From: an uncultured Puniceicoccaceae bacterium
Lineage (GTDB): Bacteria; Verrucomicrobiota; Verrucomicrobiia; Opitutales; Oceanipulchritudinaceae
Reading direction: 5' to 3'
DNA: 64,000 bases
Assembly: GCA_963933835.1 (NCBI GenBank)
Contig: CAWVVV010000003.1
Location: 160,001 to 224,000, forward strand
Positions 1-64,000 of the stretch are shown piece after piece (positions within the stretch are counted from its first letter, which is position 1; each line of letters opens with the position of its first letter). Under the pieces are notes generated by a model. That model did no database searches. It saw only the letters and a program-made list of their open reading frames with translations, and had not been told where the DNA came from. The position numbers and the translations under genes are program-made.

Positions 1-156
1 CTCGAATCGATTGAAGAGCCGGAGGCTAATAGCCCTGAAGAGCTTCCAGGCTGGAGAATTCTTTTCGGTCGTAATGAAAACAATCACGCCATCGTCATGG
101 CATCGCTCAAGCATAGTTTGAACCGACTCCCTATGACGCTCAAGGGCATGATCTAA
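1..156 (+). CDS. 3' end of a gene entering from the left edge, unknown product
   Basis: Frame 1 is open from base 1 (LESIEEPEANSPEELPGWRILFG...LKGMI) to TAA at 154-156 and converges on the next gene. Confidence 0.5.
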   Translation, partial: LESIEEPEANSPEELPGWRILFGRNENNHAIVMASLKHSLNRLPMTLKGMI

Positions 157-181
157 CCCTTCCAGACTAGACTCTACCGGT

Positions 182-751
182 TCACTGCTCAATCCAGACG
201 AGTGAACCCGCTGGCACCTCGTCATAGAGCTTCACTAAAGGCTCATCCATCAAGACGAGGCAGCCACCACTCTGATTCTCAGGGAATTCCTCCGGTCGAG
301 TCGTCCCGTGGATATAGATGTAGCGGTCAAAGGTATCGACGCCCTCCCCTGCATTCAGGCCCGGCTCCAATCCGCCAAGGCGCAATATGCGTGTCGTGAC
401 GAACATCCTCTGATCAGGGCCGTAATCTTCGCGCTCATCGAAGCGCTGGTTCGTCGATTCACGACTGATGAAGACCATACCGGGCTCGGCTCCATCGCCA
501 TATTTCTCCGCGACATGGTGCAGGCCCCGTGGAGACCCGCCTGAGTTCTCAGCACAAGAGGGCGGTCTTTTGCCTGAGCTAAACGTGTGGGTAGCTGACA
601 AGGTCCACCCTGCATCGCCTTTACTGCGCCGCCAGTGCTCAAGTTTTTTCTCGCCAAGGAAGGCGAGCAAAACATCGTCCGTGACTTCCTTTCGGAGGCG
701 CTGAATTGCGTTTTCGAAAGGCTCACATACTGATTTCCAAGACCATGTCAT
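182..751 (-). CDS. L,D-transpeptidase (YkuD family); start uncertain
   Basis: Catalytic signature RYIYIHGT...SGGCL (HG...SxGC) and ITTRIL-like strand. The listed ATG overlaps the asd start. Confidence 0.8.
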   Translation of the reverse strand: MTWSWKSVCEPFENAIQRLRKEVTDDVLLAFLGEKKLEHWRRSKGDAGWTLSATHTFSSGKRPPSCAENSGGSPRGLHHVAEKYGDGAEPGMVFISRESTNQRFDEREDYGPDQRMFVTTRILRLGGLEPGLNAGEGVDTFDRYIYIHGTTRPEEFPENQSGGCLVLMDEPLVKLYDEVPAGSLVWIEQ

Positions 752-1767
752 ACCGTATCGGAATCTTTGGAGCCACTGGCGCAGTTGGTCAAGAGCTCCT
801 CCAACTTCTCGTCAACCGATCGTTTCCCGCAGAATCGATCCGGCTCTTTGCCTCTGCTCGCTCAGCCGGCAAAACCGCTTCCGTTGGCGACAAAACATGG
901 ACGATCGAAGAAGCCAACGCCGGTGCGTTCAGCGAGCTCGACCTCGCGCTCTTCTCCGTCAGTGGTGGCTTCTCGAAGGAGATGGGGCCAAAGGCTGTCG
1001 AAGCTGGCTGTGTCGTCGTAGATAACTCCAGCGCCTTCCGTATGGATCCAGAGGTGCCCCTCGTCGTACCAGAGGTGAACCTCGATGCGCTCGATGCACA
1101 CAAGGGCATCATCGCGAATCCGAACTGCTCGACTGCAATCACCTTGATGGGCCTTTACCCGCTCCACCAAGTCTTCGGCGTGAAGCGCTTCTTTGCCTCC
1201 ACCTATCAAGCAGTATCAGGCAGCGGAGTCGCAGGCATGCAGGAGCTCGAAAAGCAAACCCGCGCATGGGCTGCCGACGAAACCTCCGCGCCCGAGACCT
1301 ACCCACACCCAATCGCTTTCAATGTCCTCCCTCACGTCGACGTCTTCTATCCTGATGGCTACACCAAGGAAGAACACAAGATGACAGATGAGAGCCGCAA
1401 GATCATGGGCACACCGGATCTCCGCGTCTCGACGACCTGTGTCCGCGTTCCCGTCATGCGCGCCCACTCTGTTGCAATCAGTGCCGAATTTGAAAAGGCG
1501 GTTGATCTCGACGCTGCCCGTGCCGCGATCGAAGCCTTCCCCGGCGTTCAGCTCATCGACAATCCCGATGAGAACAGCTACCCGCTGCCCCTCAACCAAG
1601 CAGGCCTTAACGACTGTGCAGTCGGGCGATTACGCGAAGACCTCGCCTTCGACAACGGGCTGTGCTTCTGGGTCGTCGGAGATCAAATCCTTAAGGGAGC
1701 TGCTCTCAACGCGGTGCAGATTGCCGAAGCCTTGCATGCCAAGGGCCTCGTGCGGGTGCAGAGCTAA
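745..1767 (+). CDS. asd: Aspartate-semialdehyde dehydrogenase
   Basis: GATGAVG, VVDNSSAFRM, PLVVPEVN, IIANPNCST, TYQAVSGSG, CVRVPV, KGAALNAVQIAE. ATG at 745 (MSYRIGIFG). Confidence 0.97.
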   Translation: MSYRIGIFGATGAVGQELLQLLVNRSFPAESIRLFASARSAGKTASVGDKTWTIEEANAGAFSELDLALFSVSGGFSKEMGPKAVEAGCVVVDNSSAFRMDPEVPLVVPEVNLDALDAHKGIIANPNCSTAITLMGLYPLHQVFGVKRFFASTYQAVSGSGVAGMQELEKQTRAWAADETSAPETYPHPIAFNVLPHVDVFYPDGYTKEEHKMTDESRKIMGTPDLRVSTTCVRVPVMRAHSVAISAEFEKAVDLDAARAAIEAFPGVQLIDNPDENSYPLPLNQAGLNDCAVGRLREDLAFDNGLCFWVVGDQILKGAALNAVQIAEALHAKGLVRVQS

Positions 1768-1816
1768 GAAGCTCAAACTTGCGGGGGGCTGCCACCATTT
1801 CCAACGCATTGAAAAA

Positions 1817-1893
1817 TGGTAGGCGATGACGGACTCGAACCGCCGACCCGCTGCGTGTAAAGCAGCCGCTCTAACCAACTGAGCTAATCGCCC
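1817..1893 (-). tRNA. tRNA-Val (TAC)
   Basis: Reverse complement GGGCGATTAGCTCAGTTGGTTAGAGCG-GCTGC-TTTACAC-GCAGC-GGGTCGGCGGTTCGAGTCCGTCATCGCCTACCA folds as a cloverleaf with anticodon TAC and encoded CCA. Confidence 0.96.
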
Positions 1894-2108
1894 CCTTAAA
1901 AAGGAAGCTCAAAGAAGATGGCTTTCGGCACAGGCAAACAAGCCCAAAATGACCGGATTTGAAGATTTCGGTCATCTGTGAGAAATCAAGGAAACCCTTT
2001 AGAGCCGCCTCGGGTGCAGGCCTTAGGCAAAGTAAAGAGCACATCTAACTGCTCCCAATGCGCTCCTTAGCCTTGTCTTTACGGTCTTGTTTGCGATTAA
2101 ATCAGACC

Positions 2109-2480
2109 GTGTTTGATCTACTGAACTATTCCGACGGCGCTGTTGTCATCAGTGAAGGCATTGTGGATGAGCATCTTCTCATTCTCCAAACCGGAACCGT
2201 CGTCATCTCCAAAGATGGAACAGAGGTCGCACGTATCAGCGAAAAAGGGACTTTCATCGGTAAAATCTCAGCTATCTTAGGAGAAAAGCGGAACTGCACC
2301 GTTACAGCCTCCGGCGAATGCGACATCCTAAAGCTCGATCAAACCATCGATGAGCTCATTGCAGAGAATCCACGACTCGTGAAGAAACTCCTTCAAGAGC
2401 TCCCGACGCGCCTCGCAGCAGCAACCGATACCCTCGTGCAATCTCAGCATTCACTGATTACCTTCCGAGAGCAGGGCTAG
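2109..2480 (+). CDS. Stand-alone cyclic-nucleotide-binding (Crp-like cNMP) domain protein
   Basis: YSDGAVVISEG...LLILQTGTVVISKDG..VARI.EKGTFIG.ISAILGEKRNCTVTA matches the cNMP beta-roll pattern. Likely GTG start at 2109; ORF track starts at 2058. Confidence 0.75.
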   Translation: MFDLLNYSDGAVVISEGIVDEHLLILQTGTVVISKDGTEVARISEKGTFIGKISAILGEKRNCTVTASGECDILKLDQTIDELIAENPRLVKKLLQELPTRLAAATDTLVQSQHSLITFREQG

Positions 2481-2523
2481 ACGCTAGAATCCTCGCAGGC
2501 ATTCAAAGCCTGCAAAGGAACAG

Positions 2524-2751
2524 TTGTCTTGGGTCAGCGGATCCATTGCATCCTTTTGTATCAATGAGCAGCCAGCAAAGCCCGTCGACCGCCTTGCCCT
2601 TGGCCTAGGCATCGCGACCTTCGCCATCATCAACCTTGCCGTCCTCATCCACTTCACCGCTTTCGGCCCACCTATCCTCGTAAAGATTCTACTCGGCCTC
2701 GGCCTCGCAACCGGAGCGGTTGCGTGGGTAAGGCTGAATAAGAGTAACTAG
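2524..2751 (+). CDS. Small two-helix membrane protein, hypothetical
   Basis: Two hydrophobic segments (LALGLGIATFAIINLAVLI; ILVKILLGLGLATGAVAWV). Start uncertain. Confidence 0.5.
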   Translation: MSWVSGSIASFCINEQPAKPVDRLALGLGIATFAIINLAVLIHFTAFGPPILVKILLGLGLATGAVAWVRLNKSN

Positions 2752-2773
2752 GCATTGCTAGATGCGCGATTAT

Positions 2774-2791
2774 ATGCATACGTGTATGCAT
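2774..2791. promoter_or_regulatory. Palindrome, probable VapB autorepression operator
   Basis: Perfect inverted repeat ATGCATAC-GT-GTATGCAT overlapping the vapB start codon. Confidence 0.6.
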
Positions 2792-2972
2792 GAGAACGAC
2801 CTTGAATATAGACGATGAAATTTATCAGAGAGCGGTAAAACTCACCGGCATCAAAGAGAAGACGTCGCTTTTACATGAGGGATTGAAAGCTCTCATTGCC
2901 GCGGAGAGCTCTAGACGATTAGCAAAACTAGGTGCAACCTCTCCGAAAATCCAAGACATCCCGAGGAGATGA
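2790..2972 (+). CDS. vapB: Type II antitoxin, VapB family (RHH-type)
   Basis: MRTTLNIDDE...A..LTGIKEKT.L..EGLKALI..ESSRRLAKLG. Overlaps a PIN toxin gene by ATGA. Confidence 0.88.
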   Translation: MRTTLNIDDEIYQRAVKLTGIKEKTSLLHEGLKALIAAESSRRLAKLGATSPKIQDIPRR

Positions 2973-3319
2973 TCTTAGTCGATACGTCCGTTTGGATTGA
3001 TCACCTACGGCAAGGAAACGAGCTCCTATCGGATTTGCTCAATCAAAACCGCGTCGTGACTCACCCACTCGTTTTAGGCGAACTAGCTCTAGGAAATATC
3101 TCGAAGCGAGAAACCTTCCTTGAGCTCATTCGAAACCTTCCGACAGCCGAGGAAGCAAGCCATGACGAAGTCATCGCATTTATCGAAAAGAACCGAATGT
3201 GGAGTAAAGGCATCGGCTATGTTGACCTCCACCTACTCTGCTCATCATTAATCGCATCTGTCCCTCTATGGACCTTAGATAAACGGTTAGCAAAGGTAGC
3301 TAAATCCTTCGGAGCCTGA
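2969..3319 (+). CDS. vapC: Type II toxin, VapC PIN-domain RNase
   Basis: MILVDTSVWIDHLR, HP.VLGELALG, GIGYVDLHLL, LWTLDKRL; acidic PIN residues present. Confidence 0.92.
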   Translation: MILVDTSVWIDHLRQGNELLSDLLNQNRVVTHPLVLGELALGNISKRETFLELIRNLPTAEEASHDEVIAFIEKNRMWSKGIGYVDLHLLCSSLIASVPLWTLDKRLAKVAKSFGA

Positions 3320-3365
3320 AGAACTGAGAGCGCTCAATCCGGGGATCCTCTCTGTATTGGATTTC

Positions 3366-4484
3366 CTACTCCGCACCAAACTTATCCACCATCGCATCGA
3401 CATCGAGGAAATCGATTTCGAGGGTTGAAACGGTGATGTCTTTGAGCTGAAGGCCTTGGACGAGTTCGAAAGCGACGAGATTATTTCCCCCTGCAGTGTT
3501 CAACGCGCCTGCCTTGAGGCGTTCACCTTCTGCACTGGCTTGCTTTTCGAGGAGCTGGCCTTTGGCGGAGAATTCGGCGGCGTAGAGATCGGCATCGGCC
3601 TGGAGTTTTGCGGAGGCAAATCTTGAATCGGCTCGAATCTGCGACATCTGCTTATCAGTCGTGGCTTGCAGGGTCAGCTTCGCAGCCCGCATCTCTTCTT
3701 CGATGACGCGAACCTTCGCTTCAGTCTCAGCTGCGATGCGATTTGTTTTACCCTTCTTTTCTTCAGCAAGGGCACGGGACTTATTCAACTCCACATCTTG
3801 GTCAGCCAGTTTCTTGTCGAGAATCTTCCGCTCATAGGAGGGGTCGAAAGCGATATCACGAATGAGCACACCGACGAGTTCGATGTGGTTTTTCTTCAAC
3901 TCTACGGAGAGCCCCTCAGTGACAATATCCGTCTTCACGCGACGCACATTGGGATCGTAGAACTCCTCTGTGAGCATAAGGCCGAAGACGCCACGAATCG
4001 TTTCCTGCACTTGGTCTCCTACAATACCTTTGTAGCGAGCCTCTGTATTGAATTGTCGATACAGCGAATGAGTCTCACCTGGAGAAATGCGATACTTAAC
4101 AGTGACGTCAAGTTTGACCGTGTATCCATCTTTTGACTTCAATTCGATCTGATCTGGTCCACTGATCGCAGGACTACTTGAACGGAGAGCTGTCGAGAGG
4201 AATTTATAACGATCGCGCTGGATCTTGCGCTCCTCAGCGGTGGTAAACTCCGTTGTTTGAACGGTCGAATCAAAGATATTCCATGAGTCGAAAAGGGGCA
4301 GATTGCGATGCCAACCGGGAGCAAAGTCCTTCTTCACTACACCCTTCTCACCGAGAAAGGCATACTGCTGAGTGCGGACTCCGACTTCACCGAGTTCGAT
4401 GCGGATGAATAAAAACTGGGCCGCCAAAAAGATGCCGACGATCCCGAGGATAACTAAAATAGAAAGGTATTTGATAAAATTCAT
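3366..4484 (-). CDS. SPFH/band-7 domain membrane protein with C-terminal coiled coil
   Basis: N-terminal [45 protein letters not shown], then an Ala/Glu-rich coiled coil. Confidence 0.88.
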
Positions 4485-4502
4485 AGTGGATCTCTTTGAG
4501 AA

Positions 4503-5630
4503 CTATTCTGTGTTGGAACGACGACGACTAGCGGCTTCCTGGGTGTGAGAAAAACGCTCAGTGGAGCTCTCGAGAGTAAAAGGTTGCCCGCTCACACTCA
4601 GCTCTTGGAGCTTCTTAGCGTAGGCTCTCTTAACCAGCGTGCGGCCCCCTTCCCCAGTGTAGGCGTTTGCGAGTTCAGTGAGCGCTTCACCCTCAGCCTT
4701 TGCTTGAGCAAGGATCGCCTGAGCATTCTTTTCGCGCTCATAGAAACGCGCATCGGCACCCAGCTCTGTCTCAATGACATAGGCCTCAGCTCCACGCACA
4801 AGACGCTCGGCTTCAGCATCAGCACCAACGATGAGTTTACGCATCTCTCCATCGAAGGAGGCAAGGATGACTTCCTTCTTCTTCGTCGCTTCAACGACGC
4901 GGAAGATTTGGTTCTGCTCGGCAGCTTTCGCCTTTGAAATCTGCTCCTCGACTTCTTGGTCGGCTAATTTCTTTTCACGGATGCGTTCCTCATACTCTGG
5001 GTGAAAGCGGAACTTCTCGGCTACGACGCGTTCCACCTGCAAACCAGAGAAACGTAGGGAAGCGTTGAGCTCGTCCATCGCCTTGCGTGCTTTGTCATCG
5101 CGCACACTCGAGTCGTAAAATTCCTCTGTCGTCATCTCGCCGAACACTGAGCGGCAAACCGAACGTGAATAGTCGCGCAGCCACTTGATCTTGTAAGCAT
5201 CACCTAGACCAGAGCTCGCCACTGCTTCCTCGATCATATCGAGGCGTAGACGGTAGTTGATTGTGAGGTCGAGGAATACATCGCTGCCGTCGATCGTCTT
5301 GATCCGCAGATCATCCTTGTTGCGACGATCACCGCGGGAGACGTCGGCCGACATCTCCAGACGCTGCGTCGTCGTATCCAAAATATGGAACGAATTAAAA
5401 ACTCCATTGTAGATCGTTGTCCCTGATTCGGTAACAACATTCACAACACCCGTCAGGTTATTGATCTTAACACCGACCTCCGTGCCCTCGACGCGCTGAA
5501 CGCGGACGGTGACAAGCAAGAAGAGTATCGTCGCTATGATCGCGACAAGAAAGAGAATGAGGGGGCCGCTGAAATTCTGCAGCGCATTCGCCCCCGGGCG
5601 GTTGAAATTTATCGTAGATTTATTCGACAT
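4503..5630 (-). CDS. SPFH/band-7 domain membrane protein, HflK-like paralog
   Basis: [47 protein letters not shown]...A.A.GEA coiled coil. Confidence 0.88.
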
Positions 5631-5985
5631 GGCTTACTGAGGTGACGGTCCATTAAACTCCGGACTTTGATGAAGGATTGGTCAGCACTATGAAATGGCA
5701 CTAGTGTGATGAATAAAATGAGTTCTCTGAGCGTAGAAGAAACATGTGCTCAACAAAGGCGAGGATGAAGTATTGAGAATAAGTCTTTCGCTCTGACCTC
5801 ATGTCATTCTGGAGCTCAGTTAGATCTAAAATGACGTCCAGATGGCCTGCTAGGTAATATAACGCAGGAACCGGATGCCTACAAAACGGGCTCCTAACTT
5901 ACCCTTAGGGTGAAGCATCCCCGGTCAATTGCGATGAAATGTGCTTGATCTTTAGAGGCACCTAAAACCTTAATCAAGCGCCCGA

Positions 5986-6993
5986 ATGTCAAAAAAATAC
6001 ACCTCAACCCGCCTAGCAGACTACGAAAACTGGCTGAAAGACGGAGCACCCAATCCTCTCAACAGAATAAGCGACTGCACCCTACTTCTGGAAAAACCTG
6101 ATTTAATTGAGGGAGCTGAGCCCTTCTCGCTAGAATTAGGAATGACGGAGCCGTCCGAGCAGGCCTTTTGTCAGTGGTATGGAGCACATGCCTTTAAAGG
6201 CTGGGGAGAGTGGGTTGAACTAGGCTCCTTTCTCGGCTCGCTAACGGTTCCAGGCGTCCGCGGGCTCAGGGTTAACCCTTCTAAAACAGCAGCCGCCCAC
6301 AAAATCCGCGTCTATGACCTTTTCAGGTGGAACTCTATGATGGTTGAGTTCGCTGACTATTATGAGATCAAAGATGCTCCGACGGAAGGCACGTGGTACA
6401 TCCAATATTATAAAGACTACAACGCACACGTCCTTGATCGAGTAGAGGTCACTCAGGCGGACTTGACGCGCCGCGATTACTCGGGCGAGCCGATCGAATT
6501 CCTCGTCATAGATGTCATGAAATATCCGGCTTTGGTGACAAACATACTGCGTGAGTTTTTTCCTTCGCTCCGCGCCGGTTCGCTTGTTTTCCACCAAGAC
6601 TACCTCCATTTCTATGAGGGTTGGATCACCTTGAGTATGTATCAAATGCAAGACTGCTTTAAGTTTCGTAGTGCACTACCAGAAGGTGATACCGTGATTT
6701 TTGAAGCGACCCAAAGTCCCAACCCCGAAAAGTTGGAATTTTTGGCGAACAACGAAGAATTAACGGTTGAGCTCATCAACGACGCTTTTGACTGGAGCCG
6801 TAGCGTTATTCCGGAGGCTCATCACCACCAAGTCGACGCCACACAGTGCATGATGTATTACCATGCCGGCCACCACGACGAGTGTAGAGCTCTCTATCAG
6901 CAGTTGGCTACGAGACACTCCTATCCTTCCTCGCTAGCAGACCTAAAAGCATACCTTGAAAACAATAAGTTATTCAGCCTGCAGGAAAACTGA
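5986..6993 (+). CDS. Putative class I SAM-dependent methyltransferase
   Basis: Motif-I-like WVELGSFLGSLT, post-I VYDLF, EPIEFLVIDVMK and GSLVFHQDY. Confidence 0.6.
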   Translation: MSKKYTSTRLADYENWLKDGAPNPLNRISDCTLLLEKPDLIEGAEPFSLELGMTEPSEQAFCQWYGAHAFKGWGEWVELGSFLGSLTVPGVRGLRVNPSKTAAAHKIRVYDLFRWNSMMVEFADYYEIKDAPTEGTWYIQYYKDYNAHVLDRVEVTQADLTRRDYSGEPIEFLVIDVMKYPALVTNILREFFPSLRAGSLVFHQDYLHFYEGWITLSMYQMQDCFKFRSALPEGDTVIFEATQSPNPEKLEFLANNEELTVELINDAFDWSRSVIPEAHHHQVDATQCMMYYHAGHHDECRALYQQLATRHSYPSSLADLKAYLENNKLFSLQEN

Positions 6994-7031
6994 TACAGCT
7001 CCTCGAACGAATAGGGATCGAGCCTGAGTGC

Positions 7032-7835
7032 TCAAGTCTTAGGCAAAGGCTGTGGTGCTGCCCTAAGGATGCGTAGAAATGTCACACCCGAAGTCACTAC
7101 TCCGAAAATGAGTAAGATGAAAAACGGAACGCGCACAAAAAACGCCGCGAGGAAGCAAAGAACCATAATACCGATGACGTAAAGAAGTGCCCTCACGAGT
7201 CGCACTTCGTATTCCTCTTTCAAGGCCCCAGGGAAAAGCCGGATAAAAGCCGCTTGTCGTTCGTATTGACTCTGTGGATACGCGAGCGGCGGCAACTCCA
7301 CGGTGCCCGTATTCGGGTCCAGACTCACTGCGCCGAGCTTCGCGAGCTGCTTCACTTTCTCCTCTACTTGACGAAAGGCCATCCGCGAGTGCCCCGCTAG
7401 ATCACTGATTCGCACTGAGCCAGAGAGGTTTTGCATCAAGTAGACGAGCTCATGTTGCCAATTTGCATTCGCTGGCCACGGATCACTTTCAGCCAAGGTG
7501 CGCAGCTCATTTTCCACCTCACGGATCACATCCTCACTCAAGACTTGTGCTGAGTCCTCCGGTAAAGGCGCATTTGAGAAGACACAGCGCTCAGGTTTAA
7601 AGGCGGTTTGTGGGCGATCAACAAACTGTGGAAAATGGTAGCTAACAAAATCCCCCACCCGGTCTTTCTCAACAAAGTCACTCGTCGCTAGCTTATCGAG
7701 CACCTGCTCAACCATCCACAGGCTCACTGGCACGTAAGGCAGCAATTGAACCGGGTGCACCACCCCACTCTGCGAAGCCGCCAAGCGCTCCGCTAGATTC
7801 TCAACCACTACCGGCCACGTCAAAGATTGCATCAC
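7032..7835 (-). CDS. Hypothetical protein with C-terminal two-TM anchor and possible winged-helix segments
   Basis: 267-aa ORF with hydrophobic C-terminal hairpin (ALLYVIGIMVLCFLAAFFV; FFILLIFGVVTSGVTFL). Confidence 0.75.
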   Translation of the reverse strand: MMQSLTWPVVVENLAERLAASQSGVVHPVQLLPYVPVSLWMVEQVLDKLATSDFVEKDRVGDFVSYHFPQFVDRPQTAFKPERCVFSNAPLPEDSAQVLSEDVIREVENELRTLAESDPWPANANWQHELVYLMQNLSGSVRISDLAGHSRMAFRQVEEKVKQLAKLGAVSLDPNTGTVELPPLAYPQSQYERQAAFIRLFPGALKEEYEVRLVRALLYVIGIMVLCFLAAFFVRVPFFILLIFGVVTSGVTFLRILRAAPQPLPKT

Positions 7836-7931
7836 CGATCAGAGTTAGCCCGCTCCTCTTCCTCTGCAAGGATATCAGGAAGAAGCGCGAAGCGCCTGCG
7901 GACAACGCACTGTCGTCGTATTTCAGAATGC

Positions 7932-7959
7932 AAAAAGCCCTGACCGGAGTCAGGGCTTT
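7932..7959 (-). terminator. Intrinsic terminator downstream of tRNA-Tyr
   Basis: AAAAAGCCCTGAC-CGGA-GTCAGGGCTTT hairpin; T-tract on the minus strand. Confidence 0.85.
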
Positions 7960-7966
7960 CATAAAG

Positions 7967-8052
<86 letters not shown>

Positions 8053-8157
8053 GTGGGAAAAAGCAGAGGAAAGAAAGGATGGTTGAGCGTCTTGCCAAGT
8101 CGTTTTTCACCTTGGGCGAAAGTTTCTTTCCTTTTTTCGAATTTCGAAAGCTGATTT

Positions 8158-11100
8158 CTAGTCGAGGGATCGAGCTAGAACGACGCGGAAGCCAATCGAA
8201 GGCGAGACGTGTTCGGGGTCTCGTGCATCACGAGAGGCAGATCGGCAGCGGTCGGCAGGATCTGTCCAAGAACCGCCTCGAATCGGGCGCCCGCGCCCCA
8301 CTCCATCGCGCCAAAAGTCTTCTACGCTACCCCCGGAAGCCTTTCGTTGTAAGCATCAAGGGCCCATTCGGAAACATTGCCCGCAATATCATAAAGGCCC
8401 CATGCGTTCGGGGCAAAACTAGCGACAGCGAGGCTACCGACATTTCCTCGATTACTCACTGTCTGATTGTAGTCGCGGGGATACTCACCAACAAAATTAC
8501 TGTCTTTCCCATCAGCTTCTTTACCAAAGTAAAACGGAGTCGTCGAACCAGCGCGGGCGGCATACTCCCACTCCGCCTCGGTTGGCAGCCGATAGACATA
8601 CCCTTTTGGCAAGCGCCCAAAGGCGTTTTCCTTCTCTGTCAAACGCCGGAAAAACTCTATGGCGGCGTGCCAACTGACGCTATCAACGGGGAACTGCGAG
8701 CCGTGATAGCGTGACGGATTTGAGCCCATGATGGCTTCGTAAGTCGCCTGCGTGACCTCAGTTGACGCAACCCAAAGCCCAGAGCTGAAACTGGCGCGCG
8801 TGAGCTCATCTTCATTTGGGCGACGGTGGGCTTCGCGGACCGGGCTACCAAATCGCCCTGTACCACTGGAAATCCAAATCATATTGAGGGGAAGGTTCGG
8901 CGCGGTCCAGGACTCACCGATGTTTGGCCCAGGCAAACTTCGGAGGGCGGGATCCCACTTAGCGCTTCCATTGGCTGGGAGGAGAAAGTCTTTTCCAACC
9001 GAGTAGTGGTCAGGCGATCCAACGATGATGCGAAGGGGCTCGCCTGCAGAGGCCTGAAATTGGCCGTCAACGAGAGGTTTCCGCGCGCCATTCCATTCAA
9101 CCCAGTAGTCCGAGGCCGCCTCAGGCAGCTGAACACTAACCGTGGCAGGCCGTGGCCTAAGGTCGACCGCTAGGCGTTTGAGCGTTTCGTCGACGATCGA
9201 GATCGGTCCACCGCGCGGCAGGTAGTCAGGATGCTCGACACGGACGGTGTGCGAGCCGGCTAGTAGACTTATCTGCAGATCGGCTATGGATTGGTAAATG
9301 CGGTCTTCGACGATGATACGGAGACCGGCGAGGACGGTTTCGTCGACTGCGCGCCCGCGGAGGGTTACGGTGAGTTTAAGGTCTCCTTGAGCAGCCTCAA
9401 CGTTGCCAAAATCCAAGACATTTTCCCGCCCTGGGAAGAGGATCACTTCCTTCTCGCGGGTGCGTAAGTTTCCGCCCCCGACGACGACTTTCACCGGATC
9501 CGGCCAGAGAAGATCGTCGAGTATCAGTGGCGTTTTTCCGAGGAGGCTTCCATCGATGCGAACAGGCAAACCGGCAGGATTTGAGACCACTTTGAGGCTC
9601 GCGGGAAGGGGAACAGGCTCGGCTATAAGCTCGGTCCATTCTCCCTCGCCTAAGACGGTGTCGGGAAACTCAACCGTCTCATGCCCCGGCCGGCTGACAA
9701 CGATGGTATAGGTTTGGGCAAAGAGCCGTGACTCAACCACGAGGACGTCTCCCTCCGGCACGTAATCGAGAAAAATATTTTCGCCGGATGGTTGCCGGAT
9801 GTCGAGACGACTACCGCTCGGAGCGACGAGTCGTAAGTTAGCCCACGCAAGCGGAAGGTTGATCTCCTTTGTCTGTAATTCGTCCGTGAGCGTAATCGCG
9901 ATGCGCTCGGCGATGTGCTGTGGCGCCTGAACGATTCCGATATATTCGCGTCTCTTCCCTACGAGCGCGACTTCACCGTTGGCGGTAATGAAACTTGCGA
10001 CGCCTTCGCCAAAGAACTTCACCTGTGCGTATGCTGGACTGATCTTGAAGATGACTTGGGGCGATTTTTCGCCCGCGGCAAAAATCTGCGGACCTGATGC
10101 TGAGCCACTATCAATCTCCAGCACGCTATAGAGGAGGAAAGCAGTCGCAACGGCGCAAAGGCCAAAAATCACCAGAACACCGATCCGAATATAGCGCCCA
10201 ACCTCCTTGTTCACCCGATTCTCGACCGACTTCGGCAGGGGAACCCGATCAAGCTTATGCACCCGTTCAGGACCGAGGTGGAGGTGCTCCACTCGCTCAA
10301 GGTCAGTCGCGACAGCGATCGTCGTCTGATAGCGCGCGGCGGGATCGTTTTCTAAAAGCCGTCCCAAATAGAGCGCCCAGCCAGGATGTATCTCAGTGTC
10401 GACGGAGGCATCTTCACCACCAGTGACTTCGCGAATATGGCCAGCGAGAAGGTTATGGCTGAGGACTCCCAGTGAAAAAAGGTCGGAACGAACGTCGGCA
10501 GGCTCTTCGTTTCGCCATTCCGGGCTGAGGGCGTCGAGGACGGTGTAGTTTGGGCCGTCACTCGTTTCTCTTTGAAGCGGAACGATAGCTGAACTGACAA
10601 AAATCTCGAATTTCCGCCGAGAGACGCTCTGGAGGACACCGAAGCCCCACACCTTGATCGCCCCAGAGTCCTCGATTAGAATAAAATCGGGGGTGATGCC
10701 ATAGTGATGAACCTTCACTACGGAGGCGCTTTCGATTGAAAGAATCGTCCGCTGGATGAGGCCCTTAATCTCAGGCGACGTCATCGCCTCCTCGTCTTCA
10801 GCACGTTCAGCTTTGCGACGAGTAGAAAGCGTCCGGCCCGACCAATCCGGATATTGGATTGCGATCGTATCTTCGAAATCGACGACCTCTTCGGGCTGCA
10901 GGAGGAGATCGCTCTCGACCTTCGAAAGCTGCTCGACTCGCTTCACCAGCTGCTTGCGCATCTGTGTGTCCTTGCCCAGACCGGATGGAATAACCTGCAA
11001 AAGCCGCACCCCAACCCCACGATTCACGCGTACGCGATAAAGAGGCCCAAGCAAGGTGACAGCGAGCTGATCGACGATTTCAAATCGTCCCACACGCTCG

Positions 11101-11165
11101 CCCACATTCTTGAGTTCACTGGTCACACTTGAGCCGTAGTGTGAAAGGCTTTCACTCACTTCCAT
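8158..11165 (-). CDS. Kinase-like (degenerate) + TM + PEGA + FGE-sulfatase/SUMF1 domain protein, frameshifted near the 3' end
   Basis: Kinase remnants (LSPE, DVRSDLFSLG, DPAARYQ), TM, PEGA (VVSNPAG..V.IDG..LGKTPL), FGE motifs (TEVTQ..Y, YRLPTEAEWEYAARAG, PNAWGLYD.AGNVSEW). The terminal RGGSW...CRSA.R...IGFRVVL lies in a shifted frame ending TAG at 8158; ORF track stops at 8322. Confidence 0.85.
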
Positions 11166-11357
11166 CTAGCTAGCTCAGTTAATCAGTTCGTCGATTTTCA
11201 TGCGAAAAAGGTCCATCCAGGGAACGGACTGAGATCAGTCACAAATTCCCCTTAAGAGTGTTATCGGATGAGCAGCAATCCGATGAAGCATCTAGGGGAT
11301 TTTCCTGGGCCAAATCCGCAAGTTTTTACACAAGCGCGGGAGAACTTAAACTGCAGT

Positions 11358-12167
11358 TCAAGGAATTCTCAGAACCTGCCCTGGGCGGAGCGCATTCTGT
11401 GATGGGAGCAAATTTCGGTTCGCTTCGAAGATTTCCTGCCATTTTCCGGCATTTCCATATATCTCGCGACTGATCTTCGAGAGCGTATCGCCAGCCTGAA
11501 CGGCGTAGGTGCGTCCACTTTGAGCAGCGGGTGAATTAGGAAGAATAGTGCGCTGCTCGACCACGATCGGAGCGAGCGGAGCTTGTCGGGTCGGCTGATT
11601 ACGAACAGCAGCCACCTGTTGCTCGAGCACACCAGAGCGCTCCTGCCATTGTGCCAGCTCCCTCCGTAGGCGAGAAAGTTCAGCCCGGAGCGTGGTGTTG
11701 TGCTCCTCAGCGGATTGCAGCCGGGTGTAGACATCGAGGCGCTCGACTTCATCCATCAAAGGCTCACCAGGGAGACTGCGCATAAAGTCTTTCACCGCCG
11801 TCGTGACCTGCTCTTTTACCCGATTCGCATGTTCTCCGTTCGGATTGATCGTGAGATACCGGTTAAAATGGTAATAGGCAGAGACGGGATCTTTGATCTT
11901 GTTGAGATAAATCAAACCAACCTCGAGATGACTCTCTGGGGCCTTGGCGCGACCAGCGATGACTTCTTCGAAAGCAATCAAGGCCTCCCGGTGATTACCT
12001 TCACGCTGGAGACCCTGTCCACGACGGTAGGCGCGCTCCTGTATCTCCGGCAGGAGTTCTTGCGTTCGCTGGGGGCAGCCAACGAGAAATAATAGCGCAA
12101 ACAAAACAGCGAGGCCCGAGGATAAACGGTGCCTTTGAGAGATTCGCCTTTGCTTGTTTAACCACAT
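11358..12167 (-). CDS. Lipoprotein with TPR-like repeats, coiled coil and C-terminal LysM domain
   Basis: Lipobox LVGC, helical TPR-like region (ESHLEVGLIY...AYYHF.RYL), LysM YAVQAGDTLSKIS..IYG....W.EI..AN...LRPGQVLRIP. Confidence 0.88.
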   Translation of the reverse strand: MWLNKQRRISQRHRLSSGLAVLFALLFLVGCPQRTQELLPEIQERAYRRGQGLQREGNHREALIAFEEVIAGRAKAPESHLEVGLIYLNKIKDPVSAYYHFNRYLTINPNGEHANRVKEQVTTAVKDFMRSLPGEPLMDEVERLDVYTRLQSAEEHNTTLRAELSRLRRELAQWQERSGVLEQQVAAVRNQPTRQAPLAPIVVEQRTILPNSPAAQSGRTYAVQAGDTLSKISREIYGNAGKWQEIFEANRNLLPSQNALRPGQVLRIP

Positions 12168-12239
12168 CCTAAAAACTTGTCAGTCCAGAGCCCACTGACG
12201 CAACTGAAAGCGACGGCCATTTTTTAAAATATTTCGCGC

Positions 12240-12815
12240 ATGACCTCCCACCTCAACATCACTGCTCTCGTCCACGAAAAACTCCAGAGCTCATTAGCGC
12301 CCGCGAGTTGCGCTATCGATGCGACTGCCGGGAACGGTCATGACGCTGTATTCATTTCTCAAACACTCGGAGCGGACGGACAACTGCACCTCATCGACTG
12401 CCAAGAAAGTGCCCTTCGAGCAACACGAGAGAGAATGAACGATCAAAGCTCAACACCTCATACCCACTACCATCTAGGCAATCATGGAGCGGTGCTAGAG
12501 CAGCTTTGCAAAACGCACCAAGGGAAGGTTGCAGCGTGCATTTTTAACCTCGGGTATCTCCCTGGCGGGGACAAGACGATCACAACAACACAGTCAAACA
12601 CCCTCCGCGCGCTCGAAGCAACGAGCACCCTATTGGCCCCCGGCGGTATTCTCTCAATCGTCTGCTACCCCGGGCACCCCGAGGGAGCCGCAGAAGCTGC
12701 CGCCGTAAGCGCCTGGGCAGAAAAGCAGAAAGCAGCCAATCTCTACAAACTCGAAGCGTATCAGAATACTGGGACAATGCGACCGGGCCCCTACCTTCTT
12801 TGGCTAGTAAAATAG
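12240..12815 (+). CDS. mnmM: SAM-dependent methyltransferase, YtqB/MnmM family (tRNA mnm5U)
   Basis: IDATAGNGHD, IFNLGYLPGGDKTITT and YPGHPEG..E motifs of the YtqB family. Confidence 0.75.
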   Translation: MTSHLNITALVHEKLQSSLAPASCAIDATAGNGHDAVFISQTLGADGQLHLIDCQESALRATRERMNDQSSTPHTHYHLGNHGAVLEQLCKTHQGKVAACIFNLGYLPGGDKTITTTQSNTLRALEATSTLLAPGGILSIVCYPGHPEGAAEAAAVSAWAEKQKAANLYKLEAYQNTGTMRPGPYLLWLVK

Positions 12816-12881
12816 AGGTAGGCCAGAGCAGCACTTTGGGTGGCATCGCGGTGAGCCCAAGGATTACCCGTGGTTTTGAAT

Positions 12882-12960
12882 CGAGGGACCGGCTCCTGCC
12901 GGTCCGCGGACGGTTTTACGAGCTCTTCCATGCGTTGGACCGACGTGAGCCAGTCCCTCC
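12882..12960. repeat. REP/REPIN-like palindromic element, copy 1
   Basis: cGAGGGACCGGCTCCTGCCGGTCCG ... GGACCGACGTGAGCCAGTCCCTCC; related to 15722 and 62761. Confidence 0.75.
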
Positions 12961-13069
12961 AGCGCAAGATACAAAATTTCCAATACCTTTCGTGAATTCA
13001 CCCAAGCGCATGCGTAGCTAAACTTTTTCCTAGGCAAGGATTCGCGCCTCACCTACATTTTTGCCCTAC

Positions 13070-14818
13070 ATGGCTGATCGACCAACGGAATCATGGAACT
13101 CCCGCCTCGGTGTCATCCTCGCTGTCTCAGGCAGCGCGGTCGGACTCGGTAACTTTTTGCGCTTCCCTGGAAACGTAGCGGAGTACGGTGGCGGAGCCTT
13201 CATGCTCGCCTACTTTATCGGCTTCATCCTCCTCGGGCTACCAATCTGTTGGGCTGAGTGGACGATGGGGCGACGCGGCGGACAGCTCGGCTTCAACTCT
13301 AGCCCAGCTATCCTCAGCGCTCTCTCGGGCAAGGCTTGGATGAAATGGCTGGGCGTCATCGGCATGGTCATACCGGTCTGTATCTACATGTATTACGTCT
13401 ACATCGAGGCGTGGTGCCTAGGGTATGCGGTCAACTTTGCAACCGGCTCGATGGACTTCGCTAATGTCGGCGAATCAACAAACTTCTGGGTCGATTTTAT
13501 CGGGGCAGCAAAAGATGGCAGCGCGATCGGCTTCGGACTGAAGAGCGTCGGCTTCTTTCTTCTGATCTGTTTCGTGCTGAATTTCTTTCTTATCTATCGC
13601 GGGATTTCAAAAGGGATCGAGTTCTTCTGTAAATACGCCATGCCGGCGTTACTTGTCCTCGCGTGTGTCATTCTCGTTCGCGTCCTGACTCTAGGCACCC
13701 CTGACACCGCGTTTCCTGATCGCAACGTTGAGAACGGGCTCGGCTTCATGTGGAACCCGAACAAGACCTTCCTCGAGACGCGCGATGCCGGCACAGGGGA
13801 ATGGGACCGCGGCTCAGCTGAAATCCTCGGCAAGGGTAACCTCAAGACGAACGAAGCCCTCGTCGCCGCCTCGGGTGGAGAGAAGCGACTCGTGAAGGTG
13901 TCTTTTGTCGCACAGCTTCTTCGCCCCGACCTCTGGCTCGCCGCCGTCGGGCAGATTTTCTTCAGCCTCTCAGTAGGCTTTGGCATCATTATTACGTACG
14001 CGAGCTACTTGAAACCAAAGGACGACATCGTCCTAAGTGGACTGAGTGCGACCTCGGCCAATGAGTTTGCCGAAGTCGGCCTCGGTGGTCTCATCACGCT
14101 GCCTGCTGCTTTCATGTTCCTCGGTTCAGCGGGACTAGTGGGGGCAGGTCTCGGCACCTTTGACCTCGGCTTCAAAGTCCTCCCGATGGTTTTTGCGAGC
14201 ATGCCTGCGGGGAACTTCTTTGGCTTCCTCTTCTTCTTCCTCCTTTTCCTCGCGGCCGTCACGAGTTCGCTCTCGATGCTTCAGCCTGGCATCGCCTTCA
14301 TCGAAGAAGCACTCGATATCGGGCGCAAGCAATCCGTCGCGATCCTAGGCCTCATCACTGCTTTCGGCGCCCTCTTCGTCGTTTACTTCAGCGCCGATGC
14401 CAAGGCCCTCGACACGATCGACTTCTGGGCTGGAACTTTCCTCATCTTTATTTTGGCGACAATCGAGATCATCATTTTCTCTTGGGTCGTGGGGATTAAA
14501 AAGGGGCTCTCTTGGGCACACGAAGGAGCCCTCATTCGCATCCCTCGCTGGACCTCATTTACGATGGTCTGGATCAGCCCGTTTTTTCTGTTGGTCATCT
14601 TCGTCCTCTGGGTCTTGCAAAATGTCTTCGGGCTCAGTCTCCAAGGCGGAGAAGCGCAGACGACTAGCTATATCAAGGATCTCTTTATTGAACCGAATCC
14701 AGTTGCATGGATGAGTATCGCGGTGATCGCACTCGTCTGGGGATTTGGAATCGTCGTGGTCTCAGCATCCCGACGCTTTAAAGGAATCGAGAACATTGAA
14801 TTGGAGGAAAACTCATGA
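13070..14818 (+). CDS. Sodium-dependent transporter, NSS/SNF (LeuT-like) family
   Basis: [62 protein letters not shown]. Confidence 0.95.
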
Positions 14819-14973
14819 GCACAGGCGGATGGATCATTATGCTTTTATCAGTTGGCGGCGTCACCTCGCTCCTCCTGTGGTGTATTTACAAGGGGCTGAC
14901 GACTCCCGGCGAGACAGACAAGCTGCACGGCTTCGAAGGCGAGACTCCGGACGAAGCCGAGAACCGTTCATGA
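14815..14973 (+). CDS. Small single-TM protein, probable NSS transporter small subunit (MetS-like), 52 aa; not in ORF track
   Basis: [57 protein letters not shown] upstream; ATGA overlaps at both ends. Confidence 0.8.
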
Positions 14974-15452
14974 GAACATTCCTAAGGCTACTCGTTGGAA
15001 GTGGCACTCTGGCATTTCTCGTCGCCTGCGGAACGGTGCAGGAACACCGCGCCCGGCAGTTCTCATCCGAATGGAAAACGATCGATCCTGTGGCACAAAC
15101 ACGCCTCGGCGCGGCGACAATTCAGCTCAACGATACAAACAAAGCAGTCTACATCGCCCTCGGATCGCCGAACTATACCCTGCCCTATGACTGGAGTTCG
15201 CGCACTTGGACCTGGGTCTACTGGGGCTTTGCACCCGACCAGCCGAAAAGCGATGACGAGGCCCTTCACTTTCTCTCCCGCAGCGAACTACGCCTTCCCG
15301 CTCCAAAGAACGAACGCCAAGCCCTCCGCGTCACCTTCCAAAACACCCGCCTCCTCAAATGGGATCTCGCTGAAATGGACCCCGAGGAATCTCGCAACTC
15401 TGTAAGAGTGGAAATGGGGAAGTTCCCACAGATCACTCGTCATCAAGAGTGA
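14970..15452 (+). CDS. Lipoprotein, possibly SmpA/BamE-like fold
   Basis: ATG 14970, signal and lipobox [21 protein letters not shown]...AVYIALGSP...W.Y pattern. Confidence 0.7.
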   Translation: MRTFLRLLVGSGTLAFLVACGTVQEHRARQFSSEWKTIDPVAQTRLGAATIQLNDTNKAVYIALGSPNYTLPYDWSSRTWTWVYWGFAPDQPKSDDEALHFLSRSELRLPAPKNERQALRVTFQNTRLLKWDLAEMDPEESRNSVRVEMGKFPQITRHQE

Positions 15453-15567
15453 TGGAATGGCGTTGATACACCTAGTTTATCTTGGTGTTTTTCGAAAATT
15501 CGTAACGAGAGTTCATAAAGTCCTTGCCGAGGACTGATTGGGTGCCTTTGTTCTGCGCTTTCCCGAT

Positions 15568-15644
15568 GCACCCGTAGCTCAACTGGATAGAGCACCTGAT
15601 TACGGATCAGGAGGTTAGGGGTTCGAATCCCTTCGGGTGTGCCA
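15568..15644 (+). tRNA. tRNA-Arg (ACG)
   Basis: GCACCCGTAGCTCAACTGGATAGAGCA-CCTGA-TTACGGA-TCAGG-AGGTTAGGGGTTCGAATCCCTTCGGGTGTGCCA. Confidence 0.96.
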
Positions 15645-15648
15645 CTTT

Positions 15649-15681
15649 AAAAGCCGCTGGATTTCCAGCGGCTTTTCTTTT
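15649..15681 (+). terminator. Intrinsic terminator after tRNA-Arg, possibly bidirectional
   Basis: AAAAGCCGCTGGA-TT-TCCAGCGGCTTTTCTTTT. Confidence 0.85.
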
Positions 15682-15721
15682 GCCCAAATGCGGCGCGCTC
15701 ATCCGCTCCGCGTACTGAGGT

Positions 15722-15794
15722 GGAGGTCCCGCTCCTGCCGGACCACAAGGCACACATGAAGGCTCTGTGGCGGACGGGCGGAGCCCATCCCTCC
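15722..15794. repeat. REP/REPIN-like palindromic element, copy 2
   Basis: GGAGGTCCCGCTCCTGCCGGACC ... CGGACGGGCGGAGCCCATCCCTCC. Confidence 0.7.
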
Positions 15795-15911
15795 AATACG
15801 CAATTTCAGTCTATTCAGTCGTCGAAACGAAAATCGGCATGTAATTGAATGATTGTAATACAGCACCTCAAGGAACTGATCGCGAATGGGTCTTTAAACG
15901 TGTGGGACGCG

Positions 15912-18182
15912 TTAATGACCAAAATCCCAAGACACCCCGACGCGCCAGCGCGCAGGTGGACCAGCCCGTAGGCCATGGGGCAGGCGTGAAGCGACGTATA
16001 CCTCATCGAAGACGTTGCTTCCGATAAGATACACTTCCAGTGCTTCCGTTACCTGATAACGCGCGCTAAAATCCACCGTCGTATGCGCATCGATCTTTCC
16101 GACCCGAACATCGGTCGGACTCGCATCCAGATTATCTCCAGTGCCATAGGTTTCGTCGACGAAGGATAGGCTCGCCGCGAGCGTCATTGGACCCTTGCGC
16201 ACGCTCACCTGAGCAAAGAAATGCCACTCGGGGATGTAGGGCAAATCGTTATCCGCCATTGCATTAAAAAAGATCGATTCAGGATCCGTCGAGGCCGAGG
16301 CACCGTCGAACACTGCGTCGGTATAAGTGACACCCCAAGTCAGCGGTATCTCCCACTCTCCGAGGTCAAAAACGGAGTGCAGATCCAAGCCACCCTGTAG
16401 TTCGATGCCTTGAACGATGACTTCGCCCACATTTTCGTCGCTCGTCCCGGATCCAATGCTTTCGGCTACGATCAGGTCGTTGAAATCAGAGCGAAAGAGG
16501 ACGACTTCGCCAAACCACGCCGCATCACTCGGAGACTTACGAAGGCCAAGTTCAAAGCTGTTTGAGCTCTCTTCTTTGAGACCTTTCAGGGCACCTGATG
16601 GCGAGGTCGGCGACACGCCACGATAAGCTCCACCAAAAACGAGCCAATCAGCGTTAAACAGATAGGTCGCACCCAGCCCTGGAACGAAATAATCATAGCT
16701 ATCTTCCGCTACTTGAGCCGGATCGCGCTTATCAGCACGAAAATAGTCCCAGCGCACATGCTCCCAGCGCACCCCCGGCTTAAGCGTCAAGGCACCGACG
16801 GAAATCGAGTCCTCGAGATAAACGCTCCATGCATCACTCTCTTGGCGACGATCACCCTGGGTATCTGGGCCTAGACGCGAATTGTAAGTCCACGCGCCGG
16901 TGGCATCCTGATCGTAGAGATCTGACCACTGATAACGGCGGATATAATCTGTATGATAGCGGACACCGATCTCGAACTCATGGTGCTGATTCGCGACCAC
17001 TATATCATGTAGCCACTTCGTCTCTACACCTGAGCTACTATAACTCCGGTTGTTTGCTTTCACCTTTAGCTGACCAGGAGCGGCGCCACGCAAGACATCC
17101 AGCTCGGGTGCACCAATTACAACTGCCTTCGAAAGCGTCGTTCCATCGACTTTATCAAGCTTATACCAGTTTCGCTTAAAGTGATTGTAGTAAACAGTGG
17201 TGACAAATTCTCCGAAGTCATCCGTCCGGGCGGTATGGCGCAGGTAGGTGCGCGTCTGATCCGCGTTGTAGTTGTCCATTCGTGAAGCCGCATAGCGACG
17301 CTGCGCATCAAGAGCAAAGTCCTCAGTGCTCAAACCGAGATAGGAAGCTCCAGAGTCGATATCAGAAAAGCCAATCTTCGCCTCAACCGTGTGGTGATCA
17401 CCCGCGCGGTAACGCGTCTTAAACAAATAATCGGTCCGCTCTAGTCCCGTATCATCCGATCCTGCGTAACCCCCACCCAGAGCTGGATTAATCGCGCGCA
17501 TGCCACCAGCATCGCGGTAGTAGACTTCCGCGACATAACCCAAGGATTTGTCCTCCCCCACTTCGAACTCATCTCCATACCAGAGGTGGGCGCGGTAGTC
17601 TTCGTCAGTCCCAACCGAAAGATCGAGACGCCCAGTAGATTCCGTCGGAACTGAACGTGAAATGTAGTTGATCACACCACCCGTAGTGTGGGGACCAAAG
17701 CGCACCTGCGATGAGCCTTTAAGGACCTCAAAGCCCTCCATTCGACCCGCATTAGGAGCGAAGTAAGCCGAAGGCGCCGAGTACAGGGCTGGAGCAATCG
17801 GCACACCGTCTTCCAATAGCGTGACTTTTCCACTACGGCTCGAATCCGCTCCACGCAGGCTGATATTGGGGAACAGCCCAAAGGCATCTTCTTGGCGGAG
17901 ATATAACCCCGGCGTCGCTTTCAACACATTGTTAATATCGTCGAAGCGAAAGGCCTCCACTTGCGCTTGCGTGATCACGTAGCCTGAGCCAGGCTGCAGG
18001 AATGCATCGTCCGCATTTCCAATCACACGGTAGGCGCTCAACTCAACCACATCACCCGAAGTGTCTTGAGCGGTCACAACCATAGATCCCACGACGGCAG
18101 AGGTGAGCCCTGCAACGAGCGTAGAGCGAAAATTGGGTGCTAAAACCGGGTGTTTTTTATTTAGATAGTGTCTCATTCGCAC
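15912..18182 (-). CDS. TonB-dependent receptor, FecA-like, probably iron uptake
   Basis: Plug motifs PG...RQED.FGLFPNISLRG....RS.KVTLLEDGVPIAPA.YSAP.AYF and EVLKGSSQVRFGP.TTGGVINY; beta-barrel C-terminus; next to feoAB. Start may be 18176. Confidence 0.92.
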   Translation of the reverse strand: MRMRHYLNKKHPVLAPNFRSTLVAGLTSAVVGSMVVTAQDTSGDVVELSAYRVIGNADDAFLQPGSGYVITQAQVEAFRFDDINNVLKATPGLYLRQEDAFGLFPNISLRGADSSRSGKVTLLEDGVPIAPALYSAPSAYFAPNAGRMEGFEVLKGSSQVRFGPHTTGGVINYISRSVPTESTGRLDLSVGTDEDYRAHLWYGDEFEVGEDKSLGYVAEVYYRDAGGMRAINPALGGGYAGSDDTGLERTDYLFKTRYRAGDHHTVEAKIGFSDIDSGASYLGLSTEDFALDAQRRYAASRMDNYNADQTRTYLRHTARTDDFGEFVTTVYYNHFKRNWYKLDKVDGTTLSKAVVIGAPELDVLRGAAPGQLKVKANNRSYSSSGVETKWLHDIVVANQHHEFEIGVRYHTDYIRRYQWSDLYDQDATGAWTYNSRLGPDTQGDRRQESDAWSVYLEDSISVGALTLKPGVRWEHVRWDYFRADKRDPAQVAEDSYDYFVPGLGATYLFNADWLVFGGAYRGVSPTSPSGALKGLKEESSNSFELGLRKSPSDAAWFGEVVLFRSDFNDLIVAESIGSGTSDENVGEVIVQGIELQGGLDLHSVFDLGEWEIPLTWGVTYTDAVFDGASASTDPESIFFNAMADNDLPYIPEWHFFAQVSVRKGPMTLAASLSFVDETYGTGDNLDASPTDVRVGKIDAHTTVDFSARYQVTEALEVYLIGSNVFDEVYVASRLPHGLRAGPPARWRVGVSWDFGH

Positions 18183-18240
18183 CCAGAACGGGTTTAATGC
18201 GACACGATGTCAATAAATTAGATGAGAAAGGTTCTCATTA
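18161..18240. promoter_or_regulatory. Cluster of Fur-like boxes upstream of the TonB receptor
   Basis: ATGAGAA-AGG-TTCTCAT (18222-18238; minus strand GATAATGAGAACCTTTCTCATC), AATGCGACACGATGTCAAT (18196-18214), TTAGATAGTGTCTCATT (18161-18177). Confidence 0.6.
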
Positions 18241-18392
18241 TCAAATATGACTGAATTTAGCGCCCAAAATAGCCTCAATACGAGGCGATTTCCAAAACCA
18301 CAGGACAGCCTCGAAAGCTTTACTAGAACGCTTTACAGCCTGTTGCCCTCGAGTTTTACACTCGGCTGGATACTTACCGAGGAACGCGTGCT

Positions 18393-18572
18393 CTATGGTT
18401 CGCGTTTGTCGAGAAACTGCTGAATTGTGGGGTCACGTTTCACCCCTTCGCACCCACAATCACCACCGCAACCCGGCTTCGCTTTGCGTTTTTTGAATAG
18501 ACCACGAAATAGCCATGCAAGCGCGAGCAAGACGATGGCGTAGATGAAGAAATGTTCTAAATCGAGTGGCAT
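18393..18572 (-). CDS. FeoB-associated Cys-rich membrane peptide, 59 aa; not in ORF track
   Basis: MPLDLEHFFIYAIVLLALAWLFRGLFKKRKAKPGCGGDCGCEGVKRDPTIQQFLDKREP; TM plus CGGDCGC directly after feoB. Confidence 0.85.
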   Translation of the reverse strand: MPLDLEHFFIYAIVLLALAWLFRGLFKKRKAKPGCGGDCGCEGVKRDPTIQQFLDKREP

Positions 18573-18591
18573 GAGAAAAGGGTTGTGTGAC

Positions 18592-20718
18592 TCAGCTGAA
18601 GCCCAGAATCAGTCCGCCTTGGTAGACAGCAAAGGCCGAAAGCCAAGCAACCGCAAACATGTAGAAGACTTGGAACAAGGCCCAGCCCCACGACTGCGTC
18701 TCACGCCTTACCACCGCAACGGTCGACATACATTGCAGCGCAAAAACGAAGAAGAGCATCAGGCTGAGGCAAGTCAGCGGAGTGAAGAGCGGGGAACCAT
18801 CTGAGCGCGTCTGTGAACGCAAAGCATCGACGACCGAATCGACGTCTTCCTCGTCTTCCACCTGATAAATGATCGCCATTGTGGAAACAAAGATTTCGCG
18901 CGCGGCAAAGCTCGCAAGGACACCGACGTTCACCTTCCAGTCGTATCCTAGGGGCGCAAAGATCGGTTCGGCGGCTTGTCCGATCTTCCCTGCAAAGGAG
19001 TGCTCCAAAGAGCTGACCGTCTCAATGATCTCTTCGCCGTTCTCAGACTCAACCACGAGATCAACCTGCGGGTAGTTCATCCCAAACCAAAGGATGATAC
19101 TGAGGGCAAAAATAATTGTTCCGGCTCGGCGCAAAAAGACCTTCGATCGATCCCACATTTCCAGCGCAACCGAACGCCAGCGTGGGATCCGGTAGCTCGG
19201 CAACTCTAGGACCATCGTGGGAGTCACCCCTTTGAGAAGAGTGCGCTTGAAGATGAGGCCAAATATAAGCGCCGCCGCTGTTCCAATAAAGTAGAGACCA
19301 AAGAGCAGCGCGGCCTGCACACTCGCACGATACTCCATATCCGGAAGCAGTGCGGCAATGAGAACGAGATAGACCGGGAGGCGCGCCGTGCAGCTCATGA
19401 ACGGGGCGACCATGATCGTGACAAGGCGATCTTTCGGGCTCTCAATCGTGCGCGTCGCCATGATTCCCGGGACGGCACAGGCATAGCTTGAAAGTAGAGG
19501 GACAAAACTGCGCCCATGCAGGCCAACCTTGCTCATCAGTCGATCGAGGATAAACGCCGCCCGCGCCATGTATCCACTCGATTCCAACAGACTAATGAAG
19601 AAGAAGAGCATCAAAATCTGTGGTAGAAAAATCACTACACCGCCGATCCCGCTAATCACGCCGTCAACAAGAAGGCTCTCCAGCTGACCATCTGGCATCA
19701 CCGCAGCCACTTGCTCAGCGACCCAGCCTACCCCCCCGTCGATCCAATCCATGAAGGGTACTGCGAGTTTGAAAACGCTATAGAAAAGCACCCCCATGAT
19801 GAAGGCGAAGACGCCAAAACCTGAAACGGGATGCAGCAACACTCGATCGAGGCGTTCCGTCGTCGTCACGCGATTGGGGTTAAAGCGCTGAACGACTTCA
19901 TGCAGGATCGTTCCAATAAAAGCGTAGCGCGCCGTGATAATTCCGCTTTGCCAGCCCGGCACTTCGCGATCAAGGCGTTGTCGCCAAATCTCGAGACGGG
20001 TCCGCGCCGGGCCTAAATTAAGACTACCAAGCCGATCCTCACTCGCCGATAAGGCCAAGCGGGCTTCCGCGTGGGCAAAATCATGCGACATGCCCGGGCG
20101 CTGAAATGAAGGTGCAAGATCGCGACCTGCTTCTTCGACGAGCTCTGGATAGCTCACGAGTTCTTTTGCTCGAAGTAAATCCGCACGTGACAGCGCCACC
20201 CGAAGCGAAATGACCTTCTTATCGTCCTTCTCGTCGAGCTCGACGACCTTAACGCCGAGCTTGCGCTCGAGGACGTCAGCTTTCACTCGCACTCCGCGCC
20301 GCTCTGCGATGTCCAACATGTTCAGGGCCACGATGGTGGGAAATCCCAGCTCTACGACCTGCGTCACAAAAAAGAGATTACGCTCGATGTTGCTCGCATC
20401 GATCAGACAAACCACGACATCTGGCGGGGCTTCGCCCTCAATGCGGCCAAGGAGAAAATCGACCAAGATCTGTTCATCCGGTGAGCGCGGGTGCAGGCTA
20501 TACGTCCCCGGCAAATCGATCACCTTCATCTGCACTCCGTGCTGGGTGTAAGCGACGCCCTCTTTGCGCTCTACCGTCACGCCTGGGTAATTGCCTACCT
20601 TTTGACGCAGCCCGGTCAGCGCATTAAAAACCGTCGTTTTACCGCAATTCGGATTACCGAGCAGTGCGACCTTGAGGGGCCGTTGAGCAGACTTCTCTTC
20701 TTCCTTTGTCGCTATCAC
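18592..20718 (-). CDS. feoB: Ferrous iron transporter FeoB
   Basis: GNPNCGKTT, QKVGNYPGVTVE, DLPGTYSL, NMLD, LE.SGYMARAAF, PFMSC.ARLPVY, LELP.YR.P. Confidence 0.97.
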   Translation of the reverse strand: MIATKEEEKSAQRPLKVALLGNPNCGKTTVFNALTGLRQKVGNYPGVTVERKEGVAYTQHGVQMKVIDLPGTYSLHPRSPDEQILVDFLLGRIEGEAPPDVVVCLIDASNIERNLFFVTQVVELGFPTIVALNMLDIAERRGVRVKADVLERKLGVKVVELDEKDDKKVISLRVALSRADLLRAKELVSYPELVEEAGRDLAPSFQRPGMSHDFAHAEARLALSASEDRLGSLNLGPARTRLEIWRQRLDREVPGWQSGIITARYAFIGTILHEVVQRFNPNRVTTTERLDRVLLHPVSGFGVFAFIMGVLFYSVFKLAVPFMDWIDGGVGWVAEQVAAVMPDGQLESLLVDGVISGIGGVVIFLPQILMLFFFISLLESSGYMARAAFILDRLMSKVGLHGRSFVPLLSSYACAVPGIMATRTIESPKDRLVTIMVAPFMSCTARLPVYLVLIAALLPDMEYRASVQAALLFGLYFIGTAAALIFGLIFKRTLLKGVTPTMVLELPSYRIPRWRSVALEMWDRSKVFLRRAGTIIFALSIILWFGMNYPQVDLVVESENGEEIIETVSSLEHSFAGKIGQAAEPIFAPLGYDWKVNVGVLASFAAREIFVSTMAIIYQVEDEEDVDSVVDALRSQTRSDGSPLFTPLTCLSLMLFFVFALQCMSTVAVVRRETQSWGWALFQVFYMFAVAWLSAFAVYQGGLILGFS

Positions 20719-20736
20719 TCAGCCCTTTTCGGAAAA

Positions 20737-20991
20737 TTAGAGCAGTTCAACTTCAATCCTCGAGGCTTCCGCGCGGCGCAACGAAAGCATGTAGCCGCGA
20801 ACCTCAACTTCAAGCGGGTCACCCATCGGCGCAATACGCACGCAGCGAACCTCGGTATCTGGGATCAAGCCCATCTCCATCAAGCGCAAATGCATCTCAT
20901 GCCCACCGACGTAGGCAAGAATACGAGCCGCCTGCCCTGGATTCAGTTCCGACAAAGTTGTTTTACCCGCCACCATAATTCCCAAAACCAT
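20737..20991 (-). CDS. feoA: FeoA (start 20991 or 20976)
   Basis: LSEL.PGQ.ARI...RLMEMGLIP.T.V...R.APMGDPLEVEVRGY.LSLRR.EA. Confidence 0.93.
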   Translation of the reverse strand: MVLGIMVAGKTTLSELNPGQAARILAYVGGHEMHLRLMEMGLIPDTEVRCVRIAPMGDPLEVEVRGYMLSLRRAEASRIEVELL

Positions 20992-21020
20992 GCTCAACCC
21001 CCGCCCACAGTCAAAATGAA

Positions 21021-21037
21021 ATTGAGATTCGTTCTCG
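21021..21037. promoter_or_regulatory. Fur-like box upstream of feoA
   Basis: ATTGAGATTCGTTCTCG, same TGAGA-N5-TCTC pattern as the boxes at 18161-18240. Confidence 0.5.
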
Positions 21038-21098
21038 GAAACAAAATCCCCCTTTTCGCTCGCCGCGGGCATAGACGACGTTTTTAGAGTGTTTCCTT

Positions 21099-22205
21099 AT
21101 GCAAGCTGGAATCGTCGGGATGCCCAATGTGGGAAAGAGCACGCTTTTTAACGCGGTCACACGCACACGGAAGGCGGAGGCTGCCAATTATCCGTTTTGC
21201 ACGATCGAACCGAACATCGGAATCGTGCAGGTGCCGGATGAGCGTCTGGACGTCTTGGCGAAGATTGCTGGGACGGCGAAGATCATTCCAGCGGCGATCG
21301 AGTTCGTGGATATTGCGGGGCTCGTGAAGGGCGCTTCGGAGGGTGAAGGCCTCGGCAACAAGTTCCTCCACACCATTCGTGAGGTCGATGCGATCGTGCA
21401 AGTGGTGCGCTGTTTTGAGAACGACGACATCATCCACTCGATGGGCTCAGTCGATCCAATCCGCGATATTGAGATTATTCTGACGGAGTTAATTCTCTCC
21501 GACCTGCAAAGTGTGGAGACTCAATACGACAAGCAGATCAAGAAGGCGCGCGGGCAAGATAAGGAAGCGATCGCGAGGGTCGCTCTCTTAGAAAAGCTCA
21601 AGCCACTTCTCAACGAGGGCAAGCCAGCCTACCTGATCGACGCTGATGAAGAAGCTGCGCCCATTCTGAAGACCTTTGGCCTGCTCACCCTCAAGCCAAT
21701 CATTTTTGCCTGTAATGTTTCGGAGGAAGACCTCGCTGACCCTTCAAAGAATCCGCACGTCAAGGCTGTTGCCGACTACGTGGCCAAAGCGCACGAGGCA
21801 AAGTCCGTCGTGATCTGCTCCCGCCTCGAAGAAGAGCTGAGCGAAATGGAACCCGAAGAAGTGGGCATCTTTCTCGAAGACATGGGGTTGAAGGATAGCG
21901 GCGTGAGCCTGCTGATCCGCTCGGTTTATGATCTACTCGGCCTCGCTAGCTACTTCACAGCGGGTGTTCAGGAGGCACGCGCATGGACGATCCGCAAGGG
22001 CATGAAAGCACCCGAGTGTGCTGGAGTGATCCATACTGACTTTGAAGACGGCTTCATCAAAGCCGAAGTAGTCGCCTACGAAGACCTCGTAGCGGCCGGA
22101 AATAAAGTGGCGGCGAAAGAAGCCGGCAAGGTGCGGATGGAAGGCAAAGACTATGTTTTCAAGGATGGAGACGTGACCGAGTTTCGTTTCAATAAGACAA
22201 GTTAG
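21099..22205 (+). CDS. ychF: Redox-regulated ATPase YchF
   Basis: [68 protein letters not shown]...DGDV. Confidence 0.97.
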
Positions 22206-22267
22206 GCCAGAAATCGGCGCAATAAGTGCCCCTTCTGCTTGTTAAAGGGCTCTCGCCTGACACTGAT

Positions 22268-22873
22268 ATGAACATGCGTCTGCAACTCGTTCTCATTTCT
22301 GGACTACTCATCGCACTTTTCAGCGGCTGTAAACAATCGACCGAACCGACCGTCTACTCGGTTCCAAAAGACAGCGAAATTGCCACTGTCACGCCTTCGA
22401 CGCCAACGCCCGCGGGAGACATGGCCGGCTCCAGCTTCACGCCGCCCGTCGCAGGGATGAATGGACATGCGCCCTCGTGGACCGTGCCGGACGATTGGAA
22501 AACTTCCCCAGGCTCAGCGATGCGAAAAGCAAGCTACGCCGTCACCCACCCTGAGGGTACGCTCGATGTTTCGGTATCGGCCTTTCCTGGGGATGTCGGA
22601 GGACCGCTAGCGAACGTAAACCGTTGGCGACAGCAGATTGGCCTCAGTCCGCTCAGCGCAGCCGATCTCGACCCCTACTACGCCCCTCTCGACGGAATGG
22701 AACCTGGGTTCTACACCGAGCTGATCGGAGCACAGCAGTCTACCCTCGCAGCTACCTTTGTGCACGACGGCAATTCATGGTTCTTCAAGATATCAGGACC
22801 AACCGCCTCGATCGAAAAAGAACGCGCAGACTTCCTCACCGTCGTACGCGGCGTTAATTTCGCCGGCCACTAG
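22268..22873 (+). CDS. Hypothetical lipoprotein heading the cytochrome c biogenesis operon
   Basis: Lipobox FSGC; W.VP..W, MRKASY, GG.LANVNRWR.QIGL, WFFK.SG. Confidence 0.75.
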   Translation: MNMRLQLVLISGLLIALFSGCKQSTEPTVYSVPKDSEIATVTPSTPTPAGDMAGSSFTPPVAGMNGHAPSWTVPDDWKTSPGSAMRKASYAVTHPEGTLDVSVSAFPGDVGGPLANVNRWRQQIGLSPLSAADLDPYYAPLDGMEPGFYTELIGAQQSTLAATFVHDGNSWFFKISGPTASIEKERADFLTVVRGVNFAGH

Positions 22874-22887
22874 CTCTCCTCTTTCAG

Positions 22888-23106
22888 ATGAAACGCAAAA
22901 AGCCCTCCATCTATAGCCTCATACCGTGGTCCTTCGCCGCCTGCGGTCTGCTGATCGCGCTCGGCAATCTTTTCGGGCTAACTGGCCTCCAATTGCCGAT
23001 CTTTCCCGTCGTTCAAGACGCCGTCGGTTTGATCATCAACGCAGTCTTCCTGCTCGCCATCGGCTTCATTCCAGTGGTGATCACGCATCTATTTCAAAAA
23101 GCCTGA
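22888..23106 (+). CDS. Small two-TM protein, 72 aa, coupled to resB
   Basis: Basic N-terminus and two hydrophobic helices; TGATG overlap with the next gene. Confidence 0.6.
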   Translation: MKRKKPSIYSLIPWSFAACGLLIALGNLFGLTGLQLPIFPVVQDAVGLIINAVFLLAIGFIPVVITHLFQKA

Positions 23107-24293
23107 TGAACCCTGCCTTCAAGTTTTTCAGTTCCATCCGGCTCACCGTCTACCTTCTGTTTGCGAGCACTCTCCTGATCTTCGTGGGAACACTGGATCA
23201 GGTTCAAGACGGCATCTACCTGGCCCAAAAACGCTACTACGAGCATGTCTTCGTCATCTTCACTCGGGGGCGGTTTCAGCTGCCAATACCGGGAGGCTAC
23301 CTGATCGGACCTCTCCTCATTCTGAATCTGCTTGCGGCTCATTTCCGTTACTACCGCATGGGTTGGCGAAAGCTCGGGATCGCCGCTCTTCACCTTGGCG
23401 TGATCGCTCTGCTCGTTGGACAACTCATTACTCAAACCTCCCAAAAAGATAGCTTCATGTGGCTCTCAGAAGGCGAGCGTAAGAACTACCTTGAATCCTT
23501 CCACGAAGATGAATTGGTCGTGATTGATCGATCAGATGACGCAGTGAACCGCATCGTGAGCTGGCCCGTCGCGGCCTTCGAAAGCGGGGATGCGCTCCTT
23601 CAGCACCCGATGCTCCCCTTTCAGCTGAAGATCAAGGCTTATGCCCTCAATGCCGGAATTGGCCCGATCGACGCTTTGGCATCGGGCGCTATCGGCGGAT
23701 TCGACCGAGGCCTCGCTTCACGGCGCAACTTTGGCATGACAAAGCTCCCCCCCACCTACGCTGATGGTGAGCGCAATCGCATGACGGCCGCTGTAGAAGT
23801 GATCGGAGCGGATGGTTCCCTCGGGCAGTGGATGGTCTCGAATATCTTTCGTCAGGCCCAACCCGTGAGAGTTCCAACCTCACCACAGACTTTCGTGTAT
23901 CAAAATCGCGAATACGAAATCGCGCTACGCTTCAAACGCGCCTACCTACCCTCACAGATAGAGCTTCTCGACTTTAAGCACGATCGCTATCCGGGCACTG
24001 AGATACCCTTCAACTTTTCAAGCAAGGTGAACATCATCGGCGAGACAAGCGGTGACGAGCGTTCGACCCTCATCTACATGAACCACCCCTTGCGCTACGC
24101 TGGATACACTTTCTTCCAAGCGTCTTTTGCTGAAAACGACACGATGTCGATGTTTCAAGTCGTGAAAAACCCGGGCAGGTTAATCCCGTATGTGGCCTGC
24201 GCCATCATCTCGATAGGCCTGCTTTATCAGTTCGGATTCAGCCTCATCGTATTTGCCCTAAAGTCCCGCGAGCGGAGGACGCAGACCTCATGA
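23106..24293 (+). CDS. resB: Cytochrome c biogenesis protein ResB/CcsB (system II)
   Basis: ATG 23106; FFSSIRLTV.LL, GI..LHLG..LL.G, DF.HDRYPGTEIP.NFSS.V, IYMNHPLRY.GYTFFQAS. Confidence 0.85.
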   Translation: MNPAFKFFSSIRLTVYLLFASTLLIFVGTLDQVQDGIYLAQKRYYEHVFVIFTRGRFQLPIPGGYLIGPLLILNLLAAHFRYYRMGWRKLGIAALHLGVIALLVGQLITQTSQKDSFMWLSEGERKNYLESFHEDELVVIDRSDDAVNRIVSWPVAAFESGDALLQHPMLPFQLKIKAYALNAGIGPIDALASGAIGGFDRGLASRRNFGMTKLPPTYADGERNRMTAAVEVIGADGSLGQWMVSNIFRQAQPVRVPTSPQTFVYQNREYEIALRFKRAYLPSQIELLDFKHDRYPGTEIPFNFSSKVNIIGETSGDERSTLIYMNHPLRYAGYTFFQASFAENDTMSMFQVVKNPGRLIPYVACAIISIGLLYQFGFSLIVFALKSRERRTQTS

Positions 24294-26122
24294 AACCTAA
24301 GCTCCTGACGATCGGCGCCCTCGCCCTCCTTCTCCTGCTCGCCCTTGGAACACTGAGTCGCCACCTGCGCACAGAAGAGCCTATGAGCGGGCTGGCGGTG
24401 GATCGATTGATGCAACTTCCTGTCCTCGAGGGTGGACGTGTTAAGCCTTTGGATACGGTGGCGCGGAACGCTCTTCTCGTGATCAATCGAAAGCAGCACT
24501 ACGTCAGCGAAGAGGATAAAAAGGTCCCTGCCTCCGATTGGCTCGCTGAACTCATGCTCGATCAGCAGAGTGCATCGCAAAGAAAGATCTTCAGGATCGA
24601 TCATCCGGAAATCGTTGGCTTGCTCGGATTTCACAATGAAGAACAGAAGTTTTTCTCCTTAGCCGAAATCGCTCCACACATCGAGACGCTGCAAGAACAG
24701 TTTGCCTTGATCGACGAAGAACCTGCCCGACGAACAGTTTACCAGCGAGAACTGCTAAAACTCTACAATGCGCTTTCAGTGTATGACGGCCTCGCCAGCA
24801 CGTTCATCGTCCGCCCACTTTTCGGTGATCCACAAACCGAGATTCAAAACCGTGACCGCGTACTGGAGGATCTTCGCACCCTCGAACCAGGTGATGAGAA
24901 TTACGCGAATGCGGCCAACGCTTGGCGCCTCATGGAAGGTCATTATCTAAGCCAAGATCGTTCCAAGGTCCACACGATCTTCCCAGACGGCAGTGAAGAC
25001 TGGATGACTGTCGCCGCAGCGATGGCTAAGCGGAAGCCTGCGAATGAGCTCCTCAAGCACTACGCGGCGATGGCTACTAGTTTCAAAGAGGGCAACAAGG
25101 CGACCTTCTCAACCGCTTTGGATGGCATCGAAGGCGTCTTGCATACGATCGACTTGGCAGACTCAAAAGACTTAAGGCTCGAGTACCGTTTCAACCACTT
25201 CGCGCCCTTCGTCTTCACGCTCGAAATCTACCTCATCGCGTTCTTTGCCGTCTTGCTCGGATGGCTTTTTCTGCCCCGCACCTTTATCATCGGAGGCCTC
25301 GTGCTCCTAACCCTCGGCTTCATCTTTCACACTTTTGGAATGTGGGCACGGATGGAGATTCAGAACCGCCCACCGGTAACAAACCTGTATTCCTCGGCTA
25401 TTTTCGTCGGCTGGGGCTCTGCCCTACTCTGTCTCGTATTGGAGTTTTTCCGGCGCGACGGCATCGCCACCGCAGCCGCCGCGCTCATTGGCGTGCCTAC
25501 GCTCATCATTGCTCACCACTTGAGCTTAAGTGGCGACACGATGGAAATGATGCGCGCTGTGTTAGACCATAACTTCTGGCTAGCGACGCATGTCATTGTC
25601 GTCACAGCGGGTTACTCTGCGACCTTTCTTGGAGGTGTATTAGCAATCCTATACATTTTCCATTACCTGTATGCCGGCAAGGAGGGGCAGAACCTCAAAG
25701 CGATCGAACGGATGGTCTATGGCATCATCTGCTTTGCCCTTCTCTTCAGTTTCGTGGGGACAATTCTCGGAGGCATCTGGGCGGATCAGAGCTGGGGACG
25801 TTTCTGGGGCTGGGATCCAAAAGAAAACGGAGCGCTCATGATTGTGCTCTGGAATGCGCTCATCCTCCATGCTCGATGGGCGAAGGTTGCGAAGCCAATT
25901 GGGCTCATGCAGCTGGCCATCACTGGAAATATCATCACGGCGTGGTCGTGGTTCGGAACGAACCTGCTCGGCGTTGGCCTTCACTCCTATGGTTTCACCG
26001 AGAGTGGATTCTTTTGGCTTATGGCCTTTGCATTCTCGCAAGTTGCCATTATCTGTGTCGCCTTTATCCCGACTATCGTCGAGGCGATCAGAAAGTCCAA
26101 AGGCTCTAAGCAAACGACCTAG
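24290..26122 (+). CDS. ccsA: Cytochrome c biogenesis protein CcsA/ResC with large N-terminal periplasmic domain
   Basis: GRVKPLDT.AR, RPPVTNLYSS, NFWLATHV, WWD loop GGIWADQSWGRFWGWDPKENGAL, GLHSYG. Confidence 0.92.
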   Translation: MKPKLLTIGALALLLLLALGTLSRHLRTEEPMSGLAVDRLMQLPVLEGGRVKPLDTVARNALLVINRKQHYVSEEDKKVPASDWLAELMLDQQSASQRKIFRIDHPEIVGLLGFHNEEQKFFSLAEIAPHIETLQEQFALIDEEPARRTVYQRELLKLYNALSVYDGLASTFIVRPLFGDPQTEIQNRDRVLEDLRTLEPGDENYANAANAWRLMEGHYLSQDRSKVHTIFPDGSEDWMTVAAAMAKRKPANELLKHYAAMATSFKEGNKATFSTALDGIEGVLHTIDLADSKDLRLEYRFNHFAPFVFTLEIYLIAFFAVLLGWLFLPRTFIIGGLVLLTLGFIFHTFGMWARMEIQNRPPVTNLYSSAIFVGWGSALLCLVLEFFRRDGIATAAAALIGVPTLIIAHHLSLSGDTMEMMRAVLDHNFWLATHVIVVTAGYSATFLGGVLAILYIFHYLYAGKEGQNLKAIERMVYGIICFALLFSFVGTILGGIWADQSWGRFWGWDPKENGALMIVLWNALILHARWAKVAKPIGLMQLAITGNIITAWSWFGTNLLGVGLHSYGFTESGFFWLMAFAFSQVAIICVAFIPTIVEAIRKSKGSKQTT

Positions 26123-26686
26123 CCACTGCCTTCTGAGTTAATTTCTCGATCTCAGGTTTAAGGACATTTTCGTAGTAATCTGGCTCTACCCCATGCGTCA
26201 GCGTAATCCCCAACTTGTTCCGCATAAATTCTTCGATCGTTTGCCAGCCCTCTTCAGGAATATTGATCTTCTTGGTGTAAGCACAAATCGTTAAAACATC
26301 TTCGAGCTCCCGAATACGAGAGCCAGCAGATAGGATGCGCTCGGCCACTTTGAGTCGAATTTCCAGCTCTACGCGGTCGAGGGGTTTAGCTAGAAAATCA
26401 TCTACGCCCACCCACATCGCTTCGTAGTAGTTCTCCTTCTGGTCCACGTTTGCCGTCAACATGATGACGTAGGTGTAGTTGCTCTCTGGATGTTCTCGAC
26501 GAGTTTTAGCCCATCCATACGAGGCATACGCCAGTCACTGATCACCAAACGCGTGGGCGAGGTACGGTATTGATTCCATGCTTCTTCGCCGTCTTCCGCT
26601 ACGAACACAGTATGACCCAGCTCTTCTAGAATAGTTACGAGGAGCTTCCGGGAAATAAAGTCGTCTTCGGCAATAAGAATGTTCAC
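26106..26686 (-). pseudogene. Response regulator (REC + C-terminal output domain) split by a frameshift near 26490
   Basis: Frame A: ILIAEDD...ISDWRMPRMDGL.LVENI. Frame B: REHPESNYTYVIMLTA...GVDDFLAKP. Together they make one REC domain. The split could be an assembly error. Confidence 0.8.
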
Positions 26687-26781
26687 GGATTGTATCTAAG
26701 TTCATCGCCCAACTGGAGCCTCTCTTTAGCCAACGATCAGGCTTTAGCGTCATATGAGTGATTCCCTTCCAGTCAGATACG

Positions 26782-26812
26782 AAAAAAGGCTACCCCTTTT
26801 CAGGGGCAGCCC
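26782..26812 (-). terminator. Intrinsic terminator after the hybrid kinase
   Basis: Minus strand GGGCTGCCCCTGAAAAGGGGTAGCCTTTTTT. Confidence 0.75.
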
Positions 26813-26865
26813 TATATAGCTATGTTCGTTCGTTTATTGTTCTGACTTACTAAAGACGCAAATTC

Positions 26866-28320
26866 CTAGGAATGACTCCGTTGATGGCTATTATCATGGC
26901 AGGCGTGCACAGGGCGCAGGGCCTGCTGTAATGGTAATTCCAGACGGAAGCGTGCCCCCTTCGGGGACAAATTCTGCATCGAGACGGCACCTTGGTGTGC
27001 CTCGGCGATCGAGCGGCAAATCGAAAGTCCAATCCCTGTGCTCTTTTCTCCCGCAGTTGGCTTATTTGATGTGCGGCAAAATTCCTTGAACAAGAGCCCT
27101 TGTTCACTCGGCTTGACCCCAGGACCCTCGTCTTCCACATCAAAATAGCAGAGGCCTTCATCCTGCCAAACCACTAGCTTCACAGAACTTTGAGGACTGC
27201 TAAACTTAATCGCGTTGCTGAGGAAATTCTCTAGGATTCGACGCACCTTCTTTTCATCGCAATCGAACCGGCTCAAGGAGCCCCGGCCTTCGAATTCGAG
27301 GCCGATCTGTTTTTGCGACGCAGCCACCTTAAAGAGGTTCACCAATGAAAGACCGGTCTGCTCAGGACAGAGAGGCTGAAGGTCCAGTGATACCGCGTTA
27401 GAATCCATCGACGACATGTCATCACGCATCAGATCGCTCAGGCCGAGGATCGCACTCAGGGGATTTCTCAAGTCATGGGAAGCGATACGCAAAAGGCGGT
27501 CCTTCGCCTTGTTCAACGTTTCGAGTTCATTGATGTTGTTTGCACGAAAGTTTGAGAGGACTCGAATCTTGAGGTGGGTGCGGATCCGGGGAAGCGCCTC
27601 ATGTGGATTAAAAGGCTTTCCGATGTAGTCCGAGCCTCCAGCATCGAATCCGCGAGCGATGAACTCCGTCTCCGTCTTGCCCGTGACAAAAATTATCGGG
27701 ATCTCTTTAAATTCTTCGATCGCTTTCAGACGCTGACAGACCTCGTAGCCATCCATCTGGTTCATTACAATATCGAGGAGAATCAGGTCGGGGATCACTT
27801 CTTGTGCGAGCCAAACAGCCTCTTCTCCAGATTTTGCCTCGAAGACTTCGAAACTCGCTCGCTCAAGAATGAAGCGGAGTTTTTTGCGAATCATCGGACT
27901 GTCTTCAACGACGAGGATCTTGCAGCCTGCTAGATCAACTTCCTGTTCGTTTATCGGCATCGGCGGTTTCGTCTCCTGACGGGGTGCCCGAGGCGTGGCC
28001 AAAAATTCTCCCTCGAGGGTCTCCTTTACCCGCTGGCGTGCATAGTCCTCAAATGAACTCATCCCAATATCGACGAATTCGCCCTGAGCCTGAGCTAAGG
28101 CTATTGTGCCAACGGAGACAACCTCCTGGCGGTCTAGCTCGGGAGGTAATTGCTCGGCCAGATCAGCCACAACTTCGTCGACCAAAGGTAAAAACTGACT
28201 CGTTCGACTGATATCGAATCCACCAGAACTAGACAGCGTATTGCTGCCTCGATCGATCGATAGCGCCTCGGCTTTCGGAAAGGACTTTAGGGCCTCTTGA
28301 TTGGATTCTGGAACAAACAT
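26866..28320 (-). CDS. Hybrid histidine kinase: sigma-region-2-like N-terminus + REC + shortened HisKA + HATPase_c
   Basis: REC (KILVVEDS, DLILLDIVM..MDGYEVC, IFVTG, DYIGKPF), H-box ASHDLRNPL, N box ENFLSNAIKFS, G1 DEGPG, G2 TGIGLSIC. Confidence 0.9.
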   Translation of the reverse strand: MFVPESNQEALKSFPKAEALSIDRGSNTLSSSGGFDISRTSQFLPLVDEVVADLAEQLPPELDRQEVVSVGTIALAQAQGEFVDIGMSSFEDYARQRVKETLEGEFLATPRAPRQETKPPMPINEQEVDLAGCKILVVEDSPMIRKKLRFILERASFEVFEAKSGEEAVWLAQEVIPDLILLDIVMNQMDGYEVCQRLKAIEEFKEIPIIFVTGKTETEFIARGFDAGGSDYIGKPFNPHEALPRIRTHLKIRVLSNFRANNINELETLNKAKDRLLRIASHDLRNPLSAILGLSDLMRDDMSSMDSNAVSLDLQPLCPEQTGLSLVNLFKVAASQKQIGLEFEGRGSLSRFDCDEKKVRRILENFLSNAIKFSSPQSSVKLVVWQDEGLCYFDVEDEGPGVKPSEQGLLFKEFCRTSNKPTAGEKSTGIGLSICRSIAEAHQGAVSMQNLSPKGARFRLELPLQQALRPVHACHDNSHQRSHS

Positions 28321-28709
28321 AGATCTCGAATGAACAGTCAGAGTTGCGTCCTAATTTCGTTGCTCCGCTCCGTTCTTGGGCTTCGCATCGTCAGGGTAAA
28401 ACAGTCTCCGACCTGTAAATTCGGAATCCCCCACCACTACTTGCGTTTAAAGAACTTGCTAAAAAGAAATACGACAAACGACAAGGGGCTTATCTAACTC
28501 ACAAAGAGGCGCTTACGGATCTTTATTGAGCGATATTTCAATGCTTCGAGGCATCTAAGCGCACTCTTTTCATCATCTCTTTACAGCCGTATTTGTAGAT
28601 CCTTACACATTCTTTACGTCCGGCATTCACACCGCGAAAGTAGAGAAAGAAAAAGCAGTGGCCCATCGATGCGACGAGCCACTGCTTAGGAAACTGAATT
28701 GCTACGGAC

Positions 28710-29993
28710 CTAGACCTTAGTCCCGTCCGGGATGACCGCATTCTTACGCACGATCAAGACGCCGTCACGGACGTAGATACCGTCTGCTTCGAATTCATCT
28801 GGTTTACCGGTTGGGTCGAGTTCAACCCCTTCTCCGATGCGCGCGTTTTTATCGATGATCGCGTTCTTAATCGTGCAGCCAGGTCCAACCCCAAGCGGAG
28901 GACGACCAAACTTTTTATCCTCTTCCAGATCCTCGAAGGTAGCGAAACTATCCGATCCCATCATAACGACGTTCTCAAAGACGGTCCCCTCATCGACGAC
29001 TGAGCGCACGCCGATGACTGAGTTCCGGATCGTGCAATCTTTCAGGATACAACCCTCGGCCAGAACAGCCTTCTCCAGAGTCGCCCCGTTGACCTTACTC
29101 GCCGGAAGGTAGCGAGCGTGAGTGTAGATCGGATGCTCACGGTCAAAAAAGTTGAATGCGGGCACTGCTTGAGCCAGATCGAGATTCGCGAGGAAAAACG
29201 AACGAACTGTTCCGATATCTTCCCAATAGCCCTCAAAGACAAAAGCAGATGCCTTAAGCTTCCCTAGAAGAGACGGGATGATCTCCTTACCAAAGTCGGT
29301 AAAGTCGTTGTCCAAGACTTCTTTCAGCTTTGAGTATTTGAAGGCATAGATTCCCATGTTTGCCAAAACGTATTTGGAATCTTCTGACACATCGCTGAGG
29401 TCTTTTGTGACTTCTTCACTTAAAGCAAGGCCCTCAATTATCTTAGGGTCCGTCGGTTTTTCAACGAACTCGCTAATATTTAAGTTGTCTTCAACGCGCA
29501 TCAATCCGAGGCCAAGAACCTCTGTCGTACGCATCGCTTTCGCGGCCATGGTGACGCCTGCGTCGGTCTTAAGGTGCTGCTCGACCAAGGCGCGGAAATC
29601 CATGTGGTAGAGCTGGTCGCCTGAAAGAATCAGAACCAAATCGTCGTCATCCCCATTGATGTGGTGCATATTCTGACGCACAGCATCGGCTGTTCCCTGA
29701 TACCAGCTTTCTCCTGCCTGAGTTTGCTCTGCTGAAAGAATATCGACGAAGCCCTTGCTGAAGGGATCGAACTTGTACGACTCTTGAATATGGCGGTGGA
29801 GCGAAGCCGTGTTAAACTGAGTCAGAACATAAATCTGATTGTATCTCGAGTTCAGACAGTTGGATATCGGGATGTCGACAATACGATATTTGCCGCCCAA
29901 GGGAACAGCAGGCTTACAGCGTTCATCGGTCAGCGGATAGAGGCGTGAACCACGTCCACCACCCATGATAATACAGATGACTTTAGATTTCAT
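28710..29993 (-). CDS. glgC: Glucose-1-phosphate adenylyltransferase
   Basis: GGGRGSRLYPLT..RCKPAVPLGGKYRIVDIPISNCLNS, WYQGTADAVRQ, ILSGDQLY, FVEKP, DFGKEIIP, YWEDIGT. Confidence 0.97.
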   Translation of the reverse strand: MKSKVICIIMGGGRGSRLYPLTDERCKPAVPLGGKYRIVDIPISNCLNSRYNQIYVLTQFNTASLHRHIQESYKFDPFSKGFVDILSAEQTQAGESWYQGTADAVRQNMHHINGDDDDLVLILSGDQLYHMDFRALVEQHLKTDAGVTMAAKAMRTTEVLGLGLMRVEDNLNISEFVEKPTDPKIIEGLALSEEVTKDLSDVSEDSKYVLANMGIYAFKYSKLKEVLDNDFTDFGKEIIPSLLGKLKASAFVFEGYWEDIGTVRSFFLANLDLAQAVPAFNFFDREHPIYTHARYLPASKVNGATLEKAVLAEGCILKDCTIRNSVIGVRSVVDEGTVFENVVMMGSDSFATFEDLEEDKKFGRPPLGVGPGCTIKNAIIDKNARIGEGVELDPTGKPDEFEADGIYVRDGVLIVRKNAVIPDGTKV

Positions 29994-30067
29994 TATTAGG
30001 AATTAATATAGCGTCTGGGGGATATAGCTTGAATGCTGGTCAGGCCTCTGATGCATTGCAACCTCAT

Positions 30068-31930
30068 ATGTGCGGAATTGTTGGATACGTAGGGCCACAG
30101 AAGGCTAGCCCTATCCTGATCGAAGGTTTGAAGCGTTTGGAATACCGTGGCTATGATTCAGCTGGCGTTTCTTTGCTCGAGGACACTGGGGAGTTTTTAC
30201 TCCAGAAAAAGATCGGCCGGGTTGAGGCTGTTAACCGCCTCGTCAATCAATCCCCCTCTAGTTCACAAACCGGCATTGGACACACCCGCTGGGCGACGCA
30301 CGGCCATGTGACTGACGAAAACGCACACCCCCATCTCAGCCAAGACGGGAAAATCTGCATCGTCCACAATGGCGTGATCGAAAACCACCACTCGATTCGC
30401 CGCGAGCTTGAGTCGATGGACATCGCATTTCAAAGCGAGACTGACACCGAGGCCCTCTGTAATCTGATCGCTTACTATTACAGCTTGGAGAAAGAAAACG
30501 AAGGGGTCACAACGACCAAAGCGCTCATGGCCGCGGTGCGCTTGAGTCTCCGACAGGTTGAGGGCACCTATGGTATCGGATTAATTTGCAGCGATCTGCC
30601 TAACACCATCGTCGGCGCCCGCAAAGGCAGCCCGCTCGTCCTCGGCATCGGCCAAGGCGAGAACTTCATCGGAAGCGACGTTTCGGCCTTCGCTGGGCGG
30701 ACGCGCGACGTCGTTTATCTGGATGATGGACAGCTTGCGCTCATCTCGCCCGACAATTTTGAGCTGAGCACGTTCGAAGACGAATCGGTCGAGCCCACCG
30801 TAGACCACATCACTTGGGATAGCGAAGACAGTGAGATGGGGGATTACCCTCACTACATGCTCAAGGAGATCTACGAGCAGCCTCAGGCACTTGAGAATGC
30901 GATGCGTGGCCGTTTTTCGGCCGATGGCAGCACCTGTAAATTCGGCGGCCTCAACATCTCACCGCGCGATATCCGCCAGATTGATCGCATCCTTTTCATG
31001 GCCTGTGGAACGGCATGGCATAGCTGTCTCATCGCTGAATATTTGATCGAGAAGTATGCCCGCATCCCGGTCGAAGTAGAGTATGCGAGCGAATTCCGCT
31101 ACCGCAACGCTCCACTCGATAAGAATACCCTTGTTTGGACGATTAGCCAGAGTGGCGAAACCCTCGACACCCTCGAAGCCCAACGTGAAGCACAGCGTAA
31201 AGGCATGCGTGTTCTGGGGATAACCAACGCCGTCGGCTCGACCATGGCTCGAGAAAATGATGGCGGCATCTACCAGCACTGTGGCCCAGAAATCGGCGTT
31301 GCCTCGACAAAGGCATTCACCTCGCAAATTGCGATAGCGGCAATGCTCGCGCTCTATCTCGGGCGCATGCGTGACATGAGTTTTGAGCAAGGCACTGAGC
31401 TCGTCCGCGAGTTAAAGAAGCTGCCTAGTCTCGTGAAACAGATTCTGGCACAGGCAGATACCTACAAAGCAATTGCTGAAAAATACGCTCACCACACAGA
31501 TTTTCTCTTCCTTGGTCGGCAGTTGATGTTTCCCCTCGCCCTCGAAGGTGCGCTCAAGTTGAAGGAAATCAGTTATATCCATGCCGAAGGCTATCCCGCG
31601 GCGGAGATGAAGCACGGCCCGATCGCCCTTATCTGCCCCGAATGCCCAACCGTCGCGATTGCCTCTCAGGGAGATATGCTGAAGAAAAGCATCTCTAACA
31701 TCCAAGAGATCAAAGCGCGAAAGGGACCTGTCATCGCAATAACCAACGCCCCAGAGGCTTTTCCAGAGGGCCTAGCTGACGATCTCATTGTTTTGCCTGA
31801 GTGCCACGAAATCGCCCTACCCGTTTTAGCGAGTATTCCGATGCAGTTCCTTGCCTACTATATCGGCATCGCCCGGGGTAAGGACGTCGATAAACCGCGC
31901 AATTTGGCCAAAAGCGTCACCGTCGAATAG
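30068..31930 (+). CDS. glmS: Glutamine--fructose-6-phosphate transaminase (isomerizing)
   Basis: MCGIVGY, RLEYRGYDSAG, GHTRWATHG, SQSGET, VASTKAF, LKLKEISYIHAEG, PRNLAKSVTVE. Confidence 0.98.
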   Translation: MCGIVGYVGPQKASPILIEGLKRLEYRGYDSAGVSLLEDTGEFLLQKKIGRVEAVNRLVNQSPSSSQTGIGHTRWATHGHVTDENAHPHLSQDGKICIVHNGVIENHHSIRRELESMDIAFQSETDTEALCNLIAYYYSLEKENEGVTTTKALMAAVRLSLRQVEGTYGIGLICSDLPNTIVGARKGSPLVLGIGQGENFIGSDVSAFAGRTRDVVYLDDGQLALISPDNFELSTFEDESVEPTVDHITWDSEDSEMGDYPHYMLKEIYEQPQALENAMRGRFSADGSTCKFGGLNISPRDIRQIDRILFMACGTAWHSCLIAEYLIEKYARIPVEVEYASEFRYRNAPLDKNTLVWTISQSGETLDTLEAQREAQRKGMRVLGITNAVGSTMARENDGGIYQHCGPEIGVASTKAFTSQIAIAAMLALYLGRMRDMSFEQGTELVRELKKLPSLVKQILAQADTYKAIAEKYAHHTDFLFLGRQLMFPLALEGALKLKEISYIHAEGYPAAEMKHGPIALICPECPTVAIASQGDMLKKSISNIQEIKARKGPVIAITNAPEAFPEGLADDLIVLPECHEIALPVLASIPMQFLAYYIGIARGKDVDKPRNLAKSVTVE

Positions 31931-31933
31931 ACA

Positions 31934-32473
31934 ATGCCTTCTCAAAAAACCTCTCGACGATTTGTCCTCACGCTCATCGGCAATGACCGACCGGGCATCG
32001 TCGACACCATTGCGCGGAAAGTCACCGAATCGGGTGGCAACTGGATGGAAAGCCGGATGATTGAGCTCGGCGGTCAGTTCGCAGGACTCGTGCAAGTCGA
32101 GGTCCCTGCACACACCTTCGAAACAGTTTACAAGGACCTCAAAGACCTCGAGTTATCTGGCCTCAACCTCAGTCTGGTAGAAAGCAGCAGCACGCAGGCT
32201 TCGGCGCCTGAGATGGTTGAAATTCGGTTAGAAATAGTGAGTCCCGACCGCGCCGGAATCTTGAGCGAGATCACATCGATCATCGCCAAACAAGGTGTGA
32301 GTATCGAAGAACTGAATACAGAGCTGACGGCTGCGCCCTGGAGTGGCGAACTACTCTTTAAGGCGACCCTCAAGCTACGAGCCGCTAAAGACCAACCGAC
32401 CGACCAACTCATCGACGCTCTGGAAGATGCCTCCGTCGGCATGATGCTAGATCTTTCTGTGTCCACCAGCTAG
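31934..32473 (+). CDS. Tandem ACT domain protein, GcvR-like
   Basis: LTLIGNDRPGIV...GGNW.ESRM..LGGQFAG; second ACT DRAGIL.EI. Confidence 0.85.
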   Translation: MPSQKTSRRFVLTLIGNDRPGIVDTIARKVTESGGNWMESRMIELGGQFAGLVQVEVPAHTFETVYKDLKDLELSGLNLSLVESSSTQASAPEMVEIRLEIVSPDRAGILSEITSIIAKQGVSIEELNTELTAAPWSGELLFKATLKLRAAKDQPTDQLIDALEDASVGMMLDLSVSTS

Positions 32474-32500
32474 TCACTAGAATCCTGTATAACGCGTTCC

Positions 32501-32905
32501 TTGGAAACAACAGCCTACAGCACTCTATTCACGACCCGCGTATCAGATATCAACTACGGTGGTCATCTGGGAAATGATCGCGTCTTAAGTCTCTTTCACG
32601 AGACCCGCGTGCGCTGGCTTTCCAAGCAAGGTTGGAGCGAAGCAGATATTGATGGCGTAGGCATCGTTCAGACCGAGGCTCACCTGAGGTATCGAGCCCA
32701 AGCCTTTCTGGGGGACGAGCTTTCATGCAGCCTCGAGGTGACGGAACTGAAGAGTCGAGGATTCACCCTCCGTTACAAGCTGACACGAATCTCCGATCAT
32801 GCGGTGATCGCAGATGGCTCTACCGTCCTACGATTCTTTGATTACAAGGCACAATCGATCGCATCGACGCCCCCTCGCTTCATTGAGGTCTTCGGGAACA
32901 AATAA
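32501..32905 (+). CDS. Acyl-CoA thioesterase (hot-dog fold)
   Basis: RVSDINYGGHLGND....FHE.R; TTG start. Confidence 0.85.
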   Translation: METTAYSTLFTTRVSDINYGGHLGNDRVLSLFHETRVRWLSKQGWSEADIDGVGIVQTEAHLRYRAQAFLGDELSCSLEVTELKSRGFTLRYKLTRISDHAVIADGSTVLRFFDYKAQSIASTPPRFIEVFGNK

Positions 32906-32907
32906 GG

Positions 32908-32935
32908 CCGGCCAAGGAATTCCTTAGCCGACCTG
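32908..32935. terminator. Imperfect hairpin between convergent genes
   Basis: GCCGGCCAAGG-AATT-CCTTAGCCGAC. Confidence 0.4.
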
Positions 32936-32957
32936 AAGTGAAAATACTAAAAGGTTT

Positions 32958-33416
32958 TTAGGTCTGCGATTCGTATTTCTTCAGACCTTCGATGTATTCG
33001 GCTGGGGAATCACCACCGTAGCCGACTTTCCGCTCAAGAACCTTTTCTCCGTCTGGAGAGACGACCAAGACGGTCGGAAATCCTTCGACCCCAAACTCAG
33101 CTGCGAGTTTCTCGTTATGCTTAACCTGTTCTTTCGACTGCGCTTTTCGACGAGGAAAATCTGCCTTCACGAGGACGTAATTCTCGTCGGTATACGCTGC
33201 GAATTCTTCGGAATCAAAGATGCTTTTTTCAAGTTTGATACAGAAGCCACACCAGTCTGAGCCGGTGAAGAGGAGGAGCATCGGCTTGCCTTCGCTTTCG
33301 GCCTTCGCCTGAGCTTCGGTGTAGCTTTCACTCCAAGTTGCTTCCGCAGCCGTAGAGCGTGTAAAAGGAATAACGGCTAAAGCGGCTATTAAGGTAAGAG
33401 ATAAAATTTGTTTCAT
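32958..33416 (-). CDS. Exported thioredoxin-family protein
   Basis: Signal peptide MKQILSLTL..., FTGSDWCGFC, DFPR, cis-Pro loop GFPT. Confidence 0.9.
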   Translation of the reverse strand: MKQILSLTLIAALAVIPFTRSTAAEATWSESYTEAQAKAESEGKPMLLLFTGSDWCGFCIKLEKSIFDSEEFAAYTDENYVLVKADFPRRKAQSKEQVKHNEKLAAEFGVEGFPTVLVVSPDGEKVLERKVGYGGDSPAEYIEGLKKYESQT

Positions 33417-33481
33417 AGTCGTTTGTTGAATTATAACAATAGTCGCCTTTATGAGCACAAGCAGGCTGACTTATTCCCTCT

Positions 33482-35218
33482 TCATTTCGCAACACTTTCA
33501 TGAGCAGCCGAAAGGCCAGGCAGCCAGATCCGCATTATTGTGCCGCTGCTCGAAGATTCTAGAAGCACAACATCGCCTTGGTGACTCTTCAATATGCGCT
33601 TAGCAATTGAGAGGCCCAATCCAGTGCCTTCCGCCTTACTACTTAAGAATGAATCAAAAATGCTCTCACTCAGTTCAGACGGAATCCCCGGACCACTGTC
33701 GACGACATCAACAATCGCGATGTCTACCCCATCGCGCAATTCACTCGTGAGCCTGAGGCAGATCGAGCCATCCTGACTAATCGCCTGCATGGCATTGAGC
33801 ACAAGATTCAAAAGCGCCTGCTGTAACTGCGCACGACTTGCATCGATCATGATTGGCTGAGACGGTTCTTCGACCACCAGATCAATCTTAACTTGCTCCA
33901 ATTTCAGACGCACAAGATGCGCTGTATCACGAACGACCACTCGAAAGTCATGGTGCATCTTCAGATCCTGGCGTGCGTTTCCAAAACTCAAGACCCGTGT
34001 AACGATTCCCTCGAGTTGATCTAGCTTCTCCCTAATAACCGAGGCGTCCTTCTGGCGAGGATCCTCGTCAGGAAAGTCCATTCCCATTGATTCGAAAAGA
34101 AGCCGAATGACGGTCAGTGGATTCCGGATCTCATGTGCTATCTCAGCTGACAGCATCCCAAGCGTCGTAAGTTTTTCACTACGCCTGAGGCTTTCTTCCG
34201 ACTGAAAGATTCGGTCATAAAGGCGCGCATTCTGAATCGCTATACCGCTTAGACCAGCAAGCGTTTCAAACACCCTACGCTCGTCGTTGCTAAATCGATA
34301 GGTGCGATCGGTATAGGCGTTCAGAACACCGATCACTTCCGACTCGTGAATGATCGGTGCACATAAAAGTGAGACGAGACCACAGGCGCTGACCAGCTCA
34401 ACAAAGTGATGTTCCTCCGTCTTAGCCAAATCCTGCACGACGATCGTTTTTTTCCGGCGAAGCGCTGTACCTAAGGCGCTATCTTCGAGCCGAAGAACCT
34501 CAGTGTAGCCTTCGACCTCTTTGGCTCCGGCAAGAGCGGCAAGACGCAGCTCATTACTGGCAGAATCAAAGAGAAAGAGTGCACAGGCCCGGCACTTCAT
34601 CAGTTCTAGCGTTTCGGTCGTAATACTGTGTAGAAGACTAGCGATGTCGCGTCGCTTGGCGATCGAGCGACCCGTATTCACAAGCGCCCTCAATTGGTCC
34701 GCCTGCTCTTGTAGCTTCTCGATCAGCCAAAGTTTACCCACAACCCGAGTCGCCTCATTTGTCAGTAAAACCAAAACCTTCAGATCGTGCTCATCGAAGG
34801 CGTTCAACACCTTACTATCGATATTGACCACCCCAACGACCTCACCGTTTTCACCCAACATCGGGACAGCCATCTCAGATCGAACATCAGGGTGCACTGT
34901 GACATACCGGGCATCTTCGCGCACGTCGGGAACAATCAATGGCCGCCCGTGAAGAGCTACCCAGCCGGTGACACCTTCACCTAGGCGAAGCTGCATCTGC
35001 TTAGAGTGCGCAGGCAACCCTCGGAGGACTTCAATGACAAGGCGCTGCGTATCCGAACTAATTAACTCTATCGAGGCTATCGAATCAGGGAAAAACTGAA
35101 CCAGTTCATCGACAATAATCTCCAGCGCGTCGCGGGCATCTGCGACGTCATTGACCAGACTACTGATGCGATACAGCGCATCGACGATCGAGTGGTCAGT
35201 CGGGGGTTGGCGTTCCAT
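33482..35218 (-). CDS. Cytoplasmic GAF-GAF sensor histidine kinase
   Basis: Two GAFs (GEGVTGWVA..G.P.IV.DV..D.RY...RSEMAVP; SLLCAPI....VIGVLN), H-box AHEIRNPL, NLVLNAMQA, DSGPGI, GTGLGL. Confidence 0.92.
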   Translation of the reverse strand: MERQPPTDHSIVDALYRISSLVNDVADARDALEIIVDELVQFFPDSIASIELISSDTQRLVIEVLRGLPAHSKQMQLRLGEGVTGWVALHGRPLIVPDVREDARYVTVHPDVRSEMAVPMLGENGEVVGVVNIDSKVLNAFDEHDLKVLVLLTNEATRVVGKLWLIEKLQEQADQLRALVNTGRSIAKRRDIASLLHSITTETLELMKCRACALFLFDSASNELRLAALAGAKEVEGYTEVLRLEDSALGTALRRKKTIVVQDLAKTEEHHFVELVSACGLVSLLCAPIIHESEVIGVLNAYTDRTYRFSNDERRVFETLAGLSGIAIQNARLYDRIFQSEESLRRSEKLTTLGMLSAEIAHEIRNPLTVIRLLFESMGMDFPDEDPRQKDASVIREKLDQLEGIVTRVLSFGNARQDLKMHHDFRVVVRDTAHLVRLKLEQVKIDLVVEEPSQPIMIDASRAQLQQALLNLVLNAMQAISQDGSICLRLTSELRDGVDIAIVDVVDSGPGIPSELSESIFDSFLSSKAEGTGLGLSIAKRILKSHQGDVVLLESSSSGTIMRIWLPGLSAAHESVAK

Positions 35219-35296
35219 AAAGGGGATTAAACAGACTTGAAAAGCCCACAGGTCTCAAGCCAAGAATCTGGCCGACCCCTCTCCGAGGTCGAACAC

Positions 35297-38101
35297 CTAG
35301 GCGCTCTCTTCTTCCTGTGAAGCCGTCTCAACGACCTCTGAGAGCTGACGGCGCAGATCAAGGAGATCCATCGTGCTACTGTCTTTAGAGCGGTCAATCG
35401 GCTCGATATAGAACGTATCCACTGCGACATTACGTTCCGTCGCGATCCGCGCAAAGGTGATATCAAAGCCAGCCCCATAGATCGTCCGCGCAAGCCTGTA
35501 GAGAAGACCGATCTGATCAGTCGCCTGAAGCTCGACGATCGTGCGGCGCAGCGAAAGCTCATGGTAAACATCGACGCCAAAAGGAAGCGGAGCCCGGAGA
35601 CGCTCCTCTGTTCTGAGATAGGCGGACTTCTTCAGTTTCGCCTCTTGCAACTCGATGGCTGGCAGTAGGTCGCGATTATGAAGGAGGACGTCCGAGATCG
35701 CTTTACTAAAAACCGCCTTAACCGCTGGGTCTCGAACAATCTGACCATCCGATCCACTGATATAGAATGTATCGATCGTAATATGGTCGGCTCGCGTCAA
35801 TGCGCGGGAACTCACGATACTTAAGCCAGCGACTCCAAACGCACCAGCCAACTTACAAAAGAGGCCTGCTCGATCCCATGTCACGACGTGCACAACCATC
35901 AGCCCTAAGTCGACATCCTCCCGCCATTCAACAACCGGTTCGAGAGAGCCCAGAGAGGCTGACTCAGCGATCGTTTCCAAGAGCTGATGAACCATGCGCA
36001 GGTGAAGGGCGACTTCCTCTGCACTTGAATAAACAAAGTATCTCTCGGGCAAAAGATTGAAGTGAGCTTCAATCTCGTCAGCTGAAATCCCAGGCACAAA
36101 AGCAGTTATTTCGTCCTTCGAAATCATCTCGTAATGGACTCTGGCAGTTTCACCCATGGCATCCAATGTGGAGCGGTAGAGCTGGGTGTGAAGAGAGTCC
36201 TTATAACTGTTCCAAATATCAACTGAAGTGCCCTGGGCATCGCAGTATGTGAGGACGAAGAGGTAGCGTAATTGATCCACGTCGTCGACCCATGAGGCGA
36301 ATTTTCGTATCGTTCGGGCTTCATCTATGTCGTAGTGCTGCCAGAACCGTGCCATCTCTAGGTGGCCGCGAATAAGAAATAGAATTCGGGACCTCACGGA
36401 CTCGGCCACTTGAAGCCTCTTGAGGATGTCTTTCGCAAGCTCAGCGCCGACCTCAGCATGCCCTTTGATCCCACGACCCTTACCAATGTCGTGAAGCAAA
36501 AGAACGAGATAGAGGAGCCCCGGCAGGTCGGTTCGCTCGATCGCTTCTCGGTAATTTTGGGTCACCAGTGCGTTGTCACCTCGAAAAATAGCATCGAGCT
36601 GGTCAATTGTAGCCAGGGTGTGCTCGTCTGCCGTGTAACGGTGATAAAACTCATGCTGAACAAGACATTCTAGTTCAGCCCATTCAGGCAAAAAACGCCC
36701 AAGAACACCCGTGCGGTGCATCGCCCGGAGCGTATCCGATACTTCACCCCTCGTCTGGAGGATCGACCGAAAGGCCTTGTTTGCTTCTGGCGCGTGCCTC
36801 AGGTCTTCGTCAATGAGGTCGAGTCCTTCGGTTACGAGCTTCGTCAGTTCGAGACTGAACCTACACCGCAGTTTTTGGCGAATGCGGAAGACACGGATAA
36901 GACGAATCGGATTCTCTCGGAAGACCATTGGGTTGTCCGCTACGAGACCGGTGGGCCCTAGTTCGAAGACATCGATCCGGGGAGCACGAGACCCTCGGCG
37001 CAATGAATCAACCACGGCCGAAAAAGTAACCTTTGATTGGGAGTCATTAAACAGCCTTTGCTCCAGGATATGGGACGTTTCGTAGATTGTTTTCGCGGCC
37101 TTGTAATACTCCCGCATGAACTGCTCAACCCGACGAAAGATATCGTCGTCCGACCAACCTAGGCCCTCCGCAATCTGAGGTTGTTTTTCAAGGTTAAGCA
37201 GGTCGGTAGCGCGAGTGCTCGAAAAGTGGAGCTCATTTCGAACCCGTAAGAGAAAGTCATACGCTCCCACAAATCCCGCATACTCAACCTCGTCGATGAG
37301 CTTTTCCGTACGGAGCGGGTCGAAATCCTCGCGGTTCAGTTTAAGGCGAACAATCCAGACGATATTCTGATAGTCACGAAGCCCACCAACACCGTTCTTA
37401 ATATCAGGCTCCTGCAAAAATACCGTGTTACTGAATCGACTGCGACGAGCCTTCTGATCGTTCAAACGCTCCTCGATGTAGGCCGATAAATTCTCTTTGC
37501 GAATATGGGTTGAGAAGGCGCTGCGAAAGTGTTTAGCCAACGCAGCGTCACCCGTCACAAGGCGCGATTCAAGCATCGCATTTTTACTCTGCACCTCGAC
37601 GACGGCTTCAGCCACAGCCTCTTTGGGATTCCTCGTACTATGACCAACCTTCAAGCCAAGATCCCAAAGGATGTATAGGATGCCATCGTTAAAAAAAGCC
37701 TGCTGAGATTTAAAGTCCGAAGCCCGCGCCTTGTCTGGATAGACAAACATCAGGTCGATGTCACTAAAGGGGCACAACTCACTGCGACCATACCCGCCAA
37801 GACCTAACATCGCCATCGGTGTATTGACCGAAGTGTGCGTTTGCTTCCAGCGACTTTCGACACGCTTATGCAGTTCCTGAATGAGCACATCCATGCCGCT
37901 TGAAAGGATACGACAAACCGCTAGCCCACCGAGACCTTCACGGTGGTTAGCCTGTGCTAGATTTCGGCCAAATTCGAGAAACTCGCGAAAACGCGGCAGC
38001 GCTTCAGCGTTATCGGGCGCAGGATCGGAAAGCTCCAAGCGCTGGGCTTCCTCTTTTAAAACGGACAACAAGTCCGCATCACTGGTTGCATTCTGATCCA
38101 C
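35297..38101 (-). CDS. glnD: [Protein-PII] uridylyltransferase
   Basis: GGYGR.EL.PFSDIDL, EPDIKNGVGGLRD, HRYT.DEHT, LLHDIGKG, two ACT domains (DRAGLF; DQIGLLY). Confidence 0.96.
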   Translation of the reverse strand: MDQNATSDADLLSVLKEEAQRLELSDPAPDNAEALPRFREFLEFGRNLAQANHREGLGGLAVCRILSSGMDVLIQELHKRVESRWKQTHTSVNTPMAMLGLGGYGRSELCPFSDIDLMFVYPDKARASDFKSQQAFFNDGILYILWDLGLKVGHSTRNPKEAVAEAVVEVQSKNAMLESRLVTGDAALAKHFRSAFSTHIRKENLSAYIEERLNDQKARRSRFSNTVFLQEPDIKNGVGGLRDYQNIVWIVRLKLNREDFDPLRTEKLIDEVEYAGFVGAYDFLLRVRNELHFSSTRATDLLNLEKQPQIAEGLGWSDDDIFRRVEQFMREYYKAAKTIYETSHILEQRLFNDSQSKVTFSAVVDSLRRGSRAPRIDVFELGPTGLVADNPMVFRENPIRLIRVFRIRQKLRCRFSLELTKLVTEGLDLIDEDLRHAPEANKAFRSILQTRGEVSDTLRAMHRTGVLGRFLPEWAELECLVQHEFYHRYTADEHTLATIDQLDAIFRGDNALVTQNYREAIERTDLPGLLYLVLLLHDIGKGRGIKGHAEVGAELAKDILKRLQVAESVRSRILFLIRGHLEMARFWQHYDIDEARTIRKFASWVDDVDQLRYLFVLTYCDAQGTSVDIWNSYKDSLHTQLYRSTLDAMGETARVHYEMISKDEITAFVPGISADEIEAHFNLLPERYFVYSSAEEVALHLRMVHQLLETIAESASLGSLEPVVEWREDVDLGLMVVHVVTWDRAGLFCKLAGAFGVAGLSIVSSRALTRADHITIDTFYISGSDGQIVRDPAVKAVFSKAISDVLLHNRDLLPAIELQEAKLKKSAYLRTEERLRAPLPFGVDVYHELSLRRTIVELQATDQIGLLYRLARTIYGAGFDITFARIATERNVAVDTFYIEPIDRSKDSSTMDLLDLRRQLSEVVETASQEEESA

Positions 38102-38240
38102 TTCGGCGACTCTGCGGACGGATCGGTCAAAAGCAAGCGTGGCTCTGGTAGAAATGGGGTAAAACCTTACTCATAGTTAAGCACTCCTTGGCCAAATATT
38201 ATTGAGACGTCGAGACGGCTTCAAATATCCAGAGGTGCCC

Positions 38241-38891
38241 TTAAGAAGCGCTTTTCTCTGCATGCAAAAAATGGGCCCAAGAGGCATCTGTGCGCGAGCC
38301 AGCGGCAACGGCAACAAAGGGGCGCCAGCGTGGCCTTTCAGGCTTACGAATAAGGCGTAACCCAGCCTCATGTGGCAGGCGATTACCTTTACGGGAATTG
38401 ATCTCGCGCGAGCACGCTACGATGTTTTCCCACGAGGTGCGCCCTCCACGATCACGCGGGATGACATGGTCGAGGGTCAGATCTTTCATGCGGCAGGGTT
38501 TACCACTGTATTGGCATACGAAGCCGTCGCGCTCAAAAACGTTATGACGATTGAATTTCACCTCGGCGACCGGGAGACGGTCGTAGTCGTGGAGCAGTAA
38601 AATCTTCGGCAGGAGGATGTTGAGCCGGATCGTTCGCACATATTCGCCGTCCTGAGGAGGTTCGCTGCTGTTCATCGAATACTCGACCCACTCGCCCGCG
38701 CTCATGGGGAGAAAGTCGCCGTCAAAGGTATTGATCACTCGTGCATGCTCCTGCCAGAGGAGGCTGAAAGCACGTCGCACACCAATGATGTTCACCGCTT
38801 GCCAGTTGCGGTTGAGCACAAGCACCCTGCGAAAGGGCACGTCGACAGAGCTTTCTACAAAAGGGTCCTTCTCATCCAGCGTCTCGATCAT
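38241..38891 (-). CDS. HNH endonuclease (McrA/HNH_5-like)
   Basis: VLVLNRNWQAVN, FNR.NVF.RD..VCQY.G, TLDHVIPR.RGG.TSWENIV......N..KGNR.P.EAG. Confidence 0.88.
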   Translation of the reverse strand: MIETLDEKDPFVESSVDVPFRRVLVLNRNWQAVNIIGVRRAFSLLWQEHARVINTFDGDFLPMSAGEWVEYSMNSSEPPQDGEYVRTIRLNILLPKILLLHDYDRLPVAEVKFNRHNVFERDGFVCQYSGKPCRMKDLTLDHVIPRDRGGRTSWENIVACSREINSRKGNRLPHEAGLRLIRKPERPRWRPFVAVAAGSRTDASWAHFLHAEKSAS

Positions 38892-38986
38892 CGTCGGGAC
38901 TCATCATGTTTTCTATCCCACCTGCCCTGTCAACCGAAGAGTAGGCAACCGCCTCGGTCTCATGCCATGTCTACGGACTGTTGGTT

Positions 38987-39015
38987 ATCCGCAGATTGCT
39001 CAGATTTCCGCAGAT
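38987..39015. repeat. Left 29-bp inverted repeat of the GxxExxY unit
   Basis: ATCCGCAGATTGCTCAGATTTCCGCAGAT; 24/29 identical to the reverse complement of 39385-39413. Confidence 0.8.
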
Positions 39016-39384
39016 GATTTTTGGAGAGGATCAGACGCTTGTATTCGAGCGAGGTGGCTCCGAAATTTATTAGAAGGGCTTTCTCCAAGCCGGATGCCTT
39101 GAGGTAGTTGATGACTTGGGCTTCCTCCGTGCCTGAGAGGTTTTTAAGGGCCTTTAGTTCGACGATGATCGATCCGTAGCAGACAAAGTCGGCACGATAC
39201 GACGTATTGAGCGCAACTTCGCGGTAGAGGATCGGGAGCGAACGCTCCCGTTCGTAAGGAATACCTCGCGCAACAAGCTCCCGCTCCAATGCCTCCTGAT
39301 AAACCGGCTCAAGAAAACCGTGCCCCAGGTATGAACGGCCATCGCTGCGCCGATAAGGGCGTAGGTATCCGGGTCTCTCTGTAA

Positions 39385-39413
39385 ATCTGCGTTCATCTGC
39401 GAAATCTGCGGAT
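39385..39413. repeat. Right 29-bp inverted repeat of the GxxExxY unit
   Basis: ATCTGCGTTCATCTGCGAAATCTGCGGAT (reverse complement ATCCGCAGATTTCGCAGATGAACGCAGAT). Confidence 0.8.
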
Positions 39414-39664
39414 CATACACCCTGTTGATTGTGGATTATCTGCAGAGCCTTGTCGGATTCCTTCCACCCGAGGAGGGTTTCGGCGATGCGGTCGGGGGCA
39501 TTCGATTTTCGCATAGTGGAAGACCTTGGTCTAATCCACGTTTAGAACTAAAATCAAAAACCTGACGAGCGATAAAATATATCACTCCGTTTTAAAGGCC
39601 ATACCCGAAGACAGATTTGGCAAAGCGCCGTCATACTAGTTCACGCTTGGAGACCTTAGCGTTC

Positions 39665-40744
39665 CTACCCGACGACCTCAACCAAACCACTACCCTTCGT
39701 GATTTCGCCGATATCCCATGCGCGATGCTTGAAGGTTGCTGCCTTTTTGATCACGCCATCCACCGCATCCGGCGACACTACGAGCACCATTCCGACACCC
39801 ATGTTAAAGACTTCGTAGAGTTCCTGAAAGTCGACTTCACCCGTATTCGCCATCGCTTGAAAGACAGTCAGCGGCTTCCACTTTCGTGTATCCACAATTG
39901 CATCAACCTTATCATTGAGGACACGGGAAAGATTTCCCTTAAAACCTCCACCGGTGATGTGAGCAGCAGCGAAAAGTTGATTCCCCTTCCGCATCCCAGC
40001 GTTTGCAGCCTTGTTCATGCCCTTGAGGGCGGCCTGTAGAAAAGGGGCGTAATTCACATGTGGCTTTAGCAGCGCCGAAGCAACTGTGCCACGAGCGCCC
40101 GGCAATGCATCTGCGGGAGACAAGCTCATGTGATCGAAGTAGAGTTTCCGCGCTAGCGAGAAGCCGTTTGTGTGCAAGCCACTCGACTGCAAACCAATGA
40201 GCCGGTCCCCTGCTTTGATCGGCTTTCCAGTGAGCAATTTTGATTTATCGACGACACCAACGATGGTGCCAACGAGATCGAATTCGTTTTCCACATAGAC
40301 ACCGGGCAGCTCCGCAGTCTCCCCACCAACGAGGGCGATATTACCAGCCTCGCAAGCGCCTGCCAGTCCGCGCAAAAGCGCCAAATAAGCACGTTCCTCG
40401 AGCTCGCCCGTGGCGTAGTAGTCTAGGAAATACAAAGGCTCGGCTCCGCACACTGCGACATCGTTTGCGCAATGGTTCACAATATCAGCTCCAAGGAAGC
40501 GATACTCACCAGCGAGTGAGGCGGCCTTCACCTTTGTCCCAACGCTATCCGTACTACTCACCAACACTGGATGCTTCAAACGTCGAGCCAGCTTAGAAAT
40601 ATCGAAGAGACCTCCAAAGCCACCAATGCCGCCGAGTGATTCAGGGCGCGTCGCGCGCTTAAGGGCGGGCTTTACTTTATCGAGAAGGCGGTCTGCCAGA
40701 GCAATATCAACTCCAGCCTGCGCATACGCTTTAGATTTTTTCAT
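39665..40744 (-). CDS. purM: Phosphoribosylformylglycinamidine cyclo-ligase
   Basis: Y..AGVDI, GGIGGFGGLF, LVSSTD.VGTK, AEPLYFLDY, GGETAELPG, SSGLHTNGFSL, HITGGG, FNMGVGM. Confidence 0.97.
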   Translation of the reverse strand: MKKSKAYAQAGVDIALADRLLDKVKPALKRATRPESLGGIGGFGGLFDISKLARRLKHPVLVSSTDSVGTKVKAASLAGEYRFLGADIVNHCANDVAVCGAEPLYFLDYYATGELEERAYLALLRGLAGACEAGNIALVGGETAELPGVYVENEFDLVGTIVGVVDKSKLLTGKPIKAGDRLIGLQSSGLHTNGFSLARKLYFDHMSLSPADALPGARGTVASALLKPHVNYAPFLQAALKGMNKAANAGMRKGNQLFAAAHITGGGFKGNLSRVLNDKVDAIVDTRKWKPLTVFQAMANTGEVDFQELYEVFNMGVGMVLVVSPDAVDGVIKKAATFKHRAWDIGEITKGSGLVEVVG

Positions 40745-40793
40745 CTGAAATAGACTCTACGAGATAGTTCGGTGATTTCGTAGTGGTTTTTCG

Positions 40794-42713
40794 CTACGAT
40801 TTAAGTTCGTTCTTTTCATAGTAATCAACGAACGCTCGATTACAGATTGCTGTTCCACCCGGGGTTGGATACTGGCCTGAGAAATACCAATCACCAGAGT
40901 GTTCAGGACAAGCTGCATGCAGGGCCCCGATCGATTGATAAACAATCGTCAGATCACCTTTCCAGCCACGGTCGCTTGGGTAGAGGAGCTGCGCAATGCG
41001 GGCGGAAATCTCTTCATCCGAGAACGGCTCGTAAATATCGCAGACAACGTTGCGTTGTTTCGCAGCAGGCTTTTTCAGCTCCGCCAGACAACCGCGATAG
41101 GTATCCGCCAAAAGTGGGTCTTTCCCTTTTTCTTTTATGAGCTTAACCGCGGCTTGAAAAGCGACGAACTTACCGAGGCTAGACATATCGATACCGTAGC
41201 AATCGGGATAACGAATCTGCGGCGCGGTCGACGCGATAATGATCCGCTTTGGCTGCGTCCGCGTCAAAATCCCGATGATACTTTCGCGCAGAGTTGTGCC
41301 CCGTACAATCGAATCATCCAGAACAACCAGATTATCATCCGGCGCGACGACGTCATACGTGATATCATAGATGTGGCTGACCATCTTAGAGCGGCCCTCT
41401 TCATTTGCGATGAAGGTGCGAAGCTTGATGTCTTTGTGAGCAATCTTTTCGGCGCGCGGCCAATTGCTCAATATCAACTCTTCGACCACTTGCTCAAAGT
41501 TCGCCACGAGCGTATTATCCTTAACGGCCTCACGCAGGCGGTGCTGCACCTCCACGCGGCGTAAGCGGCGTAGTTCATCGAGCAGCCCATAGCTAGCCGT
41601 CTCTGCTGTGTTCGGAATAAAGCTGAAGACAGAGTTTCCGAGGTCGCCATCAATGGCCTTCAAGATGCGCCCAGCGAGCGAACCACCCAAGCGCTTACGC
41701 TCCTGATAGATATCAGGATCGTTACCTCGCGAGAAGTAAATGCGCTCAAACGAACACGATGAACGCGGCTGAGGAGGCGCGAAGCTTTCGCAGCGGAGTT
41801 TTCCGTCGCGCTTGATCGTCACGACGTGGCCCGGCGGAACCTCTTGGACATCAGATTTCGCAAGGTCAAAGACGGTCATGAGCGGCACCCGCTCACTCGC
41901 GAAGGCAACAATTTCGTCGTTCTCAAACCAGAAGGCCGGGCGAATACCACGAGGATCGCGCATTACAAAGCAGTCACCATTTCCAACCGCACCTGAAATT
42001 GTGTAGCCGCCATCCCAGACCTTTGCGCTTTCGCTCAAAACCTTCACGAGGTCTAGTTGTTCGCTGATCACATTCGGGATCTGATCACCCGGTGTGCCCG
42101 CATCGCGCTCGCGGTGATAAATCTCGTCATGAGCTTCATCGAGGTGAAATCCGATCTCCTCTAGGACGGTCTGGGTATCGGTGCCGAAAATCGGATGCTG
42201 CCCACGATTGATCAGGGTCTGATGAAGCTCATCCGCATTCGTCATGTTGAAATTACCGGAGAGCATCAGGTTACGCGTCGTCCAGTTACTACGGCGATAA
42301 TACGGATGGCATACATTCGCCCCCATCCCGCCCGAAGTGCGGTAACGCAAGTGCCCGAAGAGCAACTCGCCGCCAAAATCAAAATGTTCTTTGACCGTCT
42401 CGGGAAACTCAGGGTAGATCGTCCCCTGCCGCTTCATCTTATCGTAGCTTTTGAGGGTGCGCTTAAAAAGCCGAGCGAGGGAGTTGTCGCGTGACTCACG
42501 ATCGCGGAACATGAAGTTCTGCCCCAGCGGCATCTCAAATTTTACGCAACCAATACCGGCCCCATCTTGACCGCGATTGTGTTGTTTCTCCAAGAGGAGA
42601 AAGAGGCGGTTAAAAGCCCACAACGGGTTCCCATACTTGTCAGCATAGTAGCGTAGCGGGTGCTTTAACCGGATCAGGGCAATACCACAGTGGTGTTTAA
42701 TCGAGTCGCTCAT
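40794..42713 (-). CDS. purF: Amidophosphoribosyltransferase (long Bacteroidetes-like form)
   Basis: Propeptide MSDSIKHH then CGIA, KQHNRGQDGAG, GHLRY, RDPRGIRP, CSFERIYFSRG, DDSIVRGTTL, YPDCYGIDM. Confidence 0.94.
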   Translation of the reverse strand: MSDSIKHHCGIALIRLKHPLRYYADKYGNPLWAFNRLFLLLEKQHNRGQDGAGIGCVKFEMPLGQNFMFRDRESRDNSLARLFKRTLKSYDKMKRQGTIYPEFPETVKEHFDFGGELLFGHLRYRTSGGMGANVCHPYYRRSNWTTRNLMLSGNFNMTNADELHQTLINRGQHPIFGTDTQTVLEEIGFHLDEAHDEIYHRERDAGTPGDQIPNVISEQLDLVKVLSESAKVWDGGYTISGAVGNGDCFVMRDPRGIRPAFWFENDEIVAFASERVPLMTVFDLAKSDVQEVPPGHVVTIKRDGKLRCESFAPPQPRSSCSFERIYFSRGNDPDIYQERKRLGGSLAGRILKAIDGDLGNSVFSFIPNTAETASYGLLDELRRLRRVEVQHRLREAVKDNTLVANFEQVVEELILSNWPRAEKIAHKDIKLRTFIANEEGRSKMVSHIYDITYDVVAPDDNLVVLDDSIVRGTTLRESIIGILTRTQPKRIIIASTAPQIRYPDCYGIDMSSLGKFVAFQAAVKLIKEKGKDPLLADTYRGCLAELKKPAAKQRNVVCDIYEPFSDEEISARIAQLLYPSDRGWKGDLTIVYQSIGALHAACPEHSGDWYFSGQYPTPGGTAICNRAFVDYYEKNELKS

Positions 42714-42870
42714 TTGTTAGCTCTGGAACTAAAGTCTTGGAACCTAAAGGAGGACGAGCCCAAATCTGGGTGCAACCTCAAAGGCTTCATAGCGGCAGAG
42801 AAATCCTCTTGGAGAAAAACACCCTCAGTGCGGAGTTGCACACCCTCCATCCAATCCCCACAACCGACAA

Positions 42871-45800
42871 ATGATCCACCGTCTCTTTGTGGAGAAACGA
42901 GCTCCCTACCGTCAACACGCCAGCGCGCTGGCTGAAGATCTCAGGAACTCTCTCGACTTGCCTCAGCTCTCAGAACTCCGCCTTTTCGCACGCTACGATG
43001 TTGAAGGGGCTTCGGCTACCCAATGGCCTTCGATCGTTCAAGGCGTGCTCGCCGAAGCTCCGCTCGAAGAAGCCTTTGAGAATACGCTTCCTGAGCTACA
43101 AGGAGCTCGCCTCTTTGCGATCGAGTATTTGCCTGGCCAATACGATCAGCGCGCCGACTCAGCCGCCCAGTGCATCGAGCTGATCACTGGTAAGCGCCCT
43201 GCCGTCGCCACCGCGACCGTCTATGCTGTCTTCGGTGAGCTCAGTGAGAGTGACCTCACGCGCATCGAAACTTACCTCATCAACGCCGTCGACAGTCGCA
43301 AAGCCGAGCTAGACAAACCCGAGACGCTCACGCCGGCGATTCCACAGCCATCACCCGTCGAACGCCTCGAGGGCTTTATCAAAGCCGACGCCGCTCGTCT
43401 CTCGGACTGGTATGAAAATCTCGGGCTTGCGATGTCACTAGAAGACCTCGCCTTCTGCCAAAACTACTTTGCCAACGAAGAAGGCCGCGACCCGAGTTTG
43501 ACTGAGATTCGCCTCCTCGACACCTACTGGTCAGACCATTGCCGTCACACAACGTTCCTCAGCGAACTGACAGACGTCACCTTTGAGCAGAGCGCATCTA
43601 CAGCGCCGATCGAGGCAGCTTGGAACCGCTACCGCACGATGCGCGACGAGCTCTACGGCCCCGAGACAGATCGCCCTGAATGCCTCATGGACATCGCGAT
43701 CATCGGGATGAAATGGCTCCGAAAGAACGGCAAGCTCGACGACCTCGAGGTCTCTGCCGAGATCAACGCCGCGAGCCTCATCGTGCCGGTCGAGATCGAT
43801 GGCCGCACGGAGGAGTGGCTCATCATGTTTAAGAACGAAACGCACAATCACCCGACCGAGATCGAGCCCTTCGGTGGTGCCGCGACCTGTCTCGGCGGTG
43901 CGATTCGCGACCCACTTTCGGGGCGCAGCTATGTTTATCAAGCAATGCGCGTCACGGGAGCAGCGGACCCCCGCACGCCCTACAGCGAAACCCTTGCCGG
44001 CAAACTTCCCCAGAGCAAAATCTGCCGCGAAGCCGCCCACGGTTATTCGAGCTACGGCAATCAAATCGGGCTCGCCACGGGCCTCGTGCGCGAAGTTTAC
44101 CATCCCGGCTATGTCGCTAAGCGTCTAGAAATCGGGGCTGTGGTCGCAGCAGCTCCACGCAGTCATGTTCGCCGCGAAGAGCCCGCCAATGGCGACGTCA
44201 TTGTTCTCGTCGGCGGACCTACTGGACGCGATGGCGTTGGTGGCGCAACCGGCTCGTCCAAAGCCCATGACAGCAAGGCTCTCGACAACGCAGCTGAAGT
44301 TCAAAAAGGCGATCCGGTCTGTGAGCGTAAGCTGCAGCGCCTCTTCCGCCGTAAGGATGTCGCTCAGCTCATCAAGCGATGTAATGACTTTGGCGCCGGT
44401 GGCGTCTCCGTTGCGATCGGTGAACTCGCCGACAGCCTCGAAATCGATCTCGATGCGGTGCCGAAAAAATACAAAGGCCTCGACGGCACAGAGCTCGCTA
44501 TCTCCGAGTCGCAGGAGCGCATGGCCGTCGTCCTCGCACCTGAAGACGCTGAAGCCTTTCTAGCCGCCGCCCGCGAAGAAAACCTCCTAGCCTCCCTCGT
44601 TGCGCGCGTCACTGATTCTGGTCGACTCCGCATGACTTGGAAGGGCGACACCGTCGTCGACCTTTCTCGTGAATTCCTCGATTCGAACGGCGTGCGCCAG
44701 ACCCACACCGCACGGGTCAAAGGTCCTGAAATGCAGGCCTCCCCACTGAGCGCAAAACCTGTAACTGAGAGCGTGAGCAAGGAATGGCTCACGCAGCTCG
44801 GTTCCCTGCAGAACGCTTCACAAAAGGGCCTGATCGAACGCTTCGACAGCACGATCGGCGCAGCCAGTATTCTCCATCCCTTCGGCGGAAAGACGCGCTC
44901 CACTCCCGCAGACTCGATGGCGGCGCTCGTTCCGATGCTCGAGGGCACAACCCGCACCGCGACCGTGATGAGCTTTGGCTTCGATCCATTTGCCTGTGCC
45001 TGGAGTCCCTTTCACGGAGCCCAGATTGCGGTGCTTCATTCCGTCGCCCGCGTCGTCGCAACCGGCGGAGAGCGTTCCCGCACGCGCCTAAGCTTCCAAG
45101 AGTTTTTCGAGCGCCTCCACAATGAGCCCGAGCGTTGGGGCAAGCCGCTGGCGGCTCTACTCGGCGCCCTTGAGGCTCAAGCAGCCCTTGAAACCGCTGC
45201 CGTTGGAGGGAAGGACTCCATGTCTGGGACCTTTAAGGATCTCGACGTCCCACCGACCCTCGCCTCCTTCGCGATCGCGCCAACAGAAGCCAAACACGTG
45301 CGTTCACCCGAGTTGAAGAGTGCTGGAAACAAGATTATCCATGTCGCTCTTCCACGTGATGCTGCCGGGGTTCCTGACCTCGCAGCAGCAGCAAAACGAC
45401 TCGATGAAGTCTCCACTCTGATCCGGGCAGGCAGTGTTCTTTCGAGTCGAGCGATCGGCGCAGGAGGCATCGCCATCGCCCTCGCTGAAATGGCCTTTGG
45501 GAACGAGATCGGCGTAGAGCTTGATACCCATGCAGTTTCTACCGCTGCGCTTTTCCAATCCCTCTACGGCGACATTTTGCTCGAGGTTTCGGATGCTTTC
45601 GAAGCACCCTCGGATGCCTTCAAACAGATCGGGCAAACGACGGCAGAGCCCATCCTTCAATATGGCTCAGAGCAGTTGGCCATCACCGACGCCCGCACCG
45701 CATGGGAAGCTCCACTCGAAAGCACCTTCCCAACCCAAGCAATCACGCCTGCCGGACGCACACACGAGATTCGCTTTGATCCGCGCATCCCATCCACAGC

Positions 45801-46614
45801 TAAATCCAAGGTCGCTCGTCCCAAGGTCGTCATTCCTGTTTTCCCCGGGACGAACTGCGAGTTTGATTCCGCTCGTTCCTTCGAAGCAGCCGGTGCTGAG
45901 GTTGAAACCGTCCTCTTTCGTAATCTTCGTCCAGAAGATGTCGCCGACTCGATCGAGCGCCTTACAACGGCGATTAACCAAGCCCAGATCCTCTTCCTTC
46001 CGGGTGGATTCAGTGCGGGAGATGAGCCTGCTGGTTCAGGCAAATTTATCGCTGCTGCCTTCCGCCACCCTGCCCTCACCGAGGCGACGATGAAGCTTCT
46101 CGCCGAGCGCGATGGCCTCGCCCTCGGCATCTGCAATGGCTTCCAAGCCCTGATCAAACTAGGCCTCCTGCCTTTCGGTGAGATCCGCTCCCAAGGTGCC
46201 GAAGCGCCGACGCTCACGCACAATCTTCTGCAGCGCCACGTCAGCTGCTATGCGCGGACCAAGGTCGTCTCACGCCAATCTCCATGGCTCACCGAGTGTG
46301 CCTTAGGCGACGAACATGACATTGCGATGTCGCACGGCGAAGGCCGGTTCGTAGCCGACGAAAGCGTTGTCCGTGAGCTCATCGCAAACGACCAGATCGC
46401 AACCCAATACGTCAATGACGCCGGCAAGCCTTCGCTCGAATTGCCGTTCAATCCGAACGGCTCTGTCCATGCCATTGAAGGACTCACCAGCCCTTGCGGT
46501 CGCGTCTTCGGCAAGATGGGTCACAGCGAGCGAACGGGTCCACACATCGGGATCAACATCCCAGGTGAGAAGCTACAGCCGATCTTCTCCGCGGGCGTAA
46601 ACTACTTCCATTGA
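42871..46614 (+). CDS. purL: Phosphoribosylformylglycinamidine synthase (fused synthetase + glutaminase)
   Basis: DTYWSDHCRH, KNETHNHPTEIEPFGGAATC, DFGAGG, SESQERM, GGKDSMSG, FPGTNCE, GICNGFQ, KMGHSER. Confidence 0.97.
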   Translation: MIHRLFVEKRAPYRQHASALAEDLRNSLDLPQLSELRLFARYDVEGASATQWPSIVQGVLAEAPLEEAFENTLPELQGARLFAIEYLPGQYDQRADSAAQCIELITGKRPAVATATVYAVFGELSESDLTRIETYLINAVDSRKAELDKPETLTPAIPQPSPVERLEGFIKADAARLSDWYENLGLAMSLEDLAFCQNYFANEEGRDPSLTEIRLLDTYWSDHCRHTTFLSELTDVTFEQSASTAPIEAAWNRYRTMRDELYGPETDRPECLMDIAIIGMKWLRKNGKLDDLEVSAEINAASLIVPVEIDGRTEEWLIMFKNETHNHPTEIEPFGGAATCLGGAIRDPLSGRSYVYQAMRVTGAADPRTPYSETLAGKLPQSKICREAAHGYSSYGNQIGLATGLVREVYHPGYVAKRLEIGAVVAAAPRSHVRREEPANGDVIVLVGGPTGRDGVGGATGSSKAHDSKALDNAAEVQKGDPVCERKLQRLFRRKDVAQLIKRCNDFGAGGVSVAIGELADSLEIDLDAVPKKYKGLDGTELAISESQERMAVVLAPEDAEAFLAAAREENLLASLVARVTDSGRLRMTWKGDTVVDLSREFLDSNGVRQTHTARVKGPEMQASPLSAKPVTESVSKEWLTQLGSLQNASQKGLIERFDSTIGAASILHPFGGKTRSTPADSMAALVPMLEGTTRTATVMSFGFDPFACAWSPFHGAQIAVLHSVARVVATGGERSRTRLSFQEFFERLHNEPERWGKPLAALLGALEAQAALETAAVGGKDSMSGTFKDLDVPPTLASFAIAPTEAKHVRSPELKSAGNKIIHVALPRDAAGVPDLAAAAKRLDEVSTLIRAGSVLSSRAIGAGGIAIALAEMAFGNEIGVELDTHAVSTAALFQSLYGDILLEVSDAFEAPSDAFKQIGQTTAEPILQYGSEQLAITDARTAWEAPLESTFPTQAITPAGRTHEIRFDPRIPSTAKSKVARPKVVIPVFPGTNCEFDSARSFEAAGAEVETVLFRNLRPEDVADSIERLTTAINQAQILFLPGGFSAGDEPAGSGKFIAAAFRHPALTEATMKLLAERDGLALGICNGFQALIKLGLLPFGEIRSQGAEAPTLTHNLLQRHVSCYARTKVVSRQSPWLTECALGDEHDIAMSHGEGRFVADESVVRELIANDQIATQYVNDAGKPSLELPFNPNGSVHAIEGLTSPCGRVFGKMGHSERTGPHIGINIPGEKLQPIFSAGVNYFH

Positions 46615-46664
46615 TCGCATTTCTCCGTAACTATTTCGATTCAATCCGGTTAACCCTCAATAAC

Positions 46665-47114
46665 ATGCAATCCTTCAGCCTCAATTCCACTTCCGCTCGC
46701 AAATCCAAGGGCTTCTCCCTCGTCGAAATGCTCATCGCCATCGCACTTCTCGCCGTAGTGATGGGATTCTTGATCCAGAACTTTGGTGGCATCTTAGGAA
46801 GCAACGAGCGCAAGTTGACCAAAATGTTTGTTGATAACGGCGTCGAAGCGCCGCTCATGGCCTACCGCAACAGCGTCGGCTCCTATCCCACAAGCGATCA
46901 AGGCCTGATGGCTCTCTACCAAAAGCCATCCAATGTTCCCGCTTCACGATGGATCTCTACCCTGAAGAAAGAGCCACGCGATCCATGGGGTAACCTCTTT
47001 CAATACCGCTACCCCGGTCAGCATAATACAAATGGCTACGACATCTGGTCATGGGGACCCGATGGACAAGCAGGTGGTGGCGACGACATCGGCAACTGGG
47101 ATACAGGTAACTAA
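46665..47114 (+). CDS. gspG: T2SS major pseudopilin
   Basis: KGFSLVEMLI prepilin motif; YPT..QGL.AL, DPWGN.FQYRYPG, YDIWSWGPDG....DDIGNW. Confidence 0.93.
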   Translation: MQSFSLNSTSARKSKGFSLVEMLIAIALLAVVMGFLIQNFGGILGSNERKLTKMFVDNGVEAPLMAYRNSVGSYPTSDQGLMALYQKPSNVPASRWISTLKKEPRDPWGNLFQYRYPGQHNTNGYDIWSWGPDGQAGGGDDIGNWDTGN

Positions 47115-47143
47115 TTCCTTCTAAGCTTCAGAAGGAAACACCC

Positions 47144-47674
47144 GTGAATCTTCCGAACTCGATAATAGAAAAAACCTCTCGCAATCCAAAAGGGGGCTTT
47201 TCTCTCATCGAGATCATCATTGCGATCGCACTGATCGCACTCATCACCGGTCTATTCGTTGCAAATATGCCAGGCCTTACGGATGGCCTCGGCGCTCGCC
47301 CTCTCGAGGACATCCTACAAAAGTCGGTCCGCGACGCTCGCTATCAGGCAGCCTTAAACAAAGAACGGGTGAGCCTCGTTTTCGACCCTGAACGCAGCGC
47401 CTTTATTGTTTTTTCTGAAGCGAACCAAGAACTGGCGTCGCGGGAAAGTGGATACGCCGAAGAGGACAATGTTAGCGTCACTTTTGAACAATTTTTGCCC
47501 TACGAGGGCCTGAATTCAAGAGGCCAGCAAGAGCGCATCGAGATCCCCCTCGTCCGATTTCACCCAGATCGCTCCTCGACCCCTTTCATTGCAATTCTAA
47601 ACATCGAGAACAAGCGCAGCGAGCACCGCTACGACCCCTTCTCTGACTTGGAGATCAAAAGTGAAGATGACTAA
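47144..47674 (+). CDS. gspH: T2SS minor pseudopilin, GspH-like
   Basis: GGFSLIEIII motif; AR..A; position after gspG. Confidence 0.7.
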   Translation: MNLPNSIIEKTSRNPKGGFSLIEIIIAIALIALITGLFVANMPGLTDGLGARPLEDILQKSVRDARYQAALNKERVSLVFDPERSAFIVFSEANQELASRESGYAEEDNVSVTFEQFLPYEGLNSRGQQERIEIPLVRFHPDRSSTPFIAILNIENKRSEHRYDPFSDLEIKSEDD

Positions 47675-48134
47675 GCACACTTCGAACAAGGGGTTTACGC
47701 TCATCGAGTTGCTCATCGCTCTCTTAGTCTTCTCTGTTGTCGTCGTTGCTTACAGCGAAGCGTTCTCAAACACGCTCCGTGCCCTAGAGCGCAAGGCGAC
47801 GGTAACCGCGACAAACGACGCCCTCCGCTTCGTCCGCAGCCAAATCATCCTCGAACCCGACCTCGATGCCTTCGAAGACGGGGACGAGATTGAAACCCTC
47901 GATGTGGGCAATGCCCGCTGGGAAGCGGACGTCGAGCCTACGGAGATTCCTCACCTTTTCCAAGTAGCGCTTACGATCGAATTCGACGGCAACGATGAGA
48001 TCGAAGACTGGACACACGAAGAATCTATTTACCTCCTCCGCCCGACCTGGAGCGAAATCGATGAATCTGACGAACTAAAGTCTGAACTTCAGGAGCAGAT
48101 CGAAGACGGGCGCAACTTCGCAGACTGGCAATGA
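47667..48134 (+). CDS. gspI: T2SS minor pseudopilin, GspI-like
   Basis: KGFTLIELLIALLVF motif; operon position. Confidence 0.7.
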   Translation: MTKHTSNKGFTLIELLIALLVFSVVVVAYSEAFSNTLRALERKATVTATNDALRFVRSQIILEPDLDAFEDGDEIETLDVGNARWEADVEPTEIPHLFQVALTIEFDGNDEIEDWTHEESIYLLRPTWSEIDESDELKSELQEQIEDGRNFADWQ

Positions 48135-48808
48135 GAAGAGACGCTCCAGTTCTATGCCGTACCGGTGGCTTCAGCCTGATCGAGATGATCCTCGTCATCT
48201 CTTTGCTTGCCCTCATTTTACCGATGGTCCTTGGATTCGTCTTCAACCTGAGCCAAATCTGGTTAAAGGGCGCTAAAGGTAACTTCTTCGCCCAGCATGT
48301 CGACGGGGTGAGTCTCTTTTTGGATACAGCGCTCGAACGCTCCGAAGCGATCGTTGGCGACGGCGCCGAGGGCGAGACAACGCTTCCCATCGAATGGGCC
48401 CGCCCACCTGGCTTCAGTGATTTCGACGATCCACTCCTGATGTTTCGCCAGCGCGAGACCCCTGCCCTTTTCGTTCGTGAGGGAGAAAGTCTGCCTAATA
48501 TCTTTGTCTACATTTACCACGACGACCGCGAAGGACTCTCACTCGTTTGGTATTCAAGCCACCAGGAAGAGGTTGAAGATGAGGACGACCTCTACCGCAC
48601 CCCGATTTCAAAATACGTATCCAAGATCCAATACGCGTATTACGATGCCGAAAACGATGAGTGGGACGTTGAAGATGATCCGGAGGAAGGCGACAACGAC
48701 GCTTACATCCTCCCCCAGTATTTAAAGCTCACCTTCGCCTACGAAGATGAGGAATTCGTGCGCAACCTCCACATTCCACAGCGCTCAACCGATGTGCCTC
48801 TGTTCTAG
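48131..48808 (+). CDS. gspJ: T2SS minor pseudopilin, GspJ-like
   Basis: GGFSLIEMILV motif; operon position. Confidence 0.7.
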   Translation: MRRDAPVLCRTGGFSLIEMILVISLLALILPMVLGFVFNLSQIWLKGAKGNFFAQHVDGVSLFLDTALERSEAIVGDGAEGETTLPIEWARPPGFSDFDDPLLMFRQRETPALFVREGESLPNIFVYIYHDDREGLSLVWYSSHQEEVEDEDDLYRTPISKYVSKIQYAYYDAENDEWDVEDDPEEGDNDAYILPQYLKLTFAYEDEEFVRNLHIPQRSTDVPLF

Positions 48809-49915
48809 ATGAGAAGTCGACTCAACAGTTCAGCAGGCTCAATCCTAGCGATGGTGCTGGCGCTCGTCATTCTCCTTGGCTTCATCACCGTTGCCTTCAT
48901 CGAGGACGCAAAAGAGCAGATCCTCTACGACGCTCAGTTTCATCAGCAGGAAGACCTGCGCGCAGAAGCTTACTCTGCCCTCGATATTACGCTGGCCGTG
49001 CTCAACCTCTTCCAAGAGATCGACGGCTCGATTTGGGGGCCTTCTCAGGGCTGGGGTGATCCTCTCGACTTCGCCCATTACCAACCGCCGGGCAACCTGA
49101 AGGTGAATGTGACCGTGCACGACGAAAGCGGACGCTTCGGCCTCAACGATGCTGAATTCGACTTCCTCCGCGTCGCCTTTACGGAGATGGGTTTTAAGGT
49201 CTCTGACGCTGAGGAGTTATCCGACTCCCTGATCGACTGGATCGACGAGGACGACCTCAGCCGCCTCAACGGCTTTGATGGAAATGACTACGAACGCCTC
49301 AATCCCCCTTACTTGCCTGCCAATGGCCCGATCCAGAGTTGGGATGAGCTAGAGCTGATTCCAGCCTTCAAAGAGCGCTTCTGGGACGAAGACGGACGCG
49401 CCCTACCCGAGCTAGACATTTTCACCGCGAATTTCTCCCTCTACAACTCTGGGCCGGTAAACATCAACGCCGCCACGCCCTTCGTCAGCCGCGTGCTCGA
49501 TGAGCTCGGAATCATCGAAGAAGACAACTTGGGCGACTACCTCGCAGGGTCAGATGGGGAAGCAGGCAACGACGACGACCGGCTCGTGCGCGATCCGACC
49601 GCAGGGGGCGTTTTTCTCGATGGAGCAGGTAGTGACCTCGCGGGCACCGAATCGAGCCTTCTTGAAGTCGCCATCGAAGTGAGCCGAGGCGACGCAGTTT
49701 TTCTCCTCCGCAGCCTCGTCAGCTGGCGCGGATCGAATGCGGCCGCCGGCGATTCTCAAGCCGTAGCAGAAGAAACCACCGAAGCCGCGCGCAGCGACGA
49801 AGAAACTGACAAAAATCGCCAAGCAAGAGGCACCGCCAAGACTGAAGCTAGCGGCGGCGCAGAGCTCGGTTACCCCTTCCAAATCCATTGGCTGGCTGAA
49901 AACCGTAAAAATTGA
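48809..49915 (+). CDS. gspK: T2SS minor pseudopilin GspK
   Basis: GSIL.MVL (no E5), DESGRF.LN, DSLIDWID.DD, PY..ANG....WDEL, VNINAA. Confidence 0.88.
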   Translation: MRSRLNSSAGSILAMVLALVILLGFITVAFIEDAKEQILYDAQFHQQEDLRAEAYSALDITLAVLNLFQEIDGSIWGPSQGWGDPLDFAHYQPPGNLKVNVTVHDESGRFGLNDAEFDFLRVAFTEMGFKVSDAEELSDSLIDWIDEDDLSRLNGFDGNDYERLNPPYLPANGPIQSWDELELIPAFKERFWDEDGRALPELDIFTANFSLYNSGPVNINAATPFVSRVLDELGIIEEDNLGDYLAGSDGEAGNDDDRLVRDPTAGGVFLDGAGSDLAGTESSLLEVAIEVSRGDAVFLLRSLVSWRGSNAAAGDSQAVAEETTEAARSDEETDKNRQARGTAKTEASGGAELGYPFQIHWLAENRKN

Positions 49916-51195
49916 TTGGACATGACCATTCCTCAAACACTTCACTCCGCCCTTCCCCAACGATGAAAATGGCTCCCCGCCAGTGGTTGCGCTCCCTGCA
50001 CGACAAACTCCCCGAGCCTCGCGTTCTCCTCGCGCCAGGCCATCTCTTCTTCTCCCAAGAGCTCGTCCTCGACCCTTCGATGTCGGAGGAAGAGATTGAC
50101 GATTTCGTCAACCTCTCGATTGAAGGGCTCTCGCCTTTCCCCGTCGATCAGCTGACTTGGGGCTACCTACGACCGGAAGGCTCGAACGAAGCCCTCGTCT
50201 ACGCCACGCCAGTATCGCGCCTGCGCTCGCAGACGGAGGACGATCTCGAGAGCTACTTTCACGTCTTCCCAAGTTTCGTCGCGGCACTGCGCGAAGAGCC
50301 CGCGCTCGCACCGTCGATCCGTATTCTTTCCAGCGGCGATAGCCTCACCGCGCTCTTTTTCGAAACCGGCAAGCGTCTGCCGCACAAGATCATCTCCCGC
50401 CCACAAAAGAGCGCTGATCTGGACGACACCGCACTTCTTGATGCGCGTAACGCCCTCGCCGCTAAGATCAGCTTCGACGGCTACGAGCTCGAAGACGGTG
50501 TCTGGCAAGTCGATGGTTTCTTTGTAGGCAAGCAAAACGAGGTCTACTCCCGCTATCGAAACCTCCTCCCCGGAAGTACGGGCGAAAGTATTGAGCGCCC
50601 ATTCGAGCTCACCGATAGCCAGCTTCAAGCCGCCGATGTCCGCGACACTGCACTGACCGCCAAAAGCCTCAAAGAGCGCCAGCTTGCACGTAAACTTTGG
50701 AAAGGCCTGCAGTTCATCGCAGCCTGCTTTATCCTCCTTTTACTCGCTCAATTCACGACCTGGGGCCTAAGTAAATTCACCGAGGTCATTGATAATCGCT
50801 TCGACAAGCGCGAGCGCATCGTGAACCAAGTGCTCCAGCGCGAGGATTTCATTCAACGCCTCTCGCTCGATTCGCTGCAGAGCGCTGACCCGACACTGAT
50901 GCTCACCGTGATCAACGATATCCGGCCAGATACGATTTATTTCACCGAAGCCGAAGCGAACTCGATCGACACGATTACGGTTCAAGGAATCTCTCAAGTC
51001 GGTGCTGAACGGGTAAATCTCTATGCTGAGAATTTAAGAAGCCTCCCGATTGTGAGTGATGTGCAAAACACCCCCTCGACGAAAGATAGCCAAACCAGTT
51101 TTGATATCACAGTCACCTTTGATATCGTTGAACTCGCTGCAAGAGCACAGCGTATGAAATCATCCGAAACCAACACGGAAGGAGCGCCCGAATGA
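49912..51195 (+). CDS. T2SS inner-membrane platform protein, GspL/PilN-like (start may be 49963)
   Basis: Cytoplasmic domain (SPFP.DQL.WG), single TM, periplasmic ferredoxin-like tail; between gspK and the gspM-like gene. Confidence 0.65.
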   Translation: MIGHDHSSNTSLRPSPTMKMAPRQWLRSLHDKLPEPRVLLAPGHLFFSQELVLDPSMSEEEIDDFVNLSIEGLSPFPVDQLTWGYLRPEGSNEALVYATPVSRLRSQTEDDLESYFHVFPSFVAALREEPALAPSIRILSSGDSLTALFFETGKRLPHKIISRPQKSADLDDTALLDARNALAAKISFDGYELEDGVWQVDGFFVGKQNEVYSRYRNLLPGSTGESIERPFELTDSQLQAADVRDTALTAKSLKERQLARKLWKGLQFIAACFILLLLAQFTTWGLSKFTEVIDNRFDKRERIVNQVLQREDFIQRLSLDSLQSADPTLMLTVINDIRPDTIYFTEAEANSIDTITVQGISQVGAERVNLYAENLRSLPIVSDVQNTPSTKDSQTSFDITVTFDIVELAARAQRMKSSETNTEGAPE

Positions 51196-51734
51196 ATATT
51201 GTTTCGAAAACCTTCTTCAACATGAAAGGCCGCGAGCGCCTTCTCCTCATTGCCTTTATCACCGTCGTCCTCCTATGGTGGCTCAGTAGCCTGATAAAAA
51301 CGGGTGGCCAGCAATGGTCAGCCTATAGCTCCTCTCGCCGTTATTTTAATACCCAGACCTCAGCCATCGAACGGGCCAGCTTTGTCGAATCTCAGCTCAA
51401 GCAAGCGCTTTCCCGCCTCGACTCAAACCGCACCTATTCCGATACTCAGCTCTTTGGAAAGCTCGATAATATCGCCCGAAGCTTCGATCTGGATTTCGAT
51501 GTAAGTCAGCCTACAAGCGAGAATTCGGGCATCTATGCAACGCACACCATCCGCGTTCGGATCGACGATAGCAACTTAGAGCAACTTGTGCGGTTTAACC
51601 AAGGTGTGCAGGCCGAAGCCCCTTATATTGCCATAGCAGAATTTAAACTCTCTGCGAATCGACGTGATCGATCTAAGATCGATGCCACCTTCGATATCGC
51701 CTCTTTCGAACTCCTCGAAAACCTTTCCCAGTGA
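51192..51734 (+). CDS. T2SS GspM/PilO-like protein
   Basis: RERLLL followed by TM, coiled coil, L..L.RF pattern. Confidence 0.7.
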   Translation: MNIVSKTFFNMKGRERLLLIAFITVVLLWWLSSLIKTGGQQWSAYSSSRRYFNTQTSAIERASFVESQLKQALSRLDSNRTYSDTQLFGKLDNIARSFDLDFDVSQPTSENSGIYATHTIRVRIDDSNLEQLVRFNQGVQAEAPYIAIAEFKLSANRRDRSKIDATFDIASFELLENLSQ

Positions 51735-54055
51735 ACGACGTTTCTCAACGCCCTCCCCTTTGCCGCCTATTGCAGCGCTGCAGTGTGCTCAGTCTACTTT
51801 GCGGACTATTTGCCCTTCAACCTCTCGCTGCCCAAGACGAGTCGCAGACTCCGCCGCAGATTCCGAGCAGCGTGCCACCGCCACCGCCACCAGGGCCAAC
51901 GCCGACACTGCCTCCTAATCTTCGACGCCCAACAACGGTGCCTGGGCAAGCGCCCACATCGACGAGCGTTTCAAGATCACGCCCGACACCTCCACCACCG
52001 CCGACAAGAACGAGCCCTGAAGTCGAAGAAGAGCGCGAGGAACTCCGCCCCTCGATTGGAATCGCGGATGCCGACGCTCCGGGGATGGATGATATCGTCA
52101 CGATTGGAACCCTCGTAGACAACGGGACCAACGAGCTCCTTCAGCAGATCCAGATTCTCACTGGCAAGCCCATCCTCCGTCAGCAGAACCTCCCATCGGT
52201 AAAGATTTCCTTCGACCAAGGGGATAAAGCAATGACGCGCAGGCAGCTCATCCGCGCCCTCGAAAGTTTACTTTCACTCAATGGCATCGCCCTCACTCGC
52301 GTTGGCGTTGACTTCATCAAAGCTGTCCCCGCCGCCGCGATTAACAATCAGGTGCCTATTCTCTGGGAAGGGAGTACGATCGGCGCCGAGGCCACCCAGA
52401 TGATCTACGAGAAGGTCTTTAAGTTAGACTTTCTTACAACCGTCGAGGTCGTACCGCTGATCCAGCCGATCATGTCGCAGGGCTCGCCGATTTCGCTCGA
52501 AAAAAGCGGCCTCCTTCTCGTCACCGATGCTCTCGTTAACCTTCAGCGCATCGAACGCATTCTCAAAGCGATTGATCAACCGACGGACGACTCAATCGAG
52601 ATCCTTTTCTTTCATCTCAAGCACATCGACGTGCAAGAAGCCTCTCAGCGCCTCAAACAGATGCAGGCCGGCGCCCTCCGACGTCGTCTCCAAACAAATA
52701 CCAACTTTGATGCCGACGAGCGCACTAATCAGCTCATCGTCTTCACCCATAAAGCCAATACCTCGCTCATTACCAACTTGATAGAGAAAATGGATATCGA
52801 TGTGGCACCGCTCACAACGACCAAGCTATTCAGCATCCGCTACGCCGAGGCCGTCGAAGTCGTCTCGATCATCGACCAAGTCATCAGCGGTCAAAAAGAA
52901 GCGAGAGATCAAAACACTGGAGGCAACAACAACGCCCAAGCCGCGCGCCAAGCCCAGCAACAGCGCGCTGCCAATGCTGCTGCCGCCGCTGTCCGCGCGG
53001 AAGCCAGCAATCTGCAGTTCTCAGACTACCTCACCCTCGTCGCTGACGAACGCGCAAATAGCATTGTCGCGAGCGGAACCCAGTCCGACATCAACGCCCT
53101 CAACTCGCTCATCGACGAGATCGACGTCCTGCTAGCACAGGTGCGCATCGAGGTCGTGATTGCAGAGGTAACGCTTGGTGAAAATTACAGCCGTGGCATT
53201 GATAGCTTAGGTTTTCAGGACAATGTTACCGCACAGTATGATAATATAACAGGCACTGACGGCGACAGCATTGGACTTGGAACCACCTTCCCAGGCAGCA
53301 ATTCCGTGATCGATATTGGCTCAACTGCGTTCACCCTTGGCAGCCCCCTCATTCTGGGAGGCGGCGAGCAGTACATTAATCTCATCTTAGACAAAGGAAG
53401 GACGAATACTGATGTCAGAATCCTATCAGCGCCGACCATCCTTACGACGCACAATCGGGAAGCGTCCATCTCGGTAGGTGACTCGATTCCAGTCATCACG
53501 CAGAACATCCAGACCGACAACGACGTAAACAGTAATAGCATCCGACAATCGGTCCAGTATCGGGATACCGGCATAGAGCTCAATGTAACGCCGCTCATCG
53601 GCTCAGATGGCATCGTCCAACTAGAAGTAGAACAAACGATTGAAAACGCGCTCGATGGCGACACAGAGGGAAATCCAACCATCACCCGCCGCAACGCGAA
53701 GTCTTACGTCAGCGTCGCAAATGGCGACGTCGTCATCCTCGGCGGGCTTCAGTCCTCAACCGTTACAAATTCAGAGAGTCGAATTTTCCTCCTCGGCGAT
53801 ATCCCCGTAGTCGGAAAACTCTTCCGATCATATTCTGATAAAAATTCAACGACAGACTTATTGATTTTCATTCGTCCGATCGTGTTGTCGACGACAAGTG
53901 AGGCACAAATTGATGCCACCGATAAATTATCAAAAATCTCCGGCGGAGATGAAGTGAAAGGCTTTTTCGAGAACGGCACCTTCCAAGAGGAAGAAGACGA
54001 CGAGGCGACAGATGCCGAGGACAAGGCAAAAGTAAAACGGAGTTCACATCGCTGA
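51731..54055 (+). CDS. gspD: T2SS secretin
   Basis: ADERTNQLIV, ADERANSIV, QVRIEVVIAEV, ILSAPTILT..N.EA.ISVG..IP, TGIELNVTP, LGDIPVVGKLF, LLIFIRP; Pro-rich N-terminus. Confidence 0.93.
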   Translation: MNDVSQRPPLCRLLQRCSVLSLLCGLFALQPLAAQDESQTPPQIPSSVPPPPPPGPTPTLPPNLRRPTTVPGQAPTSTSVSRSRPTPPPPPTRTSPEVEEEREELRPSIGIADADAPGMDDIVTIGTLVDNGTNELLQQIQILTGKPILRQQNLPSVKISFDQGDKAMTRRQLIRALESLLSLNGIALTRVGVDFIKAVPAAAINNQVPILWEGSTIGAEATQMIYEKVFKLDFLTTVEVVPLIQPIMSQGSPISLEKSGLLLVTDALVNLQRIERILKAIDQPTDDSIEILFFHLKHIDVQEASQRLKQMQAGALRRRLQTNTNFDADERTNQLIVFTHKANTSLITNLIEKMDIDVAPLTTTKLFSIRYAEAVEVVSIIDQVISGQKEARDQNTGGNNNAQAARQAQQQRAANAAAAAVRAEASNLQFSDYLTLVADERANSIVASGTQSDINALNSLIDEIDVLLAQVRIEVVIAEVTLGENYSRGIDSLGFQDNVTAQYDNITGTDGDSIGLGTTFPGSNSVIDIGSTAFTLGSPLILGGGEQYINLILDKGRTNTDVRILSAPTILTTHNREASISVGDSIPVITQNIQTDNDVNSNSIRQSVQYRDTGIELNVTPLIGSDGIVQLEVEQTIENALDGDTEGNPTITRRNAKSYVSVANGDVVILGGLQSSTVTNSESRIFLLGDIPVVGKLFRSYSDKNSTTDLLIFIRPIVLSTTSEAQIDATDKLSKISGGDEVKGFFENGTFQEEEDDEATDAEDKAKVKRSSHR

Positions 54056-54074
54056 GTATTGATGTAGTTATTAA

Positions 54075-54569
54075 ATGGGACACATCCAGACAACTGCCTC
54101 AATCAAAAGAGGGCTTATCTTGTTCACCTTAAGCCTTTGCCTTGGATCAGCTTGGGCGGAGTCTTCCCTTCTTCAACGCTCGCCCTTTTTACCTCAAGAA
54201 TCGAATCGCCCGGCCGAGACGACCCCACCTCCAGCATCAACCCAGCAGAGCCAAATTCAATTCAAAGGTGTTTTTGCTCTGAACGATGAAGTGCGCTTCA
54301 ACCTTTTCGATAGCAGCGAAAACAAAGGTAGCTGGATTCGCATGAATGACACCTTCTCCGGAGCCAAAGTCATCGATTTCGACGAAAGCAGTCGGTCAAT
54401 TGATGTCGAAATTGACGGTTCCATCACGCGCTTCTCGCTCATTGAAGGCTCAGATAAGCCACTCACCGTCGCCCCAAATATCGTTGGACCTCGCCGGCCC
54501 ACAATAACAGACAACAACTCGCCTAGGCGCGCCGTCAGTCGCCGCCGCATCGTTCCACCTAGCCGATAA
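54075..54569 (+). CDS. Hypothetical protein, GspC/PilP-like
   Basis: Signal/TM, RSPF, FKGVF, W......G..V; between the secretin and the ATPase. Confidence 0.55.
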
Positions 54570-54618
54570 AGTTCAGCACTCCCGGGTTCGTCTGATCCGA
54601 AACAAAAATAGATCGACC

Positions 54619-56343
54619 ATGATTTCAGAGCCCGCCGAAACATCGCTTTATGAGCACCTACATGAAGACCAGCAGCTAATGCTGGTGGAGGCCCCGCGCC
54701 AAAACCGCCTCCCTCTTCTCGCTCAATTTAGACGCGAAACAGAATTCGATACCGTGCAAAAGCTCGGTGAACTCGCAGATATCCCTGTCCTCGAAGATTT
54801 TGAAATCGCGGAGCGCGTTGGCGACCTCCTCCCACTCCGCCTGATCAACGAATATCAGTGCCTGCCCTTAGCAGAGAATGAGGTCGAGCCAAGCGACGAT
54901 GACGGAGAGGACGAGATCGAAGCTGATCTCGCTCCCTTAAAGCTCATCACCCTTTGGCCGCCTGACTCCTCGATGAACGAATGGATTTACGCGGTCTGCG
55001 GTCGTGAAGTTGAGTGGTATCTCGGCCCAGCCAAAGAGATCATGTACACCATCACCCAGCGCTTTGGCGTCGGTGCTGACTCGCTCGAAGAGTCCGAGCT
55101 CTCTGACGACGCCTCAGGGCGCCTTGAAGACGTCGAGGAAGATGAAAACGCCGCCATCATCCGATTCGTCAATGACGTCATTGCAAAGGCCATTGAAGAC
55201 CGTGCGACGGATATCCACTTTGAGCCACTGAAGGAGTCCCTACAGATCCGCTACCGGATCGATGGCGAGCTCGTCCCTATCCGTGTCCCCGATAACTTAA
55301 TACGTTACCAAGGAGCGATCATCTCTCGCCTCAAGATCATGGCGAAGCTCAACATCTCGGAGAAACGCCGACCACAAGATGGACGCATCGTCTACCAAAG
55401 CAGCACGACTGAGCTCGACATTCGTCTTTCCACGATCGCCACAATGTATGGAGAGAGCATCTCGCTTCGACTCCTCAATCAAAAGAATCAGCCTCTTTCG
55501 ATGGAAGAACTCGGTATGCTCGAGCCTGAGCAGGAGCGCATTCGCCGCGTGCTTGAGTTGCCTCACGGTATCGTTCTCGTGACAGGACCTACGGGTTCGG
55601 GTAAGTCGACCTCACTCACTGCCTTTATCCGCCAGATCAACTCTCCTGGGCGCCGTATTATCACGGTGGAAGACCCGGTTGAATACGAAGTCGACGGCGT
55701 AAACCAAACTCAGGTCCACTCCGAAATCGGCTTCACCTTTGCGAGTGCTCTTCGCCACATCCTTCGCCAAGACCCCGACGTCATCATGGTGGGTGAAATT
55801 CGTGACCCTGAGACGGCCGACATCGCAATCCGCGCAGCGCTGACCGGTCACCTCGTCCTCAGTACCCTGCACACGAATGACTCTCCCGGAGCTCTCACCC
55901 GCTTGATCGACATGGAAGTAGAGCCGTTCCTCATCGCTTCCTCGGTTGAGCTCATTCTCGCTCAGCGCCTCGTCCGGCGCCTCTGCCCAAAGTGTGCAAA
56001 GAAAGCGAGTTACGACGAGCGTTTCATTAAGAGTTCCCTGCAAGCCCTAGGTATTCCGCTCACCCCAGAAAACCTCAACTTCCCTGTTCTTGAAGCCGTC
56101 GGCTGTGACGACTGTCGCGGTCTAGGCTACCGCGGGCGGGTTGGTTTGTTTGAGCTCCTTCGCGTCGACGATAACATTCACGACCTCATCGTTGAAAAGC
56201 GCTCCGCCCGCGAAATTCGCGAAGTTGCCTTGAAGCATGGAATGACGACCCTTCAGTCCAGTGGCTGGGATCAGATACAACACGGCCGGACCACCCTACC
56301 CGAGGTCATGCGCTACGCTTTCCTCGATGAGGATCATAGCTAA
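54619..56343 (+). CDS. gspE: T2SS ATPase
   Basis: [77 protein letters not shown]. Confidence 0.95.
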
Positions 56344-56389
56344 AGTCTAAGACATCGAATCCATTTGGAGCCTACCCCACTGCTAGAAA

Positions 56390-57649
56390 ATGCCCCTCTT
56401 TGAATACAAAGCCCGCGACGCCTCCGGCCAATCTCTCCAAGGAGAGATCGATGCCGTGGATCGTAAGACGGCTGTTCTTCGCCTATCATCAAAAGGCATC
56501 CGTCCGCTCAAGCTGGAACAAAAGCATCACGTAGCCCAGACCGAAGACGCCGACAGTGAAACGCTCAATCTCTACGCGAGTGATACCAAAACAAAGCGGA
56601 GCTTAATCAAGGCCTCGAAGGAAACACTCGTCCTCCAGTTCCTCAAGCGGCTCGTCACCCTTCTGTCCGCAGGACTATCCCTTGGCGATGCGACTAAGCT
56701 ACTACAGCAGCGATTGAATGACGCTGAACTCAAGGGATTGAGTAGTCGCATTTGGAAACACCTCTCTGAAGGTCGCACCTTAGCGGCTGCGATGGGGACA
56801 GAAAACGAGCTCTTCACGACCGCACAGTGCCACCTCATCGAGGCCGGCGAAGCGAGCGGCAACCTAGTGCCAGTTCTCACCCGCATGGTTCGCCATCTCG
56901 AAGAAAGCCAAGCAGTCAAAAAACGCCTTATCGCGAGCCTTAGCTATCCGATGATTATTGTCGGCGTAGCCACGATCGTGATTGGGGTGGTCATTGGATT
57001 TCTAATACCTCGCATTGAAGAAATGGTAACACAGCTGGGAGGAGAATTGTTTGTCCTCGCTCGTTGGCTGCTCGCTGGATCTAACTTTCTTCTGAAATTT
57101 GGGCCCATCGTGATCGTTGCAGCAGCGGTTGCTGCCTTCCTCATTAATCGGTGGCGCAAAACGACACCAGGGAGGCGTTCGACAGACCTCTGGATACTGA
57201 CAATGCCAGTGCTGGGTAAGATCAATCTGTATTCGAATATCTATTCAACCTCGAACTTGTTATCAACGCTTCTCGGCAGCGGGGTGAACACTACAGAGTC
57301 TCTACGCCTTGTAGAACGAACGATTAAAAACGTCATCCTAAAGGCCAAATTCAGCGCTGCTCGCAAGCAGATCCAAGAAGGTGTTTCCATCTCTGGATCG
57401 CTCCAAAACGTCCATTTCATGCCAGATCTAGCGATGGACATCCTTTCCGTGGGCGAGAACACTGGCGACCTCGTAACGAGCCTAGAAGACATCAATGCGA
57501 TCTACCGCGACGAGCTTACAAAACGCCTTGATAGGCTCACAACGCAAGTTGCGGCCGTTGCCCTCACGATTGCTTTTTCAATCGTAGCGATCATTGCTTT
57601 CAGCGTTGCACTGAGTGTCGTCTCGGTCAGCCAATCGCTTTTGGAATAA
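56390..57649 (+). CDS. gspF: T2SS inner-membrane protein
   Basis: MPLFEYKARD..G....G.I.A, GEASGNL, SYP, VGENTG.L. Confidence 0.93.
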   Translation: MPLFEYKARDASGQSLQGEIDAVDRKTAVLRLSSKGIRPLKLEQKHHVAQTEDADSETLNLYASDTKTKRSLIKASKETLVLQFLKRLVTLLSAGLSLGDATKLLQQRLNDAELKGLSSRIWKHLSEGRTLAAAMGTENELFTTAQCHLIEAGEASGNLVPVLTRMVRHLEESQAVKKRLIASLSYPMIIVGVATIVIGVVIGFLIPRIEEMVTQLGGELFVLARWLLAGSNFLLKFGPIVIVAAAVAAFLINRWRKTTPGRRSTDLWILTMPVLGKINLYSNIYSTSNLLSTLLGSGVNTTESLRLVERTIKNVILKAKFSAARKQIQEGVSISGSLQNVHFMPDLAMDILSVGENTGDLVTSLEDINAIYRDELTKRLDRLTTQVAAVALTIAFSIVAIIAFSVALSVVSVSQSLLE

Positions 57650-57713
57650 ATCAAACTGCACACGTAGCTGAAAGAGAGCGTCGATCGAATCACACTAAAT
57701 TCCACGTCTTTAA

Positions 57714-58283
57714 ATGAGCACAGATAACCAAGTCCTAGATATTTTCCGCAAAACGGGTGCCCTCTTAGAAGGTCACTTCATTCTTCGCTCCGGCTTGCGT
57801 AGCGGGCATTTCTTCCAGTGTGCACGCGTTTGCGAGCATCTCGATCAAGTTGCACGTTTGGCTGAGCTAATGATCAGCAAGCTTCCAGACGACCTCGAAG
57901 TGGAAACCGTGCTCGCCCCAGCGATGGGAGGGCTCGTGATCGGGCAAGAGGTCGCACGCCAGATGGGCAAACGTTTCATTTTCATCGAAAAGCAGGATGA
58001 CAAGCTGACGATGCGTCGTGGTTTCAAACTCCGGAAGGATGAACCCGTCCTGATCGTCGAAGACGTCATCACACGCGGTGGACGCGCCCAAGAGGCCGTC
58101 GACATCGTCAATGGCTGTGGTGGCAAGGTAGCAGCCATTACCATACTCGTCGACCGCAGTGCAGGCAAAGTCAGCTTCAATGCCCCGCTCATTCCATTGC
58201 TTGAAATGAACTTCCCAACCTACGCCCCCGACGCCCTGCCCGCTGAGCTTGAGGCCATTCCCGCGATCAAACCGGGATCCTAA
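57714..58283 (+). CDS. pyrE: Orotate phosphoribosyltransferase
   Basis: GALLEGHFILRSG.RS, PAMGG, PRPP loop VLIVEDVITRGG, KPGS end. Confidence 0.95.
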   Translation: MSTDNQVLDIFRKTGALLEGHFILRSGLRSGHFFQCARVCEHLDQVARLAELMISKLPDDLEVETVLAPAMGGLVIGQEVARQMGKRFIFIEKQDDKLTMRRGFKLRKDEPVLIVEDVITRGGRAQEAVDIVNGCGGKVAAITILVDRSAGKVSFNAPLIPLLEMNFPTYAPDALPAELEAIPAIKPGS

Positions 58284-58346
58284 AGAACATACAAATGCGG
58301 CACAGTTACGGTGTAACTTGCAGTGGAGTGATTATCTGCTTACATC

Positions 58347-58880
58347 ATGAGCATGGATCATTACCATTATTTAAGTACCCTACGTTCGGTATGGGAATCT
58401 GCCGTCGCGAGTTACCGCGGCGGAGTCAACGCGGCAGGCGATATGTTCTCGGACGAACAAAGCGCGTTCCTCCATTCGATCGGGGCAACAGAGCAAGAGG
58501 TCTTTGACTTCGTCGAAGACTATGTTTCTGGCGGAGACCCCGACTTTGACACCTTCGCCGCGGTCACAGACAAGCGCCGGAATTATTTCCTTCAGGTTCA
58601 AAACGGACAACACAGTAAGCACGTTGTGCAAGACGCTGATCTGCCCGCAAAGACTGAAGAGCTCGACGGGATTGTCTGGCTCCCCCGAATCATCATGAAA
58701 GCGAAGGCTAAGCTAAAGGGAGAGATGAATCCCAACCTGATGTTTAGTTGCGGCGGCGACCGGCGCTTTCTCAAGTCCGCGAACCTCCACGCAGCTGAGT
58801 TTTTATCGCTCGTTGAGCGCAATCTTGACGATGAACGCGCCATTATCGACTACGTCAAAAAGGCGGATAGTGCTCATTAG
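58347..58880 (+). CDS. DUF5069-like protein
   Basis: LDGIVWLPRII.KAKAKL.GE....LMF.CGGDRRFL, recognised from memory as the DUF5069 pattern. Confidence 0.7.
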   Translation: MSMDHYHYLSTLRSVWESAVASYRGGVNAAGDMFSDEQSAFLHSIGATEQEVFDFVEDYVSGGDPDFDTFAAVTDKRRNYFLQVQNGQHSKHVVQDADLPAKTEELDGIVWLPRIIMKAKAKLKGEMNPNLMFSCGGDRRFLKSANLHAAEFLSLVERNLDDERAIIDYVKKADSAH

Positions 58881-58909
58881 CACAGATTAAGCGTCATCAC
58901 TTGTTTCAC

Positions 58910-58947
58910 AAAAGAAGAAGGGCCGCTCTGAATCAGAGCGGCCCTTC
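58910..58947 (-). terminator. Intrinsic terminator between convergent genes
   Basis: GAAGGGCCGCTCTGA-A-TCAGAGCGGCCCTTC with CTTCTTTT on the minus strand. Confidence 0.85.
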
Positions 58948-58977
58948 GTATAAATAGATTTCCTAAGCAGAAAAAGC

Positions 58978-59730
58978 TTAGAAGCTTACGCTACCGGAGA
59001 AGCCGTACCAGAAAGCATCATCTTCAGGTGCGTCGTCGAGGTCACCGAATTGGTTGTCTACTGAATTTTTACCGTAACGAGCGCCAACGCTAACGGAGGC
59101 GTTTTCGTTCACTGCATAGCTGAGGTCAGCATATGCACTGTAGTAGACGTAATCGTCTTCATTGCCAGCAGGTCCGAGATTGTTCACGGCTTCACCAATG
59201 ATCTTGTAGCCAACTGCAGCACCGAGATCCAAGGCAACGCCTTCAGAGATCTCGAGGGAGTGACCAACAGAACCTTCGAAAACGACGTTTTCCAAATCAA
59301 AGTCGTAGTAAACGTAGATCGACGGAGCAGCAACGACATCAAAAGTGGCACCAGCATAGATTTCAACAGTGTTGTCATTGTCGAAGCTCTCGGCGGACGA
59401 GTAAGTGTAGTAAATTACACCGACATCGCCTGAAATAGAATCAGAAATGGCAAAGCCATAACCAGCATAGTACTCGACGCGGTCATCACCGATAAGGGTC
59501 GTTGCTGCCGAAGTGTTGTCGTTGAGGCCGAATGAACCCCAGATACCCGCATAGAAGTCATCAACTGCAAATTCGATGCTAGGCTGGAAGGACTCATCAG
59601 CGTGTTGCTGACCGCGCTCGACGCATGCAGACTCCCAGCCGAAAGCTGAGCTAACTGACACTTCTTGAGCGCTGATTGAAGAAACAGCTGCAAATGCTGC
59701 CACACCGATAAGATTAATCGATTTGTTCAT
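58978..59730 (-). CDS. Outer-membrane beta-barrel, TorF/TIGR02001-like putative porin
   Basis: Signal peptide, S..V.RG, FYAGIWGS, YYAGYGF, DVGVIYY.Y, EIYAG, terminal Phe. Confidence 0.8.
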   Translation of the reverse strand: MNKSINLIGVAAFAAVSSISAQEVSVSSAFGWESACVERGQQHADESFQPSIEFAVDDFYAGIWGSFGLNDNTSAATTLIGDDRVEYYAGYGFAISDSISGDVGVIYYTYSSAESFDNDNTVEIYAGATFDVVAAPSIYVYYDFDLENVVFEGSVGHSLEISEGVALDLGAAVGYKIIGEAVNNLGPAGNEDDYVYYSAYADLSYAVNENASVSVGARYGKNSVDNQFGDLDDAPEDDAFWYGFSGSVSF

Positions 59731-59970
59731 AGTATGTTTTGTTTAGTTTGATTTTAGATCAGTACAAATGACCCGCCTAAGAGACTGCCTTTTTACTCGA
59801 ATGCAAGTAAATCATTCAAATCGAGGGCGAATTTCCAGTAATACCCTAGTTAGATCAGGGCATCGGTGACTTAGACGAACTGTTATCGTCCAAAACCCTT
59901 CAGACTTTAGACAGTTTCTTTACCCACTGGCAAAATCACCGAAATCATCTGCACTCAGAAGGTATCCAAT

Positions 59971-60003
59971 AAAAAAGAGCGGCCTCCCGAAGGAAGCCGC
60001 TCT
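59971..60003 (-). terminator. Intrinsic terminator after the upstream porin
   Basis: AAAAAAGAGCGGCCTCC-CGAA-GGAAGCCGCTCT. Confidence 0.85.
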
Positions 60004-60042
60004 CGCAGTATAAATCTTTAAGTCAGTCTAAAGTATAAAACT

Positions 60043-61023
60043 CTAGAATGTGAAGATAGCTTCGAGCGCACCCATGGTGCTGTCTTCGTCGACGTTGTTG
60101 TAGTCACCATCAGCAAAAGATACTTCGAGGACCAAGAGGAGGTTCTCTGTTACAGCGTGGCTGTAAGCAGCTGTGTACTGAACGGAGTGCGCGTCATAAT
60201 AAGAACCGAAGTCTTCTTCAACGTAGCTGATACGACCAGTAACCGAGCCTTGCTCACTTACGACGTAGTTGATCATAGCCAAACCGCCAATGGTCTCTAC
60301 GCCAGAGTCATCATTACCGAAATCAGATTCTGTGTAGAAGAGTTCGAGGGCAGCAGTCAATGCATCTTGCTCGTAAACGATGTAAGCATTGAAGCCATGA
60401 GCATCTCCGCTAGTGCTGCTGGAGGTATCGAAGTCTTCAAAGAAAGCACCGACAAAACTGGAGAGGTTATCTGTGAGCTGGGAACCAACAGCAACTTCAA
60501 CAGCGTAGTTGCTAGATCCAGAACCACCGAGGCGGCCATCGTCGCCATATGCGTTGTAACCATCCAAGAGGGAAACAGTGATGAATGTGCCATCAGCTTC
60601 GTATGCATACTTAACACCAGTTACTTGGCTGACGACATCGTAAGCAGTTGAATACTGGTAGAGGCCAGTTGGCTCTTTGGCTTCGAATCCGAGCATCCCG
60701 TCCATTTGACCAGCGCTAATGGAAGAACCATTACCAAGATCATAAGAAAAGAAAGCTTGCTCAACGTGGAGGTCCTTACCGCCGATACTTTGAATGTCGA
60801 TCTGTCCACTGACTTGATCGAAGTTCAAGATGAAATCGATTTCCACTTGATCCACGTCGAAGGAATTTTCGGAGGAAGATTCAGAACTACCCATCTCATC
60901 TTCCGAGTGTGAGTAAGAGGAATCAATGAACCCACTGATAGTGAGGTTTTCATTAAGCTGGATATCAGCCTGAACGAGGGAAGCCCCAACGATCAGTGCC
61001 ATAAGTGTTGTGAGGGTTTTCAT
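60043..61023 (-). CDS. Outer-membrane beta-barrel porin
   Basis: Signal peptide, ISGFIDSSY, VEQAF..Y, LGFEA.EP..LYQYS, terminal ALEAIFTF. Confidence 0.82.
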   Translation of the reverse strand: MKTLTTLMALIVGASLVQADIQLNENLTISGFIDSSYSHSEDEMGSSESSSENSFDVDQVEIDFILNFDQVSGQIDIQSIGGKDLHVEQAFFSYDLGNGSSISAGQMDGMLGFEAKEPTGLYQYSTAYDVVSQVTGVKYAYEADGTFITVSLLDGYNAYGDDGRLGGSGSSNYAVEVAVGSQLTDNLSSFVGAFFEDFDTSSSTSGDAHGFNAYIVYEQDALTAALELFYTESDFGNDDSGVETIGGLAMINYVVSEQGSVTGRISYVEEDFGSYYDAHSVQYTAAYSHAVTENLLLVLEVSFADGDYNNVDEDSTMGALEAIFTF

Positions 61024-61079
61024 AATTAGACTCAGTTTTTTTAGTTTTTGTTTAGCGTTTGTGTTTAGCGATAATCTCC

Positions 61080-61598
61080 CTACTCGGCGGTGTTATTCAC
61101 ACCTAAACCTTTTGGACGATTAAAATTCTTTAATTTATCTTTGTAAAAATCCAGCTTACCCGCCGATGGAGACTTAATATCCCGAGCTGAATCGGAGTAA
61201 TACATAACATAGTCTACTCGTGGCTTAAGGGCTCTCACCGCGTAGGCGGGGCTACCCAATATATCCAACACTTCCTCTCGTGACATCCCGAGAGTGATCT
61301 GGTCCCAATTTTCGGCCAGTTTCCAATCTGGGAGCGCAACCAACTGGTAGCGGGGGGTGAACCGTTGACCTGGAAGAGCGCCGACAACCATCGTGCGACT
61401 TGCCTTTGGAGGACCGTAGTTTTCTGTCGAGCCACCTTCTATTACTGGCGCTGTCACATAGCCCAGCATTTGCTCTAGTTGTAAAATCCGTGCTTCTAGA
61501 TCGAGGACGCGTTGCTCAAGATCTGCAGCATTCAAAGGCGCGAAGATCGAGACCATCGCCAAAAGAGCGAGACAGAGATGCCGGCCTATCGGCTTCAT
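61080..61598 (-). CDS. Exported hypothetical protein (coiled coil + SmpA/OmlA-like motif)
   Basis: Signal peptide MKPIGRHLCLALLAM...NA, LEQRV..LEARI..LE, W..I.LGMSREEV.DILGSP. ORF track start 61640. Confidence 0.65.
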   Translation of the reverse strand: MKPIGRHLCLALLAMVSIFAPLNAADLEQRVLDLEARILQLEQMLGYVTAPVIEGGSTENYGPPKASRTMVVGALPGQRFTPRYQLVALPDWKLAENWDQITLGMSREEVLDILGSPAYAVRALKPRVDYVMYYSDSARDIKSPSAGKLDFYKDKLKNFNRPKGLGVNNTAE

Positions 61599-62123
61599 CC
61601 TGTAATCAAGCACACTTACAAAGTAAGAATAAGGTTCCATAAAGATATTATTGAATGCTCATCATCCGAGGAATGAAGAGTCATAGGAATCAGCCAACCC
61701 AAAGGGTGGACCATTTCGACATATCGCTGTTAACCTGCATCAAGTTTATCTGAGTTTCCGGTGTTATCCGTGAATTAGTATTGAGGTATAAAACGTGTAA
61801 AATCTCAATGGAAATAACGGAAAAGAGATCGAGAAGACTGTTGGCAAGGGAAAAATGACCCTCATCACGAAGCCGCGATGCCCTTTTTCTGATTTTCAAA
61901 CCAATTTGCGCCCGTAAATTGCCCCTGATTCCTTTGAAGGCACGCCCATACGCCATTCCCCCATGATTCACCCAGGCCGTAATACCACCCTCATTATTAC
62001 CTATTAGATTGCTATAGAATAGGTTACGTCAGGAAGCAGAGAATAGCTTTGATGCCGCCGAGAACACTTTCATGATAAATCCGACCTTCTTAACCTTTCT
62101 CGAATCGACTCCTACATCCAGCA

Positions 62124-62681
62124 ATGGCCGATAAACACTCAAATCAGACACCGGAAATGCCCACCTCCAGCGATCACAGCCCACTGCCGTGCCCATTCAC
62201 AAAAAGCTACCCTTCTGAGCTCAATAAGGATGACTACTACTATATGCAGCTCGCCCTGAATGAGGCGATCGAAGGATGGAAGGAAGACGAAGTGCCGATT
62301 GGCGCGATCATCGTGATTGATGGCAAAATCGTCGCTAAGGCGCACAATCGGAGGGATTCTTTAAAAGATCCAACGGCGCACGCTGAGATGATCGCAATCA
62401 CCCAGGCGGCGAGTGCTATCAGCGATTGGCGCTTAAATGCCGCGACCCTTTATGTCACAAAAGAACCATGCCCGATGTGCGCCGGAGCCTCGATCATGTC
62501 CAGACTGGGCAGGGTTGTCTTCGCCCTTGAAGACAACAAAATGGGCTGCCTCGGCGGAGCGACAGACCTGAATATACTGGGAGGAAGCAATCACAGGTGT
62601 GAAATAAGCGCTGGGATCATGCGCGAGGAATGCCTGCAGATCATTCAGGCATACTTTCAAGCAAAGCGTGGCGCCCAGTGA
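62124..62681 (+). CDS. tadA: tRNA adenosine(34) deaminase
   Basis: D.YYM..AL.EA, EVPIGA, DPTAHAEM.AI, WRL, LYVTKEPCPMCAGA. Confidence 0.9.
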   Translation: MADKHSNQTPEMPTSSDHSPLPCPFTKSYPSELNKDDYYYMQLALNEAIEGWKEDEVPIGAIIVIDGKIVAKAHNRRDSLKDPTAHAEMIAITQAASAISDWRLNAATLYVTKEPCPMCAGASIMSRLGRVVFALEDNKMGCLGGATDLNILGGSNHRCEISAGIMREECLQIIQAYFQAKRGAQ

Positions 62682-62760
62682 CACATCCCGATCGGGACAA
62701 CAAAGCAGCCTTTTATAGAATGGAGTGATCGGAATTTCGATCAGGTGGCGGATTTAGACT

Positions 62761-62840
62761 GGAGGGACCGGCTCCCGCCGGTCCGCTACGCTCACAATTC
62801 ACTTTATCCACGCCGCGGACAGGCAGGAGCCTGTCCCTCC
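62761..62840. repeat. REP/REPIN-like palindromic element, copy 3
   Basis: GGAGGGACCGGCTCCCGCCGGTCCGC ... GCGGACAGGCAGGAGCCTGTCCCTCC. Confidence 0.8.
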
Positions 62841-62930
62841 ATTGTTCTTCTTCAGCGTTTAAAGGGACACAGGGCATGAGGAACCGCACGAATGGCCCCT
62901 GAATTCAAAGGCTGAAGGTATTAGAGAGAC

Positions 62931-62961
62931 AAAAAAGCCCGGCCAAAAATTGACCGGGCTT
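62931..62961 (-). terminator. Intrinsic terminator after sod
   Basis: AAAAAAGCCCGGCCAA-AAA-TTGACCGGGCTT. Confidence 0.8.
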
Positions 62962-62986
62962 GAAAAGCGAGATGTGATCGCAGCGC

Positions 62987-63619
62987 TTAAGCAGTCGCTG
63001 CTTGGTAGTTGGCTTCAACCGCCGACCAATTAACCACACTCCAGAAGGCCGAGATGTAATCTGGGCGGCGATTCTGATAGTTGAGATAGTAAGCGTGCTC
63101 CCATACGTCCAGTCCGAGGAGAGGCGTGCCTGAAATGCCCGCATAGGCATCACCCATCAATGGACTGTCCTGATTTGCGGTTGAGCCCACCGAGACAGAT
63201 CCATCGGAATTGGCCACGAGCCAAGCCCAACCACTGCCAAAGCACGTCGCGCCAGCAGCGGCAAAGGCTGCCTTAAACTTATCAAAGCTACCGAAGGCTG
63301 CGTTAATTTTCGCAGCAACCGCTCCAACGGGCTCTCCACCCGCATTCGGGCCAATGACCTTCCAAAAGAATGAGTGGTTTGCATGACCGCCTCCGTTATT
63401 CCGGACAGCGCCGCGAACTGCTTCAGGGAGCGCATCGAGATCTGAGATGAGCGCGTTAACATCAGACGGAGCGGCGATGCCAGCACCCGAAAGTGCATCG
63501 TTCACCTTGCCGATATAGGCGGCGTGGTGCTTCGAGTGATGGATTTCCATCGTTTTCGCATCAATGTGAGGCGCGAGCGCGTCGTATGCGTAGTCTAAAT
63601 CCGGTAGTGTGTATGCCAT
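62987..63619 (-). CDS. sodA: Superoxide dismutase, Fe/Mn family (GGH motif suggests Mn or cambialistic)
   Basis: [45 protein letters not shown]. Confidence 0.93.
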
Positions 63620-63704
63620 GTGGTCTATTGAGTTAGAGTTTGGTTTCGATTTCGAGAAATAACGTTAACGGAGACATAAAAGGGTCAAATGAGTGATGTG
63701 ATTT

Positions 63705-64000
63705 TCAATCCTGCCCCCCTTTTAACGCACTTAAGTCGACGGCCTTGCGTTCTCCACCGACGAAGTAGTGTAGCGCATCAAAGCCTTCTTCAGCCAAGGT
63801 CGGGATAACCTTGTCGAAAAAGCGCCCAACGGATTGCGGGGAGTGGGCATCGGATCCGATCGTCAGTTTAAGCCCCAGCTCTTGTCCCCAAGAGCGGATG
63901 ATAGGATCCGGGTGTTCGATCATCGGACCTTTCGCTCGTCCGCTCGTATTAACTTCCCAGCAGACATCGGCCTCGACCGCCGCTGAAATCGCTTCACGAA
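63705..64000 (-). CDS. C-terminal part of a PHP-family (HisJ-like histidinol) phosphatase running off the right edge
   Basis: Minus frame reads ...AAVEADVCWEVNTSGRAKG...HPDP...LTIGSDAHSP..VG. Confidence 0.8.
   Translation of the reverse strand, partial: REAISAAVEADVCWEVNTSGRAKGPMIEHPDPIIRSWGQELGLKLTIGSDAHSPQSVGRFFDKVIPTLAEEGFDALHYFVGGERKAVDLSALKGGQD

Follow-up and report, generated by a model that had tools for sequence, protein, structure and literature searches.

Does a histidine kinase of an uncultured Puniceicoccaceae bacterium, encoded within the window (the whole stretch of 64,000 nucleotides that was analysed), truly carry a piece of a sigma factor at its N-terminus, and what could such a piece do in a signalling protein? 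To our knowledge, PhyR is the one paradigm of sigma-factor mimicry, and it is ECF-derived and restricted to Alphaproteobacteria. If a second case had arisen independently from a group-3 sigma factor, consisting of sigma-2 alone and residing on a kinase, it would mean that sigma domains can be reused as protein-binding modules in signalling, and the flagellar sigma-28/FlgM checkpoint would have a direct connection to phosphorelay signalling. With seven orthologues, all from uncultured marine Verrucomicrobia, and a single candidate partner, the family is small and therefore directly testable. In addition, the genome to which the window belongs is a natural experiment, in which searches did not find flagellar genes and the core of the kinase has been damaged, and in which the sigma-like domain and an FlgM-like gene are intact. 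The reading that we favour, with a probability of roughly 0.5, is that a sigma-2 derivative of FliA has been joined to a REC-kinase, where it would serve as a module that binds a partner of sigma-28, and that the window holds a decaying copy of this protein.

Organization of the kinase gene

The kinase is a cytoplasmic protein without a sensor domain by Pfam (Table 1), and the identical 484-residue protein is present on 10 contigs on record. Its start, MFxP, is conserved among the kinase orthologues, and the rest of the leader is poorly conserved, since apart from M1, F2 and P4 little is shared and the mean pairwise identity over residues 1–39 is 0.23. All seven orthologues share the REC residues D140, D183, T213 and K235. 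At the C-terminal end, the protein has the HATPase_c domain of the HisKA-type histidine kinases but not their complete two-helix DHp.

Besides the hairpin that directly follows the kinase stop, a second terminator-like hairpin is found at 28653–28687, after the upstream glgC-like gene. With predicted hairpins on either side, the kinase gene may form its own transcription unit; the number of terminator-like sites (3, compared to 2.6 in shuffled sequences) is not above expectation, so that it is their position alone that makes the argument. One 157-base contig from a metatranscriptome run lies at 26828–26978, and such libraries can include DNA.

Table 1. Features of the kinase locus, in window coordinates.
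Feature	Coordinates	Strand	Description
Kinase ORF, 484 aa	26866..28320	(-)	leader, sigma-2-like domain, linker, REC, truncated HisKA/DHp, HATPase_c
Leader, residues 1-42	28195..28320	(-)	predicted disordered, pLDDT 31-50
Sigma-2-like domain, residues 43-107	28000..28194	(-)	from FliA regions 2.1-2.3; three helices; acidic
Pro-rich variable linker, residues 108-133	27922..27999	(-)	mean identity 0.28; pLDDT <50 at residues 110-125
REC, residues 135-244	27589..27918	(-)	Pfam PF00072, E 3.3e-27
HisKA remnant, residues 272-303, with H282	27412..27507	(-)	Pfam HisKA profile positions 1-31 of 66
HATPase_c, residues 355-465	26926..27258	(-)	PF02518, E 1e-22, profile positions 2-110 of 111
Terminator-like hairpin, 12 pairs and T run	26786..26813	(-)	directly 3' of kinase stop
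Split response-regulator gene, 76-aa and 118-aa ORFs	26106..26686	(-)	frameshift near 26480-26485

Homology of the N-terminus to FliA region 2

The N-terminal 130 residues match the NCBIfam profile TIGR02479 (FliA_WhiG) with an E value of 1.9e-8 over profile positions 4–67 of 224, at 34.4 bits, well short of the 189.6 set as cut-off for a full-length protein, and the same profile is matched by all four orthologues searched (best E 2.3e-9). Pfam finds nothing in the kinase N-terminus, and its Sigma70_r2 profile, unmatched in the window's protein, reaches E 0.11 in one of four orthologues. Since Sigma70_r2 is blind to this segment, NCBIfam and profile searches are needed to see the homology. The initial annotation had read residues 43–107 as FliA region 2 and named both kinds of profile as a check; the FliA/WhiG profiles recognize the segment and Pfam Sigma70_r2 does not in the window's protein. 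FliA/WhiG are the best families, with the sigma70-ECF family matching at E 0.041–0.11 only.

A profile built from four orthologues retrieves WhiG (6pfj, E 5e-6) and FliA (1rp3, E 1.9e-4) from the PDB, along with 9wsf and 6pmi. An exhaustive profile search against 1.84 billion representatives returned 227 matches at E ≤ 1e-3 with a fusion orthologue on top, and when 30 of the 150 listed matches were scanned with Pfam, PF04542 (Sigma70_r2) was present at the matched stretch in all 29 that were not fusions themselves. Furthermore, a profile of the seven fusions finds the FliA proteins of the family at E 3e-16 to 4e-11, and the alignment to FliA of three related Opitutales (G024, G021 and G027) is gapless, with 26 identities in 66 positions and up to 39% identity. 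Nothing in the kinase matches TIGR02479 positions 68–224; regions 3 and 4 are absent and REC comes in their place, so that Pfam, TIGR02479 and the alignment bear out the earlier description of a Pro-rich linker that leads straight to REC.

The structural evidence agrees with the searches. An AF2 model, based on an alignment of the seven orthologues only, has helices at residues 44–54, 64–85 and 90–107 with pLDDT of 82–87, and it superposes on sigma-2 domains: the first 12 VIA-align matches are all sigma-factor entries (Z 10.4–8.4), and the top 10 Foldseek matches are all sigma-2 domains, the best E being only 0.083. The N-terminus is thus a true FliA/WhiG sigma-2 homologue, a lineage-specific derivative of Opitutales FliA regions 2.1–2.3. 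Residues 43–107 correspond exactly to 28000..28194, and their sequence is the one given in the initial annotation. In the ESM Atlas, the look-alikes of residues 30–125 (0.89–0.90) are short clusters with Sigma70_r2 only and one unnamed cluster, which serve as leads only.

Conservation and lost features of FliA

The mean pairwise identity among the orthologues is 0.56 in the sigma-2-like domain, whereas the leader and the linker on either side reach 0.23 and 0.28, and 21 columns are invariant across all seven, with the kinases of the two carrier genera being just 47% identical overall. As far as sequence comparison can tell, selection has maintained the domain within a small clade, made up of marine Verrucomicrobia that are Puniceicoccaceae-like. 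It has also become acidic: the net charge lies between -4 and -10 in 7/7 fusion domains (-10 in that of the window, counted over residues 42–107) versus -1 to +4 in 11/11 FliA proteins of the family, and the acidification that had been noted by eye is therefore real.

Over residues 45–107, there are 24 columns in which 10 or all 11 of the FliA proteins agree. Eleven of these are kept in at least six of the seven fusions, and seven are kept in none or one, five of them at residues 100–107, where G100, L103, D104, L106 and R107 of FliA are not retained by any fusion. The helix of regions 2.3/2.4, which in 11/11 family FliA proteins reads RIRGAxLDELR and then LDxLPRxxRxK, is lost in the fusions, and the alignment places the linker where FliA has region 2.4, with LDxLPRxxRxK gone. 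In region 2.1–2.2, P45, L46, V47, P59, S69, G71, L75 and A78 are retained in six or seven of the seven fusions and residue 66 is acidic in every one; G74, invariant in 11/11 FliA proteins, is Ala or Val in 7/7 fusions. The initial annotation had described the core-binding motif as degenerate, which has to be revised, since region 2.2 is preserved at S69, G71, L75, A78 and the acidic position 66 (6–7/7), and it is the C-terminal helix of regions 2.3/2.4 that has been lost. Changes specific to the fusions include E100, F106 and L107, common to five to seven of the seven, and D92 is among their specifically conserved residues. The absence of regions 3 and 4, the replacement of RIRGA..DELR and LDxLPR and the acidic surface together argue that the domain no longer acts in transcription.

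Distribution of the fusion and flagellar genes

The fusion is found in 4/37 genomes and 2/15 genera of the family and in metagenome proteins as well. A pattern scan of the genomes of 185,579 species revealed only three species with the fusion besides that of the window, and there is one fusion cluster only among the matches listed from the 50%-identity representatives. Since the fusion recurs in relatives, it is neither an assembly chimera nor a one-off fragment, two possibilities that the initial annotation had raised in case a single assembly should carry it. A 546-residue frame of another genome (G042) was considered as a further fusion and was dropped, as a complete FliA (profile positions 1–221) lies within it. 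No architecture composed of FliA region 2, REC and kinase was found in the part of the literature that was covered, and within that scope it is undescribed.

The four carriers are the genome of the window (G000), a member of the same genus (G001), G002 and G012. The genes that surround the fusion are not the same in the four, and thus the context points to no partner. Family searches identified FlhA, FliP, rod proteins, FliA above the cut-off and flagellins in G002 and G012, and FlhA and FliA in G001. The same searches gave no match for FlhA, FliF, FliP, rod proteins or a true FliA in the 97%-complete, 10-contig assembly of G000. The link to flagella that the initial annotation proposed to check therefore stands for the other three carriers, which have FliA and flagellar export genes, and not for the window's genome, in which neither was found and which has kept an FlgM-like gene. 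A flagellin-like gene is also carried by G000. A sigma-28-type promoter pattern (TAAA N14-16 CCGAWA) was sought upstream of the fusions and none was found; the 36 loci scanned hold two matches, with about two expected by chance on a rough estimate. One of these lies just upstream of a cluster of lipoprotein, FlgM-like and HDOD genes in G006, and it was set aside as chance-level.

The FlgM-like candidate partner

The FlgM-like gene of G000 encodes 96 residues and lies 747 bases before the window, and is not adjacent to the kinase gene. Its counterpart in G012 stands in the order FliD_C, lipoprotein, FlgM-like, FliS, and the gene is found beside an HDOD gene in G000, G001, G002 and G006. The cluster of lipoprotein, FlgM-like and HDOD genes in G006 occurs together with FliA and without the fusion, which indicates that it is not specific to fusion carriers. 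The assignment as FlgM-like is weak: the best PDB match of its profile is Pseudomonas aeruginosa FlgM (9wsf_B) with a weak E of 0.011, and the cut-off of Pfam FlgM (PF04316) is not reached, with no match in G000 and E 0.027 in one of five homologues.

Comparison with known systems

PhyR is an alphaproteobacterial anti-anti-sigma response regulator that acts by sigma factor mimicry. Its sigma-like part is ECF-derived, with sigma-2 and sigma-4 subdomains, and has been demonstrated to be occluded by REC and to bind NepR (PMC4598750). PhyR and the fusion are alike in placing a non-transcribing sigma-derived domain N-terminal to a receiver, and the domain of the fusion may also bind the partner of a real sigma factor, as that of PhyR does. 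The differences are considerable, since PhyR combines sigma-2 and sigma-4 of ECF origin and stops after REC, whereas the fusion has sigma-2 alone, of FliA (group 3) origin, and continues into HisKA-HATPase; moreover, one belongs to Alphaproteobacteria and the other to Verrucomicrobiota. A two-domain AF2 model of the sigma-2-like domain and REC (pTM 0.48, linker pLDDT <50, from a shallow alignment of seven rows) gives no reliable orientation of the two domains. Submitted to Foldseek, it has listed matches that cover the REC part only (115–134 columns), with no PhyR-like two-domain match among them, which bears neither way on a packing like that of PhyR.

The predicted fold of residues 43–107 superposes on FliA and WhiG (PDB 1rp3, 1sc5 and 9wsf; WhiG-RsiG 6pfj and 6pfv), but the fusion differs from these proteins in lacking regions 3 and 4 and the RIRGA..DELR..LDxLPR residues, in being acidic and in being joined to a two-component kinase. 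Residues 135–465, with H282, D183 and an intact HATPase_c, share the common architecture of cytoplasmic REC-HisKA-HATPase kinases, which ordinarily have no sigma-derived N-terminal domain. The HptB-HsbR-HsbA system of P. aeruginosa is a precedent for a two-component phosphorelay that reaches sigma-28 by way of FlgM, which it sequesters in a partner switch (PMC6482189). The FlgM binder is HsbA, a separate STAS-type anti-sigma antagonist and not a sigma-like domain, and the likeness to the fusion is one of logic only.

Possible roles of the sigma-2-like domain

In the favoured reading, the domain would bind proteins and connect the kinase with one of the natural partners of sigma-28, preferably an FlgM-like anti-sigma and otherwise the clamp helices of RNA polymerase, and the kinase would then sense or sequester this partner. 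Whether sigma mimicry has arisen independently from sigma-28, with the acidic domain binding an FlgM-like anti-sigma and the receiver and kinase gating or reading out the binding, is a rather doubtful proposition, for which the one piece of circumstantial support is the FlgM-like gene in a genome that has no FliA. If it were true, the export of FlgM once hook and basal body are complete would feed straight into a two-component phosphorelay, and the pair of domain and FlgM-like protein may outlast the loss of FliA in the window's genome. A complex prediction for residues 36–112 with the protein's own REC (132–255), made with seven-row alignments and without controls, returned 0.00 and 0.00, and has no bearing on gating either way.

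The isolated sigma-2 domain is the chief binder of core in sigma factors, which hold the beta-prime clamp helices through the region 2.1–2.2 surface. It is unlikely that the domain uses this surface to bring the kinase to the core enzyme or to compete with sigma factors, with no part for FlgM: the retention of region 2.1–2.2 positions (6–7/7) and of an acidic residue 66 (7/7), and the loss of the DNA-contacting helix and not of the clamp-binding one, would fit such docking, but the retained positions are largely those of the hydrophobic core and helix packing, expected in any folded sigma-2, G74 is replaced in 7/7 fusions, the strong acidification alters the surface, and the part of the literature searched yielded no kinase that a sigma domain holds on RNA polymerase. 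That the segment is a recycled helical module, structural, dimerising or modulating REC as an N-terminal cap, with no link to a sigma-28 partner left, seems quite unlikely as well. The new surface formed by E100, F106, L107, D92 and the charge reversal, the gene neighbourhoods without a flagellar link and the retention of the gene in the window's genome after the loss of flagellar genes would all agree with it, but the other three carriers are all flagellated, by their genes, with a separate FliA, and the two-domain model, in which the domain is placed without confidence relative to REC, shows no sign of a fixed cap. Finally, the survival of regions 2.1–2.3 alone, their going unrecognized by Pfam Sigma70_r2 and the very small clade could suggest a functionless relic, the decayed 5' piece of a fliA paralogue accidentally joined to a REC-kinase gene. 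This is improbable, since a neutral remnant would erode like its flanks, and the segment is more conserved than they are (0.56 versus 0.23 and 0.28) across two genera with such divergent kinases, with its 21 invariant columns and a confidently predicted fold.

Decay of the copy in the window

The kinase of the window has suffered an in-frame deletion of 32 residues, with its junction at about 27420/27421, which removed the DHp loop and most of helix 2, both present in 6/6 orthologues; accordingly, its coverage of the HisKA profile ends at position 31, whereas that of the orthologue P0005 extends over positions 1–65 of 66. The frameshifted response-regulator gene nearby is intact in G001 (about 205 residues). 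The DHp junction and the frameshift site are both gap-free in contigs of three independent studies, and the kinase gene is split within REC in another assembly. In comparison with two close outgroups, the window's protein has 16–18 unique amino-acid changes versus 22–27 in the intact relative P0002, which is 80% identical and has a complete DHp. This lack of an excess of changes weighs against decay, and the deletion is accordingly either recent or tolerated. The missing flagellar genes and fliA, the loss of DHp helix 2 and the frameshift in the response regulator suggest that this copy of the kinase is probably no longer working, with its reading frame, the sigma-2-like domain and the FlgM-like gene remaining intact. 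A recent loss of flagella may have left behind the kinase together with the FlgM-like and flagellin-like genes.

A sigma-28-like domain on a hybrid kinase

Over residues 135–465 the window kinase has the usual REC-HisKA-HATPase layout, with damage in this genome, and its first 130 residues have no Pfam match. The initial annotation had read residues 43–107 as region 2 of the sigma factor FliA, and both the sequence and the coordinates of that stretch are confirmed here.

Features of the kinase gene and mean pairwise identity of its segments among the fusion kinases
Feature	Position	Strand	Source or extent	Mean pairwise identity
Kinase ORF	26866..28320	(-)	484 aa
Leader				0.23
Sigma-2-like domain	residues 43-107 = 28000..28194	(-)	exact mapping	0.56
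Linker				0.28
REC	residues 135-244	(-)	Pfam	0.77
Half HisKA	residues 272-303	(-)	Pfam, profile positions 1-31 of 66
HATPase_c	residues 355-465	(-)	Pfam
Catalytic domain				0.68

The N-terminus matches the NCBIfam profile FliA_WhiG TIGR02479 (E 1.9e-8, profile positions 4–67 of 224), as do all four orthologues then known (best E 2.3e-9), but it fails to match Pfam Sigma70_r2, for which one of the four orthologues reaches just E 0.11, so that the proposed profile check held for the FliA family and not for the general one. In the PDB, a profile of four N-termini found WhiG (6pfj, E 5e-6) and FliA (1rp3, 1.9e-4; also 9wsf and 6pmi). A profile search run exhaustively against 1.84 billion representatives returned 227 matches at E<=1e-3, the best of which is a 518-aa fusion orthologue, and when Pfam was run on 30 of the 150 matches listed, the 29 besides the fusion orthologue all carried Sigma70_r2 at the matched stretch. 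The match to sigma region 2 is far beyond chance, and the initial observation is confirmed.

AlphaFold2, whose input alignment for the N-terminus held only the seven fusion orthologues, predicts helices at residues 44–54, 64–85 and 90–107 (pLDDT 82–87) and a disordered leader and linker. The domain modelled alone superposes on sigma-2 domains: among 48,161 representative chains, the first 12 VIA-align rows are all sigma-factor entries (Z 10.4–8.4), including the SigE N-terminal domain, a sigma-70 fragment, WhiG, sigma-28, pro-sigma-K, SigB, RpoS and sigma-32. The Foldseek top ten are sigma-2 domains as well (rmsd 1.8–3.9 Å over 63–77 columns), and since the best E is only 0.083, the structural match backs the sequence evidence and cannot stand alone. 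A two-domain model of the domain with REC, from a 7-row alignment, has no confident packing (pTM 0.48, linker pLDDT <50).

Divergence from FliA

The domain aligns without gaps over 66 residues to FliA of 11 related genomes at 26–39% identity, and its 26/66 identities to FliA of three of the family genomes (G021, G024 and G027) equal those to the most distant fusion orthologue. Between residues 45 and 107, 24 columns hold a residue common to 10 or all 11 of the FliAs; 11 of them (P45, L46, V47, P59, S69, G71, L75, A78, F90, A94 and E105) are kept in at least six of the seven fusions, and seven (G74, A92, G100, L103, D104, L106 and R107) in one or none. The core-binding part had been described as degenerate, a view that does not survive this comparison: most of the kept columns lie in regions 2.1–2.2, and the change concerns the DNA-facing last helix, which holds five of the seven lost columns and after which the FliA motif LDxLPRxxRxK gives way to a variable Pro-rich linker. 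The reported acidification is general, with a net charge over the 66 residues of -4 to -10 in all seven fusions versus -1 to +4 in all 11 FliAs. The kinase N-terminus is thus shown to be homologous to FliA sigma-2, with loss of regions 3/4 and of the 2.3/2.4 signature and with reversed charge. The fusion protein is not a sigma factor: it has no regions 3 and 4, as originally noted, and it scores far short of the family cut-off.

Distribution and conservation of the fusion

The architecture recurs, with HisKA intact, in the orthologues P0002, P0003, P0004 and P0005 and in genes of G001, which is of the same genus as the window's genome, of G002, which encodes P0005, and of G012. A family-wide search located the fusion in 4/37 genomes and 2/15 genera, where it scores 158–209 bits, separated by a wide gap from the FliAs (at most 61 bits); it is therefore not the one-off or chimera that the initial annotation had considered. 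A pattern scan covering one genome per species in 185,579 species returned only G001, G002 and G012 besides the window's own, under the record titles Opitutales, Puniceicoccaceae and Verrucomicrobiota. In kinases that are just 47% identical overall, the domain is a conserved island between eroded flanks, a pattern that points to a functional role and speaks against a chimera or relic. The domain is shown to be selectively conserved, and the fusion to be confined to a small, otherwise flagellated clade.

Lesions in the window copy

In the window kinase the DHp hairpin is 32 residues short: the loop and the greater part of helix 2, present in six of six orthologues, are missing, and the same deletion junction is seen in all proteins of its 90% cluster that extend over the site. 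In addition, the response-regulator gene (26106-26686 (-)), 180 bases downstream of the kinase, is frameshifted near 26480-26485 into 76-aa and 118-aa ORFs, and is whole in G001 (L026 7825..8502). Both lesions are covered gap-free by contigs of three independent studies and are therefore not assembly errors of this record. In the window copy, kinase function has probably been lost. When P0003 or P0004 serves as the outgroup, 16–18 unique changes fall to the window protein versus 22–27 to P0002, and this lack of excess indicates that the deletion is either recent or tolerated and argues against long-standing decay. In another assembly, the gene with the DHp deletion is further split by a frameshift inside REC, into P0157 (174 aa) and P0159 (310 aa), through additional decay or an error in the sequence of that assembly; both are recorded on a same-length contig and in the same 90% cluster as the window kinase.

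Flagellar background and a FlgM-like protein

G002 and G012 have all of the families FliA, FlhA, FliF, rod, FliP and flagellin, and G001 (69% complete) has FlhA and FliA, so the fusion belongs to flagellated lineages with a separate FliA, to which the window's genome is the exception. In this 1.94-Mb, 97%-complete assembly, family searches found no FliA above the cut-off and no FlhA, FliF, rod protein or FliP; the suggested check for fliA and flagella was thus positive in the relatives and negative here for fliA and the export genes. Two neighbouring flagellin-like ORFs are retained, at G000:C1 about 55.2-58.0 kb. The first (346 aa, L031 3229..4269 (+)) matches Flagellin_N only (E 2.8e-13), the second (512 aa, L031 4426..5964 (+)) matches it weakly, and a DegT-type aminotransferase gene adjoins the pair.

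The parallel check for flgM gave nothing firm with Pfam FlgM in these genomes. G012, however, has a candidate FlgM-like ORF of 99 aa in the order FliD_C, lipoprotein, FlgM-like ORF, FliS, with homologues (E 2.5e-6 to 3e-3) in the window's genome, G001, G002 and G006, where the gene is flanked by a lipoprotein gene of that kind on one side and an HDOD gene on the other. The best PDB match of a five-homologue profile, P. aeruginosa FlgM (9wsf_B, E 0.011), is suggestive of a FlgM-like assignment. The copy of the window's genome (96 aa, L035 1447..1737 (+), G000:C3:158964-159254) ends 747 bases before the window and is 62% identical overall to that of G002. The kinase domain is the sole FliA-derived domain found in this genome, which is without FliA yet has a FlgM-like protein. 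This retention fits a pairing with the sigma-2-like domain, and fits equally a recent flagellar loss with leftovers; G006, too, carries the cluster, along with FliA and no fusion.

Possible roles of the domain

FlgM is known to mask the determinants by which sigma-2 and sigma-4 of FliA bind RNAP. The sigma-2-like domain may serve as a module that binds a protein partner of sigma-28, and to this reading, with a decaying copy in the window's genome, we give a probability of about 0.5; a FlgM-like protein would be the likelier partner within it. Docking of the domain on RNA polymerase seems unlikely, and its reuse as a recycled structural module is distinctly doubtful. That it is a functionless relic is highly improbable, as it is conserved (0.56) between a leader at 0.23 and a linker at 0.28.

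The sigma-like domain beside the receiver of PhyR can serve as a phospho-gated anti-sigma trap (PMC4598750), and in P. aeruginosa a phosphorelay can control FlgM via partner switching (PMC6482189). The fusion resembles PhyR in concept, whereas the defining features of PhyR, namely its ECF origin, its sigma-4 subdomain and its ending after REC, are absent. A literature search at abstract level and of partial coverage found no description of a FliA sigma-2/REC/kinase architecture; the fusion is real, undescribed and testable. It is restricted to a small number of genomes of uncultured marine bacteria, and the FlgM-like protein is a candidate partner.

Gene surroundings

The window's response regulator consists of REC and an approximately 85-aa C-terminal part without a Pfam match, in which LTICAYTKKINxPxEGWQTIEEF is conserved. 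The 180 bases between kinase and regulator (26687-26865) hold a terminator-like hairpin (26786-26813); in G001, a MoCF_biosynth (MogA-like) gene (L026 8526..9053 (-)) lies between the two. Adjoining the window's regulator gene are ResB-like and CcsA-like cytochrome c biogenesis ORFs, read from translations (22926-26122 (+)), and ORFs of like size and order adjoin that of G001 (L026 4848..7819). In G002, the fusion gene is preceded by a CheY-like single REC gene (L024 6063..6464 (+)) and a MshEN/T2SSE PilB/MshE-type ATPase gene (6537..8345 (+)), a neighbourhood that the window, G001 and G012 do not share.
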